From NCBI GenBank assembly GCA_025929315.1, contig JAICMI010000002.1, forward strand, positions 209 to 64,208: a stretch of 64,000 nucleotides of DNA, read 5' to 3'. Both the position numbers and the translations under genes were made by a program. Position 1 is the stretch's first letter. Each line of letters opens with the position of its first letter. The DNA is from Frankiaceae bacterium (GTDB lineage: Bacteria > Actinomycetota > Actinomycetes > JAFAQI01). Positions 1 through 64,000 of this stretch are shown here, in pieces. The notes under the pieces are model-generated. The model saw nothing but the letters and a program-made list of their open reading frames with translations. It searched no databases and was not told the origin of the DNA.

Positions 1-566
1 GCGCGAGCGGACTGCCGGGGGCCGTAGGTGTTGAACGGCCTGATCACTGCTACCGGCACGTCGAACGAGTGCTTGAACGACAGCGCCATCATGTCCGCGC
101 CGATCTTGGACGCGGAGTAGGGCGACTGCGGTTGCAGCGGGTGGTCCTCGCTGATCGGCGCGGTCAGTGCGGTCCCGTAGGTCTCGCTCGTCGATGTGTG
201 GACCATGCGGCCGATTCCGAGGTGCCGGCAGGCGTTGACCACGTTGTAGGTGCCGACGACGTTGGTCTGGATGTAGCTCTCGGGTGCGACGTAGCTGTAG
301 GGGATGCCGATGAGCGCGGCGAGGTGGAAAACGGTGTCACGTCCGCGCACCGCTTCGCTGACCCGCTCACCGTCGCGGACGTCGCCGGCCATGATCTCGA
401 CGTCGTCGTCACGACCGGCGAGATATCCCGCTGAGCCGTAGGGCTTGTAGTGCACATAGGCGCGCACTTCAGCGCCGAGCGCAAGCAGATGGTCCACCAG
501 GGTGCTCCCGATGAACCCTTCGCCCCCGGTGACCAGCACCTTCCGGCCGGCCCACGACGTTGCCAC
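1..566 (-). CDS. NAD-dependent epimerase/dehydratase family protein (N-terminal part; 3' end runs off window)
   Basis: Reverse-complement translation from GTG at 564-566 gives VATSWAGRKVLVTGGEGFIGSTLVDHLLALGAEVRAYVHYKPYGSAGYL... with a GxxGxxG Rossmann motif. Start overlaps the upstream gene's TAG by 1 nt. No stop before position 1. Confidence 0.75.
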   Translation of the reverse strand, partial: MATSWAGRKVLVTGGEGFIGSTLVDHLLALGAEVRAYVHYKPYGSAGYLAGRDDDVEIMAGDVRDGERVSEAVRGRDTVFHLAALIGIPYSYVAPESYIQTNVVGTYNVVNACRHLGIGRMVHTSTSETYGTALTAPISEDHPLQPQSPYSASKIGADMMALSFKHSFDVPVAVIRPFNTYGPRQSAR

Positions 567-1621
567 TAGCGCTCCTCCTGATCCTCAACGGCGAACTCGA
601 ACAGAACCCGCTCGAATTCTTCCTTGCTCCCGATGTCCGACCAACGCTCGAGCACCGGGAACACGCTCACGCCTTGCCCGTCGCGCAGCACACAGTCGAT
701 GAGCTCGGGCATCTTGAACGGTCGATCGGCCGGCACGTACCGCAGCACGTCCGGTGACAACACGTAGATGCCACCGCTCACGAGCTGTCGCGACGTCGGC
801 TTCTCGTCGATGTGCAGCAGATGATGCTCGGCGGTGCGCAGCACACCGTAGGGCACCGTGGCCGCGTATTCGACGCCGGCCACCGTGATGGCCGATCGGT
901 GGAACCGATGGAAGTCGAGCATCGCAGCGAAGTCGATCGTCGTGACGAGATCGCCGTTGCTCACGAGCAGCGGCCCGTCCTGCGGCGGGATCAGCGACAG
1001 CGCGCCGGCGGTGTCCAGCGGCTGGTCTTCGTGGACATGATGCAGCCGCACGCCGATCGCGCCGCCGTCACCGAGGCGTTCCTCGAACAGCTCGGCGAGG
1101 TAGTTGACGGTGAGATGACACTCGGCGACGCCCGCCTCACGCATGGCACCGATGAGCCGTTCGACGATCGCCGCGCCGCCGATCTTGAGCAATGGCTTGG
1201 GCAGCTTGTCGGTGAGCGGCCGTAACCGTTCACCGCGCCCGCCGACCATGAGCACGCCCACCGGAGCAGGTGCCAGCTCAGGCGCGACGTCGGCGAGGCG
1301 GCGTACGCCGACCAGTCGCTGGTCGGCGTCGACGACTGCCAACGCCGACCGGCCGGTCCGCACGAACAGGTCGCGCACCGCGTCGTCCGTCTCGCGCGAG
1401 CGCACGAGCAGCGGCGCCGACGACAGGATCGCGGACAGGGGTGTGTCGAGTGGATGTCCGGCAAGCACCGCCCGCCGGACGTCGCCGTCACTCACCGTCG
1501 ATGTGACCCGGCCGTCACCGTCGACGACGACCGCGAGCCGGTCACCGCTGGCCCCGGCGGCGCGGAAGGCGTCGTACAGCGACTGGTCCGCACGCAAGGT
1601 CGCCACCGCCACGTCGGTCAT
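566..1621 (-). CDS. Sugar-phosphate nucleotidyltransferase with N-terminal tandem CBS domains
   Basis: ORF 566..1927(-); the likely start is M103 (MTDVAVATL...) whose ATG at 1619-1621 overlaps the murG TGA (ATGA). CBS pair followed by GGRGERLRPLTDKLPKPLL nucleotidyltransferase signature. Confidence 0.75.
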   Translation of the reverse strand: MTDVAVATLRADQSLYDAFRAAGASGDRLAVVVDGDGRVTSTVSDGDVRRAVLAGHPLDTPLSAILSSAPLLVRSRETDDAVRDLFVRTGRSALAVVDADQRLVGVRRLADVAPELAPAPVGVLMVGGRGERLRPLTDKLPKPLLKIGGAAIVERLIGAMREAGVAECHLTVNYLAELFEERLGDGGAIGVRLHHVHEDQPLDTAGALSLIPPQDGPLLVSNGDLVTTIDFAAMLDFHRFHRSAITVAGVEYAATVPYGVLRTAEHHLLHIDEKPTSRQLVSGGIYVLSPDVLRYVPADRPFKMPELIDCVLRDGQGVSVFPVLERWSDIGSKEEFERVLFEFAVEDQEER

Positions 1622-2736
1622 GAGCGCTTGCCTGCCAGCTCGAGAACCCAGCGCGCGAGCTCGTCCGCGGCGTCGGGACGGCCGACCGACCGGGCCCCGG
1701 TCGCCATCTGCTCCAGCCGGGCGCGATCGGCCGCGAAGCCCTCGATGATCGGCGCGAGCGTCGCTCCGTCGGCCTCGGCATCGGGTACGACGGTGGCTGC
1801 GCCCGCCGCCACCAGCTCGGCGGCGTTCTCGCGCTGATGGTCGCCGGTGGCGAACGGATAAGGCACGAGCACGGCCGGCAGTCCGGTCACCGCGAGCTCG
1901 GCGATGGTCCCGGCCCCGGCCCGGCACAGTGCCACGTCGGCCGCGGCGTAGGCCGAGTCCATGCGGTCAAGATAAGCGACGGGGTGGACGACCCCCTCCG
2001 CTCCCGCATCGCGCAGCAGCGGCCGGACGTCCTCCGCGGCGCGCGCGCCCACCTTGAGCAGGATGTGCAGATCGCCGCGGTCGGCCCAGCGCCGGCCCAG
2101 CTCGATCGCCGCCGTACTCAGGCGGGTGGCGCCCTGGCTGCCGCCCATGACGAAGAGAACGAAGGCGTCCGCCGGGAGCCCGAGCGCTTGCCGTGCGGAT
2201 GCGCGGACGGATGCGCGGTCGAAGCCGGCGAACTCGGGGGCGAGAGGCATGCCGGTCACCCGGATGGTCCGGTCGGCCGGGAACGCGGAGACCGCGTTGG
2301 GGAAGGCCGTGGCGATGTTGATGGTCAGCCGCGCCGCCAGCAGGTTGGCCTTGCCGGGGATCGCCCCGGACTCGTGGATCAGAGAAGGCAGCCCGGCGAG
2401 CCGGGCACCGAGCAGCAGCGGGGCGCTCGCGTAGCCCCCCATGCCGACGGCCACGTCGGCGCCGCGGCGCCGCAGCAGCGCGTGGGCCTGCCACCCGCCC
2501 CGCATCAGCGCGGCCGGGAGCACGAACCGGTTGGCCCCGGTGAACGGCACCATCGCGACGACGTCCAGCTCGTAGCCCGAGCGCGGGATGACCTCGCCCT
2601 CGAGACCGCGGCGGGTGCCGACAAAGCTGACCGTGGCGCCCGGCTCGAGCCGGCGGATCGCGGCGGCCAACGCCAGCCCGGGGTAGATGTGTCCGCCGGT
2701 GCCACCGGCGGCGATGACGACGCGAGGTTCGGTCAT
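1618..2736 (-). CDS. murG: UDP-N-acetylglucosamine--N-acetylmuramyl-(pentapeptide) pyrophosphoryl-undecaprenol GlcNAc transferase MurG
   Basis: MTEPRVVIAAGGTGGHIYPGLALA... is the classic MurG N-terminus (ATG 2734-2736), 10 nt after the ftsW stop. An alternative upstream start at 2811 would overlap ftsW. Confidence 0.9.
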   Translation of the reverse strand: MTEPRVVIAAGGTGGHIYPGLALAAAIRRLEPGATVSFVGTRRGLEGEVIPRSGYELDVVAMVPFTGANRFVLPAALMRGGWQAHALLRRRGADVAVGMGGYASAPLLLGARLAGLPSLIHESGAIPGKANLLAARLTINIATAFPNAVSAFPADRTIRVTGMPLAPEFAGFDRASVRASARQALGLPADAFVLFVMGGSQGATRLSTAAIELGRRWADRGDLHILLKVGARAAEDVRPLLRDAGAEGVVHPVAYLDRMDSAYAAADVALCRAGAGTIAELAVTGLPAVLVPYPFATGDHQRENAAELVAAGAATVVPDAEADGATLAPIIEGFAADRARLEQMATGARSVGRPDAADELARWVLELAGKRS

Positions 2737-2746
2737 CGGCGCCGGT

Positions 2747-3940
2747 TCATCGGCGGGGACGCCGACGGGAGCCGGCCGCCGCGGTCTCCCGTCCCACGCC
2801 GCCGAGGACACCGAGGCCGAACATCGTGAAGATCAACGACGAGCCGCCGAAGGAGACAAAGGGCAGCGGTACGCCGGTGACCGGCAGCAGTCCGACGACC
2901 GCGCACATGTTGATCAGGGCCTGCCCGATGATCCACGCGGTGATGCCGCCGGCGACCATCTGCTGGAAGGGCTCACGCGCCTCGCGTGCGATCCGGAACC
3001 CGGCATAACCGAGTACGGCGAACAAGGCGATCACGACGAGGCCGCCGAGCAGGCCGAGCTCTTCGCCGATGACGGCGAAGATGTAGTCGGTGTACTGGTT
3101 GGGGAGATAGCCCCACTTGGACCGGCTCGCGCCGAGACCGAGCCCCCACCAGCCGCCGGACGCGATCGCGTAGATGCCCTGGACGGTCTGGTAGCCCCCG
3201 GCACTCGCGGACTTGAACGGATCGGCGAACGAGGTCAGCCGGGCCAGCCGGTAGGGCTCGACCACGGCCAGCAGGCTGAACGCACCCGCGAGGCCCGAGA
3301 ACGTCCAGAAGAACACCTTGCGCGGCGCCCCGGCGAACGCCAGCAGCGCGAGCAGGATGACCACGAGCACCGTCGCCGTTCCCATGTCGGGCTCGGCGAT
3401 GACCAGGAGGATGAGCAGCAGCGCTGCCGGTACGACGGGAACGAGCAGGTGACGCAGCTCGCCGAGCCGCTTCTGCTTGCGGGCCATGACGTCAGCGCCG
3501 GCCAGGACGAGCGCGACCTTGGCGAGCTCACTGGGTTGCAGCTGCAACGGCCCGACACCGATCCATCGGGTCGCGCCGTAGACGTTGCGGCCGACCCCTG
3601 GAGTGAGGACGGCGACGAGCAGCACGATCGCTGCCACCAGAAGTGGATAGCTGATCTTGCGAGTGATGCGGGTCGGCAGCCGCAGGCCGAGGAACAGCCC
3701 GGGAAGACCCAGCGCGAACCACAACGCCTGCTTTTCGAAGATCGAGAACGACGACCCGCTCGCGGCGTAGGAGGCCACGCTCGACGCCGAGAGCACCATG
3801 ACCAGGCCGAGCAGGATGAGCAGGGTCCCGCTGCCGAGAGCGAGGTGCGCGGCCGCGCGTGGGCGCGCGAACGCCGGCAGCGGGCGTGCCGCCGGGCGGC
3901 TCCGGCCCCGGCTCCGGGAGGCAACCGTCGTGGAGGTCAT
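2747..3940 (-). CDS. ftsW: Peptidoglycan glycosyltransferase FtsW (SEDS family)
   Basis: Multi-TM SEDS sequence (…GGWWGLGLGASRSKWGYLPNQYTDYIFAVIGEELG…). Start taken at MTSTTVASRS (ATG 3938-3940); the longer ORF N-terminus overlaps murD out of frame. Confidence 0.85.
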   Translation of the reverse strand: MTSTTVASRSRGRSRPAARPLPAFARPRAAAHLALGSGTLLILLGLVMVLSASSVASYAASGSSFSIFEKQALWFALGLPGLFLGLRLPTRITRKISYPLLVAAIVLLVAVLTPGVGRNVYGATRWIGVGPLQLQPSELAKVALVLAGADVMARKQKRLGELRHLLVPVVPAALLLILLVIAEPDMGTATVLVVILLALLAFAGAPRKVFFWTFSGLAGAFSLLAVVEPYRLARLTSFADPFKSASAGGYQTVQGIYAIASGGWWGLGLGASRSKWGYLPNQYTDYIFAVIGEELGLLGGLVVIALFAVLGYAGFRIAREAREPFQQMVAGGITAWIIGQALINMCAVVGLLPVTGVPLPFVSFGGSSLIFTMFGLGVLGGVGRETAAAGSRRRPRR

Positions 3941-3965
3941 GGCTGCATCGTCATGAGCGGGGTCG

Positions 3966-5414
3966 TCATGAGCGGGCGATCCGATCCCGCGCTGCACGTG
4001 CGAACAGATCGCCGCGTTCGGCGTAGTCCCGGAACTGATCCATGCTCGCGGCAGCCGGGGCGAGCAGCACGGTGTCACCGGGCAGCGCGAGCTGACCGGC
4101 CGCGGCGACCGCGTCCTGCATGACATCAGTGTCGCGAGACGTGACCTCGACAACCGGCACATCCGGCGCGTGTCGCGCCAGGGCATGCAGAAGTGGCGCA
4201 CGGTCGACACCGATGGCGACGACCGCCCGGAGCCGACCGGCCTGTTCGGCGACCAGAGGCCCGACGTCGGCGCCCTTGAACAGGCCGCCGGCCACCCAGA
4301 CGACCGAGGGGTAGGACGACAGACTCGCCGCAGCAGCATGAGGGTTGGTGGCCTTGGAGTCATCCACCCAGGTGACGTCGTCGGCCTCGGCGACGACCTC
4401 GTTGCGATGTCGGCCGGGACTGTAGGCGCGCAACCCCTCTCCGACCGCCGGCCAAGGAATCAGGGCGTCGCCGCGCAACCCGAACACCTTGCACACGGCG
4501 GCGGCCGCAAGCGCGTTGGCGACGTTGTGGGAGCCGACCACCCGAAGCTCGTCGACCCGGACGAGCGGAATGCCACCGTCCCGCACCGGCGGCGGGTCCG
4601 GCTCGAGCTCGGGGCTGAGTCCGGACATGCGGTCGACGAGCACACCGTCGACGACGCCGAAGCCGCCCCAGCTCGCCTCGCCGAGCGTGAACGGGTGCGG
4701 GTCGTCGAGATGCTCGGGCGCCAGCTCCGCAACGAGAGGGTCGTCGGCGTTGTAGGCACCGCAGCCGCCGTGGCGCCACACCGCCGCCTTGTCCGCCGCG
4801 TAAGCCTCGAGTGAGCCATGCCAGTCGAGATGGTCGGGTGCGATGTTGAGCAGGACCGCGGCCTCGGGCGCGAGGTCGCGACTCCAGTGCAGCTGGAAGC
4901 TGGACAGCTCGACCGCGAGGACGTCGTACGACGGCTTCGCGAGGACGGCAGTCGTCAGCGGCAGGCCGACATTGCCGGCGGCAATGGTCCGGAGTCCGGC
5001 GGCGCGGAGGATCGACTCGACCATGCCGACAGTCGTGGTCTTGCCGTTGGTGCCGGTCACCGCCACCCACGGCGCCGATCGGCCGTTGGTAACCGGGCGG
5101 ATCCGCCAGGCAAGCTCAGGCTCGCCGATGACTTCCGCGCCGGCGGCAAGCGCGGCGGCGAGAAGCGGCTGGTCCGGCCGCCAGCCAGGCGAGGTGACAA
5201 CCAGGTCGGCGTCGACAGGCGTCTCGGCGTCACCGAGCCGCACCTCGGCTCCGCGGGCGCGCAGCCCCTCGGCGACCTCCTGCTCGCCCGGTCCGGATCG
5301 ACCATCGACGACAAGGACCGACGCACCGCGGTCGAGCAGCGCGTCCGCGGCGGCGAGGCCGGACACGGCCATGCCGGCGACGACGACGCGTCGGCCGGCG
5401 AACTCGGAGGTCAC
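3966..5414 (-). CDS. murD: UDP-N-acetylmuramoylalanine--D-glutamate ligase MurD
   Basis: GTG at 5412-5414 overlaps the mraY TGA (GTGA). [31 protein letters not shown]... then [11 protein letters not shown] Mur ligase P-loop. Confidence 0.9.
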
Positions 5415-6481
5415 CGCAATGAGCCGTGCGAAAGAAACTCGGCGTAGAAGACACCCAGGCCGAACGCGACCGCGAGACCGGCGATGATCCAGAACCGCAC
5501 GATCACGGTGTTCTCGTTCCACCCGGCGAGCTCGAAGTGGTGGTGCACCGGTGCCATGTTGAACACACGTCGCCGGAAGAACCGGAAGGCGACCACTTGC
5601 ACGATCACCGAGGCGGCCTCGACGACGTACAAGCCGCCGAGCACGATGAGCAGCAGCTCGGTGTGGGTCGTCATCGCAATGCCGGCAAGTGCACCGCCGA
5701 GAGCGAGTGAACCGGTGTCGCCCATGAAGATGCGTGCCGGCGAGGCGTTCCACCACAAGAAGCCGAAGCAGGCGCCCATTGCTGCGGCGGCTACAACTGC
5801 GATGTCGAGCGGGTCACGCACGTCGTAGCAGTTGGTGACGGGCAGCGGGTTGACGCAGTTGTTGCCGAACTCCCAGAACGCGATGATCACGTAGGCGCCG
5901 AACACCATGCACGACGCACCGCTCGCCAGCCCGTCGAGGCCGTCGGTGAGGTTCACCCCGTTCGACGTGGCGGCGATCATGAAATAGGCCCAGATCACGA
6001 ACAGGATGCCGCCGAAGTCGAGGCCGTAGTCGCGCACGAACGACAGATGTGTCGATGCCGGTGCGAGACCGTGCACGTTCACGAAGCGAGTGCCGAGGAC
6101 GCCGAAGGCCACCGCGACAATCGCTTGACCACCGAACTTTGCCGTCGCGGTCAAACCGAGGCTGCGCTGCTTGCGAATCTTGATGAAGTCGTCCAGGAAA
6201 CCGACGGCGCCGAGACCCGTCATCAAGCCGATGACGAGCAGACCTGACGCTGTGAATCCGCGCAGTGGCACGACATGCGCTGCCACATATCCCAGCAGCG
6301 TCGCGAGGATGATGACAGTACCGCCCATGGTCGGCGTGCCGCGCTTCGTGTGATGCGTGGTCGGTCCGTCGTCACGAATCAGCTGGCCATAACCCCGTGC
6401 ACGGAAGAGCCTGATCGCAAACGGCGTGCCGAGCAGCGACACGATGAGGGACACCAACGCAGCGACGAGAACGTTTCTCAT
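5411..6481 (-). CDS. mraY: Phospho-N-acetylmuramoyl-pentapeptide transferase MraY
   Basis: [26 protein letters not shown]... polytopic membrane protein. ATG at 6479-6481 overlaps the murF TGA (ATGA). Confidence 0.9.
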
Positions 6482-7872
6482 GCAGACGCCCCCGCCGTCT
6501 GCACGGCCAGGATTTCGTCGGCGATCTCCCACAACCGCAGCGAGTTGGACGCCTTGACCAGAACCGCGTCGGTGTTGCGCAGCTCCGCCGTCAGCACCGC
6601 GGTCGCGGCTGTGGCGTCGGGCACGACGCGGGCATGTCCCGCCCACGACGGCGAGCGGGCACCGTCGGCATTGGGCGCAGCGGCGTCGTTGGCCAGCAGC
6701 TCGTCGACCGCGGTCGCCGCCACGACCTCACCGACGCCGCGATGCAGGGACGCGGACTCGTCGCCGAGCTCGCGCATCTCGCCGAGCACTGCCCACCGCC
6801 GACGGCCTGCAGCCAGGCGAACAAAGGCCTCGAGCGCGGCACGCATCGACTCGGGATTGGCGTTGTAGGCGTCGTCGACGACGAGCAGCCCGTCGCTGCG
6901 CTCGCGCACATCCATCCGATGGGCACTGCGAGCGTGAGCATCAGACAGCCCGGCAACGATCTCGTCGAGCGCCAACCCGCGAGCCAGCGCCGCAGCAGCC
7001 GTCGCGGCCGCGTTCATCGCGTGATGCGCGCCGGAGAGCTGCATCCGGACGCGGGCCTCGCCGGCAAAGGTACGCAGAGCGAAAGAGGGGCGGGCGCGGT
7101 CGTCGAGCTCGAGCTCGTCGAGACGCACATCGGCGTCCGGTGCCGTACCGAACGTCAGCACGCGTGCCGACGTTCGCGCCGCCATCGCGCGCACGAGTGC
7201 GTCGTCGGCGTTGAGCACCGCCGTGCCGTCGGGCGGCAGTGCCTCGACCAGCTCACCCTTGGCGGTCGCGATCGCCTCGCGCGAACCGAACTCCCCCAGG
7301 TGTGCCGCCCCGACATTGAGCACGACGCCGATCTGAGGCGGCGCGATCGAGCAGAGGTAGGCGATGTGACCTGTGCCGCGCGCGCTGTATTCACAGACCA
7401 ACGTCGAGGTGTTCTCGTCGACCGACAGCACGGTCAGCGGCAGACCGATCTCGTTGTTGAACGAGTTCTCCGGCGCGACGACCGGACCACCGCGCGCCAG
7501 CACTTGCGCGAGCAGGTCCTTGGTCGACGTCTTGCCGCTGGAACCCGTGACGCCGACAACGGTGCAGCGGTCGGCGCGCGCGAGCATGCCAGCGGCCAGT
7601 GACCCGAGCGCACGCTGCGGATCGTCCACCACGATCGCGGGCACGCCGACCTCTCGCGCAGCGAGCACGACGATCGCGCCGGCGCGAATCGCGTCGGCAG
7701 CGAACGCGTGCCCGTCGGCGTGCTCACCGACGAGACAGACGAACAACCCGCCCGGCTCGACGCGGCGCGAGTCGATGACCACGCTGCTCGTCACGGCCGC
7801 CTGCGGATCTGCACCGTCGGCAAGCCGGCCGCTGGTGAGTCGCGCGACCTCGCCAAGATCGAGTGGAATCAT
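6478..7872 (-). CDS. murF: UDP-N-acetylmuramoyl-tripeptide--D-alanyl-D-alanine ligase MurF
   Basis: [17 protein letters not shown]...[17 protein letters not shown] Mur ligase motifs. Overlaps the murE stop. Confidence 0.9.
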
Positions 7873-9398
7873 GCCGGCCGCGCACCTGCCCGCGACGTCA
7901 GCACCTCGCGCACCACCTGGCGGTCGTCGAACGGCAGCACGACGCCGTCCTGCTCCTGGCCTTGCTCGTGACCTTTGCCGGCCACCACGACGACATCGCC
8001 GGGACGCGCGGCCGCGAGGGCGTGGTCGATGGCGAGGCGACGGTCGGGCTCGACGAGCACCTCGCCGACACCATCCGACTGCCGCGCCCCGGCGAGCATC
8101 GCGTCGAGAATCGTCCGGGGATCCTCGGAGCGCGGGTTGTCGTTGGTCAGCACGGCAACATCGGCACCGGTCGCCGCAGCGGCCCCCATGAGCGGTCGTT
8201 TGCCGCTGTCCCGATCACCGCCACACCCGAGGACGACGATCACGCGACCACCTTCGGACGCCATCGCGCGGGCCTCGACGAGCAGCTGCCCGACCGCTGC
8301 CGGCGTGTGCGCATAGTCGACGATCGCCGTGAACGGCTGGCCCGTGTCGACGCGTTCCATCCGGCCCGGCACTGCGGTGAGCTCGGCGATGCCCCGCGCC
8401 GCGTCTGCGGCCGCGATGCCGGCCTCGACGAGTACGACGAACGCGAGGGCTGCGTTGTCGAGGTTGAACCTGCCGGGCAGGCGGACGTCGAGACGGTGCT
8501 CACTGCCAGCAGGACTGCGGACGACGACGCTGCCGCCGGCACCGGTGATCGTCGGTGCGTCGAGCACCCAGTCGGCGTCCGCTCGGCCGATAGTCGTCAC
8601 CGGGACACCGGCCTCTCGGGCCAGCCGACGCCCCCACTCGTCGTCGACGGCGACGACTCCGCGTCGGCTCAGCTCCGGGGTGAAAAGCCGGGCCTTCGCC
8701 GCGAAGTAGTCCTCCATGTCGGCGTGGAAGTCGAGGTGGTCCTGCGAAAGGTTGGTGAACCCGGCCACGGCGAAGACGGTGCCTTCGACGCGGTCGAGCG
8801 CGAGCGCGTGGCTGGACACCTCCATCGCCACGTCCGTGACAGCGCGCTCTCGCATGACGGCGAACAGTGCCTGGAGGTCAGTGGCCTCCGGCGTCGTACG
8901 CAGGCTCGGCATGGCGGTCCCCGCCACCACCGACTCGATCGTGCCGACCAGGCCGGTACGACGTCCGGCCGCGCGGAGGCCGGCCTCGACGAGATAGGCG
9001 GTCGTGGTCTTGCCGTTGGTCCCCGTCAGGCCAATGACGACCAGGTCCTGGGAGGGGTCGCCGTAAACCCACGCCGCCGCCGGACCGGTCACGGCGCGCG
9101 GGTCCGCAACCTCGACGACCGCGGCCGACCCGGCCGCCATGGCCGTGCCGACCGAGTCGGCGTCGGTGAGCACGGCGACCGCGCCGGCGGTCATGGCGTC
9201 GGCCAGGAAGCTGATCCCGTGTGCGCGCTCACCGGCGCGCGCAAGATAGAGGTCACCCTGCTGCACCTGCCGGGAGTCATGGGTGATGCCGGCGACGTTC
9301 ACGCCGGGATCGCCGTGCAGACGAGCGCCGTGGAGTCGCTCGACCAGCCCGCCCACCGGCTGGGCGGCAACCTGCTCCGGGCGCAGCTGGTCAGGCAT
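7869..9398 (-). CDS. murE: UDP-N-acetylmuramoyl-L-alanyl-D-glutamate--2,6-diaminopimelate ligase MurE
   Basis: ...[16 protein letters not shown]... and DNPR motif (meso-DAP specificity) near the C-terminus. Confidence 0.9.
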   Translation of the reverse strand: MPDQLRPEQVAAQPVGGLVERLHGARLHGDPGVNVAGITHDSRQVQQGDLYLARAGERAHGISFLADAMTAGAVAVLTDADSVGTAMAAGSAAVVEVADPRAVTGPAAAWVYGDPSQDLVVIGLTGTNGKTTTAYLVEAGLRAAGRRTGLVGTIESVVAGTAMPSLRTTPEATDLQALFAVMRERAVTDVAMEVSSHALALDRVEGTVFAVAGFTNLSQDHLDFHADMEDYFAAKARLFTPELSRRGVVAVDDEWGRRLAREAGVPVTTIGRADADWVLDAPTITGAGGSVVVRSPAGSEHRLDVRLPGRFNLDNAALAFVVLVEAGIAAADAARGIAELTAVPGRMERVDTGQPFTAIVDYAHTPAAVGQLLVEARAMASEGGRVIVVLGCGGDRDSGKRPLMGAAAATGADVAVLTNDNPRSEDPRTILDAMLAGARQSDGVGEVLVEPDRRLAIDHALAAARPGDVVVVAGKGHEQGQEQDGVVLPFDDRQVVREVLTSRAGARPA

Positions 9399-9444
9399 CG
9401 GCTGGCAGGTTACCGGGGTTGCTGCATTGCCCTGAAAACACAGC

Positions 9445-11163
9445 TCACCACGTCAACTTGGCGTGCGGCGGCTTGGTGCCGGTCGGCGGAACCTTCAACG
9501 ACTGCAACGCGAAGCTCATGACGTTGTGGAAGACGGGAGCGGCGACGAGCCCACCGAAGTGGCCCTTGCGGGGGTTTTGCAGGACGACCTCGACGAGCAG
9601 CTTGGGGTCGTCGGCCGGCGCGAACCCGACGAACGAGGCGGTGTAGCCGGCGCCGCCATAGCCACCGTGCCCGTTGGGACGGTTGGCCGTACCGGTCTTT
9701 CCCGCGATCCGGTAGCCCGGGATGCGCGCGAGCGGCGCGGTGCCCTCGGTGGTGGTGACCGCCTCGAGCATGTCGCTCAGCTGGTGGGCGACGCGAGCGT
9801 CGATCACCCGGTGCTGCTCGGGCGGTGGGGACGGTTTCCGCGTCCCGTCAGCTTCGATCCGGGCGGACACCAGGTTGGGCGTGACCCGGATGCCGCCGTT
9901 GGCGATCGTCGCGTAGACGCTTGCCACCTGCAGCGCGGTGACGCCCACGCCTTGTCCGAACGCGGCCGTGGGCAGCGTGCTCGGCGTCCAGCTACGCAAC
10001 CGGGGCAGCAGGCCGATACCGTCGCCGGGCAGGCCGACACCCGTCGGCGCACCGAAGCCGTAGGCACGCAGGTAGTGATACATACGCGCGGCGCCCAACC
10101 GGTTGGCGACCTCGATCGTGCCGATGTTGCTCGACTTGGCCAGGATGCCGGTCAGCGTGAGCCGCTCGACGCCGTGCGGCTCCGCGTCGTGGAAGATGAA
10201 CCCCGCGTCACGCAGCTGACCCGGTACGACGAACGGCGACTTCGGAGTGGCCACCCCGTCCTGAAGCGCGGCGGACATGGTGATGACCTTGTTGACGCTG
10301 CCCGGCTCGTAGACCTCGCTGATCGCCGGGTCTCCGAACGAGGCGCTCGGGCTGGCCGAAGGGTTGTTGGGATCGAACCCCGGCGAGACTGCGAGCGCCA
10401 GGATCTGGCCGGTGCGCGGGTCCATCACGATGACCGTGCCGCTGTCGGCCTGCACCGACTTGACCTGCGCGGCGATCGCCTGCTGTGCCTTCCACTGGAT
10501 GTCACGCTGGATCGTCAGCTCGAGCCCGGTGCCCGACACGGCCGGTTTGACGACGTCCTGCCCATCGGGGATCGGCGAGCCGGACAGCCCGGTCTCGAAC
10601 GTGCGCACGCCGTCGTGTCCGGACAGCGTCTTCTGGAAGGAGTACTCGAGTCCGGCGAGCCCGTCGCCGTCCGCGTTGGCGAACCCGACGACGTTGGAGG
10701 CAAGCGTCCCGGCCGGGTAGATGCGCTTCATCGTCGGCAGCACCCCGATGCCCGGCAGCTTCAGGTCGATGACCTTGGCCGCGAGCTGTGGGCTCGCCTG
10801 GCGAAGCAGGTAGACGAACGAGGTCTTCTTGGAGAGCAGCGGCTCGAGCACGTTGGCCCGGACACCGAGCAGCGGGGCGAGACGACCCGCCTCGGTCGCG
10901 GCGTCGACGACCTTCTGGGGGTCGGCGTAGACGTCGCGAGCGTCGACGGTCTCGGCCAACGGGTTGCCGTCCCGGTCGACAATCTCGCCGCGGGGTGCGG
11001 ACAGCGCGACCGTGTGCAGCCGCTGCTTCTCGGCCATCGCGGTGTAGGTCGTGCTGTCGAGCCCCTGCAGCTGCACCAGCCGCCCGGCGACCAGCGACAA
11101 GATGATCAAGCTGCCGAGGAGGAAGAGCTCGATGCGCTTGCGCGGATCGGGCCTTCGACTCAT
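9445..11163 (-). CDS. ftsI: Penicillin-binding protein 2 / FtsI (peptidoglycan D,D-transpeptidase)
   Basis: N-terminal TM segment, PBP dimerisation domain, and transpeptidase motifs SVNK, SSN and KTGT. Confidence 0.9.
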   Translation of the reverse strand: MSRRPDPRKRIELFLLGSLIILSLVAGRLVQLQGLDSTTYTAMAEKQRLHTVALSAPRGEIVDRDGNPLAETVDARDVYADPQKVVDAATEAGRLAPLLGVRANVLEPLLSKKTSFVYLLRQASPQLAAKVIDLKLPGIGVLPTMKRIYPAGTLASNVVGFANADGDGLAGLEYSFQKTLSGHDGVRTFETGLSGSPIPDGQDVVKPAVSGTGLELTIQRDIQWKAQQAIAAQVKSVQADSGTVIVMDPRTGQILALAVSPGFDPNNPSASPSASFGDPAISEVYEPGSVNKVITMSAALQDGVATPKSPFVVPGQLRDAGFIFHDAEPHGVERLTLTGILAKSSNIGTIEVANRLGAARMYHYLRAYGFGAPTGVGLPGDGIGLLPRLRSWTPSTLPTAAFGQGVGVTALQVASVYATIANGGIRVTPNLVSARIEADGTRKPSPPPEQHRVIDARVAHQLSDMLEAVTTTEGTAPLARIPGYRIAGKTGTANRPNGHGGYGGAGYTASFVGFAPADDPKLLVEVVLQNPRKGHFGGLVAAPVFHNVMSFALQSLKVPPTGTKPPHAKLTW

Positions 11164-11714
11164 GGCGTAAGCCTGCCGCCTCGTCCCCTGTGCGCCGGTG
11201 TGACGCGCCGATTCGTCGTCGTCTTAGCCGCCTTCTTGTTGGCCTGGGCCGACTTTGTGGCGGCGGACGCGCTCGGGCTCGGCGACGGCGAGGCGCTCGG
11301 CGCGGGCGGTGGAGGCGGTGGCGCAGCGGCTTGTACGACGCCGACGACCTTGCCGTGGTGATGCAGATCGACATAGGCGATCGACCCGGTCGGCACCATG
11401 CCGAGTGCACGGGCGCGCGCGCCGAGCGCGGCCGGCGCTTCCTGCTGCTGGTTGGCGACGGCGAGCTGCTCCTCGGTGTCGTCCAGCGCGGCTGACGCCT
11501 TCTGCAAGGCCTGCAACCGGAAGGCGTCCTGCGCCGCCATCGTGTGCAGGAGCAACAAGGCGACGAGGCCGGCAGAGAGGATCGCGCCGATGAAGAGCGC
11601 GAAGGGCAGCCGGGCCGCAGTCAGCGGTCGGGCTGCGACGAGACGCAGTGACGGCCGGTGTGACTCGACCTCGCGTTGAGGTCGCGTCCGAACCGTAGCC
11701 GTAGCCATGTTCAT
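11160..11714 (-). CDS. ftsL: Cell division protein FtsL-like (bitopic membrane protein with Pro/Ala-rich tail)
   Basis: Occupies the canonical dcw position between rsmH and ftsI. Single TM segment ([21 protein letters not shown]) followed by a coiled-coil-like stretch. ATGA overlaps at both ends. Confidence 0.6.
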
Positions 11715-12775
11715 GCTGCTTCCCGGATGCGTTCGGCGGCTCGCAGCCGTGCGGAGGCCGCGCGGGGGTTGTCGGCGACTTCCCGGTCGTCGGGCTTCTC
11801 GGCGCCTCGCGTGAGCAGCCGCAGCCGTGGGGCAGCGCTCTCCGGCACGATCGGGAGATCAGGGGGTGCGGTGACACTCGCGCCGGCGGCCAGCACGCGC
11901 TTGACGATGCGGTCCTCCAGCGACTGGTAGGCCATGACGACGATGCGGCCTCCGACCCGGAGCGCCTCCACGGCAGCGGGCAGGGCGCGTTCGAGCACGC
12001 CAAGCTCGTCGTTGACCTCGATGCGCAAGGCCTGAAACGTGCGCTTCGCCGGGTGACCGCCAACACGCCGGGTGGCCGCCGGCACGGCCGACCGGACGAG
12101 CTCGGCCAGCCGAGCCGAGGAGGTCAGCGGGCCGGCGGCCCGCTCCCGGACGATGGCAGTCGCGATCCGGCGGGCGAAGCGCTCCTCGCCGTACTCGCGC
12201 AGCACGCGGGCGAGCTGGTCGACGGAGTAGGTGTTGACCACCTCCGCCGCCGTGAGGGTGACGGTCGAGTCCATCCGCATGTCGAGCGCGGTGTCCCGGG
12301 AGTAGGAGAAGCCGCGGTCGCCGTCGTCGAGCTGCATCGAGGAGACGCCCAGGTCGAAAAGCGCGCCGTCGATGCGCTCGACACCCTGCGCGCGCAGCAC
12401 CTCCGGCAGAGCGTCGTACACCGCATGAACGAGTGCGATGCGGGAGCGGTAGGCGGCGAGCCGGTCGGTGGACACGGCGAGCGCGCGCGTGTCGCGGTCG
12501 ATCCCGATGAGGCGGAGATGCGGGTGGTCGGCGAGCAGAGCGGCGGCGTGGCCGCCGAGCCCCAGGGTCGCGTCGACCAGGACCGCGCCGTCACCCGCCA
12601 ACGCGGGCTCGAGCAGCTGGCGGACTCGCTCCGGCATCACCGGCTGGTGTCCACGCGACTCGCCCACTCGCGTCCTCTCTGCTGCTGTCAGGTGGTGGAG
12701 GGACGTGGAGACTGGTCCCCGCCCCCCGCGCCTGGCGCCGGGGAAGGTGCGCCAGGTGCCGCGGGCGGGAGCCAA
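11711..12775 (-). CDS. rsmH: 16S rRNA (cytosine1402-N4)-methyltransferase RsmH (MraW)
   Basis: HQPVM (HxPVL) motif and [19 protein letters not shown]-binding region. N-terminal extension as in mycobacterial RsmH. Confidence 0.9.
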
Positions 12776-12817
12776 CCGCCACGTCCTTCGTGCTGCATGC
12801 CTCTGGTCGAAGCTGTG

Positions 12818-13249
12818 TCAGAAGATGCCGGGCAGCACCTCCTCGGACATCGAGGAGAAGTGCTCCTCGGACGCGCTGAGGTAGTCGGTCCAGGCGGCGG
12901 AGTCCCAGATCTCGACCCGTGTGTTGGCGCCGATGACGACGCACTCCCGGTCCAGTCCGGCGTAGTCGCGCAGCGGGGGCGGAACGGTGATGCGTCCCTG
13001 CTTGTCGGGCACCTCGTCGTGGGCGGACGCGAAGAACACCCGGCTGTAGTCCCGGGCGACGCGTGCCGTGAGTGGTGCCTCACGCAGCCGCGTGGTGATC
13101 CCGGCGAACTCCTCGGCGGCGAAGACGTAGAGGCATCGCTCCTGCCCCTTGGTGATCACGAGCCCGGCCGCCAGCTCGTCACGGAACTTGGCAGGGAGAA
13201 ACAGCCGGCCCTTGTCATCGAGCCGGGGCGAGTAGGTGCCGAGAAACAC
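12818..13249 (-). CDS. mraZ: Transcriptional regulator MraZ
   Basis: [23 protein letters not shown]... with two DXXXR-like repeats. GTG at 13247-13249 is preceded by GGGGAGG 6 nt upstream. The longer ORF N-terminus covers the operator region. Confidence 0.9.
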
Positions 13250-13290
13250 GCCCCGCCTCCCCAACTCACCGACCGGAAGTGCGATACCTC

Positions 13291-13326
13291 CCCCACAGCG
13301 CTCCACACTACTCCACTTCACTCCCC
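13291..13326 (-). promoter_or_regulatory. Putative MraZ operator: four direct GTGG(A/G)G repeats with 10-bp periodicity
   Basis: On the mraZ coding strand this reads GGGGAG tgaa GTGGAG tagt GTGGAG cgct GTGGGG, 42-77 nt upstream of the mraZ GTG. It matches the known MraZ-box architecture (GTGGG-like repeats with 10-nt period). Confidence 0.55.
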
Positions 13327-13457
13327 CGTCAACCAAAACGCGCGAAGTTCACCCCACAAGAGCGGCGAAAGCGCCGCGCGCCGGTTGTTCCTGACTCGTG
13401 ACCTCGAAGGCAATGGCGTCGGCCGTCGAACCTGACAGACTTGTGATGCGTCAGTAG

Positions 13458-14519
13458 GTGTGCGGACCGCAGCCGGGGGGCTGCGGCAACGACGCTGAAA
13501 GTGAGGCAACGGTGCCGAGCCGCAGATCCAGTGCGCCGCTCGAGTTCGAGGACGTCGCGGAGCGCGCGGCCCGGATCGTCGATGCGGTCGAGCAGGTCAT
13601 CCAGGGCAAGAACGACGCCGTCCGGCTGGCCGTGACCGTCATGCTCGCCGAGGGGCATCTGCTGATCGAGGACGTCCCCGGCGTCGGCAAGACCATGCTC
13701 GCCAAGGCGCTCGCCCGGTCGATCGACTGCTCCGTACGACGGATCCAGTTCACCCCGGACCTGTTGCCGTCCGACGTGACCGGCGTCTCGGTGTGGAACC
13801 AGGACACCCGCGAGTTCGAGTTCAAGCCGGGCGCGATCTTCGCCAACATCGTCGTCGGTGACGAGATCAACCGCGCCTCGCCCAAGACGCAGTCAGCCCT
13901 GCTGGAATGCATGGAGGAGCGTCACGTCACGGTCGACGGCACGACCTACGAGCTCGAACCGCCGTTCATGGTCCTGGCCACGCAGAACCCGGTCGAGATG
14001 GAAGGCACCTATCCGCTCCCGGAGGCGCAGCGCGACCGTTTCACCGCTCGGCTCGCGATCGGCTACCCCTCGCCGGATGCCGAGCTCGAGATGGTCGACC
14101 AGCACGGCGCCGGCTCGCCGCTCGACGACCTGGAGCCCGTCTCGGACGCACTCGAGGTCGCCAAGCTGACCCAGGCCGTGCGTTCCGTGCACATCGCCGA
14201 GTCCGTCCGCCGCTACGCAATCGACCTGGTCACGGCGACGCGCGACAACCGCGACCTGCGCCTCGGTGCGTCCCCGCGCGCCACGCTGCACCTGCTGCGA
14301 ACCGGTCGGGCCGCGGCAGCGTTGGATGGCCGCGACTTCGTGCTGCCTGATGACGTGCAGACCCTCGCGGTTCCCGTGCTCGCGCATCGACTGCTGCTCT
14401 CGGCCGAGGCGCAGGTGTCCCGTCGTACGACGCAAGCGGTGGTTGCCGACGTGCTCGCGGCCGTGCCCGTGCCCAGCACCGAGCGGCCTCGAGCCACCCG
14501 GACGCGGCGTAGCGGCTAG
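13458..14519 (+). CDS. MoxR-family AAA+ ATPase
   Basis: Walker A DVPGVGKT, VVGDEINRASPKTQSALLECMEE, and MoxR C-terminal domain. The true start may be GTG 13512 (GAGG 5 nt upstream). Confidence 0.85.
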   Translation: MCGPQPGGCGNDAESEATVPSRRSSAPLEFEDVAERAARIVDAVEQVIQGKNDAVRLAVTVMLAEGHLLIEDVPGVGKTMLAKALARSIDCSVRRIQFTPDLLPSDVTGVSVWNQDTREFEFKPGAIFANIVVGDEINRASPKTQSALLECMEERHVTVDGTTYELEPPFMVLATQNPVEMEGTYPLPEAQRDRFTARLAIGYPSPDAELEMVDQHGAGSPLDDLEPVSDALEVAKLTQAVRSVHIAESVRRYAIDLVTATRDNRDLRLGASPRATLHLLRTGRAAAALDGRDFVLPDDVQTLAVPVLAHRLLLSAEAQVSRRTTQAVVADVLAAVPVPSTERPRATRTRRSG

Positions 14520-14544
14520 ACACGGAAACCATCAGGACAGCAGC

Positions 14545-15861
14545 GTGCCACGCGTCGACCAGACACTCGCCGGACTCACGGTCCGCGGCCGCTGTCTGCT
14601 GGCGGCAGGCATCGCCGCGGTGGTCTGCGCTGCCGCGTTGCACGAGGTCAACCTCCTGCGCATCGGCCTGTTCGCCCTCGCGTTGCCGCTGATCTCCTAC
14701 GCGATGGTGTCGCGGACCCGCTATCGGCTGACCTGCACGCGCCGGTTGGATCCGGTCCGGGTCAACGCCGGCAGCGCCGCGCGGGTCCTGCTGCGGTTGC
14801 AGAACGTGTCCAGACTGCCGACCGGCTTGATGCTGGCCGAGGACACCGTCCCCTACATGCTCGGCGGTCGGCCCCGCTTCGTACTGGACCGAGTCCTGCC
14901 GCAGCGCTCGGTCGACGTGGACTACACAGTCCGGTCTCAGCTGCGCGGGCGCTACCGGCTCGGACCGCTGACGGTCCGGCTGACCGATCCGTTCGGCGTC
15001 TGTGAGCTGACGCGCTCGTTCAGCGCATCGGACCTGCTGGTCGTGACTCCGCAGGTGGTGACACTGCCGGAGGTGCGACTGGGCGGTGACTGGGCCGGTG
15101 CCGGCGAGAGCCGCGCGCGGTCGGTTGCGACGGCCGGTGAGGACGACGCTGCGACCCGTGAGTACCGACAAGGCGACGACCTGCGACGGATCCACTGGCG
15201 GTCGACGGCGCGCCGCGGCGAATTGATGGTGCGGCGCGAGGAACAGCCATGGCAGAGCCGCGCCGCGCTGCTGCTCGACTGCCGGGGCACGGCTCACCAC
15301 GGCGACGGGCCGCTGTCCTCGTTGGAGTGGGCCATCTCGGCGGCGGCATCGATCGGACTCCATCTGGCCCGGGCCGGCTTCGCCATGCGCGTCGTCGGCG
15401 ACGCGGGTGACGAGGTGGCGAGCGCGGCCGTGGGCAGCGAGTCCTTCGACGGTCTGCTGCTCGATGACCTCGCGGTGCGGACCGCATCTACCGGGACCAG
15501 CATTCGCGCCGGCATCACGTCGATCCGGCGTGGTGGCGGCGAGGAGATGCTCGTCGCCGTCGTTGGCCCGCTCAACTCGGAGGACGCGCAAACCCTTGCG
15601 CGCGCTGCGCACGGCGGCCCGTCCGTCGGCGTTGCGGTCGTGCTCGACACCGCGACCTGGACGGCACTCGCGCCACGGGCCATGACCGCGGCTCAGGAGG
15701 CGCATCGACACACCTGCGAGGTGCTCGCGGCGGCGGGTTGGCGGGTCGTGCCGGCTCGCGCGGGCGAGTCGCTCACGGACCTGTGGCCCGCCGCAGGCGC
15801 CGGCGCAACCGCGGCCGCCGGCAGGGACAGCGCCCTGCTCAAGGTGGGTGCGACGCGATGA
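14545..15861 (+). CDS. DUF58 domain protein (MoxR-associated, vWA-like)
   Basis: GTG at 14545 with AGGA upstream. Two N-terminal TM helices then a DUF58 core (DDLRRIHWRSTARRGELMVRREE). Confidence 0.8.
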   Translation: MPRVDQTLAGLTVRGRCLLAAGIAAVVCAAALHEVNLLRIGLFALALPLISYAMVSRTRYRLTCTRRLDPVRVNAGSAARVLLRLQNVSRLPTGLMLAEDTVPYMLGGRPRFVLDRVLPQRSVDVDYTVRSQLRGRYRLGPLTVRLTDPFGVCELTRSFSASDLLVVTPQVVTLPEVRLGGDWAGAGESRARSVATAGEDDAATREYRQGDDLRRIHWRSTARRGELMVRREEQPWQSRAALLLDCRGTAHHGDGPLSSLEWAISAAASIGLHLARAGFAMRVVGDAGDEVASAAVGSESFDGLLLDDLAVRTASTGTSIRAGITSIRRGGGEEMLVAVVGPLNSEDAQTLARAAHGGPSVGVAVVLDTATWTALAPRAMTAAQEAHRHTCEVLAAAGWRVVPARAGESLTDLWPAAGAGATAAAGRDSALLKVGATR

Positions 15862-18230
15862 CCGGGCGACTGCGCATCGCCTTCCACGGTGGACTCGCAA
15901 CGTTCGCAGCGGCGACAGCGCTGGGCAGTGTCTTCGACGGCTACGGCTGGATCTTCCCGGTGCTGGGCGGCATCGCAGTGGTGGTCGTCATCAGCGAGCT
16001 CGTCCGGATGTCCCCGCTGCCTGCTGCGCTCGGACCGCTGCTGGCTGCTGCCGGCGTCACCGGCTATGTCACCGCGACCTATTCAGGGTCCGCCGCCTAC
16101 GGGCACGTGATCCCCAACGGCGCGTCGTTGCACGTGCTCTCGACCATCGCCCGACAGGGATTCCACGACATCGACAAGCTCAGTACGCCGGTGCCGACGC
16201 ATCAGGGACTGGTGTTTCTCGCCGTCGTGGGCGTCGCGGCGGTTGCCCTCGTCGTGGACCTCCTCGCAGTGACCATGCGCCACGCCGCTGTCGCGGGACT
16301 GCCGCTCTTGGCGACGTTCGCGTTGTGCACGTCAGTGGCGAAGCACGGTGCAGGATGGGTGCCGTTCGTCCTCGCCACGACGGGCTATCTGTGGCTGCTG
16401 CTCGCCGACTCACGTGACCGGCTGTCGCGCTGGGGGCGGCCGCTGGGTCTGGAGCCTGAGGGCCGGCCGCGGTTCAACTGGTCCGACCAAGAGGTCATGC
16501 CGTCGCCGCTGTCGGTCATGGGCCGTCGCATCGGGTTGTCGGCGATCGCGATCGGCGTGCTCGTGCCGCTGCTCATCCCGGGTCTTCGTGGCGGCATCCC
16601 GCGAGGTGGGCACGGACTCGGCATCGGCAGCGGGTCGAGCGAGCGGTTCACGGTCAACCCGATCGTGCGCATTCAAGGTCAGCTGACCAGCAGCAAGGCC
16701 GTGCCGCTCATGTCGGTGCGCACCTCCGATCCCGACCCCGGTTATCTGCGCCTGACGGCACTCGACGAGTTCGACGGCGACTCGTTCAAGCCCTCGGTGC
16801 TCCGACAGCCCGCGGAAGCCCAGGTGAGTCGCGGCATCAGCTCACCCGCGGTCACGGGACCCCTGCGCACGGTGCAGATCGCCATCGGCGGACTGGACGT
16901 GCCTTGGCTGCCACTCCCCCAGCAGGTCGAGAACGTCGAGGTGCCCGGCGACTGGCGTTACGACCCGCCGTCCAACACCGTGTTCTCCGCCCGGGTCGGC
17001 ACATCCGGCCTGTCCTATGCGGCGCAGTTCGTCCGCCCTCATCCGACAGCCACAGCACTCGAGGGCGCCGTGCTGCCGGATCAGTCGATGGCCTCCTACC
17101 TGCAGCTGCCGTTCATCCCGGATGCAGTGCGCGCCAAGACGGAAGAAGTCACCGCTGACGCGACGACACCGTTCGACAAAGCAGTGGCTATCCAACAGTT
17201 CTTGCGCAGCTCTCCCTTCCAGTACTCGCTGCATGTCGATGCCAGTGACAGCACCAACGCCTTGTCCGACTTCCTGCTCAAGACGCACCGCGGCTTCTGT
17301 CAGCAGTACGCAGCCGCAATGGCCGTCATGGCGCGGTTGTCCGGCATCCCCTCACGCGTCGCAGTCGGGTTCACTCGCGGCGAGGCAGGAACGGACGGGA
17401 CCTACACCGTCACGACCCACGACGCGCACGCGTGGCCGGAGCTCTACTTCGGGGGTTACGGCTGGCTTCCGTTCGAGCCGACGCCCCGTAGTGATGGGCA
17501 AGCGCAACAACCTGCCTACACGGTCGAGCAGACTGCGACGCCTACGCCGGGCCAGGACGTGAACGGTGCCAACGGCAAGGGTGCCAACGGCAAGACCAAG
17601 AGCAACGTGCCCAACAAGCTCGACCGGCTCAACAACGACACCAACTTGCGCGGTGTCGGTCCGACCGCGCCGGCTGGCCCGGTGGCGCAGCCCAACCACA
17701 CCCGTCGAGACGTTGCGTTGTCATTGCTGGCAGTGCTCCTCGTCGCACTGATCACGCCGTCGATCGTTCGCGTCGTACAGCGTCGACGACGTTGGCGACG
17801 AGCCGACACACCGACCGAACGCGCCGCCGCGGCATGGGCGGAGCTGCGAGCATCCGCGATTGACGCCAAAGCCGGATGGATCGACGGCTTGACGCCGCGA
17901 GCGACCGTGCGCGTGTTGCGTGCAGAAGCATCCGGTCTTGATGCAGCCGATGCGGCATCGCTCGAACGGATCGTCAATGCCGTGCAACGCGCTTGGTATG
18001 CGCGCACGGGTGCGCAGATCAAGAACGACACCCTCGAGGCTGACGTCGACGACATTCGCAGCTCGCTGTTCGCGGACGCACCGCTTGGCGAACGGCTCGT
18101 TCTCAAGCTGTGGCCGCGGTCGGTGCTCAGGGATGCGCGTGACCTCACCGGTCGTTTTGCCACGGTGCTGGACGCGCTCGACGTCGCCGGTGCACGCCTA
18201 CGTGCGCGACTGCGCCCCCGCCACGTGTAG
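15858..18230 (+). CDS. Transglutaminase-like domain membrane protein (DUF3488 / TGase core / DUF4129)
   Basis: ATG at 15858 overlaps the DUF58 TGA (ATGA). Multi-TM N-terminus, Cys-His-Asp core (HRGFCQQYAAAMAVMARLSG...HAWPELYFGGYGWLPFEPTP), and a TM anchor near the C-terminus. Confidence 0.8.
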   Translation: MTGRLRIAFHGGLATFAAATALGSVFDGYGWIFPVLGGIAVVVVISELVRMSPLPAALGPLLAAAGVTGYVTATYSGSAAYGHVIPNGASLHVLSTIARQGFHDIDKLSTPVPTHQGLVFLAVVGVAAVALVVDLLAVTMRHAAVAGLPLLATFALCTSVAKHGAGWVPFVLATTGYLWLLLADSRDRLSRWGRPLGLEPEGRPRFNWSDQEVMPSPLSVMGRRIGLSAIAIGVLVPLLIPGLRGGIPRGGHGLGIGSGSSERFTVNPIVRIQGQLTSSKAVPLMSVRTSDPDPGYLRLTALDEFDGDSFKPSVLRQPAEAQVSRGISSPAVTGPLRTVQIAIGGLDVPWLPLPQQVENVEVPGDWRYDPPSNTVFSARVGTSGLSYAAQFVRPHPTATALEGAVLPDQSMASYLQLPFIPDAVRAKTEEVTADATTPFDKAVAIQQFLRSSPFQYSLHVDASDSTNALSDFLLKTHRGFCQQYAAAMAVMARLSGIPSRVAVGFTRGEAGTDGTYTVTTHDAHAWPELYFGGYGWLPFEPTPRSDGQAQQPAYTVEQTATPTPGQDVNGANGKGANGKTKSNVPNKLDRLNNDTNLRGVGPTAPAGPVAQPNHTRRDVALSLLAVLLVALITPSIVRVVQRRRRWRRADTPTERAAAAWAELRASAIDAKAGWIDGLTPRATVRVLRAEASGLDAADAASLERIVNAVQRAWYARTGAQIKNDTLEADVDDIRSSLFADAPLGERLVLKLWPRSVLRDARDLTGRFATVLDALDVAGARLRARLRPRHV

Positions 18231-18245
18231 CGCGGCTCTCAGCCG

Positions 18246-18626
18246 CTAGCGGCCCTCGTCCTGCCGTCGCTGCCACCGCTCCTCGAGCCGGTTCTTGAGC
18301 GACTCTTTCGGGGCGCGTGCTTTCGGTTGCTTGGGCGCCGGCTGGCGGGAGCGAGTCGACAGGGCGAGCCAGGCTCCGAGGAGCATGAGGACGAAGCCGG
18401 CAACACCGAGGGCGACACCGACGATGATGCTGTTGCCCTGGACGATGACGCCGGCGACGAGCAGGCCGAGGCCGACCACGACCAACAGGACGGCACGGAT
18501 GGCGCGAACGCGCTGGAGGCTGCGGAGATCCTTGACGCGCCAGTTGCGCGCGAACTTCGGGTCCTCGGCATAGAGAGCCTGCTCGATCTGCTCGAGCAGT
18601 CGCTGCTCGTGCTCGGAGAGCGGCAC
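18246..18626 (-). CDS. DUF3040 family small membrane protein (Rv2169c-like)
   Basis: VPLSEHEQRLLEQIEQALYAEDPKFA signature plus two TM helices. GTG at 18624-18626 preceded by GGAGGAG. Confidence 0.7.
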   Translation of the reverse strand: MPLSEHEQRLLEQIEQALYAEDPKFARNWRVKDLRSLQRVRAIRAVLLVVVGLGLLVAGVIVQGNSIIVGVALGVAGFVLMLLGAWLALSTRSRQPAPKQPKARAPKESLKNRLEERWQRRQDEGR

Positions 18627-18703
18627 GGCTCCTCCATCGGACGCGTCCCTTTGGCTACAGGATACGAGCGGGCGCGCGGCTCGGGAAGCGAAGTCCGTAA
18701 CCG

Positions 18704-19963
18704 CTAGCCATCGGGGGTCGGGTCGTCCGGTTGCTCGCGCCGGTTGGGGTCGACCAAAGCGGCCGGAACGACCGCACCGGCACCGAACCGGGCCGCGGCC
18801 CGATCGGCGGCTCGCTCCGCTGCCCGCCACTCCTCACCGCCGCCGGCGAGCGCTAGCTGCCGAGGCGTCGACTCGGCCGGGGTGAGCCCCTCGACCCGGA
18901 CGCCGACGAGCCGGATCCGGGCGCGCTGCAGGCCGAGCGCGTCGTACAGGCCGCCGGCGGTCTCGTAGACGATCCGGGCGACGTCGGTGGCTTCATGGAT
19001 GGTCCTGGCGCGGGTGATCGTCGTGAAGTCGGCGAACCGGACCTTGATCGAGATCGTCCGGCCGACGAGTCCGGCGGAGCGCAGCCGGGCGGCCGTGCGT
19101 TCGGAGAGCCGGAGCAGCTCGCGGCGCACGACGGCGGGATCATCGACGTCACGGGCAAAGGTCTCTTCCGCGCCGATGCTCTTGTCCGGCTCGTGCGGGA
19201 CGACGTTGCGCTCGTCGCGTCCCCAGGCGAGCGCGGACAGATGCGCCCCCGCGGCCGGTCCGAGCGCCCGTTGCAGGGTCGCGACCGGGGTGTGCGCGAT
19301 GTCGCTGATGGTGCGCAACCCGAGCCTGGTCAGCGCTTCCTCGGTCTTGTCGCCGACCCCCCACAGCACGCCGACCGGCAGCGGGTGCAGGAACGCGATC
19401 ACGTCGTCACGCGGTACGACGATCAAGCCGTCGGGCTTGGCGCGGGCGGACGCGAGCTTGGCCACGAACTTGGTGGGGGCAACACCTACCGAGCACGTGA
19501 TGCCCTGCTCGTCCTCGACCCGTGCGCGGATGAGCTCGCCGATCAAGCGCGGCGAGCCGAGCCGGCGCTGCGCGCCGGCCACGTCGAGGAACGCCTCGTC
19601 GAGGCTCAAGGGCTCGACGAGCGGCGTGACCGAGCGGAACACCTCCATCACACCGCGGGACGCCTCGTCGTAGACGCCGTGGGTCGGCGGGATGACCGTG
19701 GCCTGCGGGCACAGCCGGCGGGCTCGCATCATCGGCATGGCGCTGTGCACGCCGAACGCACGTGCCTCGTAGGTCGCGGACAGCACGACCGAACGGGAGC
19801 CGAGACCGCCGACGATGACCGGGGTGCCGATGAGCTCGGGGCGGCTGCGCAGCTCAACCGACGCATAGAACGCGTCCATGTCGACGTGGAGCACGGTGGC
19901 GCCGGTGTCGTCGCCGGTGGCGTTGTCCATCGGTCCGAGCCGCTGCAGCTGCCGACGGGTCAT
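18704..19963 (-). CDS. dinB: DNA polymerase IV (DinB, Y-family)
   Basis: VLHVDMDAFYASVE and SLDEAFLDV catalytic motifs are intact (so not ImuB). 419 aa. Confidence 0.9.
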   Translation of the reverse strand: MTRRQLQRLGPMDNATGDDTGATVLHVDMDAFYASVELRSRPELIGTPVIVGGLGSRSVVLSATYEARAFGVHSAMPMMRARRLCPQATVIPPTHGVYDEASRGVMEVFRSVTPLVEPLSLDEAFLDVAGAQRRLGSPRLIGELIRARVEDEQGITCSVGVAPTKFVAKLASARAKPDGLIVVPRDDVIAFLHPLPVGVLWGVGDKTEEALTRLGLRTISDIAHTPVATLQRALGPAAGAHLSALAWGRDERNVVPHEPDKSIGAEETFARDVDDPAVVRRELLRLSERTAARLRSAGLVGRTISIKVRFADFTTITRARTIHEATDVARIVYETAGGLYDALGLQRARIRLVGVRVEGLTPAESTPRQLALAGGGEEWRAAERAADRAAARFGAGAVVPAALVDPNRREQPDDPTPDG

Positions 19964-19981
19964 CTCAGCGCCAATGCCAGC

Positions 19982-20728
19982 TCAGTCGCGGCGGGCGAGC
20001 AGGTGCAGCTGGGTGGCGATCGCCAGGTAGTCAGCCCGCTCGGCCGCGTCGCGCTCGAGTGCCAGCAGGTCGTCGGCTGCCTGCGGATCGCCGTCGAGCA
20101 GCGCCGGCGGCACGGTGTCGGCGAAGACGCGCACACCGTGCACCGTCTGCACGCGCAACCCGGCCGCAGCCAGCAACGGCTGGAGCTCGTCGAGCGTGAA
20201 CCGCCGTTGCAGCGGGTCGCCCGGACCGGTGGTGCCGTCTGTGCCGGTGAGCAGCCGGCGCGCCTCGGTGAGCCGACCGGCGGCGACGCGGCCGAGCACG
20301 GCGGCGCTGCGGTTGGCCGCGAGCACGCTGGTGATCCCACTGCTGCGCAGCGACTGGGTGATCGCCGCAAGCGCCTCGCCGGGGTCGTCGACGACCTCGA
20401 GGACGCTGTGGCAGAGCACCAGGTCGAACGAGCCGGCCGGCACCAGTGCGGGCAGCCCGGCCGCATCGCCCTGCATCGCTCGGATGCGCTCGCTGGTCCC
20501 GGTCTCGGCCGCGCGCCGCTCGAGCGCGGCGAGCGAGTCGGGGCTGGGGTCGACCACGGTGACGTCGTGACCGAGCTGCGCGAGCGGTACGGCGAAACCG
20601 CCACTGCCACCGCCGGCGTCGAGCACGCGCACGGCTCCGCCGCCGGCGAGGTCGTCGAGCGCACGACGCAGGTAGTCCCAGACGACCGCGGTGCGCACGC
20701 CGGTGCGGGTGCGTGGTGCGGTCGCCAT
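19982..20728 (-). CDS. Class I SAM-dependent methyltransferase
   Basis: VLDAGGGSGGFAVPLAQLGHDVTVVD motif I. Directly upstream of dinB on the same strand (19-nt spacer). Confidence 0.75.
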   Translation of the reverse strand: MATAPRTRTGVRTAVVWDYLRRALDDLAGGGAVRVLDAGGGSGGFAVPLAQLGHDVTVVDPSPDSLAALERRAAETGTSERIRAMQGDAAGLPALVPAGSFDLVLCHSVLEVVDDPGEALAAITQSLRSSGITSVLAANRSAAVLGRVAAGRLTEARRLLTGTDGTTGPGDPLQRRFTLDELQPLLAAAGLRVQTVHGVRVFADTVPPALLDGDPQAADDLLALERDAAERADYLAIATQLHLLARRD

Positions 20729-20750
20729 GCGGGCCAGCGTAAGACCCCTG

Positions 20751-21779
20751 CTAGTGCAGTCGGTGCACCGTGACCGTGAGCTGTCCGTCGGACATCCAGC
20801 CGGCCGTGTCGTGGATGGCGTAGGCCAGCGGCGCGCGCTTCTTGAACGTCACCGTCTTGCTGTAGGTGTGACGCCCCGTGGCGCAGCCGCTCTTGGTCGA
20901 CGCCTTCCAGGTGTGCATGTTGTTGACCCACAGGTCGAGAAGCCCGGTCTTGCCGGTGTCCTCGAACGCTGCCCGCTGGGTCCAGTGCTTGCCGTCGATG
21001 GTGCTGCACTCGGCGTCGGCCCGGTGGTGGCGTTGTCCGTCGGAGGAGTAGGTGCCGGTCACGGTGAACCGGTAGCTGCCGCCCTTGACCAGGCGGTAGG
21101 CCGGAGTCGGCGCGTAGTGCGGCGACACCTTGGTGGTCACGGTCTGGCCGAGCGTGAGTGTGCGCAGTGGCGGCGGCATCGGTGCGCTGACCTTGCCGGT
21201 CCAGAACGACGTCTTCTTCAGCGCGCCGGACCAGTCGAGCGAGATGTGCATGTGGTCGACGTGGCACGCCGTCGGGCCGGAGCAGTTGTCGTAGGGCTCC
21301 CAGCGCTGGCTGTAAGAGCCCCAGATGCGGTGGTTCCAGATGACATACATGACGCCGAGGCGGCGCACCATCGCGTCGGAGTCGCCGGATGCGTCGGAGG
21401 CGAACAGCCAGTCGAGGAAGGCTTTGCCCTGCGCGCGTGTCTTGGCGTTGCGGTGGTCGACGCCCCAGTCGATCGCCCGGCCGTCGTAGTGCTCGCTCGT
21501 GTCCGAGCCGCACGGCCGGGTGAGCGACACGATCGACGTGCCGCCGTAGGTCGCGGTCAGCAGGTGCGCGAGCGCCAGCGTGCCGGGCTTGGCCACCGGG
21601 TCGCAGAACGTCTGCGGCTGGTAGGGCGCGAGCACCTCGATGTCGCTGGGCAGAGCGACAGAAGCGTGCGGAACGATTGATCCGGTGGCGTCGGCTGCGC
21701 CCGGCAGGATCGGCACGGCAATGCCGGCGATCACCGCCGCGACGGCCAGTCGGCGTCGCAAAGACATGGGGGACCTCAA
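20751..21779 (-). CDS. Secreted hypothetical protein (signal peptide)
   Basis: N-terminal signal peptide MRSPMSLRRRLAVAAVIAGIAVPILPGAADA. No family is recognisable from sequence alone. Confidence 0.5.
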   Translation of the reverse strand: MRSPMSLRRRLAVAAVIAGIAVPILPGAADATGSIVPHASVALPSDIEVLAPYQPQTFCDPVAKPGTLALAHLLTATYGGTSIVSLTRPCGSDTSEHYDGRAIDWGVDHRNAKTRAQGKAFLDWLFASDASGDSDAMVRRLGVMYVIWNHRIWGSYSQRWEPYDNCSGPTACHVDHMHISLDWSGALKKTSFWTGKVSAPMPPPLRTLTLGQTVTTKVSPHYAPTPAYRLVKGGSYRFTVTGTYSSDGQRHHRADAECSTIDGKHWTQRAAFEDTGKTGLLDLWVNNMHTWKASTKSGCATGRHTYSKTVTFKKRAPLAYAIHDTAGWMSDGQLTVTVHRLH

Positions 21780-21880
21780 GGCTCGGGTTCAAGGAGTCCC
21801 TTGTGACTTCGGGGCCCCGATGCACCATTTGGAGGGTCCGCCAGGGTGATGTGGCGGAGGAGATACCCAGGCAAAGGCGA

Positions 21881-24800
21881 CTAACCACCCGACGAACCCG
21901 GGCTCGAGTGCCAGAGCTTGCGGGGTGGTCCGCCGGAGCCGGCCGGGCGGATGTCGGCGTAAGGGGACTGGGCGAACCCGCTGGCATAGATCCGCGGCTT
22001 GGTCATCACTGGTCGGGTGGAGCGGCTCTCTGCGGCACCGTGGACAGCCGCTTCGCTGACCGCGACCGGCCGGTGCATCTCGGCCTCGACCGCCGCCATC
22101 CCGCCGCGCTCCCACGCCTCGCGCAGCGCCGACAGCTCCCACGCGCCGTTGGCGTTGAGGGAGATGCCACGAGGGCCGGTACGACGCACCGTCCCGCGAA
22201 TCACCAGCAGCCAGGAGTGGAAGACGGTCGCGGCATAGCCGACCTGGGCATCTTCGAACAGGGTTGCGTCGACCGGCCCGGTCGCGTCGTCCAGCGTCAC
22301 GAACACGACCCGGCGACCGGAGCGGATCGGCGGCGTCTGGGTCGCGACCTTGACCCCGGCGACGAGCACCTCTTCGCGGCTGCGGCAGCGCATGAGCCCG
22401 TTGGCCCGGGTGATGCCGACCGCCGCGAAGAACGGCTCGTAGCACGCAAGCACGTGTCGGCTGGCGTCGAGCCCGAGAACTTCGAGCTCGGCGCGGGTCT
22501 GCTCGGCGACCGTCAGCTCCGGCAACCCGCTGACGGTCGTCTCGTTGGGCGCATCGCCCAGATCGAGTGCGAGCTGCACATCAACCGGCTGCACGTCCTT
22601 GGCCGCTTGCGACTGTCTCTTCGCGAGCTCGCGCACGGTGAGCGCCTGCTCGACGCGTTCCTGCTTGCGCCGCTGTGTCGTACCGGTGCCGCGTGATGCG
22701 GCACGGGTCCACCTGTGCAGATCGGCAACTTGTAAGAGGAGATCTCGTCTGGTGACCTGACCACGGCGTTTGACCGGCAGCGTCAACCCGATGCCGTAGA
22801 TGGAGTCGAAACCCCCGGCCAGCACGAGCCGTTCGACGATCGGGCGCGAGACGTTGGCGCGATGCCAGAAGTCGCTGAGTGATCCATAAGGCCGGCCGGC
22901 GACGATGCGCGCGATCTCCTGGTCGTTGATGCCTTTGACGTCAGCGAGTGACAAGCGGATGCCGTAGCGCTGACCGGCCGTCTGCCAGCCGGGTTCGGGC
23001 TGCTCGCCGAGAATGGCCGGCGGTGGCTCGTCGTACTGGGCAAGTCGTTCGACCGCGTAGGTGTCGGTCGAGACGTTGACGTCGAGTGGCAGCACGGCGA
23101 TGCCGAACTGACGCGCGTCGTCGAGGATCAAGCGCTTGGGATACATCCCCGGGTCGTGTGTCAGCACCCCGGCGAGGAATGCCGCGGTGTGATGCGCTTT
23201 CAACCACGCCGACTGATAGGTCGGCAAGGCGAACGCAGCGGCGTGCGCCTTGCAGAAACCGAACGACGCGAACGCCTTCAGCACCGCCCAGGCACGTTCG
23301 ACGGTAGCGAGGTCGTAGCCCTTGCGCAGTGCGGTCGGCACGAACCACGCCTGCACTTCCGCCTGCCCGTCGGGATCACCCAACGCGCGACGCGCCTCGT
23401 CGGCTTCGGCCAGTGAGCACTTGGTGAGGGTTGCGATGATCTCGAGCACCTGCTCGTGAAAGACGACGACGCCACATGTCTGCTCGAGCGCATCGTGCAG
23501 GTCGGGATGCAGGTAACGCTCGGGTTTCCAGCCCTGCCGCGCCTCGAGGAACGGCGTGACCATGTCGCTCTTGACCGGGCCAGGACGGAACAGCGAGATG
23601 TCAGTGATGATGTCGGCAAACGTCTCGGGGGCGAACTTGCCGACCAGCTCGCGTTGGCCGGGTGACTCGATCTGGAACATGCCGAGTGTGCGCGTCGACT
23701 GGATGAGCGCGAACGTCTCCGGGTCGTCGCGCGGGATGCTGTCGATGTCGACGTCGACGGTGTCGACGCGTCGTACCTCTTCTATGGCGTGCGCGATCGC
23801 GGACTGCATGCGGATGCCGAGGACGTCGAGCTTGAGCAGGCCGAGTGCCTCGACGTCGTCCTTGTCGAACTGGCTCATCGGGAAGCCGAGCCAGCTCGCC
23901 TCGACGGGCGTGCGGTCGAGCAAGGTGAGATCGCTGAGCAACACGCCGCACGGATGCAGCGCGACATGCCGCGGCAGACCGTCGAGTCGTTCGGCGAGCG
24001 AGAACAGCAGATCGAGCTGGGCCCTGCCGTCTTTTCCTGGCTTGCCGAGAGTGCTGGCGCGCAGCTCGGGCAGGTCGTGCAGCGCGGCTTTGATCTGGCT
24101 GGCGCGAATGTGCGGGAACGCCTTGGCGACTGCGTCGATCTCGTCGGGCGGTAGACCGAGCGCAGCGCCGGTGTCACGGATCGCGTGGCGCGCGCGGTAG
24201 GTGTCCATCATCGACACACATGCACACCGCTCGCCGCCGTAGCGGTCGAGGATGCGTTCGTAGACCTCGGTGCGACGCGCGGACTCGACGTCGAGGTCGA
24301 CGTCGGGCAGCGCCTTGCGCAACGGCGAGAGGAACCGCTCCATGAGCAGCCGGTGCTCGAGCGGGTCGACGTCGGAGACACCGAGCAGGTAGTTGACGAG
24401 GCTGCCGGCACCAGATCCGCGCGCCGCACACCGCACACCCATGTCCTTCACGAGCGCTACGACGTCGGCGATCGTGAGGAAGTAGGTCGGGTAGCCGAGC
24501 TGCGCGATGACGTCGAGCTCGTCGTCGAGCCGTTGCTGCACCTGCGCCGTCAACGCCATGCTGCGGCGGCCGAGACCTGCCTCGCACCGCTGCCGCAGCA
24601 CGACATCTGCGTTGCCACCGGCGTCAGTGCGCAGCTCCGGGAAGTGCACGGTGCCGATGCCGAGGTCGTCGCGCGGATCGAGCACGCATCGGTCGGCCAA
24701 CCGCCGGGTCGAGGCGAGCAGGTCGCGCGCGGCCCGCTCCCCGAGCCCGGCTGCGTGCGCGACCTCGGCGGCGACGTCGTCCATCTCCTTGCCGCTCTTG

Positions 24801-25582
24801 AGATAGGCCTCGGCGTTGACCCGGTCGAGGTGCCGTGCGTCGAGAGCGACAAGGCGGCGAGCGGCATCGAGCACGTCGAGCGTCGGGCCGTCGCTGCGGT
24901 CGGCGCCCCGCGACGCATTGGAGAGCACGACCGGCAGGTCGTGCTCTCGTGCCCACGCGAGCATCCGTCCGGCGCGGGCGGCATCACCCGGGCCGCGATG
25001 GTCGACGATCTCGACGACGACGTCATGCCACTCTGCGCCGGCATCGGTGAGCATCCGCCGCCACTGCTGGAGCTCGGCCTTCGCCAGGTCTGGTCGGCGG
25101 CGGCCAAGTGCACGACCCATCGCCGAGTCCGGACCGAGCATGACGACCAGCCCATCGACGTGCGCCGCGACGAGATCGAGAGTGGCGATCGGTTCGCCGC
25201 GCTCACCGGCGAGATGGGTGGCGCTGACCAACCGGCACACGCTCGCCCACCCGCGCTTGTCCTTCGCCAGGACAGTGACCCGCGGGAGACGATGGTCGAC
25301 AAAAGCCCCTCCCCGCGCCGGCGTCTTCGACTTCTGTGTCTTCTGGCGCGCGGAGCACGACGGTGCAACGCCCACGGCAAGGTCAGTGCCGAGGATCGGA
25401 CGCACGCCGAGGCGCATGCAGGCGGTGACGAACTTGACCACGCCATAGACACCATCGCGATCGGTCAGCGCGAGTGTGTCCATGCCGTGGTCGGCTGCAC
25501 GCTGAACGAGATCGGCCGGATGGGAAGCGCCGTGCCGCAGCGAGTAGCCGGACGCAACGTGCAGATGTACGAACGGATCCAT
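21881..25582 (-). CDS. dnaE2: Error-prone DNA polymerase III alpha subunit DnaE2 (ImuC)
   Basis: PHP-domain N-terminus MDPFVHLHVASGYSLRHGASHP, polymerase core, and no beta-/tau-binding tail. 1233 aa. Confidence 0.9.
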   Translation of the reverse strand: MDPFVHLHVASGYSLRHGASHPADLVQRAADHGMDTLALTDRDGVYGVVKFVTACMRLGVRPILGTDLAVGVAPSCSARQKTQKSKTPARGGAFVDHRLPRVTVLAKDKRGWASVCRLVSATHLAGERGEPIATLDLVAAHVDGLVVMLGPDSAMGRALGRRRPDLAKAELQQWRRMLTDAGAEWHDVVVEIVDHRGPGDAARAGRMLAWAREHDLPVVLSNASRGADRSDGPTLDVLDAARRLVALDARHLDRVNAEAYLKSGKEMDDVAAEVAHAAGLGERAARDLLASTRRLADRCVLDPRDDLGIGTVHFPELRTDAGGNADVVLRQRCEAGLGRRSMALTAQVQQRLDDELDVIAQLGYPTYFLTIADVVALVKDMGVRCAARGSGAGSLVNYLLGVSDVDPLEHRLLMERFLSPLRKALPDVDLDVESARRTEVYERILDRYGGERCACVSMMDTYRARHAIRDTGAALGLPPDEIDAVAKAFPHIRASQIKAALHDLPELRASTLGKPGKDGRAQLDLLFSLAERLDGLPRHVALHPCGVLLSDLTLLDRTPVEASWLGFPMSQFDKDDVEALGLLKLDVLGIRMQSAIAHAIEEVRRVDTVDVDIDSIPRDDPETFALIQSTRTLGMFQIESPGQRELVGKFAPETFADIITDISLFRPGPVKSDMVTPFLEARQGWKPERYLHPDLHDALEQTCGVVVFHEQVLEIIATLTKCSLAEADEARRALGDPDGQAEVQAWFVPTALRKGYDLATVERAWAVLKAFASFGFCKAHAAAFALPTYQSAWLKAHHTAAFLAGVLTHDPGMYPKRLILDDARQFGIAVLPLDVNVSTDTYAVERLAQYDEPPPAILGEQPEPGWQTAGQRYGIRLSLADVKGINDQEIARIVAGRPYGSLSDFWHRANVSRPIVERLVLAGGFDSIYGIGLTLPVKRRGQVTRRDLLLQVADLHRWTRAASRGTGTTQRRKQERVEQALTVRELAKRQSQAAKDVQPVDVQLALDLGDAPNETTVSGLPELTVAEQTRAELEVLGLDASRHVLACYEPFFAAVGITRANGLMRCRSREEVLVAGVKVATQTPPIRSGRRVVFVTLDDATGPVDATLFEDAQVGYAATVFHSWLLVIRGTVRRTGPRGISLNANGAWELSALREAWERGGMAAVEAEMHRPVAVSEAAVHGAAESRSTRPVMTKPRIYASGFAQSPYADIRPAGSGGPPRKLWHSSPGSSGG

Positions 25583-25593
25583 GTGCGCGGCGA

Positions 25594-26022
25594 CTAGCCA
25601 GCACGATCAAGTGTGTCGGGGAGCACTCCCAATGTCGTCTCGACAAGAGCGAGGAAGGTGTGTGCATCACGCACGAGGTCGTCGGCCTCCCGCGCGGTGA
25701 CGGCAGTGCGCAGGCCGGCAAGAGCAGCAGCTCGCTTTTCCGCGCCGGCGGCGAAGTAGCCCGCCCACTCCCCCAGCTCCGGCGCTACGGAGGTGAGGAG
25801 CACCCATGCACTGGTCGGTCGGCGTCGTACATCACTAGGACGGGCGCGAGCGGCGAGAACTGCAGCGGCCGCCCGCAAGGCCGCGAGATGAGCCGTTGCG
25901 TATCGCTCGGCAGCTCCCTCGAACCGCTCGGACTCGCGCAACGCCGCCCGCGAGCCGGCAAGCAGTCGCAGCGCGGTCGGCGCCGTCCGCCGGTCATAAG
26001 TCAGCACAGTCACCCTGGCCAC
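25594..26022 (-). CDS. SAV_6107-family HEPN domain protein
   Basis: Pattern ...AERYATAHLAALRAAAAVLAARARP...SAWVLLTSVAPELGEWAGYFAAG...READDLVRDAHTFLALVE matches the SAV_6107 HEPN family. GTG start lies 2 nt after the TGA of the upstream small gene (TGAGGGTG). Its stop is 12 nt before dnaE2. Confidence 0.65.
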   Translation of the reverse strand: MARVTVLTYDRRTAPTALRLLAGSRAALRESERFEGAAERYATAHLAALRAAAAVLAARARPSDVRRRPTSAWVLLTSVAPELGEWAGYFAAGAEKRAAALAGLRTAVTAREADDLVRDAHTFLALVETTLGVLPDTLDRAG

Positions 26023-26024
26023 CC

Positions 26025-26318
26025 TCAATCGAGGACCGCGGCGACGGTCCAGCGCCCGGTCGACCAGAAGTGCGCGAGCTCGAGAATCACCGGGCTGCGT
26101 CCGGGCGCGACCGCCTCGACCCGCCACAGCTCGCGTTCGTCGTCATGCACGCCGTCGGTGAGGTCACCTGCCTGCCACCAGGGACCGGTCTCCCACCAGT
26201 GCGCCAGCACCGATCGCACGACGTAACCGCGACGACGACGAACGAACGCGATCGGCTCGTTGTCGCGGTGGTCGACCTCGACGCGCTCGTCGTAGCGTCG
26301 AGCGAGAGACGCAGGCAT
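26025..26318 (-). CDS. Small conserved hypothetical protein (97 aa, Trp-rich WWETGPWW motif)
   Basis: ATG at 26316-26318 with GGGGAG 7 nt upstream. MPASLARRYDERVEVDHRDNEPIAFVRRRRGYVVRSVLAHWWETGPWWQ... Translationally coupled to the HEPN gene. Confidence 0.55.
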   Translation of the reverse strand: MPASLARRYDERVEVDHRDNEPIAFVRRRRGYVVRSVLAHWWETGPWWQAGDLTDGVHDDERELWRVEAVAPGRSPVILELAHFWSTGRWTVAAVLD

Positions 26319-26436
26319 GGCAGGCTCCCCTCTGCTCCCTGGTTCGGGCAGCCGGGGGAAGGCGGACTGCTGGTCGCACCCGGGCCGGGGCTTCGCGACG
26401 CTTCCCCACGTCGGGAAGCCCGGCTCCGGATGCATC

Positions 26437-26452
26437 TCGAACATACGTTCGA
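26437..26452. promoter_or_regulatory. LexA (SOS) box TCGAACATACGTTCGA
   Basis: Perfect match to the actinobacterial/Gram-positive SOS consensus TCGAAC-N4-GTTCGA. Lies about 120 nt upstream of the small-ORF/HEPN/dnaE2 operon start. Confidence 0.7.
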
Positions 26453-26535
26453 TAACCTGTCTCGTCAAGCCCTCTCGACCGGTTGTCGAACAGGGCCCAT
26501 CACACATCCGGCCACCGACAGTTTTCGGCTGATGC

Positions 26536-27426
26536 TCATGGGCGACGACGGAACAGCATGCCGATCGGCCGCAGCCACGGTGGCCACATCTCGAGCCAGT
26601 GCCATCGACGGATCGGCACCGCGTAGGCGGTCGCGTCGTCAGCATCCTCAGGGTCGACCTTGATGCCGCGTCGGTTGGCGAACTCCTTCAGGCCTTCGAG
26701 CAATTCGTCCGGACGCTCTTCCTCGGTCGTCTGAAGGGCAATGCGATCGCCCACAACTGACGCCCGCAGGACGACCCCTTCATCTGTGTAGAAGGTGAAC
26801 TCGTCGTCCTCGACGGAGTAGACGTGCATGCGCGCCGCGGCTTCGCGTGCCGACAGGAAGGCACGGACGTCGCCCGATCTACGGTCCAGCGCGAAAACGA
26901 AGGCGTCGAGGTCATCCTGTTCGAGCAGTTGCGCGTCACTCAGCTGGTCAAGCCGGTTGACCACCACGACGCCCACGACGCAGAGCCCGAGGTAAGCCAG
27001 CGCAAATCCTTCTGCCTCGACCAGTCGAGCTGTCTGGTGCCCCGGCGGCAAGCTGTGGATCAAGGTGAACCCGATGCCCTGCAACGCAGCGAGGACAGCA
27101 GTGAGCCCGAACATCCAGCCGATCGCCGGCCACCAGCCGGCGGCACGCGCCTCACCCGAACGCAAGGCCCAGTACGTCGCCGCAGCCGCAGCGATGAGCA
27201 AGAGGACTTCGGTCCCGTCGCCGGCCGTGCCGAACGTGGTGAGCACGTCATATGCCCGTGCACGGCCGGTTCCCAGGAAGGGCGCCTGGTTGTCGTGCCA
27301 CTCGACGAAGCCGGCGACCACGGCGGTCACGAGCCGCAGCGCCGCGGCCCCGGCCAGTGCCAGCGCCACCGGCCATGCGAGAACGGACTCGCGGCGTTCG
27401 ACCCCGTCGGTCATGCGGCGCACCAT
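26536..27426 (-). CDS. Hypothetical integral membrane protein
   Basis: About 6 predicted TM helices in the N-terminal half and an acidic soluble C-terminal domain. No recognisable family. Confidence 0.5.
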   Translation of the reverse strand: MVRRMTDGVERRESVLAWPVALALAGAAALRLVTAVVAGFVEWHDNQAPFLGTGRARAYDVLTTFGTAGDGTEVLLLIAAAAATYWALRSGEARAAGWWPAIGWMFGLTAVLAALQGIGFTLIHSLPPGHQTARLVEAEGFALAYLGLCVVGVVVVNRLDQLSDAQLLEQDDLDAFVFALDRRSGDVRAFLSAREAAARMHVYSVEDDEFTFYTDEGVVLRASVVGDRIALQTTEEERPDELLEGLKEFANRRGIKVDPEDADDATAYAVPIRRWHWLEMWPPWLRPIGMLFRRRP

Positions 27427-27452
27427 AGCCGTCAGGCACTAACGTCGCGAGC

Positions 27453-27926
27453 GTGCATCCGAGTGTCGAGCGCGTCGTCAGCGCCCTCCGCGACGGTGGG
27501 GTCGGCGCCGAGGTCCGGGAGTTCAGCGAGTCGACGCGCACGGCGGTCGACGCGGCCAACGCGCTCGACGTGCCGGTCGGCGCGATCGTCAAGTCCTTGG
27601 TGTTCGCCGCCGATGGCGCGCCCGTGCTCGTCCTTGCCAGTGGTGACCACCAGGTCGACACCGCGAAGGTCGCTCACGTCCTCGGCTCAGCGCACGTGGG
27701 TCGCGCTGATGCGGACCTCGTCCGGGACGCAACCGGCTTCGCGATCGGCGGTGTTGCCCCGGTCGGGCATCCGCACCCGCTGCGCACCGTCATTGACACT
27801 CACCTCTCTTCCTTCGACGTCATCTGGGCAGCCGCCGGGACGCCGCGGACCGTGTTCCCGACGACTTACGACGAGCTGCTGAGGCTCACCGACGCTGTAG
27901 CCGCCGACGTCGGAAGCGCACCGTGA
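27453..27926 (+). CDS. YbaK/EbsC-type aminoacyl-tRNA deacylase domain protein
   Basis: ...GAIVKSLVFAADGAPVLVLASGDHQVDTAKV... YbaK fold signature. Confidence 0.8.
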   Translation: MHPSVERVVSALRDGGVGAEVREFSESTRTAVDAANALDVPVGAIVKSLVFAADGAPVLVLASGDHQVDTAKVAHVLGSAHVGRADADLVRDATGFAIGGVAPVGHPHPLRTVIDTHLSSFDVIWAAAGTPRTVFPTTYDELLRLTDAVAADVGSAP

Positions 27927-28477
27927 GCACCGTGCCCAACACTCACGCGACAACCGAGATCCGGTTGATCGGCGCCGACGACTTCGCACGAGTGGTCGGT
28001 CCCGCCGCCGAGGTCTACGGCGCAGCCATGCAGCGCGCGGGCGATCTCGTCGCTCAGCGTCGCGACATCATGGCCGGCCACGTCGATCGGCGCGGCTTCC
28101 TCGCCGCCGTCGCCATGGCCGGCGATTCCCTCACCGGATTCGGCTACGGCTACCACGGGCGATCCGGCGAGTGGTGGCACGACGTGGTCGCGGCGGCGCT
28201 GGGCCGCGAGGCAGCACGGACATGGCTCTCAGACGCTTTCGAGCTCGCGGAGCTGCACGTGGACCCCGACCATCAAGGCACCGGCATCGGCCGACAGCTG
28301 CTCGGCGCTGTCCTCGGTTCGGCGAGCGGCGAGACGGTCGTCCTCTCCACCCACGACCGCGAGTCGGTCGCGCGATCGCTCTATCGGTCGGTCGGGTTCG
28401 TCGACTTGCTGCGCGACTTCTGCTTCCCGGGCAGCGGCGAGGTCTACGCCGTGCTCGGTTTACAGTTGCGCGCATGA
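27923..28477 (+). CDS. GNAT family N-acetyltransferase
   Basis: Acetyl-CoA motif LHVDPDHQGTGIGRQLL. GTGA overlap with ybaK. Confidence 0.8.
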   Translation: MSTVPNTHATTEIRLIGADDFARVVGPAAEVYGAAMQRAGDLVAQRRDIMAGHVDRRGFLAAVAMAGDSLTGFGYGYHGRSGEWWHDVVAAALGREAARTWLSDAFELAELHVDPDHQGTGIGRQLLGAVLGSASGETVVLSTHDRESVARSLYRSVGFVDLLRDFCFPGSGEVYAVLGLQLRA

Positions 28478-28953
28478 CGACCAAGGCCGAAGCGGCGTAC
28501 GAGCTCTTCAAAGCGGCCATCGGGCAGGACGAAGGCACCGGCGAGTGGTTGCAAGTCGACCAGGACCGGATCAACTCCTTCGCCGACGTGACCGAGGACC
28601 ATCAGTTCATCCACGTCGACCCCGAGGCGTGCAAGGAGCTGTCGCCGTGGGGCGTGCCCATCGCGCACGGCTTCCTCACGCTGTCGCTGCTCGTCAAGCT
28701 GTCGGCGTCGATCCCGCAGCCGCCCGAGCGCTTCGACGGCATCGTCATGGGCGTCAACTACGGGTTCGAGAAGGTCCGCTTCATCAACCCGGTCAAGGTC
28801 GGTTCGCGCATCCGCGCAAAGAGCGTCGTGAGCTCTGTCGACCTCAAGGATCCCAACAACATTCAGTATGTGCGCACGATCACGGTCGAGATCGAGGGCG
28901 AAGACAAGCCCGCTCTCGTTGCGGAGTGGATCACCCGTCTCGTCTACGGCTGA
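28474..28953 (+). CDS. MaoC-like (R)-specific enoyl-CoA hydratase / hotdog fold dehydratase
   Basis: [51 protein letters not shown]... ATGA overlap with the GNAT stop. Confidence 0.85.
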
Positions 28954-29864
28954 GTGGACGCGCGCTGCGCGAGACCGAGATGTTCGTAGATCTCGCGAGT
29001 CGCCGTCGACCGGTTGAGCGTGATGAAGTGCAAGCCAGGCACGCCTTCGCTCATGAGGCGTTCGCACAACGCCGTGGCGACCTCGACACCGATCGTGCGC
29101 ACCGCGACAGGATCGTCCTCCACCTCGTGCAGCCGGGCCGCAAGGTCCGGCGGAAACGCGGCTCCTGACAGCACCGCGAACCTTTCGATCTGTCCGACGT
29201 TGGTGACCGGCATGACGCCGGGGATGATCGGTACGTCACAGCCTGCGGCGGCGACACGATCCCGCAGCCGCAAATAGTCCTCGGCATAGAAGAACATCTG
29301 GGTGATAGCGAAGTCGGCGCCCGCCCGGCACTTGCGGATGAAGAAGTCGATGTCCGTGTCCAGGTCGGGCGAGCGCGGATGCTTCTCGGGGAAGGCCGCG
29401 ACACCGACGCAGAAATCACCGGACGACTTGACCAGGCCGACGAGCTCCTCGGTGAAGCTGTAGCCGTCCGGGTGCGCGACCCATTCACCCTGCGGGTTGC
29501 CGGGTGGGTCGCCGCGCAACGCCAGCACGTTGCGGATGCCGGCATCTGCATAGGCACCCACCACGTGCCTCAGCTCCGCGACCGAGTGGTTGACCGCAGT
29601 GAGGTGACCGACGGGAGTCAGCGTCGTCTCTGCGGCGATCGTCTCGGTGAGCCGCACCGTGGTGTCTCGGGTAGTGCCGCCGGCGCCATAGGTCACCGAC
29701 ACGAAGGTCGGGTTCAAGGGTTCGAGCTGGCGGATCGCCTGCCAGAACGCACGCTCGCCGTCCTCGGTCTTGGGCGGGAAGAACTCGAACGAGTAGGACT
29801 GCTCGCCGCTGGCCAGCAGCTCGCGGATCGTGACCGCCCGCGTCGCCGGCGCGCGATGCGACAT
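28944..29864 (-). CDS. metF: 5,10-methylenetetrahydrofolate reductase MetF (Rv2172c-like)
   Basis: [10 protein letters not shown]...[10 protein letters not shown]... MTHFR signatures. Start chosen at M23 (MSHRAPATR); the longer ORF would leave only 7 nt to the divergent idsA. Confidence 0.85.
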
Positions 29865-29937
29865 GCGCTCGGTCGGCTGCAACGGCATGAGGGTAAGGCT
29901 ACGTGGACCCGCCGGAGCCACCCGCGACAATTAACGC

Positions 29938-30987
29938 GTGGACGTCCTGACAAGTCGGTTCGACAAGGCACTGCGTGAGTTCTTCAGCCACGCGGCGCCG
30001 ACCCTCGGCAACATCACCGACGAGCTCGCGCCGCTCACTCAGGCGACTGAGGCGTTCGTGCTTGACGGCGGCAAGCGGCTGCGTCCGCTGTTCTGCTACT
30101 GGGGTTATCGCGCCACGGGCAGCGCTGACGACGAGGACATCATCCGCGCCGCCGCCGCACTCGAGCTGTTGCAGGCGTGTGCACTCGTCCACGACGACGT
30201 GATCGACGGCAGCGACACCCGCCGCGGCCAACCCGCCGTGCACCGGAGATTTGCCGCGCTGCACCGCACCTCCGGCTGGTACGGCGACCCGGAGCGGTTC
30301 GGACAGGCCGCCGCCATCCTGCTCGGCGACCTGGCATTGATCTGGGCGGACTCGGCTCTCATGCAATCCGGCTTCGAACCCGGCACTCTGCAGCGCGCCT
30401 CGTCCGTATGGGACGCGATGCGGATGGAGGTCATGTGCGGCCAGTATCTCGACGTCGTCGAACAAGCGCGGGGCGGCGGCTCGGTCGAGCGTGCGCTGCG
30501 CGTGGCGCGGTTCAAGTCGGCGAAGTACACGATCGAGCGACCGCTCCATCTCGGTGCGGCGCTCGGCCATGGCTCGGCGGAGCTGATGGCCGCGTTCACC
30601 GGCTACGGCCTGCCGCTGGGCGAGGCATTCCAGCTGCGCGACGACATGCTGGGGGTCTATGGCGATCCCGAGGTGACGGGCAAGCCGGCGGGTGACGACC
30701 TGCGCGAGGGAAAGCGCACCGTCCTCATCGCTTACGCGTTCGACGCCGCCAACGAGTCACAGGCCGAGCAAATGCGTGTGCGCCTCGGTGACCCGCAGCT
30801 CGACGCTGATGGGGTCACCGTGCTGCGGGAGATCATCGACGCGACCGGTGCGGTGAGCCGGGTCGAAGAGCTCATCAGTGCTCGCACCGTGGAAACCGTC
30901 GCCGCACTCGACACAGCGACCATGGACGACACCGCCCGCGCCGCCCTGGTCGAGCTCGCCCAGACTGCTACGGCACGACGCCGCTAA
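29938..30987 (+). CDS. idsA: Polyprenyl diphosphate synthase (geranylgeranyl diphosphate synthase, IdsA2-like)
   Basis: First and second Asp-rich motifs LVHDDVIDGSD and FQLRDDMLGV. Confidence 0.85.
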   Translation: MDVLTSRFDKALREFFSHAAPTLGNITDELAPLTQATEAFVLDGGKRLRPLFCYWGYRATGSADDEDIIRAAAALELLQACALVHDDVIDGSDTRRGQPAVHRRFAALHRTSGWYGDPERFGQAAAILLGDLALIWADSALMQSGFEPGTLQRASSVWDAMRMEVMCGQYLDVVEQARGGGSVERALRVARFKSAKYTIERPLHLGAALGHGSAELMAAFTGYGLPLGEAFQLRDDMLGVYGDPEVTGKPAGDDLREGKRTVLIAYAFDAANESQAEQMRVRLGDPQLDADGVTVLREIIDATGAVSRVEELISARTVETVAALDTATMDDTARAALVELAQTATARRR

Positions 30988-30996
30988 GAGGGGCCG

Positions 30997-31635
30997 CTAA
31001 GTCGCCCGCAGCCGTCGAGCGAACTCTTTCGCCACACCCGCCGGGTCGTCCACGCGGGTGATCGCCCGGTCGACGACGACGCGGTTGACGCCGGCGTCCA
31101 GCAGTTCGTCGAGATTGCCCGGAGTGATGCCGCCCATCGCGAACCAGGGCTGTCCGGTCGACTTGCCGACCGCGTAGGTCATCAGCTGACGTCCCTGGGT
31201 GTGCTGCCCTTCGGCCGTCCACACAGGACCGACACAGAAGTAGTCGACGCCAGCTGCCACCGCCATGTCGACCTCGTGCGGTGCGTGCGTCGAGCGACCG
31301 ATGATGACGTCATCGCCGACGATCGCCCGTGCGGCCGGCACCGGCAGGTCGTTCTGGCCCAGGTGCAACACATCGGGACGCGCCACCCAGGCGATGTCGG
31401 CACGATCGTTGATGCTGAACAACGCACCGTGCCGTCGTGTCGCGACCGCGAACATCTCGGCCAGCTCGATCTCGTCGCGCGCGTCCAGCCCCTTCTCCCG
31501 AAGCTGTACGACGTCGACCCCCGCGGACAGCACGGCATCGAGGAACTGTTCGAGGTCACCCTGCTCGCGTCGGCTGTCCGTGCAGAGATAAAGGTGCGCG
31601 TCCTTGAGGCGAACCCGCCGCTCCTCGCCACCCAT
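30997..31635 (-). CDS. thiE: Thiamine-phosphate synthase ThiE
   Basis: LYLCTD...VVQLREK...[15 protein letters not shown]... ThiE signatures. Confidence 0.85.
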
Positions 31636-31636
31636 G

Positions 31637-31987
31637 TCAGAACGCCAAGACCTGGGCGCGGCGTTTCACTGCGGTGTCACGACCTGCCGCCATCGCGTCA
31701 ACCGGCCGACCGGGAATCGCGTCGTCTTCCGTGAGAAGCCATCGCAGTGCCTGGCCGTCGTCGTAGCCGGCGTCCCTCAAGACCGTCAGAGCACCCGCCA
31801 GGCCCTTGAGCAGCTGCCCGTCATGCACGAGCTCGACCGGGACCTGCTTCACCGGCGGCGTCCCGCGTTCGACCGCGACCAGCTTGCCCTCGCGCAACAG
31901 CTGGCGGACCCGAGACACCGGCAACGCCAACGTGTCCGCGAGCTCGGGCAGGGTCAGCCAACCCGAGGCCAGCTCATCGAGCGCCAC
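31637..31987 (-). CDS. DNA-binding protein, Rv2175c-like (winged-helix; STPK substrate family)
   Basis: [29 protein letters not shown]...[23 protein letters not shown] aligns to M. tuberculosis Rv2175c. Confidence 0.7.
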
Positions 31988-32084
31988 GCCGACAGCCTAG
32001 GCACGACCCCCGACCGGGTCAGCAAGGGGCGTTTGCCAGGCTCTCTACTGACGCACGATCCCTCCAGACCCCCAAGGAGGCGCG

Positions 32085-32963
32085 ATGCCGGTCAGCGCAG
32101 CACCCGTCGAGCAAGTCGTCGAGCGGATCGAGCAGGCCGGGCCGCTGGACCCGGTGGTCAAGGCGGTGCGACGCATCGTCACGGCCGCCCTTCGCCCGCA
32201 GTCCGTCCGCGACGCTCTGCACGGCGTCTGGCTGGGACATCCGCTGCATCCCGTCCTGACCGACGTGCCGATCGGCGCGTGGTCGGCGGCGGCCCTGCTG
32301 GACGTCGTCCCACGCACCGGGCCCGCATCGGCCACGCTCATCGCGGCCGGTTGCGCCGGCGCGGTGCCGACGGCCGTGACCGGCTGGGCGGATTGGTCGC
32401 AGCTGCATCCGCCGCAACAGCGGGTCGGCCTCGTGCACGCCGGCGCCAACGTGCTAGCGCTCGGCCTTTACACGGCGTCGTTGGTCGCCCGGGCGCGCGG
32501 ACGGTCACTGACCGGCAAGGCGCTGTCCTACGCCGGACTGGGCGCGGTCTCCGTCGGGGGTTACCTGGGCGGCCATCTCGTCTTCCGCCAGGCCGCAGGT
32601 GCAAACCACACTGCGGACACCATCGACCTGTTCCCCAGCGGGTGGCAGCCGCTCGGCCGACTCGACGACCTGCCGGACGGGCAGCCGACCAAGCGCACGA
32701 TCGATGGCGTCGACGTCCTCGTCGTACGCCGCGGGCAACACGTCGACGTGTTGTCCAACCGCTGCTCACACTTGTCCGCACCACTCTCCGACGGCTCGTT
32801 CAAGGTCGAGAGCGGCCAAGGCTGCATTGTCTGCCCGTGGCACGGCTCCACGTTCCGACTTGCCGACGGCGCCGTCGTGCATGGTCCGACCACGTCGCCG
32901 CAGCAGCTGTTCGAGACACGGATCGAGAGCGGCAACGTGGAGATTCGGCTGCCCGGCAGCTGA
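32085..32963 (+). CDS. Rieske (2Fe-2S) domain protein with N-terminal DUF2231 membrane domain
   Basis: Rieske ligands CSHLSAPL ... CPWHGS, preceded by about 4 TM helices. Confidence 0.75.
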   Translation: MPVSAAPVEQVVERIEQAGPLDPVVKAVRRIVTAALRPQSVRDALHGVWLGHPLHPVLTDVPIGAWSAAALLDVVPRTGPASATLIAAGCAGAVPTAVTGWADWSQLHPPQQRVGLVHAGANVLALGLYTASLVARARGRSLTGKALSYAGLGAVSVGGYLGGHLVFRQAAGANHTADTIDLFPSGWQPLGRLDDLPDGQPTKRTIDGVDVLVVRRGQHVDVLSNRCSHLSAPLSDGSFKVESGQGCIVCPWHGSTFRLADGAVVHGPTTSPQQLFETRIESGNVEIRLPGS

Positions 32964-32988
32964 TCACGCCGACGCGACGTGCGCGGCG

Positions 32989-34008
32989 TCAGCGACGTCG
33001 GATCAACGGATCGATGCCGTTGACCACGTTGAGCACCGGTTCTCCCGACACGGCACGGCCGATGTTCTCGACCACAGCAGCGATCAGTCGACCTTGTGCC
33101 TCGCGGGTCGCGCCGGCGGCATGGGGCGAGAGCAGGATGCGGTCCTCACTGCGTAACGGTGAATCTGCCGGCAACGGCTCGATCGCGTAGACGTCGAGAG
33201 CAGCACCGGCGAGATGACCGGAGCGGATCGCGTCCAGCAGCGCGCTCTCGTCGAGGACACCGCCGCGAGCCGCGTTGACGACATAGGCACCTGACGGCAG
33301 CTGCTTGAGGCGGTCGGCCGAGAGCAGCCCGCGCGTGGCCGGGGCCAGTGCGACCACGACGACAAGCAGCTGGCTGTGCGCGAGGAGATCGTCGAGCTCC
33401 ATCCAGCGGGCACCGCCGGAGTCGTCGTGCTGACTGCGACTCCAGTAGGCCACGTCGGCGCCGAGCGCGACGAACCGTTGGGCGCACTCACGTCCGATCG
33501 GTCCCATGCCAATGACGCCGACGCGCCGACCGGCGACCTCACCCCCACCCCGTTGGGCCACCTCCAGCTGTGGCCAGCCTCCCGCCCGGGTCTGCGCGTC
33601 CGCCCATGACAACCAGCGCAGCACGTCGTACGACGCACCCACGCACCATTCGGCCACGCTCACCGCGTTGACGCCGGCGGCGTTGGCGACCGCGATCCCC
33701 CGCGCGGCGAGGCCGTCGACGTCGACCGAGTCCACGCCGACGCTCGGCTGCTGGACGAAGGCCAGCGGACACGAGTCGGGCAGCCCGCCGGCGTCGAGCC
33801 GAAGCGCCCCGGTCCAGTCGCCGAGCACGAGATCGGCGTCGGCGAGGGCCGTCGTCACCGCGGCGTGCGAGCGCTCGGCGGGGACAACCACGTCCACCGG
33901 AAGGTCGGCGAACATCGCCCCGAGGAGCGACTCGTCGAGCGGGGGCAAGGCGAGAAGGCGCCAGCTGTCGGCCACGCGGAGATCGTGCCAGACAGCCCAG
34001 ATGGACAT
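32989..34008 (-). CDS. D-isomer specific 2-hydroxyacid dehydrogenase family (NAD-binding)
   Basis: GVIGMGPIGRECAQRF Rossmann motif and catalytic R/E/H region (LSPHAAGAT). Confidence 0.8.
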   Translation of the reverse strand: MSIWAVWHDLRVADSWRLLALPPLDESLLGAMFADLPVDVVVPAERSHAAVTTALADADLVLGDWTGALRLDAGGLPDSCPLAFVQQPSVGVDSVDVDGLAARGIAVANAAGVNAVSVAEWCVGASYDVLRWLSWADAQTRAGGWPQLEVAQRGGGEVAGRRVGVIGMGPIGRECAQRFVALGADVAYWSRSQHDDSGGARWMELDDLLAHSQLLVVVVALAPATRGLLSADRLKQLPSGAYVVNAARGGVLDESALLDAIRSGHLAGAALDVYAIEPLPADSPLRSEDRILLSPHAAGATREAQGRLIAAVVENIGRAVSGEPVLNVVNGIDPLIRRR

Positions 34009-34102
34009 CAGTCACACCAGCCCCGCTTGTCACATCAGTCACAAAGCGGCTAGGGTGATCGTTCGCTTGTGCCCGGGGGGTTATCCGGCGACGGGAGATC
34101 CG

Positions 34103-35014
34103 ATGACCGCGCAGCCGTCCAGACACGCACGCCCGAAAACGGGCGCCAGACGCCTGCTCGTCCGCGCCGCGGCCCTCCCGGTCGTCGTCGTGCTGCTCGC
34201 GCTCGCCGTGACAGCGTCGACCGGCGGCGCTCGGCACTACCGGGTCAAGCCTGGCGACACCCTCTCCGAGATCGCCGCTCGGTTCCACACGTCGGTGGCC
34301 GCCCTGACCCGGCTGAACCGGCTGCCCGGCAACGGCAACCTCATCTACGCGGGCAGCACGCTGCGCCTGCCGGGCCGGACGCACCACCATCACGCGCGCC
34401 ATCACCACCTCCACGGCGGCACCGTGACCTACACCGTCAAGCCGGGCGACTACCTCTACGGCATCGCTGCCCGGTTCCACGCGGACGCGCACAAGATCGC
34501 CCGGCGCAACCACCTGCCGTCGTCCATGACCGTGGTCATCGGCCAGAAGCTGCGAATCCACGTGCGCCATGCCTCCCACCGCGGGCATGCCTCCCGCGGC
34601 TTCCACGGCTACCGCGTCCCGACCCGCGACACGATGGCCCGGATGATTCGGGCAACGGCCGCCCGCTGGCATGTCGACGGTCGTTTCGCTCTCGGCATCT
34701 CCTACGAAGAGGCGGGCTTCAACCAGCGGGTGATCTCGTCCGTGGGTGCCGTCGGCGCCATGCAGGTCATGCCCGCGACCGGGCGTTGGGTCTCGGCCTA
34801 CGTCGTCCGTCGACCGCTCAACATCTACCGCGCCCAGGACAACGTGACCGCTGGGGTCGCCCTGCTCGCCGTGCTGCTCCGCGAGACCAAGGGAGACATG
34901 CGCCTCGCGGCGGCGGGCTACTACCAGGGCCTGTCGTCCGTCCGTCAGCGCGGAATGTACGCCGACACGAAGCGTTATGCGGCCAACGTTCTGGCGCTGC
35001 GCAACCGGTTCTAG
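34103..35014 (+). CDS. Secreted LysM-LysM-lytic transglycosylase (SLT domain) protein with His-rich linker
   Basis: ATG 34103 with GGGAG 5 nt upstream. Signal/TM segment, two LysM repeats (YRVKPGDTLSEIAARF..., YTVKPGDYLYGIAARF...), linker GRTHHHHARHHHLHGG, and SLT motif ...EEAGFNQRVISSVGAVGAMQVMPAT... Confidence 0.8.
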   Translation: MTAQPSRHARPKTGARRLLVRAAALPVVVVLLALAVTASTGGARHYRVKPGDTLSEIAARFHTSVAALTRLNRLPGNGNLIYAGSTLRLPGRTHHHHARHHHLHGGTVTYTVKPGDYLYGIAARFHADAHKIARRNHLPSSMTVVIGQKLRIHVRHASHRGHASRGFHGYRVPTRDTMARMIRATAARWHVDGRFALGISYEEAGFNQRVISSVGAVGAMQVMPATGRWVSAYVVRRPLNIYRAQDNVTAGVALLAVLLRETKGDMRLAAAGYYQGLSSVRQRGMYADTKRYAANVLALRNRF

Positions 35015-35064
35015 CGCTTCTGCCGCTTTAGACTAAGGCCAATGGACGCTCCGCCGGTGAGCGC

Positions 35065-36948
35065 GTGATGGGCGCGACCTTGAGCGACCCACTGGTCGAC
35101 AGACTCCTCGACGGGCGCTACGCCATCGAGGCCCGACTCGCGCGCGGCGGCATGGCCAGCGTCTACCTCGCCACCGATGTTCGCCTCGACCGGCGGGTCG
35201 CGGTCAAGGTGATGCACGCGGCACTCGCCGAGGACCCCGACTTCGTCGCACGGTTCAACCGGGAGGCACGCGCTGCCGCCCGCCTGTCGCACCCGGCGGT
35301 GGTGTCGGTCTACGACCAGGGCAGCGACGCCGGCCACGTCTTCCTCGTCATGGAGTACGTGAGCGGGTCGACGTTGCGTGAGGTGCTGCGCGAACGAGGC
35401 AAGCTCACGCCGGCGGAGACAGTAGCGGTGATGGACTACGTCCTCGCCGCGCTCGGCGCAGCCCACGCGGCCGGCATCGTCCACCGCGACGTCAAGCCGG
35501 AGAACGTGCTGATCACCCCGGACGGCCGGGTCAAGGTGGCCGACTTCGGCCTGGCACGCGCCGTCGCGGGTACGACGCTGACCGGCGACGACGGGATGCT
35601 CCTCGGCACTGCGGCCTACGTCTCGCCCGAGCAGGTGCGGGACGGAGCGGCCAACGCGCGGTCGGACGTCTACTCCGCCGGAGTGCTGATGTTCGAGCTG
35701 CTGACCGGCACAGTGCCGTTCTCCGCCGACACGCCCCTGTCCGTCGCCTACAAGCATCTGAGTGACGACGTGCCGCCGCCGTCATCGCGATCTGCCGGCG
35801 TCCCCGCAGAGCTCGACACCGTCGTCACCACGGCGACTGCTCGCGAAGCGACAACTCGCTACGCCGACGGCGCAGCAATGCATACCGCGCTCTCTGAGGC
35901 GCGGGACACGCTCGGCCTGCACGGCGTCGTACCTGCTCCTCCTGGTGACAACACCATCAACCTCGCCCGGACCACAGCAGCCGGGCCGGCCGTACCGTCG
36001 GTCGCGTCTTCGGGCGGCGGCCAACAGACCATCGCTCTGCCGGCTGCCACCGAAGGTGACGAAGGCCGGGAGCCGCGCCGCTGGCCGTTCGTACTCGCCG
36101 CCGTGCTCGTGCTCTCGTTGGTGGCGGGCGTCGGCGGGTGGTGGCTCGCCGTCGGTCGCTACACGCACGCGCCGAGCGTGCTCCAGCTGACCTACGCGCA
36201 AGCCGCGGCCAAGCTCGACGATGCGGGTCTGCACGCGCAGCGGGGCAGCGACACCTTCAGCGACTCCGTCAGCGCCGGCCACGTCGTCAGCCAGGATCCG
36301 AGCGGTGGCGCGCGCGTGCATCGCGGCGCCACGATCACGCTGCACTTGTCGCGTGGCCCGGCGACGGTCCGGGTGCCGGACGTCAGTGGCAAGAAAGTGC
36401 ACGCGGCGACCATCGCCCTGCGCAAAGCCAACCTCAAGGTCGAACGACAGGACGAGGCCTACTCGAGTCTCGTCCAAGCAGGTCGGGTGATCCGGACCAA
36501 CCCCAAAGCGGGCGAGACCGTCAGCGCCGAACGCGGCGTCATCCTCGTCGTGAGCAAGGGGGCGCAGCCGGTCGACGTGCCGGACGTCAGCAACAAGACC
36601 TACGACGATGCCGTTTCGCTTCTCCGTGCGGTGCACCTGCAAGCCAAGCGAAGCGACGTGTACTCCGACACCGTGCCGGCGGGCAGGGTCGTCAGCACGT
36701 CGCCTCCGGCGGGGTCGACCGCTCACGTCGGTGACACGGTCGTCGTCAACGTGTCCAAGGGTCCACGGTTGCGGCCGGTGCCCGACGTCACCGGCCAACC
36801 GATTCAGCAAGCAATCCGCGCCATCAACCAGGCCGGCTTCAAGGCGGATCCGCACCAAATCTTCCCGGGCGGACCGGGCAAGGTCGTGCGCGAGACGCCG
36901 TCAGGCATGCAGCGTCCCGGCTCCACGATCCGGCTCGACTACTTCTAG
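35065..36948 (+). CDS. Ser/Thr protein kinase with TM segment and four extracellular PASTA domains (PknL/PknB-like)
   Basis: Hanks kinase motifs (VAVKVM, HRDVKPENVL, DFGLAR, SPEQ), a TM segment, then 4 PASTA repeats. Confidence 0.9.
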   Translation: MMGATLSDPLVDRLLDGRYAIEARLARGGMASVYLATDVRLDRRVAVKVMHAALAEDPDFVARFNREARAAARLSHPAVVSVYDQGSDAGHVFLVMEYVSGSTLREVLRERGKLTPAETVAVMDYVLAALGAAHAAGIVHRDVKPENVLITPDGRVKVADFGLARAVAGTTLTGDDGMLLGTAAYVSPEQVRDGAANARSDVYSAGVLMFELLTGTVPFSADTPLSVAYKHLSDDVPPPSSRSAGVPAELDTVVTTATAREATTRYADGAAMHTALSEARDTLGLHGVVPAPPGDNTINLARTTAAGPAVPSVASSGGGQQTIALPAATEGDEGREPRRWPFVLAAVLVLSLVAGVGGWWLAVGRYTHAPSVLQLTYAQAAAKLDDAGLHAQRGSDTFSDSVSAGHVVSQDPSGGARVHRGATITLHLSRGPATVRVPDVSGKKVHAATIALRKANLKVERQDEAYSSLVQAGRVIRTNPKAGETVSAERGVILVVSKGAQPVDVPDVSNKTYDDAVSLLRAVHLQAKRSDVYSDTVPAGRVVSTSPPAGSTAHVGDTVVVNVSKGPRLRPVPDVTGQPIQQAIRAINQAGFKADPHQIFPGGPGKVVRETPSGMQRPGSTIRLDYF

Positions 36949-36973
36949 CTGCCGGTTCGGCTAGCGTCGTCCG

Positions 36974-37834
36974 GTGCCGCCGCGCAAGTCTTCTCCGGTC
37001 GGTGCCCACGTCTTCGTCGCCGGCGGACTCACCACCAAGGGTCTGGCCTACGCCGAACGCATCGGCGCGGAGGCGGTGCAAGTGTTCGTCGCCAACCCGC
37101 GCGGCTGGGCCATTCCGGCCGACGACGTGGACGGGGACGAGCAGTTCAGGTCCGCTTGTGCCGAGCGCCGGATCTCGGTTTTCGTGCACGCGCCTTACCT
37201 CTGCAACTTCGGGTCACCAACCGAGCTGACCCGCGAGCGCAGCGCGGCGGCCGTCCGGCACTCCATGATGCGCGGCGCCCGCATCGGCGCCTCCGGCGTC
37301 GTCGTTCATGCCGGGTCAGCGGTGGATGCGGGTCACCGGGACCTGGCGCTGAAGATGATGCGTGAGCTGCTGCTGCCGCTGCTGGACGACACTGAGGGGC
37401 TGCCGCTGCTGCTCATCGAGCCCACCGCCGGCGGAGGTCAGGCGCTTGCTGCAACCGTGTCCGATCTCGCGCCTCTCTTCGACGCGCTCGACTGGCACCC
37501 GCGGCTCGGCGTGTGCTTCGACACGTGTCACGCGTTCGCGGCCGGACATGACGTTGCCTCGCCCGGCGGCATGCGCCGCACGCTGAATGAGCTGGCGCGC
37601 ACCGTCGGACGCGATCGACTGCACCTGGTCCATGCCAACGACTCGAAGGACCCGCTCGCCTCCGGCCGGGACCGGCACACCAACATCGGCGCCGGCACGA
37701 TCGGCATGGATCCGTTCGCGGAGGTGTTCCGGCACCCCGCCATTCGCGGCGTACCGGTCATCGTCGAGACGCCGGGCGACGTGACGCGCCACCGCGACGA
37801 GCTGGCGACGTTGCGCAAGCTCCGCGACCGATGA
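36974..37834 (+). CDS. nfo: Deoxyribonuclease IV / endonuclease IV (AP endonuclease family 2)
   Basis: HAPYLCNF and ...VVHAGS...CFDTCHAFAAGHD... metal-binding signatures. Confidence 0.85.
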   Translation: MPPRKSSPVGAHVFVAGGLTTKGLAYAERIGAEAVQVFVANPRGWAIPADDVDGDEQFRSACAERRISVFVHAPYLCNFGSPTELTRERSAAAVRHSMMRGARIGASGVVVHAGSAVDAGHRDLALKMMRELLLPLLDDTEGLPLLLIEPTAGGGQALAATVSDLAPLFDALDWHPRLGVCFDTCHAFAAGHDVASPGGMRRTLNELARTVGRDRLHLVHANDSKDPLASGRDRHTNIGAGTIGMDPFAEVFRHPAIRGVPVIVETPGDVTRHRDELATLRKLRDR

Positions 37835-38730
37835 ACGCCGCGCGACTGCGATCACCCGAGGCGGTCGGCACCGTCGCGCTCGTCGGTGTCACGGCCGTTT
37901 GGGGGTCGACCTTCGTTGTCGTCAAGGACGCGGTCGAACGCATGCCGGTCATGGACTTTCTGGCATGGCGGTTCGCTCTTGCCGCCGTCGCGATGGCGGT
38001 GCTGCGGCCCGGCGCCGTGGCGGCCTTGGGCCGGGAAGGTCGACAGCACGGCGTCGTACTCGGGCTCGCCCTGGCGGCCGGCTATGTCGCTCAGACCTTC
38101 GGCCTGAAGCGCACACCGGCGACCGTGTCCGGGTTCATCACCGGACTGTTCGTCGTCTTCACACCGCTGTGCGCCGGTCTGCTGTTGCGCAAGCGCATCG
38201 ATCTGATGTCCTGGCTCGGAGTGACGATCGCAACCGGCGGGCTCGCCCTCTTGTCCTTGCACGGCCTGTCGGTGGGACGCGGTGAGGCGATCACGCTGTT
38301 GTGCGCCCTGTCGTTCGCGTTGCACATCGTGGGGCTCGGCGAGTGGTCTCGCTCGAAAGACGCCTACGGCCTCGCGGTGGTCCAGCTCGTCACCGTCGCA
38401 GTCGTCTCGGCGGTCGCGGCGGCACCGGACTCCCTGTCGCCCCCACCGGACGCCGAGGTCTGGGGCGCCGTACTCCTCACCGCCTTGGCGGCAACGGCAG
38501 TCGGCTTCTTCGTCCAGACATGGGCGCAGGCCCACCTTGCGCCGACGCGTGCCGCTGTCGTCATGACGATGGAACCGGTCTTTGCCGGCATCTTCGGCGT
38601 GACGTTCGGCGGGGACGACCTCACCAACCGCGTCGTCGTAGGCGCGCTGCTCGTCCTCGCAGCGATGTTCCTCGTCGAACTCGGCCCACGGCGAGCCGCC
38701 GACGCCCAGATCGAGCGCCTGGAGACATAA
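37831..38730 (+). CDS. EamA/DMT family transporter
   Basis: 10-TM duplicated EamA topology. Overlaps the nfo stop by 4 nt. Confidence 0.8.
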   Translation: MNAARLRSPEAVGTVALVGVTAVWGSTFVVVKDAVERMPVMDFLAWRFALAAVAMAVLRPGAVAALGREGRQHGVVLGLALAAGYVAQTFGLKRTPATVSGFITGLFVVFTPLCAGLLLRKRIDLMSWLGVTIATGGLALLSLHGLSVGRGEAITLLCALSFALHIVGLGEWSRSKDAYGLAVVQLVTVAVVSAVAAAPDSLSPPPDAEVWGAVLLTALAATAVGFFVQTWAQAHLAPTRAAVVMTMEPVFAGIFGVTFGGDDLTNRVVVGALLVLAAMFLVELGPRRAADAQIERLET

Positions 38731-38760
38731 GCGGTTGGCGCACAATGAAAGACTGACCCC

Positions 38761-39789
38761 GTGGTTGTGGTGATGGGACCGGGCGCGACAGCAGAAGAGC
38801 TCGACGCTGTCGTGCAGACCGTGCAGGCCGCAGGTGGCTCGGCGTTCGTCAGTCGCGGGGTGCACCGCACCATCGTTGGCCTGGTCGGTGACGTGGAGCA
38901 GTTCGAGTCGCTCAACCTCAAGGCCTACCCGGGCGTCGCTGACGTCGTCCGCATCTCAGCGCCCTACAAGCTCGTCAGCCGGGAGAACCATCCGGCGATG
39001 TCGACCGTCTATGTCTCCGGCGTGCCGATCGGCCCCGACACGTTCACGCTGATTGCCGGCCCGTGCGCGGTCGAGTCACCCGAGCAGACACTCGCCGCAG
39101 CCCAGATGGCCAAGTCGGCCGGTGCGGCACTGCTGCGCGGGGGCGCCTACAAGCCGCGAACGTCGCCCTACGCCTTCCAAGGCCTCGGCGAAAAGGGCTT
39201 GCAGATCCTCGCGGAGGTCCGCACGGAGGTCGGACTGCCGATCGTGACCGAGGTTGTCGACGCGCATGACGTCGACATCGTCGCGTCCTACGCCGACATG
39301 CTGCAGATCGGCACCCGCAACATGCAGAACTTCGGCCTGTTGCAAGCCGTGGGCAGCGCAGGCAAGCCGGTCATGTTGAAGCGCGGCATGAACGCGACCA
39401 TCGAAGAGTGGCTGATGGCCGCGGAGTATGTCGCGCAGCGGGGCAACCTCGACATCGTGCTGTGCGAACGCGGCATCCGCACATTCGAGACGGCGACCCG
39501 CAACACTCTCGACATCAGCGCAGTGCCGGTCATGCACTCGCTCTCGCACTTGCCGGTCGTCGTCGACCCCTCGCACTCGGGCGGCCGGCGGGACCTCGTC
39601 GTACCTCTGTCTCGTGCTGCTATCGCTGTCGGCGCCGACGCGATCATCGTCGACGTCCACCCCGACCCGGGCGCTGCGCTGTGCGACGGGCCGCAGGCGT
39701 TGGTCGACACCGATCTCGACGAGCTCGCTCATGTGGTCCGGACGCTGCCGCAGGCGGTGGGTCGCTCGTTAGTGCTCGTGGACTCCTAA
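38761..39789 (+). CDS. 3-deoxy-7-phosphoheptulonate synthase, class I-beta (KDO8P/DAHP synthase family with N-terminal ferredoxin-like regulatory domain)
   Basis: MVVVMGPGATAEELDAVVQ...VHRTIVGLVGD regulatory domain, then ...LIAGPCAVES...KPRTSPYAFQGLG... catalytic barrel. Confidence 0.8.
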   Translation: MVVVMGPGATAEELDAVVQTVQAAGGSAFVSRGVHRTIVGLVGDVEQFESLNLKAYPGVADVVRISAPYKLVSRENHPAMSTVYVSGVPIGPDTFTLIAGPCAVESPEQTLAAAQMAKSAGAALLRGGAYKPRTSPYAFQGLGEKGLQILAEVRTEVGLPIVTEVVDAHDVDIVASYADMLQIGTRNMQNFGLLQAVGSAGKPVMLKRGMNATIEEWLMAAEYVAQRGNLDIVLCERGIRTFETATRNTLDISAVPVMHSLSHLPVVVDPSHSGGRRDLVVPLSRAAIAVGADAIIVDVHPDPGAALCDGPQALVDTDLDELAHVVRTLPQAVGRSLVLVDS

Positions 39790-40614
39790 GTAGCCCGTCT
39801 GGTCCTCGGGTATCGGACGGTCGAGCCATCGTCTCGTTGCCGTGCGGGCTCGCTGCATGAGCTCCTCGGTGTGACCGAAGTCGGTCGGAGAGACCGAGAC
39901 GGGACAGAGCGGCGGCACGACCCGCAACGTGCAACGGTGCTGCCACACCGCAACGTCGGCGACGAGCCGACGTTGGATGGCAAGCGAAACCGCATGCAGC
40001 GCCATTGCCAGCGCCGACCCGGGCGGATGCGGTAGAGCGCAGGCATAACCAGTCGGCAGCACATAGATGACATCAGCACCCAGGTCGCCGGCGACCGAGA
40101 TCGCAGTGTTGTTGACCACGCCGCCGTCCATCAGGACGTGACCATCGAGGGCGACAGGGGGAAAAATGGATGGGATGGCCGCGCTGGCCATCACCGCATC
40201 CACGACATCACCGTGGCGCAGGACGACCTCGGCTCCGGTGGTGACCTCAGTGGCGACGATGGCAAGCGGCCAGCGGGCCGTCTCGATCCGGTCGTAGGGA
40301 ACGCTGCGCTCGACGAGTCGGCGCAGGGGCCGGGGATCGACGAACGCGTTGGACCGGCCGGTCACCGCGCGCATCGCCGCCCGTGGCGAGGAGGTCGGGA
40401 ACACGTCACTGCGCCGCGTGTCCCTCCAGATCTCGGCGAGCTGCTCGATCCGCGCGGGCGACGGTCCGGCAGCAAGGAACGCGGCGTTGATCGCGCCGAC
40501 CGACGTGCCGACGAGAAGGTCGGGAACGACCCCGCGGTCGGCGAGCGCCTGAAGCATTCCGACCTGGACGGCGCCCAGGTTGCCGCCGCCGGAGAGGACG
40601 AAGGCGGTCGGCAT
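39769..40614 (-). CDS. Patatin-like phospholipase
   Basis: GGGNLGAVQVG oxyanion motif, GTSVG nucleophile elbow, and DGG catalytic Asp. Confidence 0.8.
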   Translation of the reverse strand: MPTAFVLSGGGNLGAVQVGMLQALADRGVVPDLLVGTSVGAINAAFLAAGPSPARIEQLAEIWRDTRRSDVFPTSSPRAAMRAVTGRSNAFVDPRPLRRLVERSVPYDRIETARWPLAIVATEVTTGAEVVLRHGDVVDAVMASAAIPSIFPPVALDGHVLMDGGVVNNTAISVAGDLGADVIYVLPTGYACALPHPPGSALAMALHAVSLAIQRRLVADVAVWQHRCTLRVVPPLCPVSVSPTDFGHTEELMQRARTATRRWLDRPIPEDQTGYLGVHEH

Positions 40615-40670
40615 AGCGGCTCCTTCTATCACCTAGATTCGTTGACGATAGAAGATCGCAGGCTCGGGGG

Positions 40671-41726
<1,056 letters not shown>

Positions 41727-41737
41727 AAGGTAACCGC

Positions 41738-43093
41738 GTGCCGCGCGAGGTAGTCGCTCTCGTTTCCGCCGACGACGTCGTCGCGGCCGTACGCGTGCAC
41801 GCCGACCGCGTCCACGACCTGCTCCGCCGCAGCGGCTGCGGCCCCGAGGAGTCCATCGAGGTTTGCGAGTCCTACTCGTTCGCGCTCATCGACGCGATCG
41901 TCAACGCCCCGGAGTCGGTCGGCGACATGGCCGGATGGTGGTTCGGCCGAGCGCTCGATCTCGGCCGGCGCCTGGGCGACGCCGCGGCCGAACCGGTCAC
42001 CGACCAGCCCGCGGCGGAGATGCCGACAAGTGTCCTGTCGGGCACGAGCGGCGAGGCGCAGGTGCGAGCAGCGCTCGCGCAGCTCCCCGAACAGGAGCGG
42101 GCCGCCGTCATGCTCCGAGACGGTTACGATCTCCCACCGGAAGCCGTGGCAGTCGCCCTGGGCCGCGACCTGGACTGGGCGGCCACTCTGGTCGCCTCCG
42201 GCCGGCTGCGGCTGGCGTCGTTGTACGACGACCGGTCGATCCCGGACCTCGCCACTCACGGTGGCCGGGCCCCCGCAGATCTCGGAACCCTCGGGCGGCT
42301 GACCGACGGCTCGCTGCCCGCCCAGCGCAGCGGCCCGCTTCGTCGGCATCTGAGCGTGTGCTCGTCCTGCGAGGAGGTGACCGACCGGCTCACGAAGGCT
42401 CGCCGGCTCGTGGCCGGGCTCCCGGTTCTTGCAATGCCGGACGACGCACGGGAGGCCATGATCGAGCGGGTCGCCACCCGCGCGATGAGCGTGCTGCCGA
42501 GCGTCGACGAGGTGCTCCTCGCGATCGAAGAGGAGGACGACACCCGCCCCGCGGTCTCGCCGTTCATCGCCGTGGTCGCGATCGTGCTGGCTCTCGTGCT
42601 CGGTGTCGCGATTGCTGCCGTCACAAGCTCCGAGGCCGCCGGCAACAGCGGATTGACGCAGACGCCCGTCCCAGCGACCGCCGCCCCGGAGACACCGGCC
42701 TTCTCGGTGCCGGCGACACCTACCCAGCAGGTGCGCTCCGCGAAGCCTCGCAAGTCGGCGAGCGCGCCGCCTACAGCCACCGCTGTTGCGCCGACGACCG
42801 CAGCGCCCACGAGCACGACTGCGCCGTCAACCGACGGCACGATCGCCCTCTCGCCGCCGTCCGGCCCCAGAGGGTCTCGGGTCACGGTGACAGGCCGCGG
42901 ATGGGCTCCGGGCGTACCGGTGACGGTGCGCTACACGGGCACGCTGGCGACATCGACCGACAGCGTCACCGCCAACAAGCACGGCACGTTCACTGCTCAT
43001 GTCACCGCCAGCGGAGCACTCCCGGGGACCTACAACGTCAGCGCCGACAACGGGTCCCAGTCCGCATCACAGAAGTTCAATCAGACGACCTAG
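41738..43093 (+). CDS. Membrane-anchored sigma-region-4 / zf-HC2 anti-sigma-like protein with Ser/Thr/Pro-rich linker and C-terminal beta domain
   Basis: [30 protein letters not shown] resembles sigma-70 region 4. [10 protein letters not shown] is a zf-HC2 anti-sigma motif. Then a TM helix ([20 protein letters not shown]) and a PT-rich linker. No cognate sigma gene is adjacent. Confidence 0.55.
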
Positions 43094-43097
43094 CGCC

Positions 43098-44523
<1,426 letters not shown>

Positions 44524-44532
44524 GTCGCCTCT

Positions 44533-45462
44533 CTAGGCGGTACGACGGCGAGTCGCTTCGCGGAACGCGGTCCGCAGCCGCGATGCCACCCACTCCGGCC
44601 GGCGCCAGATGTCGTCCCATGTCCAACGAACGATGACGTAGCCCAGCGCTTCGAGCTCTTCTTGGCGCAACTTCTCCGCGCGCAGCGGATTGGGCTCGTC
44701 AGCGTTCACGTCGTACTTCATCAGACCATCGGCCTCGCCAACCACGCCGTACTCCGGCCAGTAGAAGTCGACGATTATTCGTGGGTTGCCCCACTCGTCC
44801 CATGCCAATGTCACCTGAAGCTCGGGCGGCGGAAGGCCCATGTCTTGGAACGCGACGCGACTGATGCTCTCGAGAGGCGTCGCAGCTCGACCGTCCGCGA
44901 ACGCGATGACGTCACGTGCCTTGCAGAGGCCAGGCCATCGTGTGCAGTCTTTGATGACCTGCTCGAGCTCGTGGCGAGTCACCCCAGACCGAAGCGCCGA
45001 GTCAGCGACAACAACCCCGCCGCGATAGCTCACCCAACGGGCGAGGTCGACGACAGTGCGTGCGCCCGTCGTGCACGGCACGTTCAAGACCGTCGTCACG
45101 TGAGGCGCAGGAATGCCGCAGGTGAGTATCGCGACTTCCTTGTCTCGCCAAGGTGGACCCTTTGGGCGATACAGCCGAACACGCCCGGGGGCTCGACCAA
45201 GCCGGTCGAATCCGTGGAGCAAACCAGCCGACCCGAGGCAGGCATATGCCGGCGCTCCTCTCGTGGCCAGAATGGCAGCCCGCGCCAGCAGGGCGTGCCG
45301 CTCTCGCTCCTCGCAAGCTGCATCTACAACTGCCCGGCCGACCAAGACTCCCCTGCGCAACGCAATCAGCTCACCCTTGCGAAGCGCGCTGCGTATGCGG
45401 GCGTTCGAGCCCTTGAGGGCGCGGCGCCGCGTCGGTGCAAGGTTTGCAAGAAAGTCGTCCAC
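44533..45462 (-). CDS. DUF559 endonuclease-like domain protein with AbiEi-like N-terminal domain
   Basis: C-terminal ...VDFYWPEYGVVGEADGLMKY...EKLRQEELEALGYVIVRWTWDDIWRRPEWV matches the DUF559 family. Start uncertain (GTG 45462 or TTG 45528). Flanked by inverted repeats. Confidence 0.5.
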   Translation of the reverse strand: MDDFLANLAPTRRRALKGSNARIRSALRKGELIALRRGVLVGRAVVDAACEERERHALLARAAILATRGAPAYACLGSAGLLHGFDRLGRAPGRVRLYRPKGPPWRDKEVAILTCGIPAPHVTTVLNVPCTTGARTVVDLARWVSYRGGVVVADSALRSGVTRHELEQVIKDCTRWPGLCKARDVIAFADGRAATPLESISRVAFQDMGLPPPELQVTLAWDEWGNPRIIVDFYWPEYGVVGEADGLMKYDVNADEPNPLRAEKLRQEELEALGYVIVRWTWDDIWRRPEWVASRLRTAFREATRRRTA

Positions 45463-45540
45463 ATGACCACGGTTGAGCGACGGCAACCGCCAACAGCACC
45501 GCCGCAACGAATCTGTGCACAACCACAACGACTTCAGATA

Positions 45541-45621
45541 CTGGGGAACCAGAATTCGGGCAGAACTGGCCCGGAAAGTGGGCCCCTGCTATCCGAAGTG
45601 CTGGGGTTGGGTTAGCCGAAG
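45541..45621. repeat. Right repeat element (inverted copy): ...ACCAGAATTCGG...CCGGAAAGTGGGCCCCTGCTATCCGAAGT...
   Basis: CCGGAAAGTGGG (45571-45582) and GCTATCCGAAGT (45588-45599) are reverse complements of CCCACTTTCCGG (44486-44497) and ACTTCGGATAGC (44457-44468). Abuts the pfkA stop codon. Confidence 0.55.
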
Positions 45622-46637
45622 AAGACCTCTACCTCTTCGTAGCGCTCCAGGGGGACCAGCTTCAGCTCCGCCGTCGCCTCCGACAGCGGGACGCGGACGA
45701 TGTCCGTGCCGCGCAGCGCCACCATGACGCCTGAGTCACCGTCGTGCAGAGCGTCGATGGCGTGCAGCCCGAAGCGCGTCGCCAACACGCGGTCGAACGC
45801 AGTCGGCGTCCCGCCTCGCTGCACGTGCCCGAGCACCGTCTGCCGCGACTCGAACCCGGTGCGCGCCTGTATCTCCTGCTCGAGCACTTGACCGATGCCG
45901 CCGAGACGGACGTGTCCGAAGGCGTCGAGGTCACCCTGCTGGAGGGCCATGGTGCCCTCTTTCGGCGTCGCGCCCTCGGCGACGACGACGATCGGTGCAT
46001 AGTGCCGGGCGAACCGCTTCTCGATGTAGGTGCAGACCTCGGCGATGTCGAACGGCCGTTCCGGGATGAGGATGACGTTGGCGCCACCGGCGAGGCCGCT
46101 GTGCAACGCGATCCAGCCGGCATGCCGCCCCATCACCTCGACGATCAGCACCCGATGATGCGACTCCGCGGTCGTGTGCAGCCGGTCGATGGCGTCGACC
46201 GCGATCTGCACTGCCGTGTCGAAGCCGAACGTGTAGTCCGTCGCGTTGAGGTCGTTGTCGATCGTCTTCGGTACGCCGACGACGTTGAGCCCGTGTCCGG
46301 CCAGCGCAGTGGCGACACCCAGGGTGTCCTCGCCACCGATGGCGATCAGGCCGTCGACGCCGAGGGTCTTCAAGTTCTTCTCGATCCGCTCGACGCCACC
46401 CTCGACCTTGATCGGGTTGGTGCGCGACGAGCCGAGAATCGTCCCGCCCCGCGGCAGGATGCCGCGAGTTGTCGCGACATCCAGCGTCAACGTGTCGTTC
46501 TCGAGCGGCCCCTTCCAGCCGTCGTGGAACCCCACGAAGTCATGCCCGTAGACCTCGCTGCCCTTACGGACGATCGCCCGGATGACTGCGTTCAAACCCG
46601 GACAGTCACCGCCGCCGGTCAACACTCCGATGCGCAT
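45612..46637 (-). CDS. pfkA: 6-phosphofructokinase PfkA
   Basis: MRIGVLTGGGDCPGLNAVIRA... and GGDGS/MGR motifs. Start at ATG 46635-46637 as in Mtb PfkA. Confidence 0.9.
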   Translation of the reverse strand: MRIGVLTGGGDCPGLNAVIRAIVRKGSEVYGHDFVGFHDGWKGPLENDTLTLDVATTRGILPRGGTILGSSRTNPIKVEGGVERIEKNLKTLGVDGLIAIGGEDTLGVATALAGHGLNVVGVPKTIDNDLNATDYTFGFDTAVQIAVDAIDRLHTTAESHHRVLIVEVMGRHAGWIALHSGLAGGANVILIPERPFDIAEVCTYIEKRFARHYAPIVVVAEGATPKEGTMALQQGDLDAFGHVRLGGIGQVLEQEIQARTGFESRQTVLGHVQRGGTPTAFDRVLATRFGLHAIDALHDGDSGVMVALRGTDIVRVPLSEATAELKLVPLERYEEVEVFFG

Positions 46638-46705
46638 GGTCGCGAGCCTATTCACCGCCCGCCACTAGTCTCCCCCGACATGACGCACTACCGGTTGACA
46701 CCGGC

Positions 46706-47548
46706 ATGACGTTCTCCATCGTCGCGAGCGACGGGAGCTCCTGGGGCGTCGCCGTCGCCAGCAAGTTCCTCGCCGTCGGCTGTGCCGTTCCGGCCGCAGC
46801 CGCGGACGCCGGCGCTATCGCGACCCAGTCCTACGCCAACCTCGCCTACCGCCCCGACGGCCTCAAGCACCTGCGTGACGGGAAAACCGCACAAGAGACG
46901 CTCGATGCCCTCACTGCGGCCGACGCAGGTCGTGAGCAGCGCCAGGCCGGCATCGTCGACACGCAGGGCAACGCGGCGACCTTCACCGGTAGCGGCTGCC
47001 ATGACTGGGCGGGCGGGCGCACCGGCGCGTGCTACGCCATCCAAGGCAACATCCTCACCGGCCCCGAAGTCGTCGATGCGATGGAGCGGGCCTGGCTCGC
47101 CGCCGACCCCGCGCAGACGCTCGCCCGCCGTCTCTACGCCGCCCTGGCCGCCGGTGACGACGCCGGCGGTGACAGACGTGGGCGACAGAGCGCCGCGATT
47201 CTCGTCGCCGCGACTGCCGGCGGTTACGCCGACAGCACCGACATCGTCGTCGATCTCCGCATTGACGACTCCCCCAGCCCGGTGCCGGAGCTCGGCCGGC
47301 TGCTCGACCTGCACGACCTCTACTTCGGCAAGGCCGACCCCGAGGCAGCTCTCCCGCTCCAGGGCGATCTGGCAGTCGAGGTACGACGCCGCCTCGCCGC
47401 GCTCGGCCACGCTGCGGCTGGCGATGAGGGCGACGACCTCGATACCGCCCTCAACGACTGGGCCGGCGTCGAGAACTTCGAGGAGCGCATGCTCGCGGGC
47501 AAGATCGACCCGACCGTCCTCGAGCAGCTCCGACAGAAGTCGACATGA
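46706..47548 (+). CDS. DUF1028 family (Ntn-hydrolase-like) protein
   Basis: MTFSIVASDGSSWGVAVASKFLAVGCAVP... autoproteolytic-type N-terminus. Confidence 0.7.
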   Translation: MTFSIVASDGSSWGVAVASKFLAVGCAVPAAAADAGAIATQSYANLAYRPDGLKHLRDGKTAQETLDALTAADAGREQRQAGIVDTQGNAATFTGSGCHDWAGGRTGACYAIQGNILTGPEVVDAMERAWLAADPAQTLARRLYAALAAGDDAGGDRRGRQSAAILVAATAGGYADSTDIVVDLRIDDSPSPVPELGRLLDLHDLYFGKADPEAALPLQGDLAVEVRRRLAALGHAAAGDEGDDLDTALNDWAGVENFEERMLAGKIDPTVLEQLRQKST

Positions 47549-47556
47549 TCTAGCGC

Positions 47557-49032
47557 ATGACCGTTCTGGCCATCGACGCCGGTACGACGGGGGTCACCGC
47601 GCTGCTCGTCACTGCGGACGGCCGCATTGCGTCCCGCGGCTACGAAGAGTTCGCCCAGCACTTCCCGCAGCCCGGGTGGGTCGAGCACGAGCCCGAACAG
47701 ATCTGGCAGGCGACGCTCGCCGCGTGCAGGCAAGCGCTCGCGGGCGACGGCGTCGAGCCCCCGACAGCGATCGGCATCACCAACCAGCGCGAGACGGCAG
47801 TCCTCTGGGACAAGCGGACGCTGGCCGCCCCGCGCCGCGCAATCGTCTGGCAGGACCGCCGTACGGCGTCCATCTGTGACGAGCTCCGCGACGCCGGCCA
47901 CGAGCCGCGAGTGGCCGAGCTGACCGGGCTGCGTCTCGATCCCTACTTCACCGGCACCAAGCTGACCTGGCTCGCACGCAACGACACCGAACCGTGGCAA
48001 CGCGTGCAGTCCGGCGACGTCGTCGTCGGCACCGTCGACTCCTACCTGGTCGCGCGCCTCACCGCCGGCCGAGTGCACGCGACCGACCCTTCCAACGCCA
48101 GTCGCACGCTCCTGTTCGACATCGACTCCGGCGCATGGAGCGACGAGCTCGGCGACATCCTGCGAGTGCCGACGACGGCACTGCCCGAGGTGCGGCCCAG
48201 CTCCGGAGACTTCGGCCGCAGCGATCCCGACGCCTTCCTCGGGCTCGACCTGCCGATCGCCGGTGTCGCCGGCGACCAGCAGGCAGCGTTGTTCGGCCAG
48301 GTCTGTTTCGAGACCGGCACCAGCAAATGCACCTACGGCACCGGCTCCTTCGTGCTCGTGAACACCGGCGAGGAGCTCGTGCGCTCCGACGCGGGCCTGC
48401 TCACGACCGTTGCGTGGGACATCGGTGATGGCCTCGTCTATGCGCTCGAAGGCGCGATCTTCGTGACCGGCGCCGCGATCCAGTGGCTGCGCGACGGCCT
48501 GCACATCATCGACACTGCGGCCGAGACCGATGCCCTCGCTCGCACCGTCGACGACACCGGCGGCGTGGTCTTCGTGCCCGCTCTCACCGGTCTCGGCGCA
48601 CCGCACTGGGATCCGGACGCCCGTGGGGCCATCCTCGGCCTCTCCCGCGGCACCACCCGGGCACACCTGGTTCGCGCTGCACTGGAAGCGATCGCATTCG
48701 AAGTGCGCGACGTCGTCGACGTCATGACTCGCGACGCCGGCGTCGACCTGCCCGAGCTGTCCGTCGACGGCGGCGCGTCCGCCAACGACCTGCTCTGTCA
48801 GCTGCAGGCCGATCAGCTACAGGTGCCGGTACGGCGCCCCGTCGTCGCCGAGACGACCGCGTTGGGTGCAGCGTTCCTGGCCGGCCTGGCAACGGGAGTG
48901 TGGTCCTCCGCCGAGGAGCTCAAGGCAACCTGGCAGCTCGACCAGCGCTTCGAACCCGCCACACGCGACGACGCGTCGTACCGCCGTTGGGAAGAGGCCG
49001 TGCGGCGGTCGATGAAGTGGGCGAGCAGCTAG
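47557..49032 (+). CDS. glpK: Glycerol kinase GlpK
   Basis: LAIDAGTTG...ITNQRETAVLWD...FGQVCFETGTSKCTYGTGSF... FGGY kinase signatures. Confidence 0.9.
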   Translation: MTVLAIDAGTTGVTALLVTADGRIASRGYEEFAQHFPQPGWVEHEPEQIWQATLAACRQALAGDGVEPPTAIGITNQRETAVLWDKRTLAAPRRAIVWQDRRTASICDELRDAGHEPRVAELTGLRLDPYFTGTKLTWLARNDTEPWQRVQSGDVVVGTVDSYLVARLTAGRVHATDPSNASRTLLFDIDSGAWSDELGDILRVPTTALPEVRPSSGDFGRSDPDAFLGLDLPIAGVAGDQQAALFGQVCFETGTSKCTYGTGSFVLVNTGEELVRSDAGLLTTVAWDIGDGLVYALEGAIFVTGAAIQWLRDGLHIIDTAAETDALARTVDDTGGVVFVPALTGLGAPHWDPDARGAILGLSRGTTRAHLVRAALEAIAFEVRDVVDVMTRDAGVDLPELSVDGGASANDLLCQLQADQLQVPVRRPVVAETTALGAAFLAGLATGVWSSAEELKATWQLDQRFEPATRDDASYRRWEEAVRRSMKWASS

Positions 49033-49775
49033 GACGCTTTGCGGTTGCCGATCAAGGCCCGGTCGTCGGCGACCAGGGCCTCTCGCGCGGCCTCGCGCGC
49101 GTCGGCAATGTCTTCCTTGGCCTTCGTCGCGTAGGTGTCGACGTACTCCTGGCCGGAGAGCTGCATGAGCTCATACATGATCTCGTCGGTGATCGACCGG
49201 AGCACGAACCGGTCGCCCTCCATGCCCTCGTAGCGGGAGAAGTCGAGCGGCTCGCCGATCCGGATGCCGACCTGCATGATCCGCGGGACGACCTGGCCGG
49301 GGGGCTGGATGTCGAACGTGTTGATCATGGCGACGGGGATGACGGGCACGCCCGCCTCGAGCGCCATCCGCGCGATGCCCGTCTTGCCGCGGTAGAGCCG
49401 GCCATCCGGCGAGCGGGTGCCCTCCGGGTAGATGCCCAGCAGGTCACCCCGGCCGAGGATCTCCATCGCCTTGCGCAGCGCAGCCTCGGATGCCCGGCCG
49501 CCGGAGCGGTCGATCGGCACCTGGCCGATGCTCTTGAAGAAGCCCTTGGTCAGCCAGCCCTTGAGCCCGCGACCGGTGAAGTAGTCGGCCTTGGCCAGGA
49601 ACGTGACCCGGCGCGGCACCTTCAGCGGCAGGAAGAACGAGTCGGAGAAGGACAGGTGGTTGCTGGCCAGGATCGCCGGACCGGTGACCGGCAGGTTCTC
49701 CGCGCCTTCGACCCAGGGGCGGAACAAGAGCTTGAGGATCGGGCCGAGCACGACGTACTTGAGGAACTGATACAT
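49029..49775 (-). CDS. plsC: 1-acyl-sn-glycerol-3-phosphate acyltransferase (PlsC, Rv2182c-like)
   Basis: NHLSFSD (HX4D) and YPEGTRS motifs. Start at M25 (MYQFLKYVVLGP) by analogy with Mtb Rv2182c. Confidence 0.8.
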   Translation of the reverse strand: MYQFLKYVVLGPILKLLFRPWVEGAENLPVTGPAILASNHLSFSDSFFLPLKVPRRVTFLAKADYFTGRGLKGWLTKGFFKSIGQVPIDRSGGRASEAALRKAMEILGRGDLLGIYPEGTRSPDGRLYRGKTGIARMALEAGVPVIPVAMINTFDIQPPGQVVPRIMQVGIRIGEPLDFSRYEGMEGDRFVLRSITDEIMYELMQLSGQEYVDTYATKAKEDIADAREAAREALVADDRALIGNRKAS

Positions 49776-49935
49776 CACACGCGTCACCGCCCTCCCGCTC
49801 GATGCCTGTCCCAGCGCCACCCTAAAGAAGCCATGGGCGGACAGCAATGGCCAATGACGGCCACCCTGATGTCACCTTTGGTCGGATTCTAGCGAGCCGC
49901 CGGGTGAGGTCCCCGGACCGTGCGACGATCGATGC

Positions 49936-50676
49936 GTGTCGCTGCGACCCGAAGCCGAACCCTACGACGCCTCCGGAGGGCCGATCGGTGCCGTCCTGTG
50001 CCACGGCCTCACCGGCATGCCCGGCAGCCTGCACGCCTGGGGGGAGCAGCTAGCCGCCGCCGGGCTCACCGTCCGCGTCCCGCGCCTGCCCGGGCACGGG
50101 ACCCGCTGGCAGGACGCCAACAAGACCACCTGGCAGGACTGGTACGCCGAGCTCGAGCGCGCTTTCGACGACGTACGCAGCCGCTGTGACAAGGCATTCG
50201 TGATGGGCCTGTCGATGGGCGGGACGCTGGTCCTGCGGCTCGCCGAGCAGCGCGGCGACGATGTCGCCGGCGTGGTGGTGGTCAACCCCTCGCTGTTCAC
50301 GACCCGGAAGGACGCCAAGGTCCTGCCGGTGTTGCGCTTCGTGGTCCCCTCGATGCCGCCCGTCGGCAACGACATCAAGAAGCCGGGCGTCGTCGAACCC
50401 GCCTATGACCGGCTGCCGGTGAAGGCGGCCTACCAGCTGTCGCAGCTGTGGAAGGTCACCACGGCTGACCTGTCCCGCCTCACGCAGCCACTGCTGGTGC
50501 TGACGAGCCGAGACGACCACGTCGTCGAGCCGGTCAACAGTGACCGGCTGATGAAGGAGGCCGGCGCCGGCGACAAGCGCCAGGTGATCCTCGAGGACAG
50601 CTTCCACGTCGCGACCATGGACAACGACTTGCCCCGCATCGTGTCCGAGAGCTTGGCCTTCGTCGAGGCACACTGA
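49936..50676 (+). CDS. Alpha/beta hydrolase (carboxylesterase / lysophospholipase-like)
   Basis: GLSMGG nucleophile elbow, and Asp/His in the C-terminal part (SRDDHVV...SFHVAT). Confidence 0.75.
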   Translation: MSLRPEAEPYDASGGPIGAVLCHGLTGMPGSLHAWGEQLAAAGLTVRVPRLPGHGTRWQDANKTTWQDWYAELERAFDDVRSRCDKAFVMGLSMGGTLVLRLAEQRGDDVAGVVVVNPSLFTTRKDAKVLPVLRFVVPSMPPVGNDIKKPGVVEPAYDRLPVKAAYQLSQLWKVTTADLSRLTQPLLVLTSRDDHVVEPVNSDRLMKEAGAGDKRQVILEDSFHVATMDNDLPRIVSESLAFVEAH

Positions 50677-50681
50677 ACCTG

Positions 50682-51329
50682 ATGGACATCGAGGGGCCCC
50701 GCCGGGGCAGCAGGGACAACGGTCTGCGCTGCGCCAACTACACGCCGATCGCGGATCTCGACCCGCGGATCGTCGACTCGCTGCTGGCCAGCCTGCGCGA
50801 CGAAGGCATCGCCGCCTATGCCGCCCCCACGCCGGCGGCGACCGGCGGGGCGATGGAGCTGCGACTGCCGGACCGGCCGATCGACCGGCTGTGGGTGGAC
50901 GACACGCAGGTCGCCCGCGCCAAGGACCTCGTCGACCAAGAGTCCGGCGACAAGCCCGCGAGTGAGGACGTCGACTTCGAGTCGGCGTGGCAGCAGGTGC
51001 TCGCGTCGCTGCAGGCGACGCCGGGCGAGGCCACGCCGAGCTGGCCCGAGGACGACCAGTCGCCGCAGCTGGGCGAGTCTTACGACCCGGCTGACGAGGA
51101 CCACTACGACCCGCCACCGCCACCTCCGTTCCCCCGGTTCCGCAGAGTCACGCTGGCCGCGCTGGCGGTCATGGCCTTCGGACTGATCATCCTGGCCACC
51201 AATGTGGACGGCGGCAGCCTGCGCTTCGTCGGAGTGCTGGCCTTCCTCGGTGGCGTGGCAAGCCTGGTCTGGAACATGCGTCAGGGCCCGCCTACCGACT
51301 CCGGGTGGGATGACGGCTCGGCTGTCTAG
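50682..51329 (+). CDS. Conserved hypothetical protein with acidic middle, Pro-rich stretch and C-terminal TM hairpin
   Basis: DPPPPPPFPRF then two TM helices. No family call possible from sequence alone. Confidence 0.5.
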   Translation: MDIEGPRRGSRDNGLRCANYTPIADLDPRIVDSLLASLRDEGIAAYAAPTPAATGGAMELRLPDRPIDRLWVDDTQVARAKDLVDQESGDKPASEDVDFESAWQQVLASLQATPGEATPSWPEDDQSPQLGESYDPADEDHYDPPPPPPFPRFRRVTLAALAVMAFGLIILATNVDGGSLRFVGVLAFLGGVASLVWNMRQGPPTDSGWDDGSAV

Positions 51330-51378
51330 CCCGCCGGTAGGCCGAAGCCGGGCATATCGCTTGCCCTAATGTGTCGCC

Positions 51379-52611
51379 GTGCAGGTCACCGACACCGTGG
51401 AGATCACCGGGCACCTGATGGACACGGGGGTTCTCGCCAAGATCCTCGACGACGTCCTCGACTACGGCGGCGACTACACCATCGAGCGCTTTGAGGTCGG
51501 CAAGACCCACGAGGACGAGTCCTACGCCCGGATCGTCGTCCTCGCCGACAGCAACGACGACCTGCAACGGCTGCTCATGCGGCTGCAGACGCACGGTGTC
51601 AACCAGGTCGACCCGGGCAGCGCGGTGACCCGGCCCGCTCCGGCCGACGGTGTCTTTCCGGAGGACTTCTACTCGACGACCAACCTCGAGACCGTTGTCC
51701 GGCTCGACGGTGGTTGGGTGCCGGTCGAGCACCCGGAGATGGACTGTGGGCTCCTCGTCGAGGGTGCCCGGGTCCGGACCGTCCCGGTCAGTGACGTCCG
51801 TGCCGGTGAGCAGATCGTGTGCGGCGCCGGCGGCATCAAGGTCGTGCTGCCGACACGCGAGCACAAGGCACTCGGTGACGACTTCGAGTTCATGGCGTCG
51901 ACGGTGTCCAGCGAAAAGCCGCAGGCACTGCTGGTACGCCAGATCGCGGAACGCATGCGTGAGGTCAAGCACGACGGTGCGCGAGTGCTCTGGGTTGCGG
52001 GTCCCGCAGTTGTTCACACCGGCGCGTCCGCGCCGATGGCCGCACTCGTCGAGCACGGCTGGGTCGATGTGTTGTTCTCCGGCAACGCACTCGCCACCCA
52101 CGACATCGAGTCGGCGTTGTTCGGCACGTCGCTCGGAGTCGACCTCGCTCACGGCCAAGGCGTCGAACACGGTCACGAGCACCACATCCGGGCGATCAAC
52201 TCGATCCGCGCAGCCGGATCCATCGCAGCGGCTGTCGAGTCCGGTGTGCTGACCAACGGCGTCATGCACGCGATGGTCAAAGCCGGCAAGCCTTACGTGC
52301 TCGTCGGATCTGTTCGCGACGACGGCCCGCTGCCCGACGTCTACACCGATGTCATCGAAGGTCAGCGCGCCATGCGAGCGCAGCTGAGAAACGTCGGCTT
52401 CGCCATCATGGTCGCGACGATGCTGCACTCGATCGCGACCGGCAACATCCTCCCGGCATCGATTCCGCTGGTAGCCGTCGACATCAACCCCGCCACGGTG
52501 ACCAAGCTCGCCGACCGCGGCAGTGCGCAGGCGATCGGCATCGTGACCGACATCGGCTTGTTCCTCGAACAGCTTGCCTACCACCTCGTGCCCGACTACC
52601 GCCGTCCCTGA
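51379..52611 (+). CDS. TIGR00300 / LOR-SDH bifunctional-enzyme conserved domain protein (ornithine cyclodeaminase-like)
   Basis: Pattern resembles archaeal/cyanobacterial LOR/SDH-domain proteins (…VLWVAGPAVVHTGASAPMAALVEHGWVDVLFSGNALATHDIE…). Assigned from memory of the family pattern, not from a search. Confidence 0.6.
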   Translation: MQVTDTVEITGHLMDTGVLAKILDDVLDYGGDYTIERFEVGKTHEDESYARIVVLADSNDDLQRLLMRLQTHGVNQVDPGSAVTRPAPADGVFPEDFYSTTNLETVVRLDGGWVPVEHPEMDCGLLVEGARVRTVPVSDVRAGEQIVCGAGGIKVVLPTREHKALGDDFEFMASTVSSEKPQALLVRQIAERMREVKHDGARVLWVAGPAVVHTGASAPMAALVEHGWVDVLFSGNALATHDIESALFGTSLGVDLAHGQGVEHGHEHHIRAINSIRAAGSIAAAVESGVLTNGVMHAMVKAGKPYVLVGSVRDDGPLPDVYTDVIEGQRAMRAQLRNVGFAIMVATMLHSIATGNILPASIPLVAVDINPATVTKLADRGSAQAIGIVTDIGLFLEQLAYHLVPDYRRP

Positions 52612-53312
52612 CGCAAGACAGCCAAGACGGGGAGATGGTCGCTCGCCGCAGCAAGCAGCTCGCGCGTGACGCCGGGCGATGCATCTGAGGCAACGCCCTG
52701 AACCGCGTGACAGCCGACCACCTCGACAGACGGATCCGCGAAGACTGCGTCGATCCGGCGCCGGGGTTGCCGCGCGCGGAAGGTGTCCGCAGGGCCGTCC
52801 GGCGCGACTGCATATGCGTCCTGCAGACGTGCGGCGAGCGACTGCCACACCGGTTTGTCCGGCTCCTCGTTGATGTCGCCGGCGACGACAAGCGGAGCCG
52901 AGACGCCCTCGACAGCGGCCCACAACGGCGCGAGATGCCGCTGCCGTTCATCGGCGTCCAACGAGAAGTGAACTGAGGCGACCGCCCAGCGGCTGCCCCG
53001 CAGCTCGAGCTCGGCGACGGTCACCGCACGCTGATGCAGGTCCCGCGACTTGGGCAACGTGGCGACCCGGGTCGAGAGGACTTTGGCGGCCAGCGATGTC
53101 ATCACCATGAGACCGCCGGGCCGGTCGGCGGTCGCAACGACGAGGCCGGACTTTCGCGCGAGGGCGGCGCGTTGCGACCGCCAGCGCAACTTTCGCGGCG
53201 CCTCTTGCACGGCGACGACATCCGGCTGGCAGGCACGAATCACCGCAGCCACGGCATCAGCGTCGTCACGCAACGACCGGACGTTGTAGGTCAGCAGCCG
53301 CAGCTCAGCCAT
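52596..53312 (-). CDS. Endonuclease/exonuclease/phosphatase (EEP) family protein
   Basis: MAELRLLTYNVRSL...VVAVQEA...VAGDINEEPD...SDHLPV EEP motifs. ATG 53310-53312. Confidence 0.75.
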   Translation of the reverse strand: MAELRLLTYNVRSLRDDADAVAAVIRACQPDVVAVQEAPRKLRWRSQRAALARKSGLVVATADRPGGLMVMTSLAAKVLSTRVATLPKSRDLHQRAVTVAELELRGSRWAVASVHFSLDADERQRHLAPLWAAVEGVSAPLVVAGDINEEPDKPVWQSLAARLQDAYAVAPDGPADTFRARQPRRRIDAVFADPSVEVVGCHAVQGVASDASPGVTRELLAAASDHLPVLAVLRQGRR

Positions 53313-54255
53313 CGACTGCACCGTCTCCGCCGATCGTCGTACCCGCGTCCGCGAAGACCGCATCGACGACGCGACCGAGCGACGTGACGACCGCGCGCGC
53401 GCCACTTGCTCTTACGAAGTCCAGGCAAGCTTCGATCTTCGGGCCCATCGATCCTTCGGGGAACTCGCCGGCCGCGAGCAGCTCAGTCGCCTCTGCTTCA
53501 GTGAGTCGGTCCAGGGCACGCTGCTGCGAAGTGCCGAAGCCGGCGTAGACCTTGTCGACCGTGGTCAGGATCAAGAGCAGATCAGCGCGGACCAGCGTCG
53601 CGAGCCGCGCAGCCGTCAGGTCCTTGTCGACGACCGCCTCGACCCCCCGCAGCTCGCGACGATGTTCGACGACGGGCACTCCCCCACCGCCTGCAGCGAC
53701 GACGACGTGACCGGCCTCGATCACCTGAAGCAGCGGGACCTCCTCGACGAAGCGCACCGGCTTGGGTGACGGGACGACACGACGCCACAACTTGTCGGGC
53801 TGGATGGTGAAGACGTAGCCGGTTTCGTGGGCGATGCGCTGCGCCTCTGGCCGGGGGTAGGACGGTCCGACCGGTTTGGTCGGCCGCCGAAAGGCCGGGT
53901 CGCGACCGTCCACCACGACCTGCGTGACGAGGCAAAGGGCGCGGGTGTCGAGGCCCCGGCGCCGCAGCGCGCTGTCAAGCGCCTGCACGAGCAGGTAGCC
54001 GATCTGGCCCTGGCTCTCGGCGCCGCAGACATCCATCGGCATCGGCGGTACGTGGTCCGCGGCGTACTCCTGCTGCAGCAGGATCCGACCGACCTGCGGT
54101 CCGTTGCCGTGCGAGATGACGAGCTCGACACCGCGACCGACGAGATCGGCGAGTGGCTCCGCGGTCTTGCGCAAAGCAGCGCGCATCTCTGCCACGGTGC
54201 CGGCAGCACCGGGCGGACTCAATGCATTGCCGCCGAGCGCGACGACCGCCCGCAT
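53305..54255 (-). CDS. arcC: Carbamate kinase
   Basis: MRAVVALGGNAL...VISHGNGPQVG... amino-acid kinase family, carbamate kinase signature. Confidence 0.85.
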   Translation of the reverse strand: MRAVVALGGNALSPPGAAGTVAEMRAALRKTAEPLADLVGRGVELVISHGNGPQVGRILLQQEYAADHVPPMPMDVCGAESQGQIGYLLVQALDSALRRRGLDTRALCLVTQVVVDGRDPAFRRPTKPVGPSYPRPEAQRIAHETGYVFTIQPDKLWRRVVPSPKPVRFVEEVPLLQVIEAGHVVVAAGGGGVPVVEHRRELRGVEAVVDKDLTAARLATLVRADLLLILTTVDKVYAGFGTSQQRALDRLTEAEATELLAAGEFPEGSMGPKIEACLDFVRASGARAVVTSLGRVVDAVFADAGTTIGGDGAVDG

Positions 54256-55193
54256 CAGCGCAGCCGGGCGAGATCCGCCGCGCCGATGAGACCTGCTTCG
54301 GCGCCCAGGCGGGCACCGACGATCGCCGCCATCGGCCGATGACCGCGACCGGTCAGGGCGGACGCGTAGGTCTCCCGCGCCGGACCGAGCAGGAGGTCGC
54401 CCGCGTCGGAGACACCGCCGCCGACGACGAACCTGCCCGGGTCGAGCACCGCGGCGAGGTCAGCCATGCCCTGCCCCAACCAGCGTCCGATCTCAGTGAA
54501 GCAGTCAACCGCCGCAGGATCACCCTCCTGAGCCGCCCGGGTCACGACTGGACCATCGATCGACTCGACCCCTTCCGCCATCTCGAGCAACCTGCGCGCG
54601 TCATCGGGTCGTTCGGTGGCGATCTCCTGGGCGGCGCGGACGAGAGCGGTGCCGCTGCAGTACTGCTCCCAGCACCCGAGGTTGCCGCAGCCGCATTGAC
54701 GACCACCAGGTACGACGCGGACGTGCCCGGGCTCACCTGCGATGCCGAAGCCCCCCCGATAGAGCTCGCCACCAAGGATGAGACCCGCGCCGATGCCGGT
54801 GCCGATGGTGAGCACGACGACGTGCGGATGTTGCTCGCCCGCGCCGAAACGGAACTCCCCCCAGGCTGCAGCGTTCGCGTCGTTCTCGACGACCACCGGG
54901 ATGTCGACGCGAGCAGCGATCTCGTCCCGTAGCGGCGTGTTGCGCCACGCCAGGTTGGGCGCGAACAGGACCGTCCTGCGCTCGACGTCGACGAAACCCG
55001 CGGCGCCGACGCCGACGGCTGAGACTTCGTGCTCGCTCAACAGCTGACGCACGATCTCCGTGACGATGTCGACGAGATGCTCCGGGTCCCGGCTCGGCGT
55101 ACGCCGACGCGCACGCGCCAGGACGTTGCCGGCTTCGTCGACCACACCCGCGGCGACCTTTGTGCCGCCGATGTCGATGCCGATCGTGTTCAC
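54255..55193 (-). CDS. glk: ROK family glucokinase
   Basis: IGIDIGGTKV...ENDANAAAWGE... and CGCGNLGCWEQYCSG zinc motif. Confidence 0.85.
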   Translation of the reverse strand: MNTIGIDIGGTKVAAGVVDEAGNVLARARRRTPSRDPEHLVDIVTEIVRQLLSEHEVSAVGVGAAGFVDVERRTVLFAPNLAWRNTPLRDEIAARVDIPVVVENDANAAAWGEFRFGAGEQHPHVVVLTIGTGIGAGLILGGELYRGGFGIAGEPGHVRVVPGGRQCGCGNLGCWEQYCSGTALVRAAQEIATERPDDARRLLEMAEGVESIDGPVVTRAAQEGDPAAVDCFTEIGRWLGQGMADLAAVLDPGRFVVGGGVSDAGDLLLGPARETYASALTGRGHRPMAAIVGARLGAEAGLIGAADLARLR

Positions 55194-55513
55194 GGCGAGA
55201 CATCCGCGAAACCGTCGTCGTCCAGGTCGATGCGCTCCATGCCGCCATGCGCCGGGTGGGGCGGGTGCGCGTCAACCACCGAACGAAGAGCTGCGGTCAA
55301 CGCAGCGGATGCATCGAGTAGATGGGCGAACGTCTCCGGCTTGGCTTGGCGCACCACCGACAGCAACTGGCAGAACGGGCACAGCGCGCACTCGGCTGAG
55401 GTGCCGGCCGAAGCAGCGGTTGGACCCAAGCGCCCACGCGCCCACTCCGAAAGAGCCTCGATGAGCCTGGTTGCCTCTTCCGACAACGGACCGATGTCAT
55501 GTGGTGCGGTCAT
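55190..55513 (-). CDS. Small conserved Cys-motif protein (CALCPFCQ) adjacent to ArsA-like ATPase
   Basis: MTAPHDIGPLSEEATRLIEAL...ECALCPFCQLL. ATGA overlap with the ArsA stop. Confidence 0.5.
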   Translation of the reverse strand: MTAPHDIGPLSEEATRLIEALSEWARGRLGPTAASAGTSAECALCPFCQLLSVVRQAKPETFAHLLDASAALTAALRSVVDAHPPHPAHGGMERIDLDDDGFADVSP

Positions 55514-56703
55514 GTGCGCATCCAAAGATCCGGATCGGGCCGGAAGCGCACGCGCAACCGCCCGTCCCGCAGCCCGGCACCATCAACGACGCATCTGGTT
55601 AGCGCGCTCGGCAGCGCGATCAGGCGACGGTGCGACCCAACCGTGAGGACCAGTTCGTCACCCTTCCGAACGAGGTCGATCTCGCGCTTGTCGGCCAGCG
55701 GCAAGGCGACACTGAGCACGAACTCGTCGGCGGAAAGCCGTTCGACCGTCATGGGTTCAGGCGTCTCGCCAACAGCCAACGGATCGTCGTCGCCATAGAC
55801 CTCTCGGGCGAGCTCGCCGAGCGCTGTCAGCCCCACCGGCTCGGTCGGCAGGTAGGGCGAGCGCCACAAGGGCAGCGGTCCGAAGGAGGCAGCGATGCCG
55901 GCGAGCTGTTCCTCCTGGGCGGCCACCCATCGGGCGACGAACTCGTCGTCACGAGGCGGGAAGACGCGGTTGGCGACAACGCCGTCGACGCGATAGCCGT
56001 GCATCGCCAGCGAGGTGAACGTCCGTCGTGCCTCAGCAACAACGACGGCTTCGGGAGTCAGGACCAACCGCACCGAAGTGACAGCCGGGTCGATGAGCAA
56101 GCGGCGTACTTCAGCGAGCTCGCTGTGCAACCGCTCGACCGCACCGAACACGCGATCGGGCGGCATCGGTACGCCGGCGAGGTGCGACAGCACCGGGCGC
56201 AATGAGCGCACCACCCGTCGTTCCACCGGGAAGACGCGGTCCATGTACCAGTTGAGCGCTTCCGGCAACGACAGCAGACGCAACGTCTCCGCCGTCGGCG
56301 CGCAGTCGACCACGACGACGTCCCAACGTCCCACCTGACGACGCAGCTCGAGAAGAGCGAGCACCTCCTCGGCGCCGGGCAGCACCGTGAGCTCCTCGGC
56401 CTCGATCGGATCGACGCCGCCCGCCTCGAGCACCTCGCGCAGGTAGTGCTGGACCTCACGCCAGGACGCCTCGAAGGCACGCTGGGTGTCGACCTGTTGT
56501 CCGTAGAGGCTGCCGACGGCACCCCCGCCGATCTCGGTCGGCTCGTCGCCGAGGGCGACTCCGAACGCATCCGCGAGCGAGTGCGCCGGGTCCGTCGAGA
56601 GCACGAGCGTCTTGTGGCCGCGCAGGGCGGCGAGCGTGGCTGTCGCGGCGGAGGTGGTCGTCTTGCCGACCCCGCCCTTGCCCGTGAACAGCAGAACACG
56701 CAC
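55510..56703 (-). CDS. ArsA-family ATPase (anion-transporting ATPase-like)
   Basis: Deviant Walker A FTGKGGVGKTTTSAA and the ArsA signature region. Confidence 0.85.
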   Translation of the reverse strand: MRVLLFTGKGGVGKTTTSAATATLAALRGHKTLVLSTDPAHSLADAFGVALGDEPTEIGGGAVGSLYGQQVDTQRAFEASWREVQHYLREVLEAGGVDPIEAEELTVLPGAEEVLALLELRRQVGRWDVVVVDCAPTAETLRLLSLPEALNWYMDRVFPVERRVVRSLRPVLSHLAGVPMPPDRVFGAVERLHSELAEVRRLLIDPAVTSVRLVLTPEAVVVAEARRTFTSLAMHGYRVDGVVANRVFPPRDDEFVARWVAAQEEQLAGIAASFGPLPLWRSPYLPTEPVGLTALGELAREVYGDDDPLAVGETPEPMTVERLSADEFVLSVALPLADKREIDLVRKGDELVLTVGSHRRLIALPSALTRCVVDGAGLRDGRLRVRFRPDPDLWMRT

Positions 56704-56721
56704 TCCGGAAGGCTACAGACG

Positions 56722-57153
56722 TCAGCCTTCGACGCGCTTCTTCAAGCCCTTCAGCGCCGTGTCGATGATGACCTTCTCGGCCTTGCGCTTGAACATGCCG
56801 AGCATCGGAATCGTCAGGTCGACGGCAAGGCGGTAAGTGACCAGCGTGCCGCCGCCGGCGTCCTCAAGGACATAAGAGCCTTCCTGGCTCTTGAGGGCCT
56901 TGCCCTTGACCAGATGCCAGTCGACCCGGTCGTCGCCCTGCCAGTCATAGGCGAGGGAGTATTCGTCCTTGAGCACTCCGGCATCGAGCACGAACGACAC
57001 CTGCTTGGCGCGGCCGTCGGGTCCGGTCTCGTCGACCGTCACGGTGCGGATCATCGACGCCCATTCCGGATAGGACTCGAAGTCGGCGATCACCGCCATC
57101 ACCGACGCCTTGTTCGCGTTGACCGTTATCGACGAGCTCGCCTGGTCCGCCAT
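56722..57153 (-). CDS. SRPBCC (START/polyketide cyclase-dehydrase-like) family protein
   Basis: MADQASSSITVNANKASVMAVIADFESYPEWA... Bet v1-like fold signature. Confidence 0.7.
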   Translation of the reverse strand: MADQASSSITVNANKASVMAVIADFESYPEWASMIRTVTVDETGPDGRAKQVSFVLDAGVLKDEYSLAYDWQGDDRVDWHLVKGKALKSQEGSYVLEDAGGGTLVTYRLAVDLTIPMLGMFKRKAEKVIIDTALKGLKKRVEG

Positions 57154-57167
57154 GAGCGCAGACCCTA

Positions 57168-57938
57168 TTACCACTCCAGCACGTAGGGGGTCCCGCGCCC
57201 GCGGAAGTGCCCGACGTTGACGCACTCGGTCTTACCGATGCGGGTACGACGGGCGAGTGGGTTGTGCACGTGCCCGAAGAGCACTACGTCCGGCTGGGTG
57301 TCCCGAATGGCATCGAGCAGCGCGCTGCTTCCGCGTTCCAGCCGGCGCGCCTCGACGTCATAGACGAGCTGCGGGAGGTTCGGCGGTATGTGCGCGCACA
57401 GCACGTCGACAGCGCCCACGGCCGCCACCTTTGCGGCGTAGTCCTCATCGGAGATCTCGTACGGCGTCCTCATCGGCGTTCGCAACCCGCCGCCGACGAA
57501 GCCGAAGGTCCGGCCACCGATGGTGGTGGTCTGCCCGTCCAGGACAGTGATGCCTTCGCGTACGTAGTCGTCGTACAGGTGCGGGACGTCGACGTTGCCG
57601 TAGGTCACGTAGGCGGGCGTCGGCATGGCCATGAACAGGTCGGCGTACTGCTGGCGGATCGCCCGCTCGATGTGGTCACGGGGCGTGCCCGCACCGAGAC
57701 CGGCCCAAAGGCCGCCGGAGAACTCCCGCGCCTCGTCGAACCGGCGTTGGGTGCGCAGCTCGATCAGGCGGACCGCCGCAGCTTCACCGAACATGTCGGC
57801 GAAGATGCCGCCACCCGGCTCGTCGTAGTCGAGGAAGAGGACCAGGTCGCCGAGACAGATCAGCGCATCGGCGCCGTCGCCCGCTTTGGCCAGTGCGTCA
57901 GCGCGCGCGTGGACGTCAGAAACCACGTGCACGCGCAT
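57168..57938 (-). CDS. Metallophosphoesterase
   Basis: MRVHVVSDVHA...ICLGDLV...GNVD...GHVH calcineurin-like motifs. Confidence 0.75.
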   Translation of the reverse strand: MRVHVVSDVHARADALAKAGDGADALICLGDLVLFLDYDEPGGGIFADMFGEAAAVRLIELRTQRRFDEAREFSGGLWAGLGAGTPRDHIERAIRQQYADLFMAMPTPAYVTYGNVDVPHLYDDYVREGITVLDGQTTTIGGRTFGFVGGGLRTPMRTPYEISDEDYAAKVAAVGAVDVLCAHIPPNLPQLVYDVEARRLERGSSALLDAIRDTQPDVVLFGHVHNPLARRTRIGKTECVNVGHFRGRGTPYVLEW

Positions 57939-58006
57939 CAGAGGAAGGTACCCGCGGAGCGGCTTCCGCCTATGGGCGGTGGGAGGGGACGCGGACGTAC
58001 GTCAGG

Positions 58007-58534
58007 TCAGAACAGGTGCCCCAGAACCAGGGCGACGAGGAAGAGCAGCACGGTCACCACGACGGCACCGGCGGTGATGACACCGAACCGGCCGCCGGAC
58101 GACATCGAGGCGAGGTCACCGACGCCGGGCACACGCAGGGACACGGTGGGGCCGACCCCGCCCATGAAGCCGGTTCCGCAGCTGGGGCAGCTCATCTCTT
58201 CGAGCGAAACCCGCTCGCCACAGCCGGTGCAGGGCCAGGAGGGTGCGACGAGAGGCTCGGCCAGGGCGGTCGCAGTGGCAACCGGCGCCGGTGGAGCGGC
58301 ACAAGGAGCCGAGGGTGGAGCGCTCGGCAGAGGCTCGGACACGCTGAGCGCCGGTGGAGGTGGCGGCGCAGCAGCGGGCTCCTGAGCAGGCTCAGATCCC
58401 AGCCGGGCGAAGCAGAGCGTGCACCACGCGGCGTCAGCCGGAACCGCGGCGTCACACGTTGGGCATCGCACAGTCGTCACGAAACCTCTTTCGGCAGGTC
58501 CCCGGGTGTCCTGAAATTCCACCGGCCTTATCAA
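58007..58534 (-). CDS. Hypothetical zinc-ribbon (2x CxxC pairs) membrane protein with Pro/Ala-rich linker
   Basis: CPTCDAAV...CTLCFARL and CTGCGERV...CPSCGTGF, plus a C-terminal TM helix. Start uncertain. Confidence 0.45.
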   Translation of the reverse strand: MIRPVEFQDTRGPAERGFVTTVRCPTCDAAVPADAAWCTLCFARLGSEPAQEPAAAPPPPPALSVSEPLPSAPPSAPCAAPPAPVATATALAEPLVAPSWPCTGCGERVSLEEMSCPSCGTGFMGGVGPTVSLRVPGVGDLASMSSGGRFGVITAGAVVVTVLLFLVALVLGHLF

Positions 58535-58590
58535 TGACCGTCCGGCTGACTACCGTTGGAGACGACAACCCGAGTCTCAGGGGGACCAGC

Positions 58591-60390
58591 GTGGCCGAAT
58601 TCTCCGTCCCGGCGAACTTCGAGGTGCCGCAGGACGCGAACCTCACCGACGCGGTGTTCGGCAACGCGTCCGACTACCCAGACAACGTCTCTTTCGACCG
58701 CAAGGTCGACGGCGAGTGGCAGCCGGTGACCGCCAAGCACTTCGCCGAAGAGGTCAAGGCACTGGCAGCGGGGCTCATCGCGGCGGGGGTGCAATCCGGC
58801 GACCGGGTCGGGTTGATGTCCGCGACCCGCTACGAGTGGACGTTGATCGACTACGCAATCTGGACCGCCGGCGCCGTCACCGTTCCCATCTACGAGACAT
58901 CCTCCGCCGAACAGGTCGAGTGGATCCTGAGCGACTCGGGCGCGGTGGCGTTCTTCTACGAGACCGACAAGCACAAGGCGGCCTACGACGGCCTCGAGGT
59001 CGCGAGCGTCAAGAACGCGTGGCAGATCAGCGACAAGACGCTCGAAACGCTCACCGCCGACGGCAAGGGCGTCAGCGAGGACGAGATCGAGCAGCGTCGG
59101 CGCACTCTCACACGCGAAAGCCTCGCGACGATCATCTACACGTCGGGCACGACCGGTCGCCCCAAGGGTTGTGAGCTGACCCACCGCAACTTCATCTACG
59201 ACGCAACCGCAACGACCGAAGGACTCGACGAGCTGTTCGGGCCCGACCAGTCGACGCTGCTGTTCCTGCCGCTCGCGCACGTGTTTGCGCGCATCATCCA
59301 GGTCGGCTGCGTGCAGAACCGGGTGCGCATGGGACACACGGCCGACATCAAGAACCTGATGGCCGACCTCGCCATCTTCAAACCGACTTTCATCTTGTCC
59401 GTGCCACGCGTGTTCGAGAAGGTCTACAACACCGCCAAACAGCGCGCGCACGCCGACGGCAAGGGCGCGATCTTCGACCTTGCTGAGAGGGTCGCGATCG
59501 GCTACAGCCAGGCGCAGGACGCCAGCCCGGCGCTGCGCCTCGCGCTCGAGGTGCCGCACCGCGCCTTCGATGCCTTGGTCTACTCCAAGCTCCGCGCCGC
59601 GCTCGGTGGCCGCGCACACTCCGCCATCAGCGGTGGTGCGCCGTTGGGCGCGCGCCTCGGCCACTTCTTCCGCGGCATCGGCCTCCCGATCTACGAGGGT
59701 TACGGCCTCACCGAGACGACAGCCGGTGCGACGTGCAACCGTCCCGGCGCCATGAAGGTCGGCACGGTCGGCCGGCCCATCCCTGGCGTCAGCATCAAGA
59801 TCGCCGACGACGGCGAGATCCTCATGAAGGGCGACAACGTCTTCACCGGCTACTACAAGAACGCCGACGCCACCAAGGAAGCGCTGGAGAACGGCTGGTT
59901 CCACACCGGCGACATCGGTGAGCTCGACAAAGACGGTTACCTGCGCATCACCGGCCGCAAGAAAGAGCTCATCGTCACCGCAGGCGGCAAGAACGTCGCG
60001 CCGGCAGTGCTCGAAGACCGGATCCGCGCCAACGCGCTGATCAGCCAGTGCATGGTCGTCGGTGACCAGAAGCCATTCATCGCATGTCTCGTCACCATCG
60101 ACGAGGAGGCGTTCCCGGACTGGAAAGCCAAGAACAACAAACCCGAGGACGCCACCGTCGCCGACCTCGTGGACGACGCCGACCTGCGCGCGGCGGTGCA
60201 GGCGGCGATCGACGAGGCCAACAAGGCGGTCTCGCACGCCGAGGCGATCAAGGAGTTCCGCATCCTGCCGGAGGACTGGTCGGTCGAGAGCGGGCACCTG
60301 ACACCGTCGCTCAAGGTCAAGCGCAACGTCGTACTGGCTGACCACAAGCCCGACGTCGACGCGCTTTACGCGAAACCCAAATCGGGGTGA
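58591..60390 (+). CDS. fadD15: Long-chain-fatty-acid--CoA ligase (FadD15-like)
   Basis: GTG 58591 with AGGGGGA 7 nt upstream gives VAEFSVPANFEV.., matching the Mtb FadD15 N-terminus. AMP-binding motif IIYTSGTTGRPKGCELTH. Confidence 0.85.
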   Translation: MAEFSVPANFEVPQDANLTDAVFGNASDYPDNVSFDRKVDGEWQPVTAKHFAEEVKALAAGLIAAGVQSGDRVGLMSATRYEWTLIDYAIWTAGAVTVPIYETSSAEQVEWILSDSGAVAFFYETDKHKAAYDGLEVASVKNAWQISDKTLETLTADGKGVSEDEIEQRRRTLTRESLATIIYTSGTTGRPKGCELTHRNFIYDATATTEGLDELFGPDQSTLLFLPLAHVFARIIQVGCVQNRVRMGHTADIKNLMADLAIFKPTFILSVPRVFEKVYNTAKQRAHADGKGAIFDLAERVAIGYSQAQDASPALRLALEVPHRAFDALVYSKLRAALGGRAHSAISGGAPLGARLGHFFRGIGLPIYEGYGLTETTAGATCNRPGAMKVGTVGRPIPGVSIKIADDGEILMKGDNVFTGYYKNADATKEALENGWFHTGDIGELDKDGYLRITGRKKELIVTAGGKNVAPAVLEDRIRANALISQCMVVGDQKPFIACLVTIDEEAFPDWKAKNNKPEDATVADLVDDADLRAAVQAAIDEANKAVSHAEAIKEFRILPEDWSVESGHLTPSLKVKRNVVLADHKPDVDALYAKPKSG

Positions 60391-62069
60391 GGACAGGGGT
60401 GCGGCTCCCGAGGCTCACCCGTCCGATCGATCCTTCACCCCAGACGTGGGAATCAGAGCGGGTCGCCAACATCGTTCGCGCGCTGATGCTCGTCCTGTGC
60501 GGGCTGCTCGCCGCACTCGACTCCGACCGGCATCAGGCGCTGTCCTGGTTGCCCTTGCTCGTCGCCGCCGCCACCATCGGCGCCGTCCGCCAGCAGCCGC
60601 GCCTCGCCGGCCGGATCGGCCGCATCGTCGAGGCGCTCGCATGTGCTGCCGCCGTCGTCGGCACCGATGACCCGACCAGCCCCCTGCTCCCCTATCTGAT
60701 CGCGCCGGCCTTCGCCGGCGGTCTGCTCGCCGGCGTCACCGGCGCGTTCACCTCGCCCGGCTTCGCTGCGTTGGTGCTGATCAGTGCACTGCCGTTCGTC
60801 GACGAGCCCACCCACGACTGGGGGGTCTCGATCGCCGAGTGGGTTCTGCTAGCCGTCGCGGTCGGCCTGCTCGCGGCATGGATCCGGCGACTCCTCCTAT
60901 CGGGCGAACCTCGGCCGCAGATCAGCGACAGCTCCTACGCCGCGGCCTATCGACTGCTCTCACAGCTGAGACCAGTGGCCCGGCAGCTGTCCGTCGGCCT
61001 CGACCCCGGCACGATCGCGCAGAGCCTGCTCCAGTCGCTCAAGGACGTGCACGACTTCGAACGCGGCGCCGTCTATGTGCGCACCGGCGCCGGCCGACTG
61101 GTCCCCCTCGCGTTCATCGGTTCGTCACGCATCGACTGGGAAGTCGACGTCGCCGGGGACGGCCCCTTCGCCGAGGCCTGGCTGAGCCAACGACCGCAAC
61201 GGCTGACGCGTCAGCTCTCGGGTCCGCCGGGCAGCGCGCTCGTCATCCCGCTCGTCATCGGGCTGCGTACCTTCGGGCTTGTCGGATTCGAGACCGTGCG
61301 GCGAACCCTCGGGCCGCATGACGCAGAGCAAGCAGCTCGGTTGGCCGAGGACAGCGCGTTGCGGCTGGAGACGGCGCTGCTGTTCGACGACGTGCGCGGG
61401 TTGGCTACCGCGGAGGAACGACGCCGGGTGGCGCGCGAGATCCATGACGGAATCGCGCAGGAGCTGTCCTATCTCGGCTATTTCGTCGACGGCCTGGCTG
61501 CCGAGTCACGCGGGGTCAACGACTCCATGGAGCAGCAGCTTCTGCAGCTTCGCAGCGAGATCACGCGCATCGTCAGCGAGCTGCGCATGTCCATCTTCGA
61601 CTTGCGCAGCGAGGTCGACGTGCACGGCGGCCTCGGCGCCGCGCTGTCGGAGTACGTGCGGTCAGTGGGCCGCCAGTCCGGGCTCACCGTCCACACTTCG
61701 CTCGCCGAAACTCCCAATCGCTTACCGGCAGAGACCGAGGCCGAGCTGCTGCGTATCGCGCAGGAAGCGATCACCAACGCCCGCAAGCACGCGGAGGCGG
61801 AGAACCTCTGGGTGTCACTGTCCGTGGATCCACCCGGTGCGGTGCTGCGCATCGAGGACGACGGCCGCGGGCTCGGAAAAGCCCGCGCTGACAGCTACGG
61901 CATCCAGATCATGCGGGAACGAGCAAAGCGCTTGCGCACCACTGTCGACGTGCTGCCGCGAGAGCCACGCGGGACTGTCGTAGAAGTGAGGCTCGGCGAC
62001 GACACGGCTAGGCTGGCCGGGTCGGACGACGCCATCGACGCTCGGGTTGAGGAGTCCCAACGGCAATGA
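60387..62069 (+). CDS. Sensor histidine kinase (GAF + HisKA_3 + HATPase), NarL-type
   Basis: N-terminal TM helices, a GAF-like region, H-box EERRRVAREIHDGIAQELSYL, and an ATPase domain. GTGA overlap with the fadD stop. Confidence 0.8.
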   Translation: MRTGVRLPRLTRPIDPSPQTWESERVANIVRALMLVLCGLLAALDSDRHQALSWLPLLVAAATIGAVRQQPRLAGRIGRIVEALACAAAVVGTDDPTSPLLPYLIAPAFAGGLLAGVTGAFTSPGFAALVLISALPFVDEPTHDWGVSIAEWVLLAVAVGLLAAWIRRLLLSGEPRPQISDSSYAAAYRLLSQLRPVARQLSVGLDPGTIAQSLLQSLKDVHDFERGAVYVRTGAGRLVPLAFIGSSRIDWEVDVAGDGPFAEAWLSQRPQRLTRQLSGPPGSALVIPLVIGLRTFGLVGFETVRRTLGPHDAEQAARLAEDSALRLETALLFDDVRGLATAEERRRVAREIHDGIAQELSYLGYFVDGLAAESRGVNDSMEQQLLQLRSEITRIVSELRMSIFDLRSEVDVHGGLGAALSEYVRSVGRQSGLTVHTSLAETPNRLPAETEAELLRIAQEAITNARKHAEAENLWVSLSVDPPGAVLRIEDDGRGLGKARADSYGIQIMRERAKRLRTTVDVLPREPRGTVVEVRLGDDTARLAGSDDAIDARVEESQRQ

Positions 62070-62713
62070 AGAAGGTCCTGCTGGTCGACGACCACGACCT
62101 CATCCGCCAAGGACTGAGGCACGCTTTCGAGCGCGCTGACGACTTCAGCGTCGTCGGTGAGGCTTCGTCGGTCGCCGAAGGCCTCGCAGTGGCGTCTCAG
62201 ACCCAGCCCAACGTCGTCATCATGGACGTGCGACTGCCGGATGGCAGCGGACTCGACGCGGTGAAGAAGCTCCGCGCGATGGACGCCCAGATGGGCATCG
62301 TCGTACTCACCATGTACGCCGGCGACGAGCATCTGTTCGGCGCTCTCGAAGCGGGCGCGTCCGCCTTCGTGCCCAAAGACGCGCCCGCCGACGACGTCGT
62401 CTCGGCCGCACGCCACGCCGCCGCTTCGCCGGACGCGTTCTCGGCAGCCGATCTGGCCTCGGCGATGAAACGGCGACTGACACCTCAGGGCCCTCAAGTC
62501 TCGCCGCGTGAGCGCGAGGTGCTCGGTCTGCTGGCCGATGGCCTGGCCGTAGCGCAGATCGCCCGGACGCTCTACATCTCCGAGTCGACCGCCAAGACCC
62601 ACATCTCCAAGCTCTACGAGAAGCTCGGCGCCGGCAACCGCGCGCAGGCGATCATGGCTGCAATGCGGATGGGACTCATCAAGCCGCAGACCGCCGAGGA
62701 CAACCTGCCCTAG
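62066..62713 (+). CDS. LuxR/NarL family two-component response regulator
   Basis: MKKVLLVDDHDLIRQGL... receiver with phospho-Asp, and LuxR HTH (LSPREREVLGLLADGLAVAQIARTLYISESTAKTH). ATGA overlap with the HK. Confidence 0.9.
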   Translation: MKKVLLVDDHDLIRQGLRHAFERADDFSVVGEASSVAEGLAVASQTQPNVVIMDVRLPDGSGLDAVKKLRAMDAQMGIVVLTMYAGDEHLFGALEAGASAFVPKDAPADDVVSAARHAAASPDAFSAADLASAMKRRLTPQGPQVSPREREVLGLLADGLAVAQIARTLYISESTAKTHISKLYEKLGAGNRAQAIMAAMRMGLIKPQTAEDNLP

Positions 62714-63062
62714 CCGCCTACCGAGCCGAGCCAAATCGGTCAATAGGGCGAAGCGGCCGAATTTCCGCGCTCATCGACGATGCCGCACATTCCCCCCGTC
62801 CGTCACGATGATGGCGGCGCTGGGCACGAGGGGGGTCCAGGGACACGTCGAGACGACTGGTCGGATTCCGGCCGGTCGTCTTCGTCGTTACTGTCGCTAG
62901 ACGCCAGCCTGTCACCTGTCAATCGTCTGGCCGGTGGACGTACCTCCGCTACGCGGCGGCGAACCTGAGCCCCTCGTCCGATGACCGGGACCTCGCCGCT
63001 CACGTTGACTTGACACGGTCGACATCGAGGGGTGGGGGCGACTCGTGACCGTGCCCGGCCAC

Positions 63063-63170
63063 ATGAGGCGACGCGGGGTGCCGCGCCTCGACCTCGAGCA
63101 TGTGCTGATTCTGATCGGGGCCCTCGGGATCCTGGCGACGGTCGCGATCGTCCTGTGGGGGCAGGCCTAG
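63063..63170 (+). CDS. Tiny predicted single-TM peptide (35 aa) immediately upstream of pilT-like gene
   Basis: MRRRGVPRLDLEHVLILIGALGILATVAIVLWGQA. GAGGGGTGGGGG RBS-like stretch upstream (alternative GTG at 63045). TAG is 3 nt before the pilT ATG. Confidence 0.35.
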   Translation: MRRRGVPRLDLEHVLILIGALGILATVAIVLWGQA

Positions 63171-63173
63171 CTC

Positions 63174-64000
63174 ATGCCGACCGCGAAAAAGCCGGCAGAC
63201 ACGCGGATCGCCGGCCTTCTCAAGAACCTGTGGGAGCTCAGCGCCACGGACCTGCTGTTGACGGTCGGCGCTCCACCGCTGATGCGTCGCGACGGTCACT
63301 TGCAACCGTTCAACGGCGACCTGCCGCTCACGGCCAAGGACACGGCCTCGATGCTGGAGTCGATCCTCAAGAGTGTCGGTCGCGACGCTTTCCCCGACGA
63401 CATCCGCGAGCTGGACTTCTCCTTCAGCTACCAGGACAAGGCGCGAATCCGCGGCAACGCCTACCGCCAGCGCGGCAACATCGCAGTGGCCTTGCGCCTC
63501 ATCCCGCACGCCATCCCGTCATTCGACTGGCTCGGCATCCCGCCGACCGTGCGGAAGTGGGCCGAGCTGCGCCGTGGACTGGTGTTCCTCACCGGTCCCA
63601 CCGGCGGAGGCAAGAGCACGACACTCGCGAGCCTCATCGAGTGGATCAACCAGAACCGTCGCTGTCACATCATCACGATCGAGGACCCGATCGAGTACGT
63701 GCACGACCACGCGCTGTCCGCGGTCGACCAGCGTGAGGTCGGCGATGACACGCTGAGCTTCAGCGACGCTCTTCGCAGCGCGCTTCGCGAAGACCCCGAT
63801 GTGCTGCTCGTCGGCGAGATGCGCGACCTCGAGTCGATCCGGTTCGCACTCACCATCGCCGAGACGGGTCATCTGGTGTTCGCAACGTTGCACACCAACG
63901 ACGTCTCGCAGGCGCTGGATCGCATCGTCGACGTCTTTCCGGCCGAACAGCAGACTCAGATCAGAGTTCAGCTCGCCAACACACTGTCGGGCATCTGCTA
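63174..64000 (+). CDS. pilT: PilT-family type IV pilus retraction/twitching ATPase (5' partial, continues beyond window)
   Basis: Manual translation: MPTAKKPADTRIAGLLKNLWELSATDLLLTVGAPP...LVFLTGPTGGGKSTTLASLIEWINQNRRCHIITIEDPIEYVHDH...REVGDDTLSFSDALRSALREDPDVLLVGEMRDLESIRFALTIAETGHLVFATLHTN... Shows Walker A, Asp box, Walker B and His box of PilT/PilU. Not in the ORF track because no stop occurs before the window end. Confidence 0.75.
   Translation, partial: MPTAKKPADTRIAGLLKNLWELSATDLLLTVGAPPLMRRDGHLQPFNGDLPLTAKDTASMLESILKSVGRDAFPDDIRELDFSFSYQDKARIRGNAYRQRGNIAVALRLIPHAIPSFDWLGIPPTVRKWAELRRGLVFLTGPTGGGKSTTLASLIEWINQNRRCHIITIEDPIEYVHDHALSAVDQREVGDDTLSFSDALRSALREDPDVLLVGEMRDLESIRFALTIAETGHLVFATLHTNDVSQALDRIVDVFPAEQQTQIRVQLANTLSGIC

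Follow-up and report, generated by a model that had tools for sequence, protein, structure and literature searches.

A LexA-box-associated actinobacterial DnaE2B operon with a predicted stand-alone ImuB C-terminal-domain protein and a conserved HEPN_SAV_6107 protein as candidate partner

A perfect LexA operator (SOS box), TCGAACATACGTTCGA, is located at positions 26437 to 26452 of the 64-kb stretch of DNA that was analysed (the window). It is a palindrome of the form TCGAAC-N4-GTTCGA and is the only match to this actinobacterial-type box in the window with one mismatch or fewer (0.21 expected from shuffled sequences). The motif has been validated in Streptomyces by LexA ChIP-seq and surface plasmon resonance [PMC9380542]. 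A sigma-70-type promoter-like site on the minus strand (positions 26440 to 26468), made up of TTGACG, a 17-nt spacer and TATGTT, was the only one recovered by a consensus scan of positions 26250 to 26600, where 0.0 were expected, and its -10 hexamer TATGTT falls inside the LexA box. The box ends 118 nt before the ATG at position 26318 of the first of two small genes, in agreement with the initial annotation, which had reported a perfect box at this position about 120 nt upstream. Judged from the sequence, control of the operon by LexA is highly probable, and the operon would be expected to be induced by DNA damage. Nothing is listed under the names HEPN, DUF6504 or SAV_6107 in the supplements to the paper on the LexA regulon of S. 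venezuelae.

The first small gene, imuB-C (positions 26025 to 26318, minus strand), predicts a 97 aa protein with 7 Trp residues, and a GGGGAG sequence lies 6 nt 5′ of the ATG, bearing out the size and the good ribosome-binding site originally described. The protein matches Pfam DUF6504 (37.2 bits, cutoff 24.2), as had been anticipated, and BLASTP searches against the proteins listed as ImuB-C in NAR 2026 gave 63, 51 and 47 bits; the orthologous Nocardioides protein is named ImuB-C in the supplement of that paper. The predicted model is all-beta with no close fold in the PDB, and the same is described for ImuB-C in NAR 2026. Direct comparison with the C-terminus of full-length ImuB gave weak but in-register HMM and BLASTP matches of 6 to 21 bits. 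Alignment of DUF6504 with three ImuB C-termini using hhalign had a probability of 1.6% and covered only the last 13 residues, and Pfam DUF6504 had no match to an ImuB C-terminus at E ≤ 0.01. A profile search with the DUF6504 alignment against 1.84 billion representative proteins recovered 1216 relatives, and the best 150 of these were all small stand-alone proteins, with no direct bridge to ImuB among them. Nothing significant was found for either small protein in PDB sequence searches, and no NCBIfam model matches either of them. The name ImuB-C was coined by Aravind et al. 2013 [PMC3765255], and the assignment made here derives from similarity to the proteins so named in that study and in the 2019 and 2026 papers. 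By this similarity, the 97 aa protein is predicted to be the C-terminal domain of ImuB in the form of a separate protein, and the original proposal that the small genes stand in place of imuA′ and imuB has to be revised. Given that the locus belongs to the published DnaE2B-PolY-ImuB-C-RecA class described below, ImuB would have been split rather than replaced.

The TGA of imuB-C (positions 26027 to 26025) is followed by GG and then by the GTG, at position 26022, of the second small gene (positions 25594 to 26022, minus strand). The spacing of 2 nt is as first noted, but the product is 142 aa, 143 being the number of codons with the stop included. Gene callers have chosen the alternative starts, a TTG at 26028, which overlaps the imuB-C stop, and a GTG at 26013. 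The TAG ends at 25594 and the ATG of the dnaE gene is at 25582, leaving a gap of 11 nt; the tight coupling reported earlier therefore stands, with the gap 1 nt shorter than the 12 nt given. The predicted protein matches Pfam HEPN_SAV_6107 at 123.9 bits (cutoff 27.2), in accordance with its first identification, and the four-helix HEPN fold was confirmed. The nearest solved folds are AF0298 (2hsb), TT1696 (1ufb) and the HEPN domain of sacsin (3o10), the last of which reportedly binds nucleotides. The RNase motif, Rx4-6H, is absent from its canonical place at the N-terminus of the last core helix. This position is occupied by R111-EADDL-x-R118 (R111-x6-R118) with no conserved His, and His 121 varies among homologues. 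An invariant R40-x4-H45 is located in a helix other than the canonical one, and the further invariant residues are Y41, E82, E85, W86, K96, R97 and the stretch R111-D119. The SAV_6107 family was likewise listed as being without Rx4-6H by Anantharaman et al. 2013 [PMC3710099]. No fusions of ImuB-C to HEPN were found among the longer members of the family, which carry only low-complexity loop insertions or miscalled starts.

The third gene, dnaE2B (positions 21881 to 25582, minus strand), predicts an error-prone C-family polymerase of 1233 aa with the Pfam domains PHP, DNA_pol3_alpha, finger, HHH_6 and OB. In the PHP site, YSLRHG and TDRDG stand where D and H are otherwise conserved, and the polymerase aspartates are retained. 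Over the N-terminal 400 aa, identity is 53% to the DnaE2B of Nocardioides and 49% to that of Tessaracoccus, compared with 32% to a DnaE2A, and the polymerase is thus of the DnaE2B group rather than the ordinary DnaE2 that it was first taken to be. The NCBIfam error-prone model gave 662 bits (cutoff 939) and the DnaE1 model 658 bits, also below its cutoff. A premature stop codon interrupts dnaE2B in a near-identical MAG, and the gene is therefore dispensable.

Two further members of the cassette lie downstream on the same strand. The first (positions 19982 to 20728) predicts a 248 aa class-I SAM-dependent methyltransferase (Pfam Methyltransf_11, _25 and _23). The second, polY (positions 18704 to 19963), predicts a 419 aa DinB-type Y-family polymerase with IMS and IMS_C domains, which scores 398 bits on the NCBIfam DNA polymerase IV model PRK03858 (cutoff 367). 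Its catalytic motifs DMD and SLDE are kept, so that its initial description as a true DinB was correct. It is the sole Y-family gene in the window and has no DUF6504/ImuB-C domain. A clamp-type QLALA motif is also present in PolY, and its C-terminal tail is RecA-NT-like; the tail sequence WRAAERAADRAAARFGAGAV resembles the tails of published PolY partners, and WRAAERAADRAAARFGAGAVVPA, compared by resemblance to those in NAR 2026, is closely like them. A gene for a DUF3040 membrane protein (PF11239; positions 18246 to 18626, minus strand) marks the end of the cassette and is found downstream in most loci.

The conservation of this arrangement was assessed in 80 loci, each from a different species. 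HEPN comes after ImuB-C in all 80. DnaE2B was found in 76 of the 79 loci whose sequence reaches far enough downstream, DinB in 76, and the methyltransferase gene separates dnaE2 from dinB in 76 of 80. A LexA box was found at the orthologous position in each of 78 loci, perfect in 73 and with one mismatch in 5. Linkage of the small genes to dnaE2 and to SOS boxes, initially seen in one genome, hence recurs across species. At most 25 nt separate the HEPN stop from the dnaE2B start in 57 of 76 loci, and in 26 the stop and start overlap. HEPN is the best conserved protein of the cassette, with a median best-HSP identity of 68%, followed by DinB (60%), DnaE2B (59%) and ImuB-C (41%), and it is kept in three loci where dnaE2B has been lost (L020, L056 and L089).

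A second sample, independent of gene context, consisted of 120 HEPN loci pulled from metagenomes by a motif pattern. Approximately 54 have the imuB-C/HEPN/dnaE2B arrangement, 8 are HEPN/imuA′/imuB with dnaE2A following in some, 5 are HEPN/MTase and 41 carry HEPN alone, with 4 others and 8 too short to class. About half of the sample therefore has no ImuB-C and about a third has HEPN alone, which means that the two small genes, first presented as a pair, are not an obligate one. The HEPN/imuA′/imuB type includes L184 and L179. L184 was checked directly, with ImuA′ at 165 bits on NF058630 and DnaE2, a genuine DnaE2A, at 1530 bits on NF004225 against 662 for the DnaE of the window. Using tblastn, no ImuA′ or ImuB was found to be encoded within the 64-kb window, as had been stated. 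Nor was ImuA′ found in the 80 species loci with two queries, the validated L184 protein and that of L162, whose gene is in the same position and whose sequence is similar. The methyltransferase gene also occurs in loci of the imuA′/imuB and HEPN-only types.

All four HEPN arrangements have flanking GNAT, YbaK and MTHFR genes in common, and the chromosomal site is between the Rv2175c/MTHFR/GNAT/YbaK genes and DUF3040/TgpA. SAV_6107 itself may lie near the dcw cluster and metF. The position of HEPN is fixed and syntenic across orders, and the site is a chromosomal one that is vertically inherited. Perfect LexA boxes precede 36 of 40 imuB-C/HEPN/dnaE2B loci, 3 of 4 HEPN/imuA′/imuB loci and 3 of 3 HEPN/MTase loci. 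A LexA-type box (2 mismatches or fewer, within 300 nt upstream) was present in all 34 HEPN-alone loci, compared with 2.2% of control windows. Among named organisms, those closest to the HEPN-alone loci belong to the Streptosporangiaceae, members of which have DnaE2B elsewhere in the genome. From this survey of four classes it follows that two different DnaE2 modules adjoin the same HEPN gene.

The operon very probably represents the four-subunit 'DnaE2B-PolY-ImuB-C-RecA' system published in NAR 2026. The two share a stand-alone ImuB-C, a DnaE2B, a PolY with intact catalytic residues and a RecA-NT-like tail, the phylum, and the absence of imuA and imuB (here within the 64-kb window), DnaE2B being normally found in genomes without these two genes (NAR 2026). 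In addition, the Nocardioides exemplar of that paper is orthologous to loci found here, and the downstream DinB is a component of the published class, not a bystander. Recognition of the locus as a clear member of the ImuA/ImuB-less DnaE2B systems is hence a confirmation and not a discovery. However, HEPN is in the cassette in every one of the 80 species loci and the methyltransferase also belongs to it, whereas the words 'HEPN' and 'methyltransferase' occur zero times in the main text of NAR 2026, and 'HEPN' zero times in its supplements. The 'good tetramer' models of DnaE2B-PolY-ImuB-C-RecA in that paper were made for orthologous Nocardioides, Janibacter, Kineococcus and Ornithinimicrobium cassettes, and these AlphaFold tetramers assemble with good scores with HEPN not included. 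In the Janibacter, Kineococcus and Ornithinimicrobium exemplars, the accession numbering leaves room for exactly one gene between ImuB-C and DnaE2B, and we infer that this gene (APH01278, ABS04680 and QFG68258) is HEPN_SAV_6107. In Tessaracoccus the accession numbers of ImuB-C, DnaE2B and PolY follow one another without a gap, so that an intervening HEPN gene is probably absent there.

The mycobacterial ImuA′-ImuB-DnaE2 mutasome (Warner et al. 2010, as cited in PMC6511836 and PMC12926913) resembles the present system in that an error-prone C-family polymerase is under SOS control and requires small accessory factors; the beta-barrel of ImuB-C is the proposed DnaE2-binding element. The window differs in having no ImuA′ and no inactive ImuB, ImuB-C being a separate 97 aa protein, in the catalytically intact Y-family partner, and in a polymerase of the DnaE2B clade, not DnaE2A. 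In some actinobacteria, including L184, L179 and others, a canonical imuA′/imuB/dnaE2 cassette is found at this same site, immediately 3′ of the HEPN gene. Stand-alone ImuB-C proteins are also known from lexA-imuB-C-polY operons such as that of Geobacter sulfurreducens (Aravind, Anand and Iyer 2013) [PMC3765255]. There too, a small all-beta ImuB-C with a conserved C-terminal Trp heads an operon that is SOS-regulated and includes an active Y-family polymerase, but DnaE2 and HEPN are not part of it and the sequences are only remotely similar to the actinobacterial DUF6504 branch. The second small protein belongs to the actinobacteria-restricted HEPN-M (SAV_6107) family, Pfam PF18726 [PMC3710099]. 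The 2013 HEPN survey gives no genomic neighbourhood for the family [PMC3710099], and no link of HEPN_SAV_6107 to DnaE2 or DNA repair was found in the literature searched, NAR 2026 included. Its association with SOS and translesion synthesis (TLS) genes is new.

The reading favoured here (probability roughly 0.6) is that of a LexA-repressed operon for a non-canonical 'split' mutasome, with HEPN_SAV_6107 as a candidate accessory or regulatory partner. On DNA damage, RecA would be activated and LexA would cleave itself and vacate the operator that covers the -10 hexamer. A single transcript would then give rise to ImuB-C, HEPN_SAV_6107, DnaE2B, the SAM methyltransferase and the active DinB-type PolY. 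By analogy with the mycobacterial ImuB C-terminus and the published AlphaFold tetramers, ImuB-C may bind the PHP domain of DnaE2B, while PolY would contact the beta-clamp and RecA, the latter acting in trans and replacing ImuA′. The assembled complex would carry out error-prone lesion bypass. HEPN_SAV_6107 is envisaged as a non-RNase HEPN-fold partner, rather than a nuclease toxin, that may bind a component shared by DnaE2/PolY systems. The earlier suggestion of a novel accessory module for TLS was close to the truth for the 97 aa protein, but the architecture is that of an already published class.

In mycobacteria and other actinobacteria, mutations that arise after DNA damage, among them those to drug resistance, are driven by DnaE2-dependent mutagenesis. 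What the locus adds is a small HEPN-fold protein, a candidate for a missing player, that is conserved above both polymerases and stays at one chromosomal site with a LexA-type box upstream while canonical and split DnaE2 modules swap beside it. That HEPN is a functional partner of the TLS machinery is considered to have not quite an even chance. If it does take part, the published four-subunit models are incomplete and there is a new, testable regulatory handle on SOS mutagenesis. The strongest form of this proposal, in which HEPN_SAV_6107 takes part in or regulates SOS mutagenesis across the actinobacteria, has so far been overlooked, serves both DnaE2 mutasomes and DinB and forms the constant core for exchanged polymerase modules, is speculative and on balance unlikely. 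In that form, HEPN might control whether the polymerases can reach RecA filaments or the clamp, and could do so by means of a rebuilt non-canonical site (R40/H45 with R111/R118).

Since HEPN persists on its own and where dnaE2B has been lost, it must be able to function with neither ImuB-C nor DnaE2 next to it. HEPN could instead be an SOS effector in its own right that takes no physical part in TLS, its coupling to dnaE2B being regulatory hitch-hiking, and this is a possible reading though one we would hold only tentatively. HEPN would be the ancestral resident whose LexA-controlled promoter was reused by arriving TLS modules, a scenario to which the same reserve applies. Its action might be that of a checkpoint factor, or of a regulator that binds nucleotides or nucleic acids. 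An independent effector would account for the 41 of 120 loci, such as those of Streptosporangiaceae, in which HEPN is alone behind a LexA-type box, for the three loci that retained it after loss of dnaE2B, and for the polymerase-free HEPN/MTase loci. The constancy of HEPN at a site where the modules differ (imuB-C with dnaE2B, or imuA′ and imuB with dnaE2A) also fits, as does the fact that the published complex models need no HEPN. However, two unrelated DnaE2 modules are found directly beside HEPN, often with overlapping stop and start, which exceeds what promoter sharing calls for, and, as members of the Streptosporangiaceae carry DnaE2B elsewhere in the genome, HEPN may act in trans on a polymerase there. 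Should HEPN have no part in TLS, it would still be an unreported core SOS gene of Actinobacteria and a case of the HEPN domain being used outside RNA cleavage.

The alternative first raised for the two small genes, a damage-triggered toxin/antitoxin-like pair, which would make HEPN an RNase toxin and the 97 aa protein its antidote, is very improbable. In its favour, the fold is indeed HEPN, RNase toxins are common among HEPN proteins [PMC3710099], the two short genes adjoin each other in tight coupling, and an invariant R40-x4-H45 exists, though off the canonical helix. Against this, and unlike RNase-type HEPN proteins, the family has R111-x6-R118 with no conserved His at the canonical position, in keeping with its listing by Anantharaman et al. 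2013 [PMC3710099]. No MNT nucleotidyltransferase or other antitoxin partner is nearby, the adjacent protein being a predicted polymerase-binding domain that about half of the sampled HEPN loci do without. HEPN_SAV_6107 had no match in 72,556 plasmids, 50,697 phage records or the PADLOC models, and its chromosomal position is fixed and syntenic across orders. Toxin-antitoxin and defence functions were both rejected, given the absence of the motif from the canonical helix and the missing plasmid, phage and PADLOC matches.

Least credible of all is a reading of the DnaE as a replicative or otherwise unremarkable paralogue of Pol III alpha, in an arrangement unrelated to any mutasome, since the near-equal scores on the error-prone and DnaE1 models, both under cutoff, and a length nearer that of DnaE1 are set against DnaE2-like substitutions at the PHP metal-binding positions, the higher identity to published DnaE2B, the premature stop codon in the near-identical MAG, and a location behind a LexA operator with ImuB-C and PolY in 76 species loci.

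One further gene on the minus strand, between dnaE2B and the methyltransferase gene (positions 20751 to 21767), predicts a 338 aa VldE-like secreted protein (PF26571) with a signal peptide visible in the translation. It is restricted to the closest relatives and is probably a lineage-specific insertion that is not part of the system.

The only SOS box in the 64-kb window, TCGAACGTATGTTCGA, is located on the minus strand at 26452-26437 and is perfect against the actinobacterial TCGAAC-N4-GTTCGA. No other match is found even with one mismatch allowed, and 0.21 are expected from shuffled sequences. The box lies within the -10 hexamer of a promoter-like site (TTGACG, 17-nt spacer, TATGTT), the only such site in that intergenic region, and is 118 nt upstream of the first downstream gene. 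That gene (26318-26025, with the ribosome-binding site GGGGAG) predicts a 97-aa protein belonging to Pfam DUF6504, and is followed 2 nt after its stop codon by a gene (26022-25594) for a 142-aa protein belonging to Pfam HEPN_SAV_6107 (124 bits), referred to here as HEPN. After a further 11 nt is dnaE (25582-21881), encoding 1233 aa with C-family polymerase domains. Genes for a secreted, VldE-like protein (21767-20751; 338 aa, PF26571, signal peptide), a SAM-dependent class-I methyltransferase (20728-19982; 248 aa), DinB (19963-18704; 419 aa) and a DUF3040 protein (18626-18246; 126 aa) follow, all on the minus strand. The window is near-identical to contigs of a Frankiales/Mycobacteriales-like MAG. 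The initial annotation had described the box and the two small genes packed against dnaE2, and these observations are confirmed, including the family assignment by profile search; only the length of HEPN (143 aa) and its distance from dnaE2 (12 nt) were each one too high. A 296-aa ORF just upstream of the box (26536-27426, minus strand) has no match in Pfam, NCBIfam or PADLOC. It is kept only in near relatives (L013, L015), and a domain-less 166-aa gene takes its position in more distant ones (L006).

ImuB-C, as described by Aravind et al. 2013 (PMC3765255), is a small, beta-rich domain that forms the C-terminus of ImuB and is also encoded on its own in SOS operons, some with DnaE2; ImuA-less variants carrying a stand-alone ImuB-C were reported by Timinskas and Venclovas 2019. 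A survey published in NAR in 2026 defined the DnaE2B polymerases, which occur in genomes without imuA/imuB, and an actinobacterial "DnaE2B-PolY-ImuB-C-RecA" system, PolY being an active DinB-type Y-family polymerase. Its supplement includes component sequences for Nocardioides euryhalodurans, Janibacter, Kineococcus, Ornithinimicrobium and Tessaracoccus. The 97-aa protein matches the ImuB-C proteins of this supplement with 63, 51, 47, 42 and 39 bits and is most likely a stand-alone ImuB C-terminal domain. The step from DUF6504 to the ImuB C-terminus is taken from the literature, as profile comparisons gave no clear link between the two. The polymerase has, judged from its sequence, the features of DnaE2B: it retains the catalytic aspartates, has substitutions at the PHP metal-binding positions, scores below the NCBIfam cutoff both as "error-prone" and as replicative DnaE, and in its N-terminal 400 residues shares 53% and 49% identity with published DnaE2B proteins and only 32% with a DnaE2A. 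DinB is catalytically intact, as had been noted initially. It has a clamp-type QLxL motif, its C-terminal tail resembles those of the published PolY partners, and it is a component of the system. Since stand-alone ImuB-C, DnaE2B and an intact DinB/PolY are common to both, the operon belongs to this recently described class. The proposal that the small genes stand in place of imuA'/imuB thus needs revision, as ImuB is split here, not replaced.

A scan with a DUF6504 alignment, using one genome per species, found 289 relatives, and the best 80 of the 289 loci, mainly from Nocardioides with some Frankiales/Mycobacteriales MAGs, were kept. HEPN_SAV_6107 is immediately downstream of ImuB-C in all 80, DnaE2B is next in 76 of the 79 with sufficient sequence, and the methyltransferase and DinB are each present in 76 of 80. 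Upstream, at a median distance of 99 nt, 73/78 loci have a perfect LexA box and the remaining 5 a box with a single mismatch. The arrangement is therefore deeply conserved, and the neighbourhood survey that the initial annotation had called for bears out the linkage. In 57/76 loci dnaE2B starts within 25 nt of the HEPN stop, the genes overlapping in 26. In 11 loci (L028, L029, L031, L038, L042, L057, L059, L061, L069, L073 and L079) an insertion of 0.25-1.4 kb separates the two genes, and in 9 of these dnaE2B is behind its own second perfect LexA box. The insert in L029 is a gene for a secreted, 398-aa endonuclease-I-like protein. No dnaE2B is present in three loci (L020, L056 and L089), which belong to N. 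lacusdianchii, N. furvisabuli JCM 13813 and an unclassified Actinomycetota MAG; the rest of the cassette, from the LexA box through imuB-C and HEPN to the methyltransferase and DinB, is retained. In L026, from a MAG assigned to N. furvisabuli, dnaE2B is still present. A near-identical MAG (L002, GCA_025927615.1) has 9 differences from the window in 20 kb. One of them, at window position 24538, is a premature stop at dnaE2B codon 349 (called as ORFs of 348 and 851 aa), which suggests that the polymerase is dispensable, or else is decaying in that population.

HEPN is the best conserved protein of the cassette, with a median best-HSP identity of 68% compared with 41% for ImuB-C, 59% for DnaE2B and 60% for DinB. 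Residues R40, Y41, H45, R59, W73, E82, E85, W86, K96, R97, R111, E112, D114, D115, R118, D119 and E128 are invariant. At the canonical RNase site, where the last core helix begins, the sequence is R111-x6-R118 with no conserved His, and a separate invariant motif, R40-x4-H45, is at the start of helix 2. The 2013 HEPN survey (PMC3710099) listed SAV_6107 as an actinobacterial family without Rx4-6H and gave no gene context. The DnaE2B-PolY-ImuB-C-RecA system as published differs from the window and the 80 species loci in that HEPN is not mentioned: the main text of the 2026 survey contains neither "HEPN" nor "methyltransferase", and the supplements do not contain "HEPN". In its Janibacter, Kineococcus and Ornithinimicrobium examples, the accession numbers of ImuB-C and DnaE2B leave room for exactly one gene between them, presumably HEPN; those of Tessaracoccus leave none. 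Literature searches for co-mention found no link between HEPN and dnaE2, and papers joining HEPN, LexA and Actinobacteria concerned unrelated subjects.

To sample HEPN irrespective of gene context, the invariant EWAxxFAAGAxKRAAA was back-translated to a DNA pattern and metagenome contigs were scanned, giving 120 loci; boxes were counted where enough upstream sequence was available. About 54 loci have imuB-C, HEPN and dnaE2B, with a perfect LexA-type box in 36/40. Eight (L184, L179, L094, L145, L154, L162, L197 and L201) carry the canonical imuA'-imuB module, with or without dnaE2A, directly downstream of HEPN (box perfect in 3/4). In L184 this was checked: ImuA' (NF058630, 165 bits), ImuB with an IMS domain and DnaE2 (NF004225, 1530 bits) precede a methyltransferase and DinB. 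In 41 loci HEPN is alone, convergent with bldD, followed by pyrR-pyrB-pyrC-carAB, and nCGAA[CT]-N4-GTTCGA is found in 34/34, with one or two mismatches within 300 nt upstream; such a match occurs in 2.2% of control windows. Five loci have HEPN, the methyltransferase and DUF3040 without a polymerase (3/3), four have other arrangements (4/4) and eight were too short to class. GNAT and YbaK flank the locus on one side in every class, and MTHFR and an Rv2175c-like gene are found farther out; the classes thus represent one orthologous locus at which HEPN and the SOS operator are constant and the polymerase modules differ. In the canonical loci, which have the same GNAT/YbaK flank, the split module looks to have been exchanged in place for the canonical DnaE2 module. 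The 2026 table, in which Nocardioidaceae variously have DnaE2A, DnaE2B or neither, fits such exchange. The lone HEPN of L174 has its nearest named relatives in Streptosporangiaceae and Trebonia, and Streptosporangiaceae encode DnaE2B elsewhere in the genome. Streptosporangiaceae-like loci (L211 7001-7483; the 41 metagenome loci, e.g. L174 and L188) have the box nCGAA[CT]-N4-GTTCGAata, and the adjacent bldD is a developmental regulator gene. A Nocardioides-like MAG has, next to the Rv2175c-like gene, a gene pair for a barnase-type ribonuclease and barstar (L006 2023-2864) that is absent from the window.

Published work on ImuA'-ImuB-DnaE2 and published AlphaFold models together suggest a course of events in which cleavage of LexA would derepress one transcript. 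ImuB-C would then dock on the PHP domain of DnaE2B, PolY would supply the clamp and RecA contacts, RecA would act in place of ImuA', and the assembled complex would be expected to carry out error-prone bypass. HEPN may be a non-catalytic accessory or regulatory partner of these polymerases, a reading favoured tentatively (probability roughly 0.45) because two unrelated DnaE2 modules abut HEPN, translationally coupled to it, and because HEPN is extremely conserved. HEPN could instead be an independent SOS effector whose promoter is exploited by the translesion synthesis modules; this is possible, if somewhat doubtful, and is favoured by the one third of sampled loci in which HEPN is alone, by its persistence after loss of dnaE2B, and by published complex models that do without it. 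The toxin/antitoxin-like pair suggested initially is very unlikely, as HEPN lacks the canonical RNase motif and an MNT partner, has no match in plasmids, phages or PADLOC, and occupies a fixed syntenic position. The earlier interpretation is thus partly supported. What is new is that HEPN_SAV_6107, together with the methyltransferase, accompanies the split and the canonical DnaE2 systems alike and is conserved and LexA-controlled. HEPN, with a function that we infer, is a concrete candidate for a factor in actinobacterial SOS mutagenesis and can be tested as such.

Within the cassette the methyltransferase is no less constant than HEPN, and is found between dnaE2 and dinB or, in polymerase-free loci, directly after HEPN. 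Its PADLOC match to mad2 (60 bits) is probably due to the fold that methyltransferases have in common. The VldE-like gene (20751-21767) is an insertion that separates dnaE2B from the methyltransferase gene. Only the closest relatives, L011 and L015, share it, and a similar gene is found after HEPN in L191.
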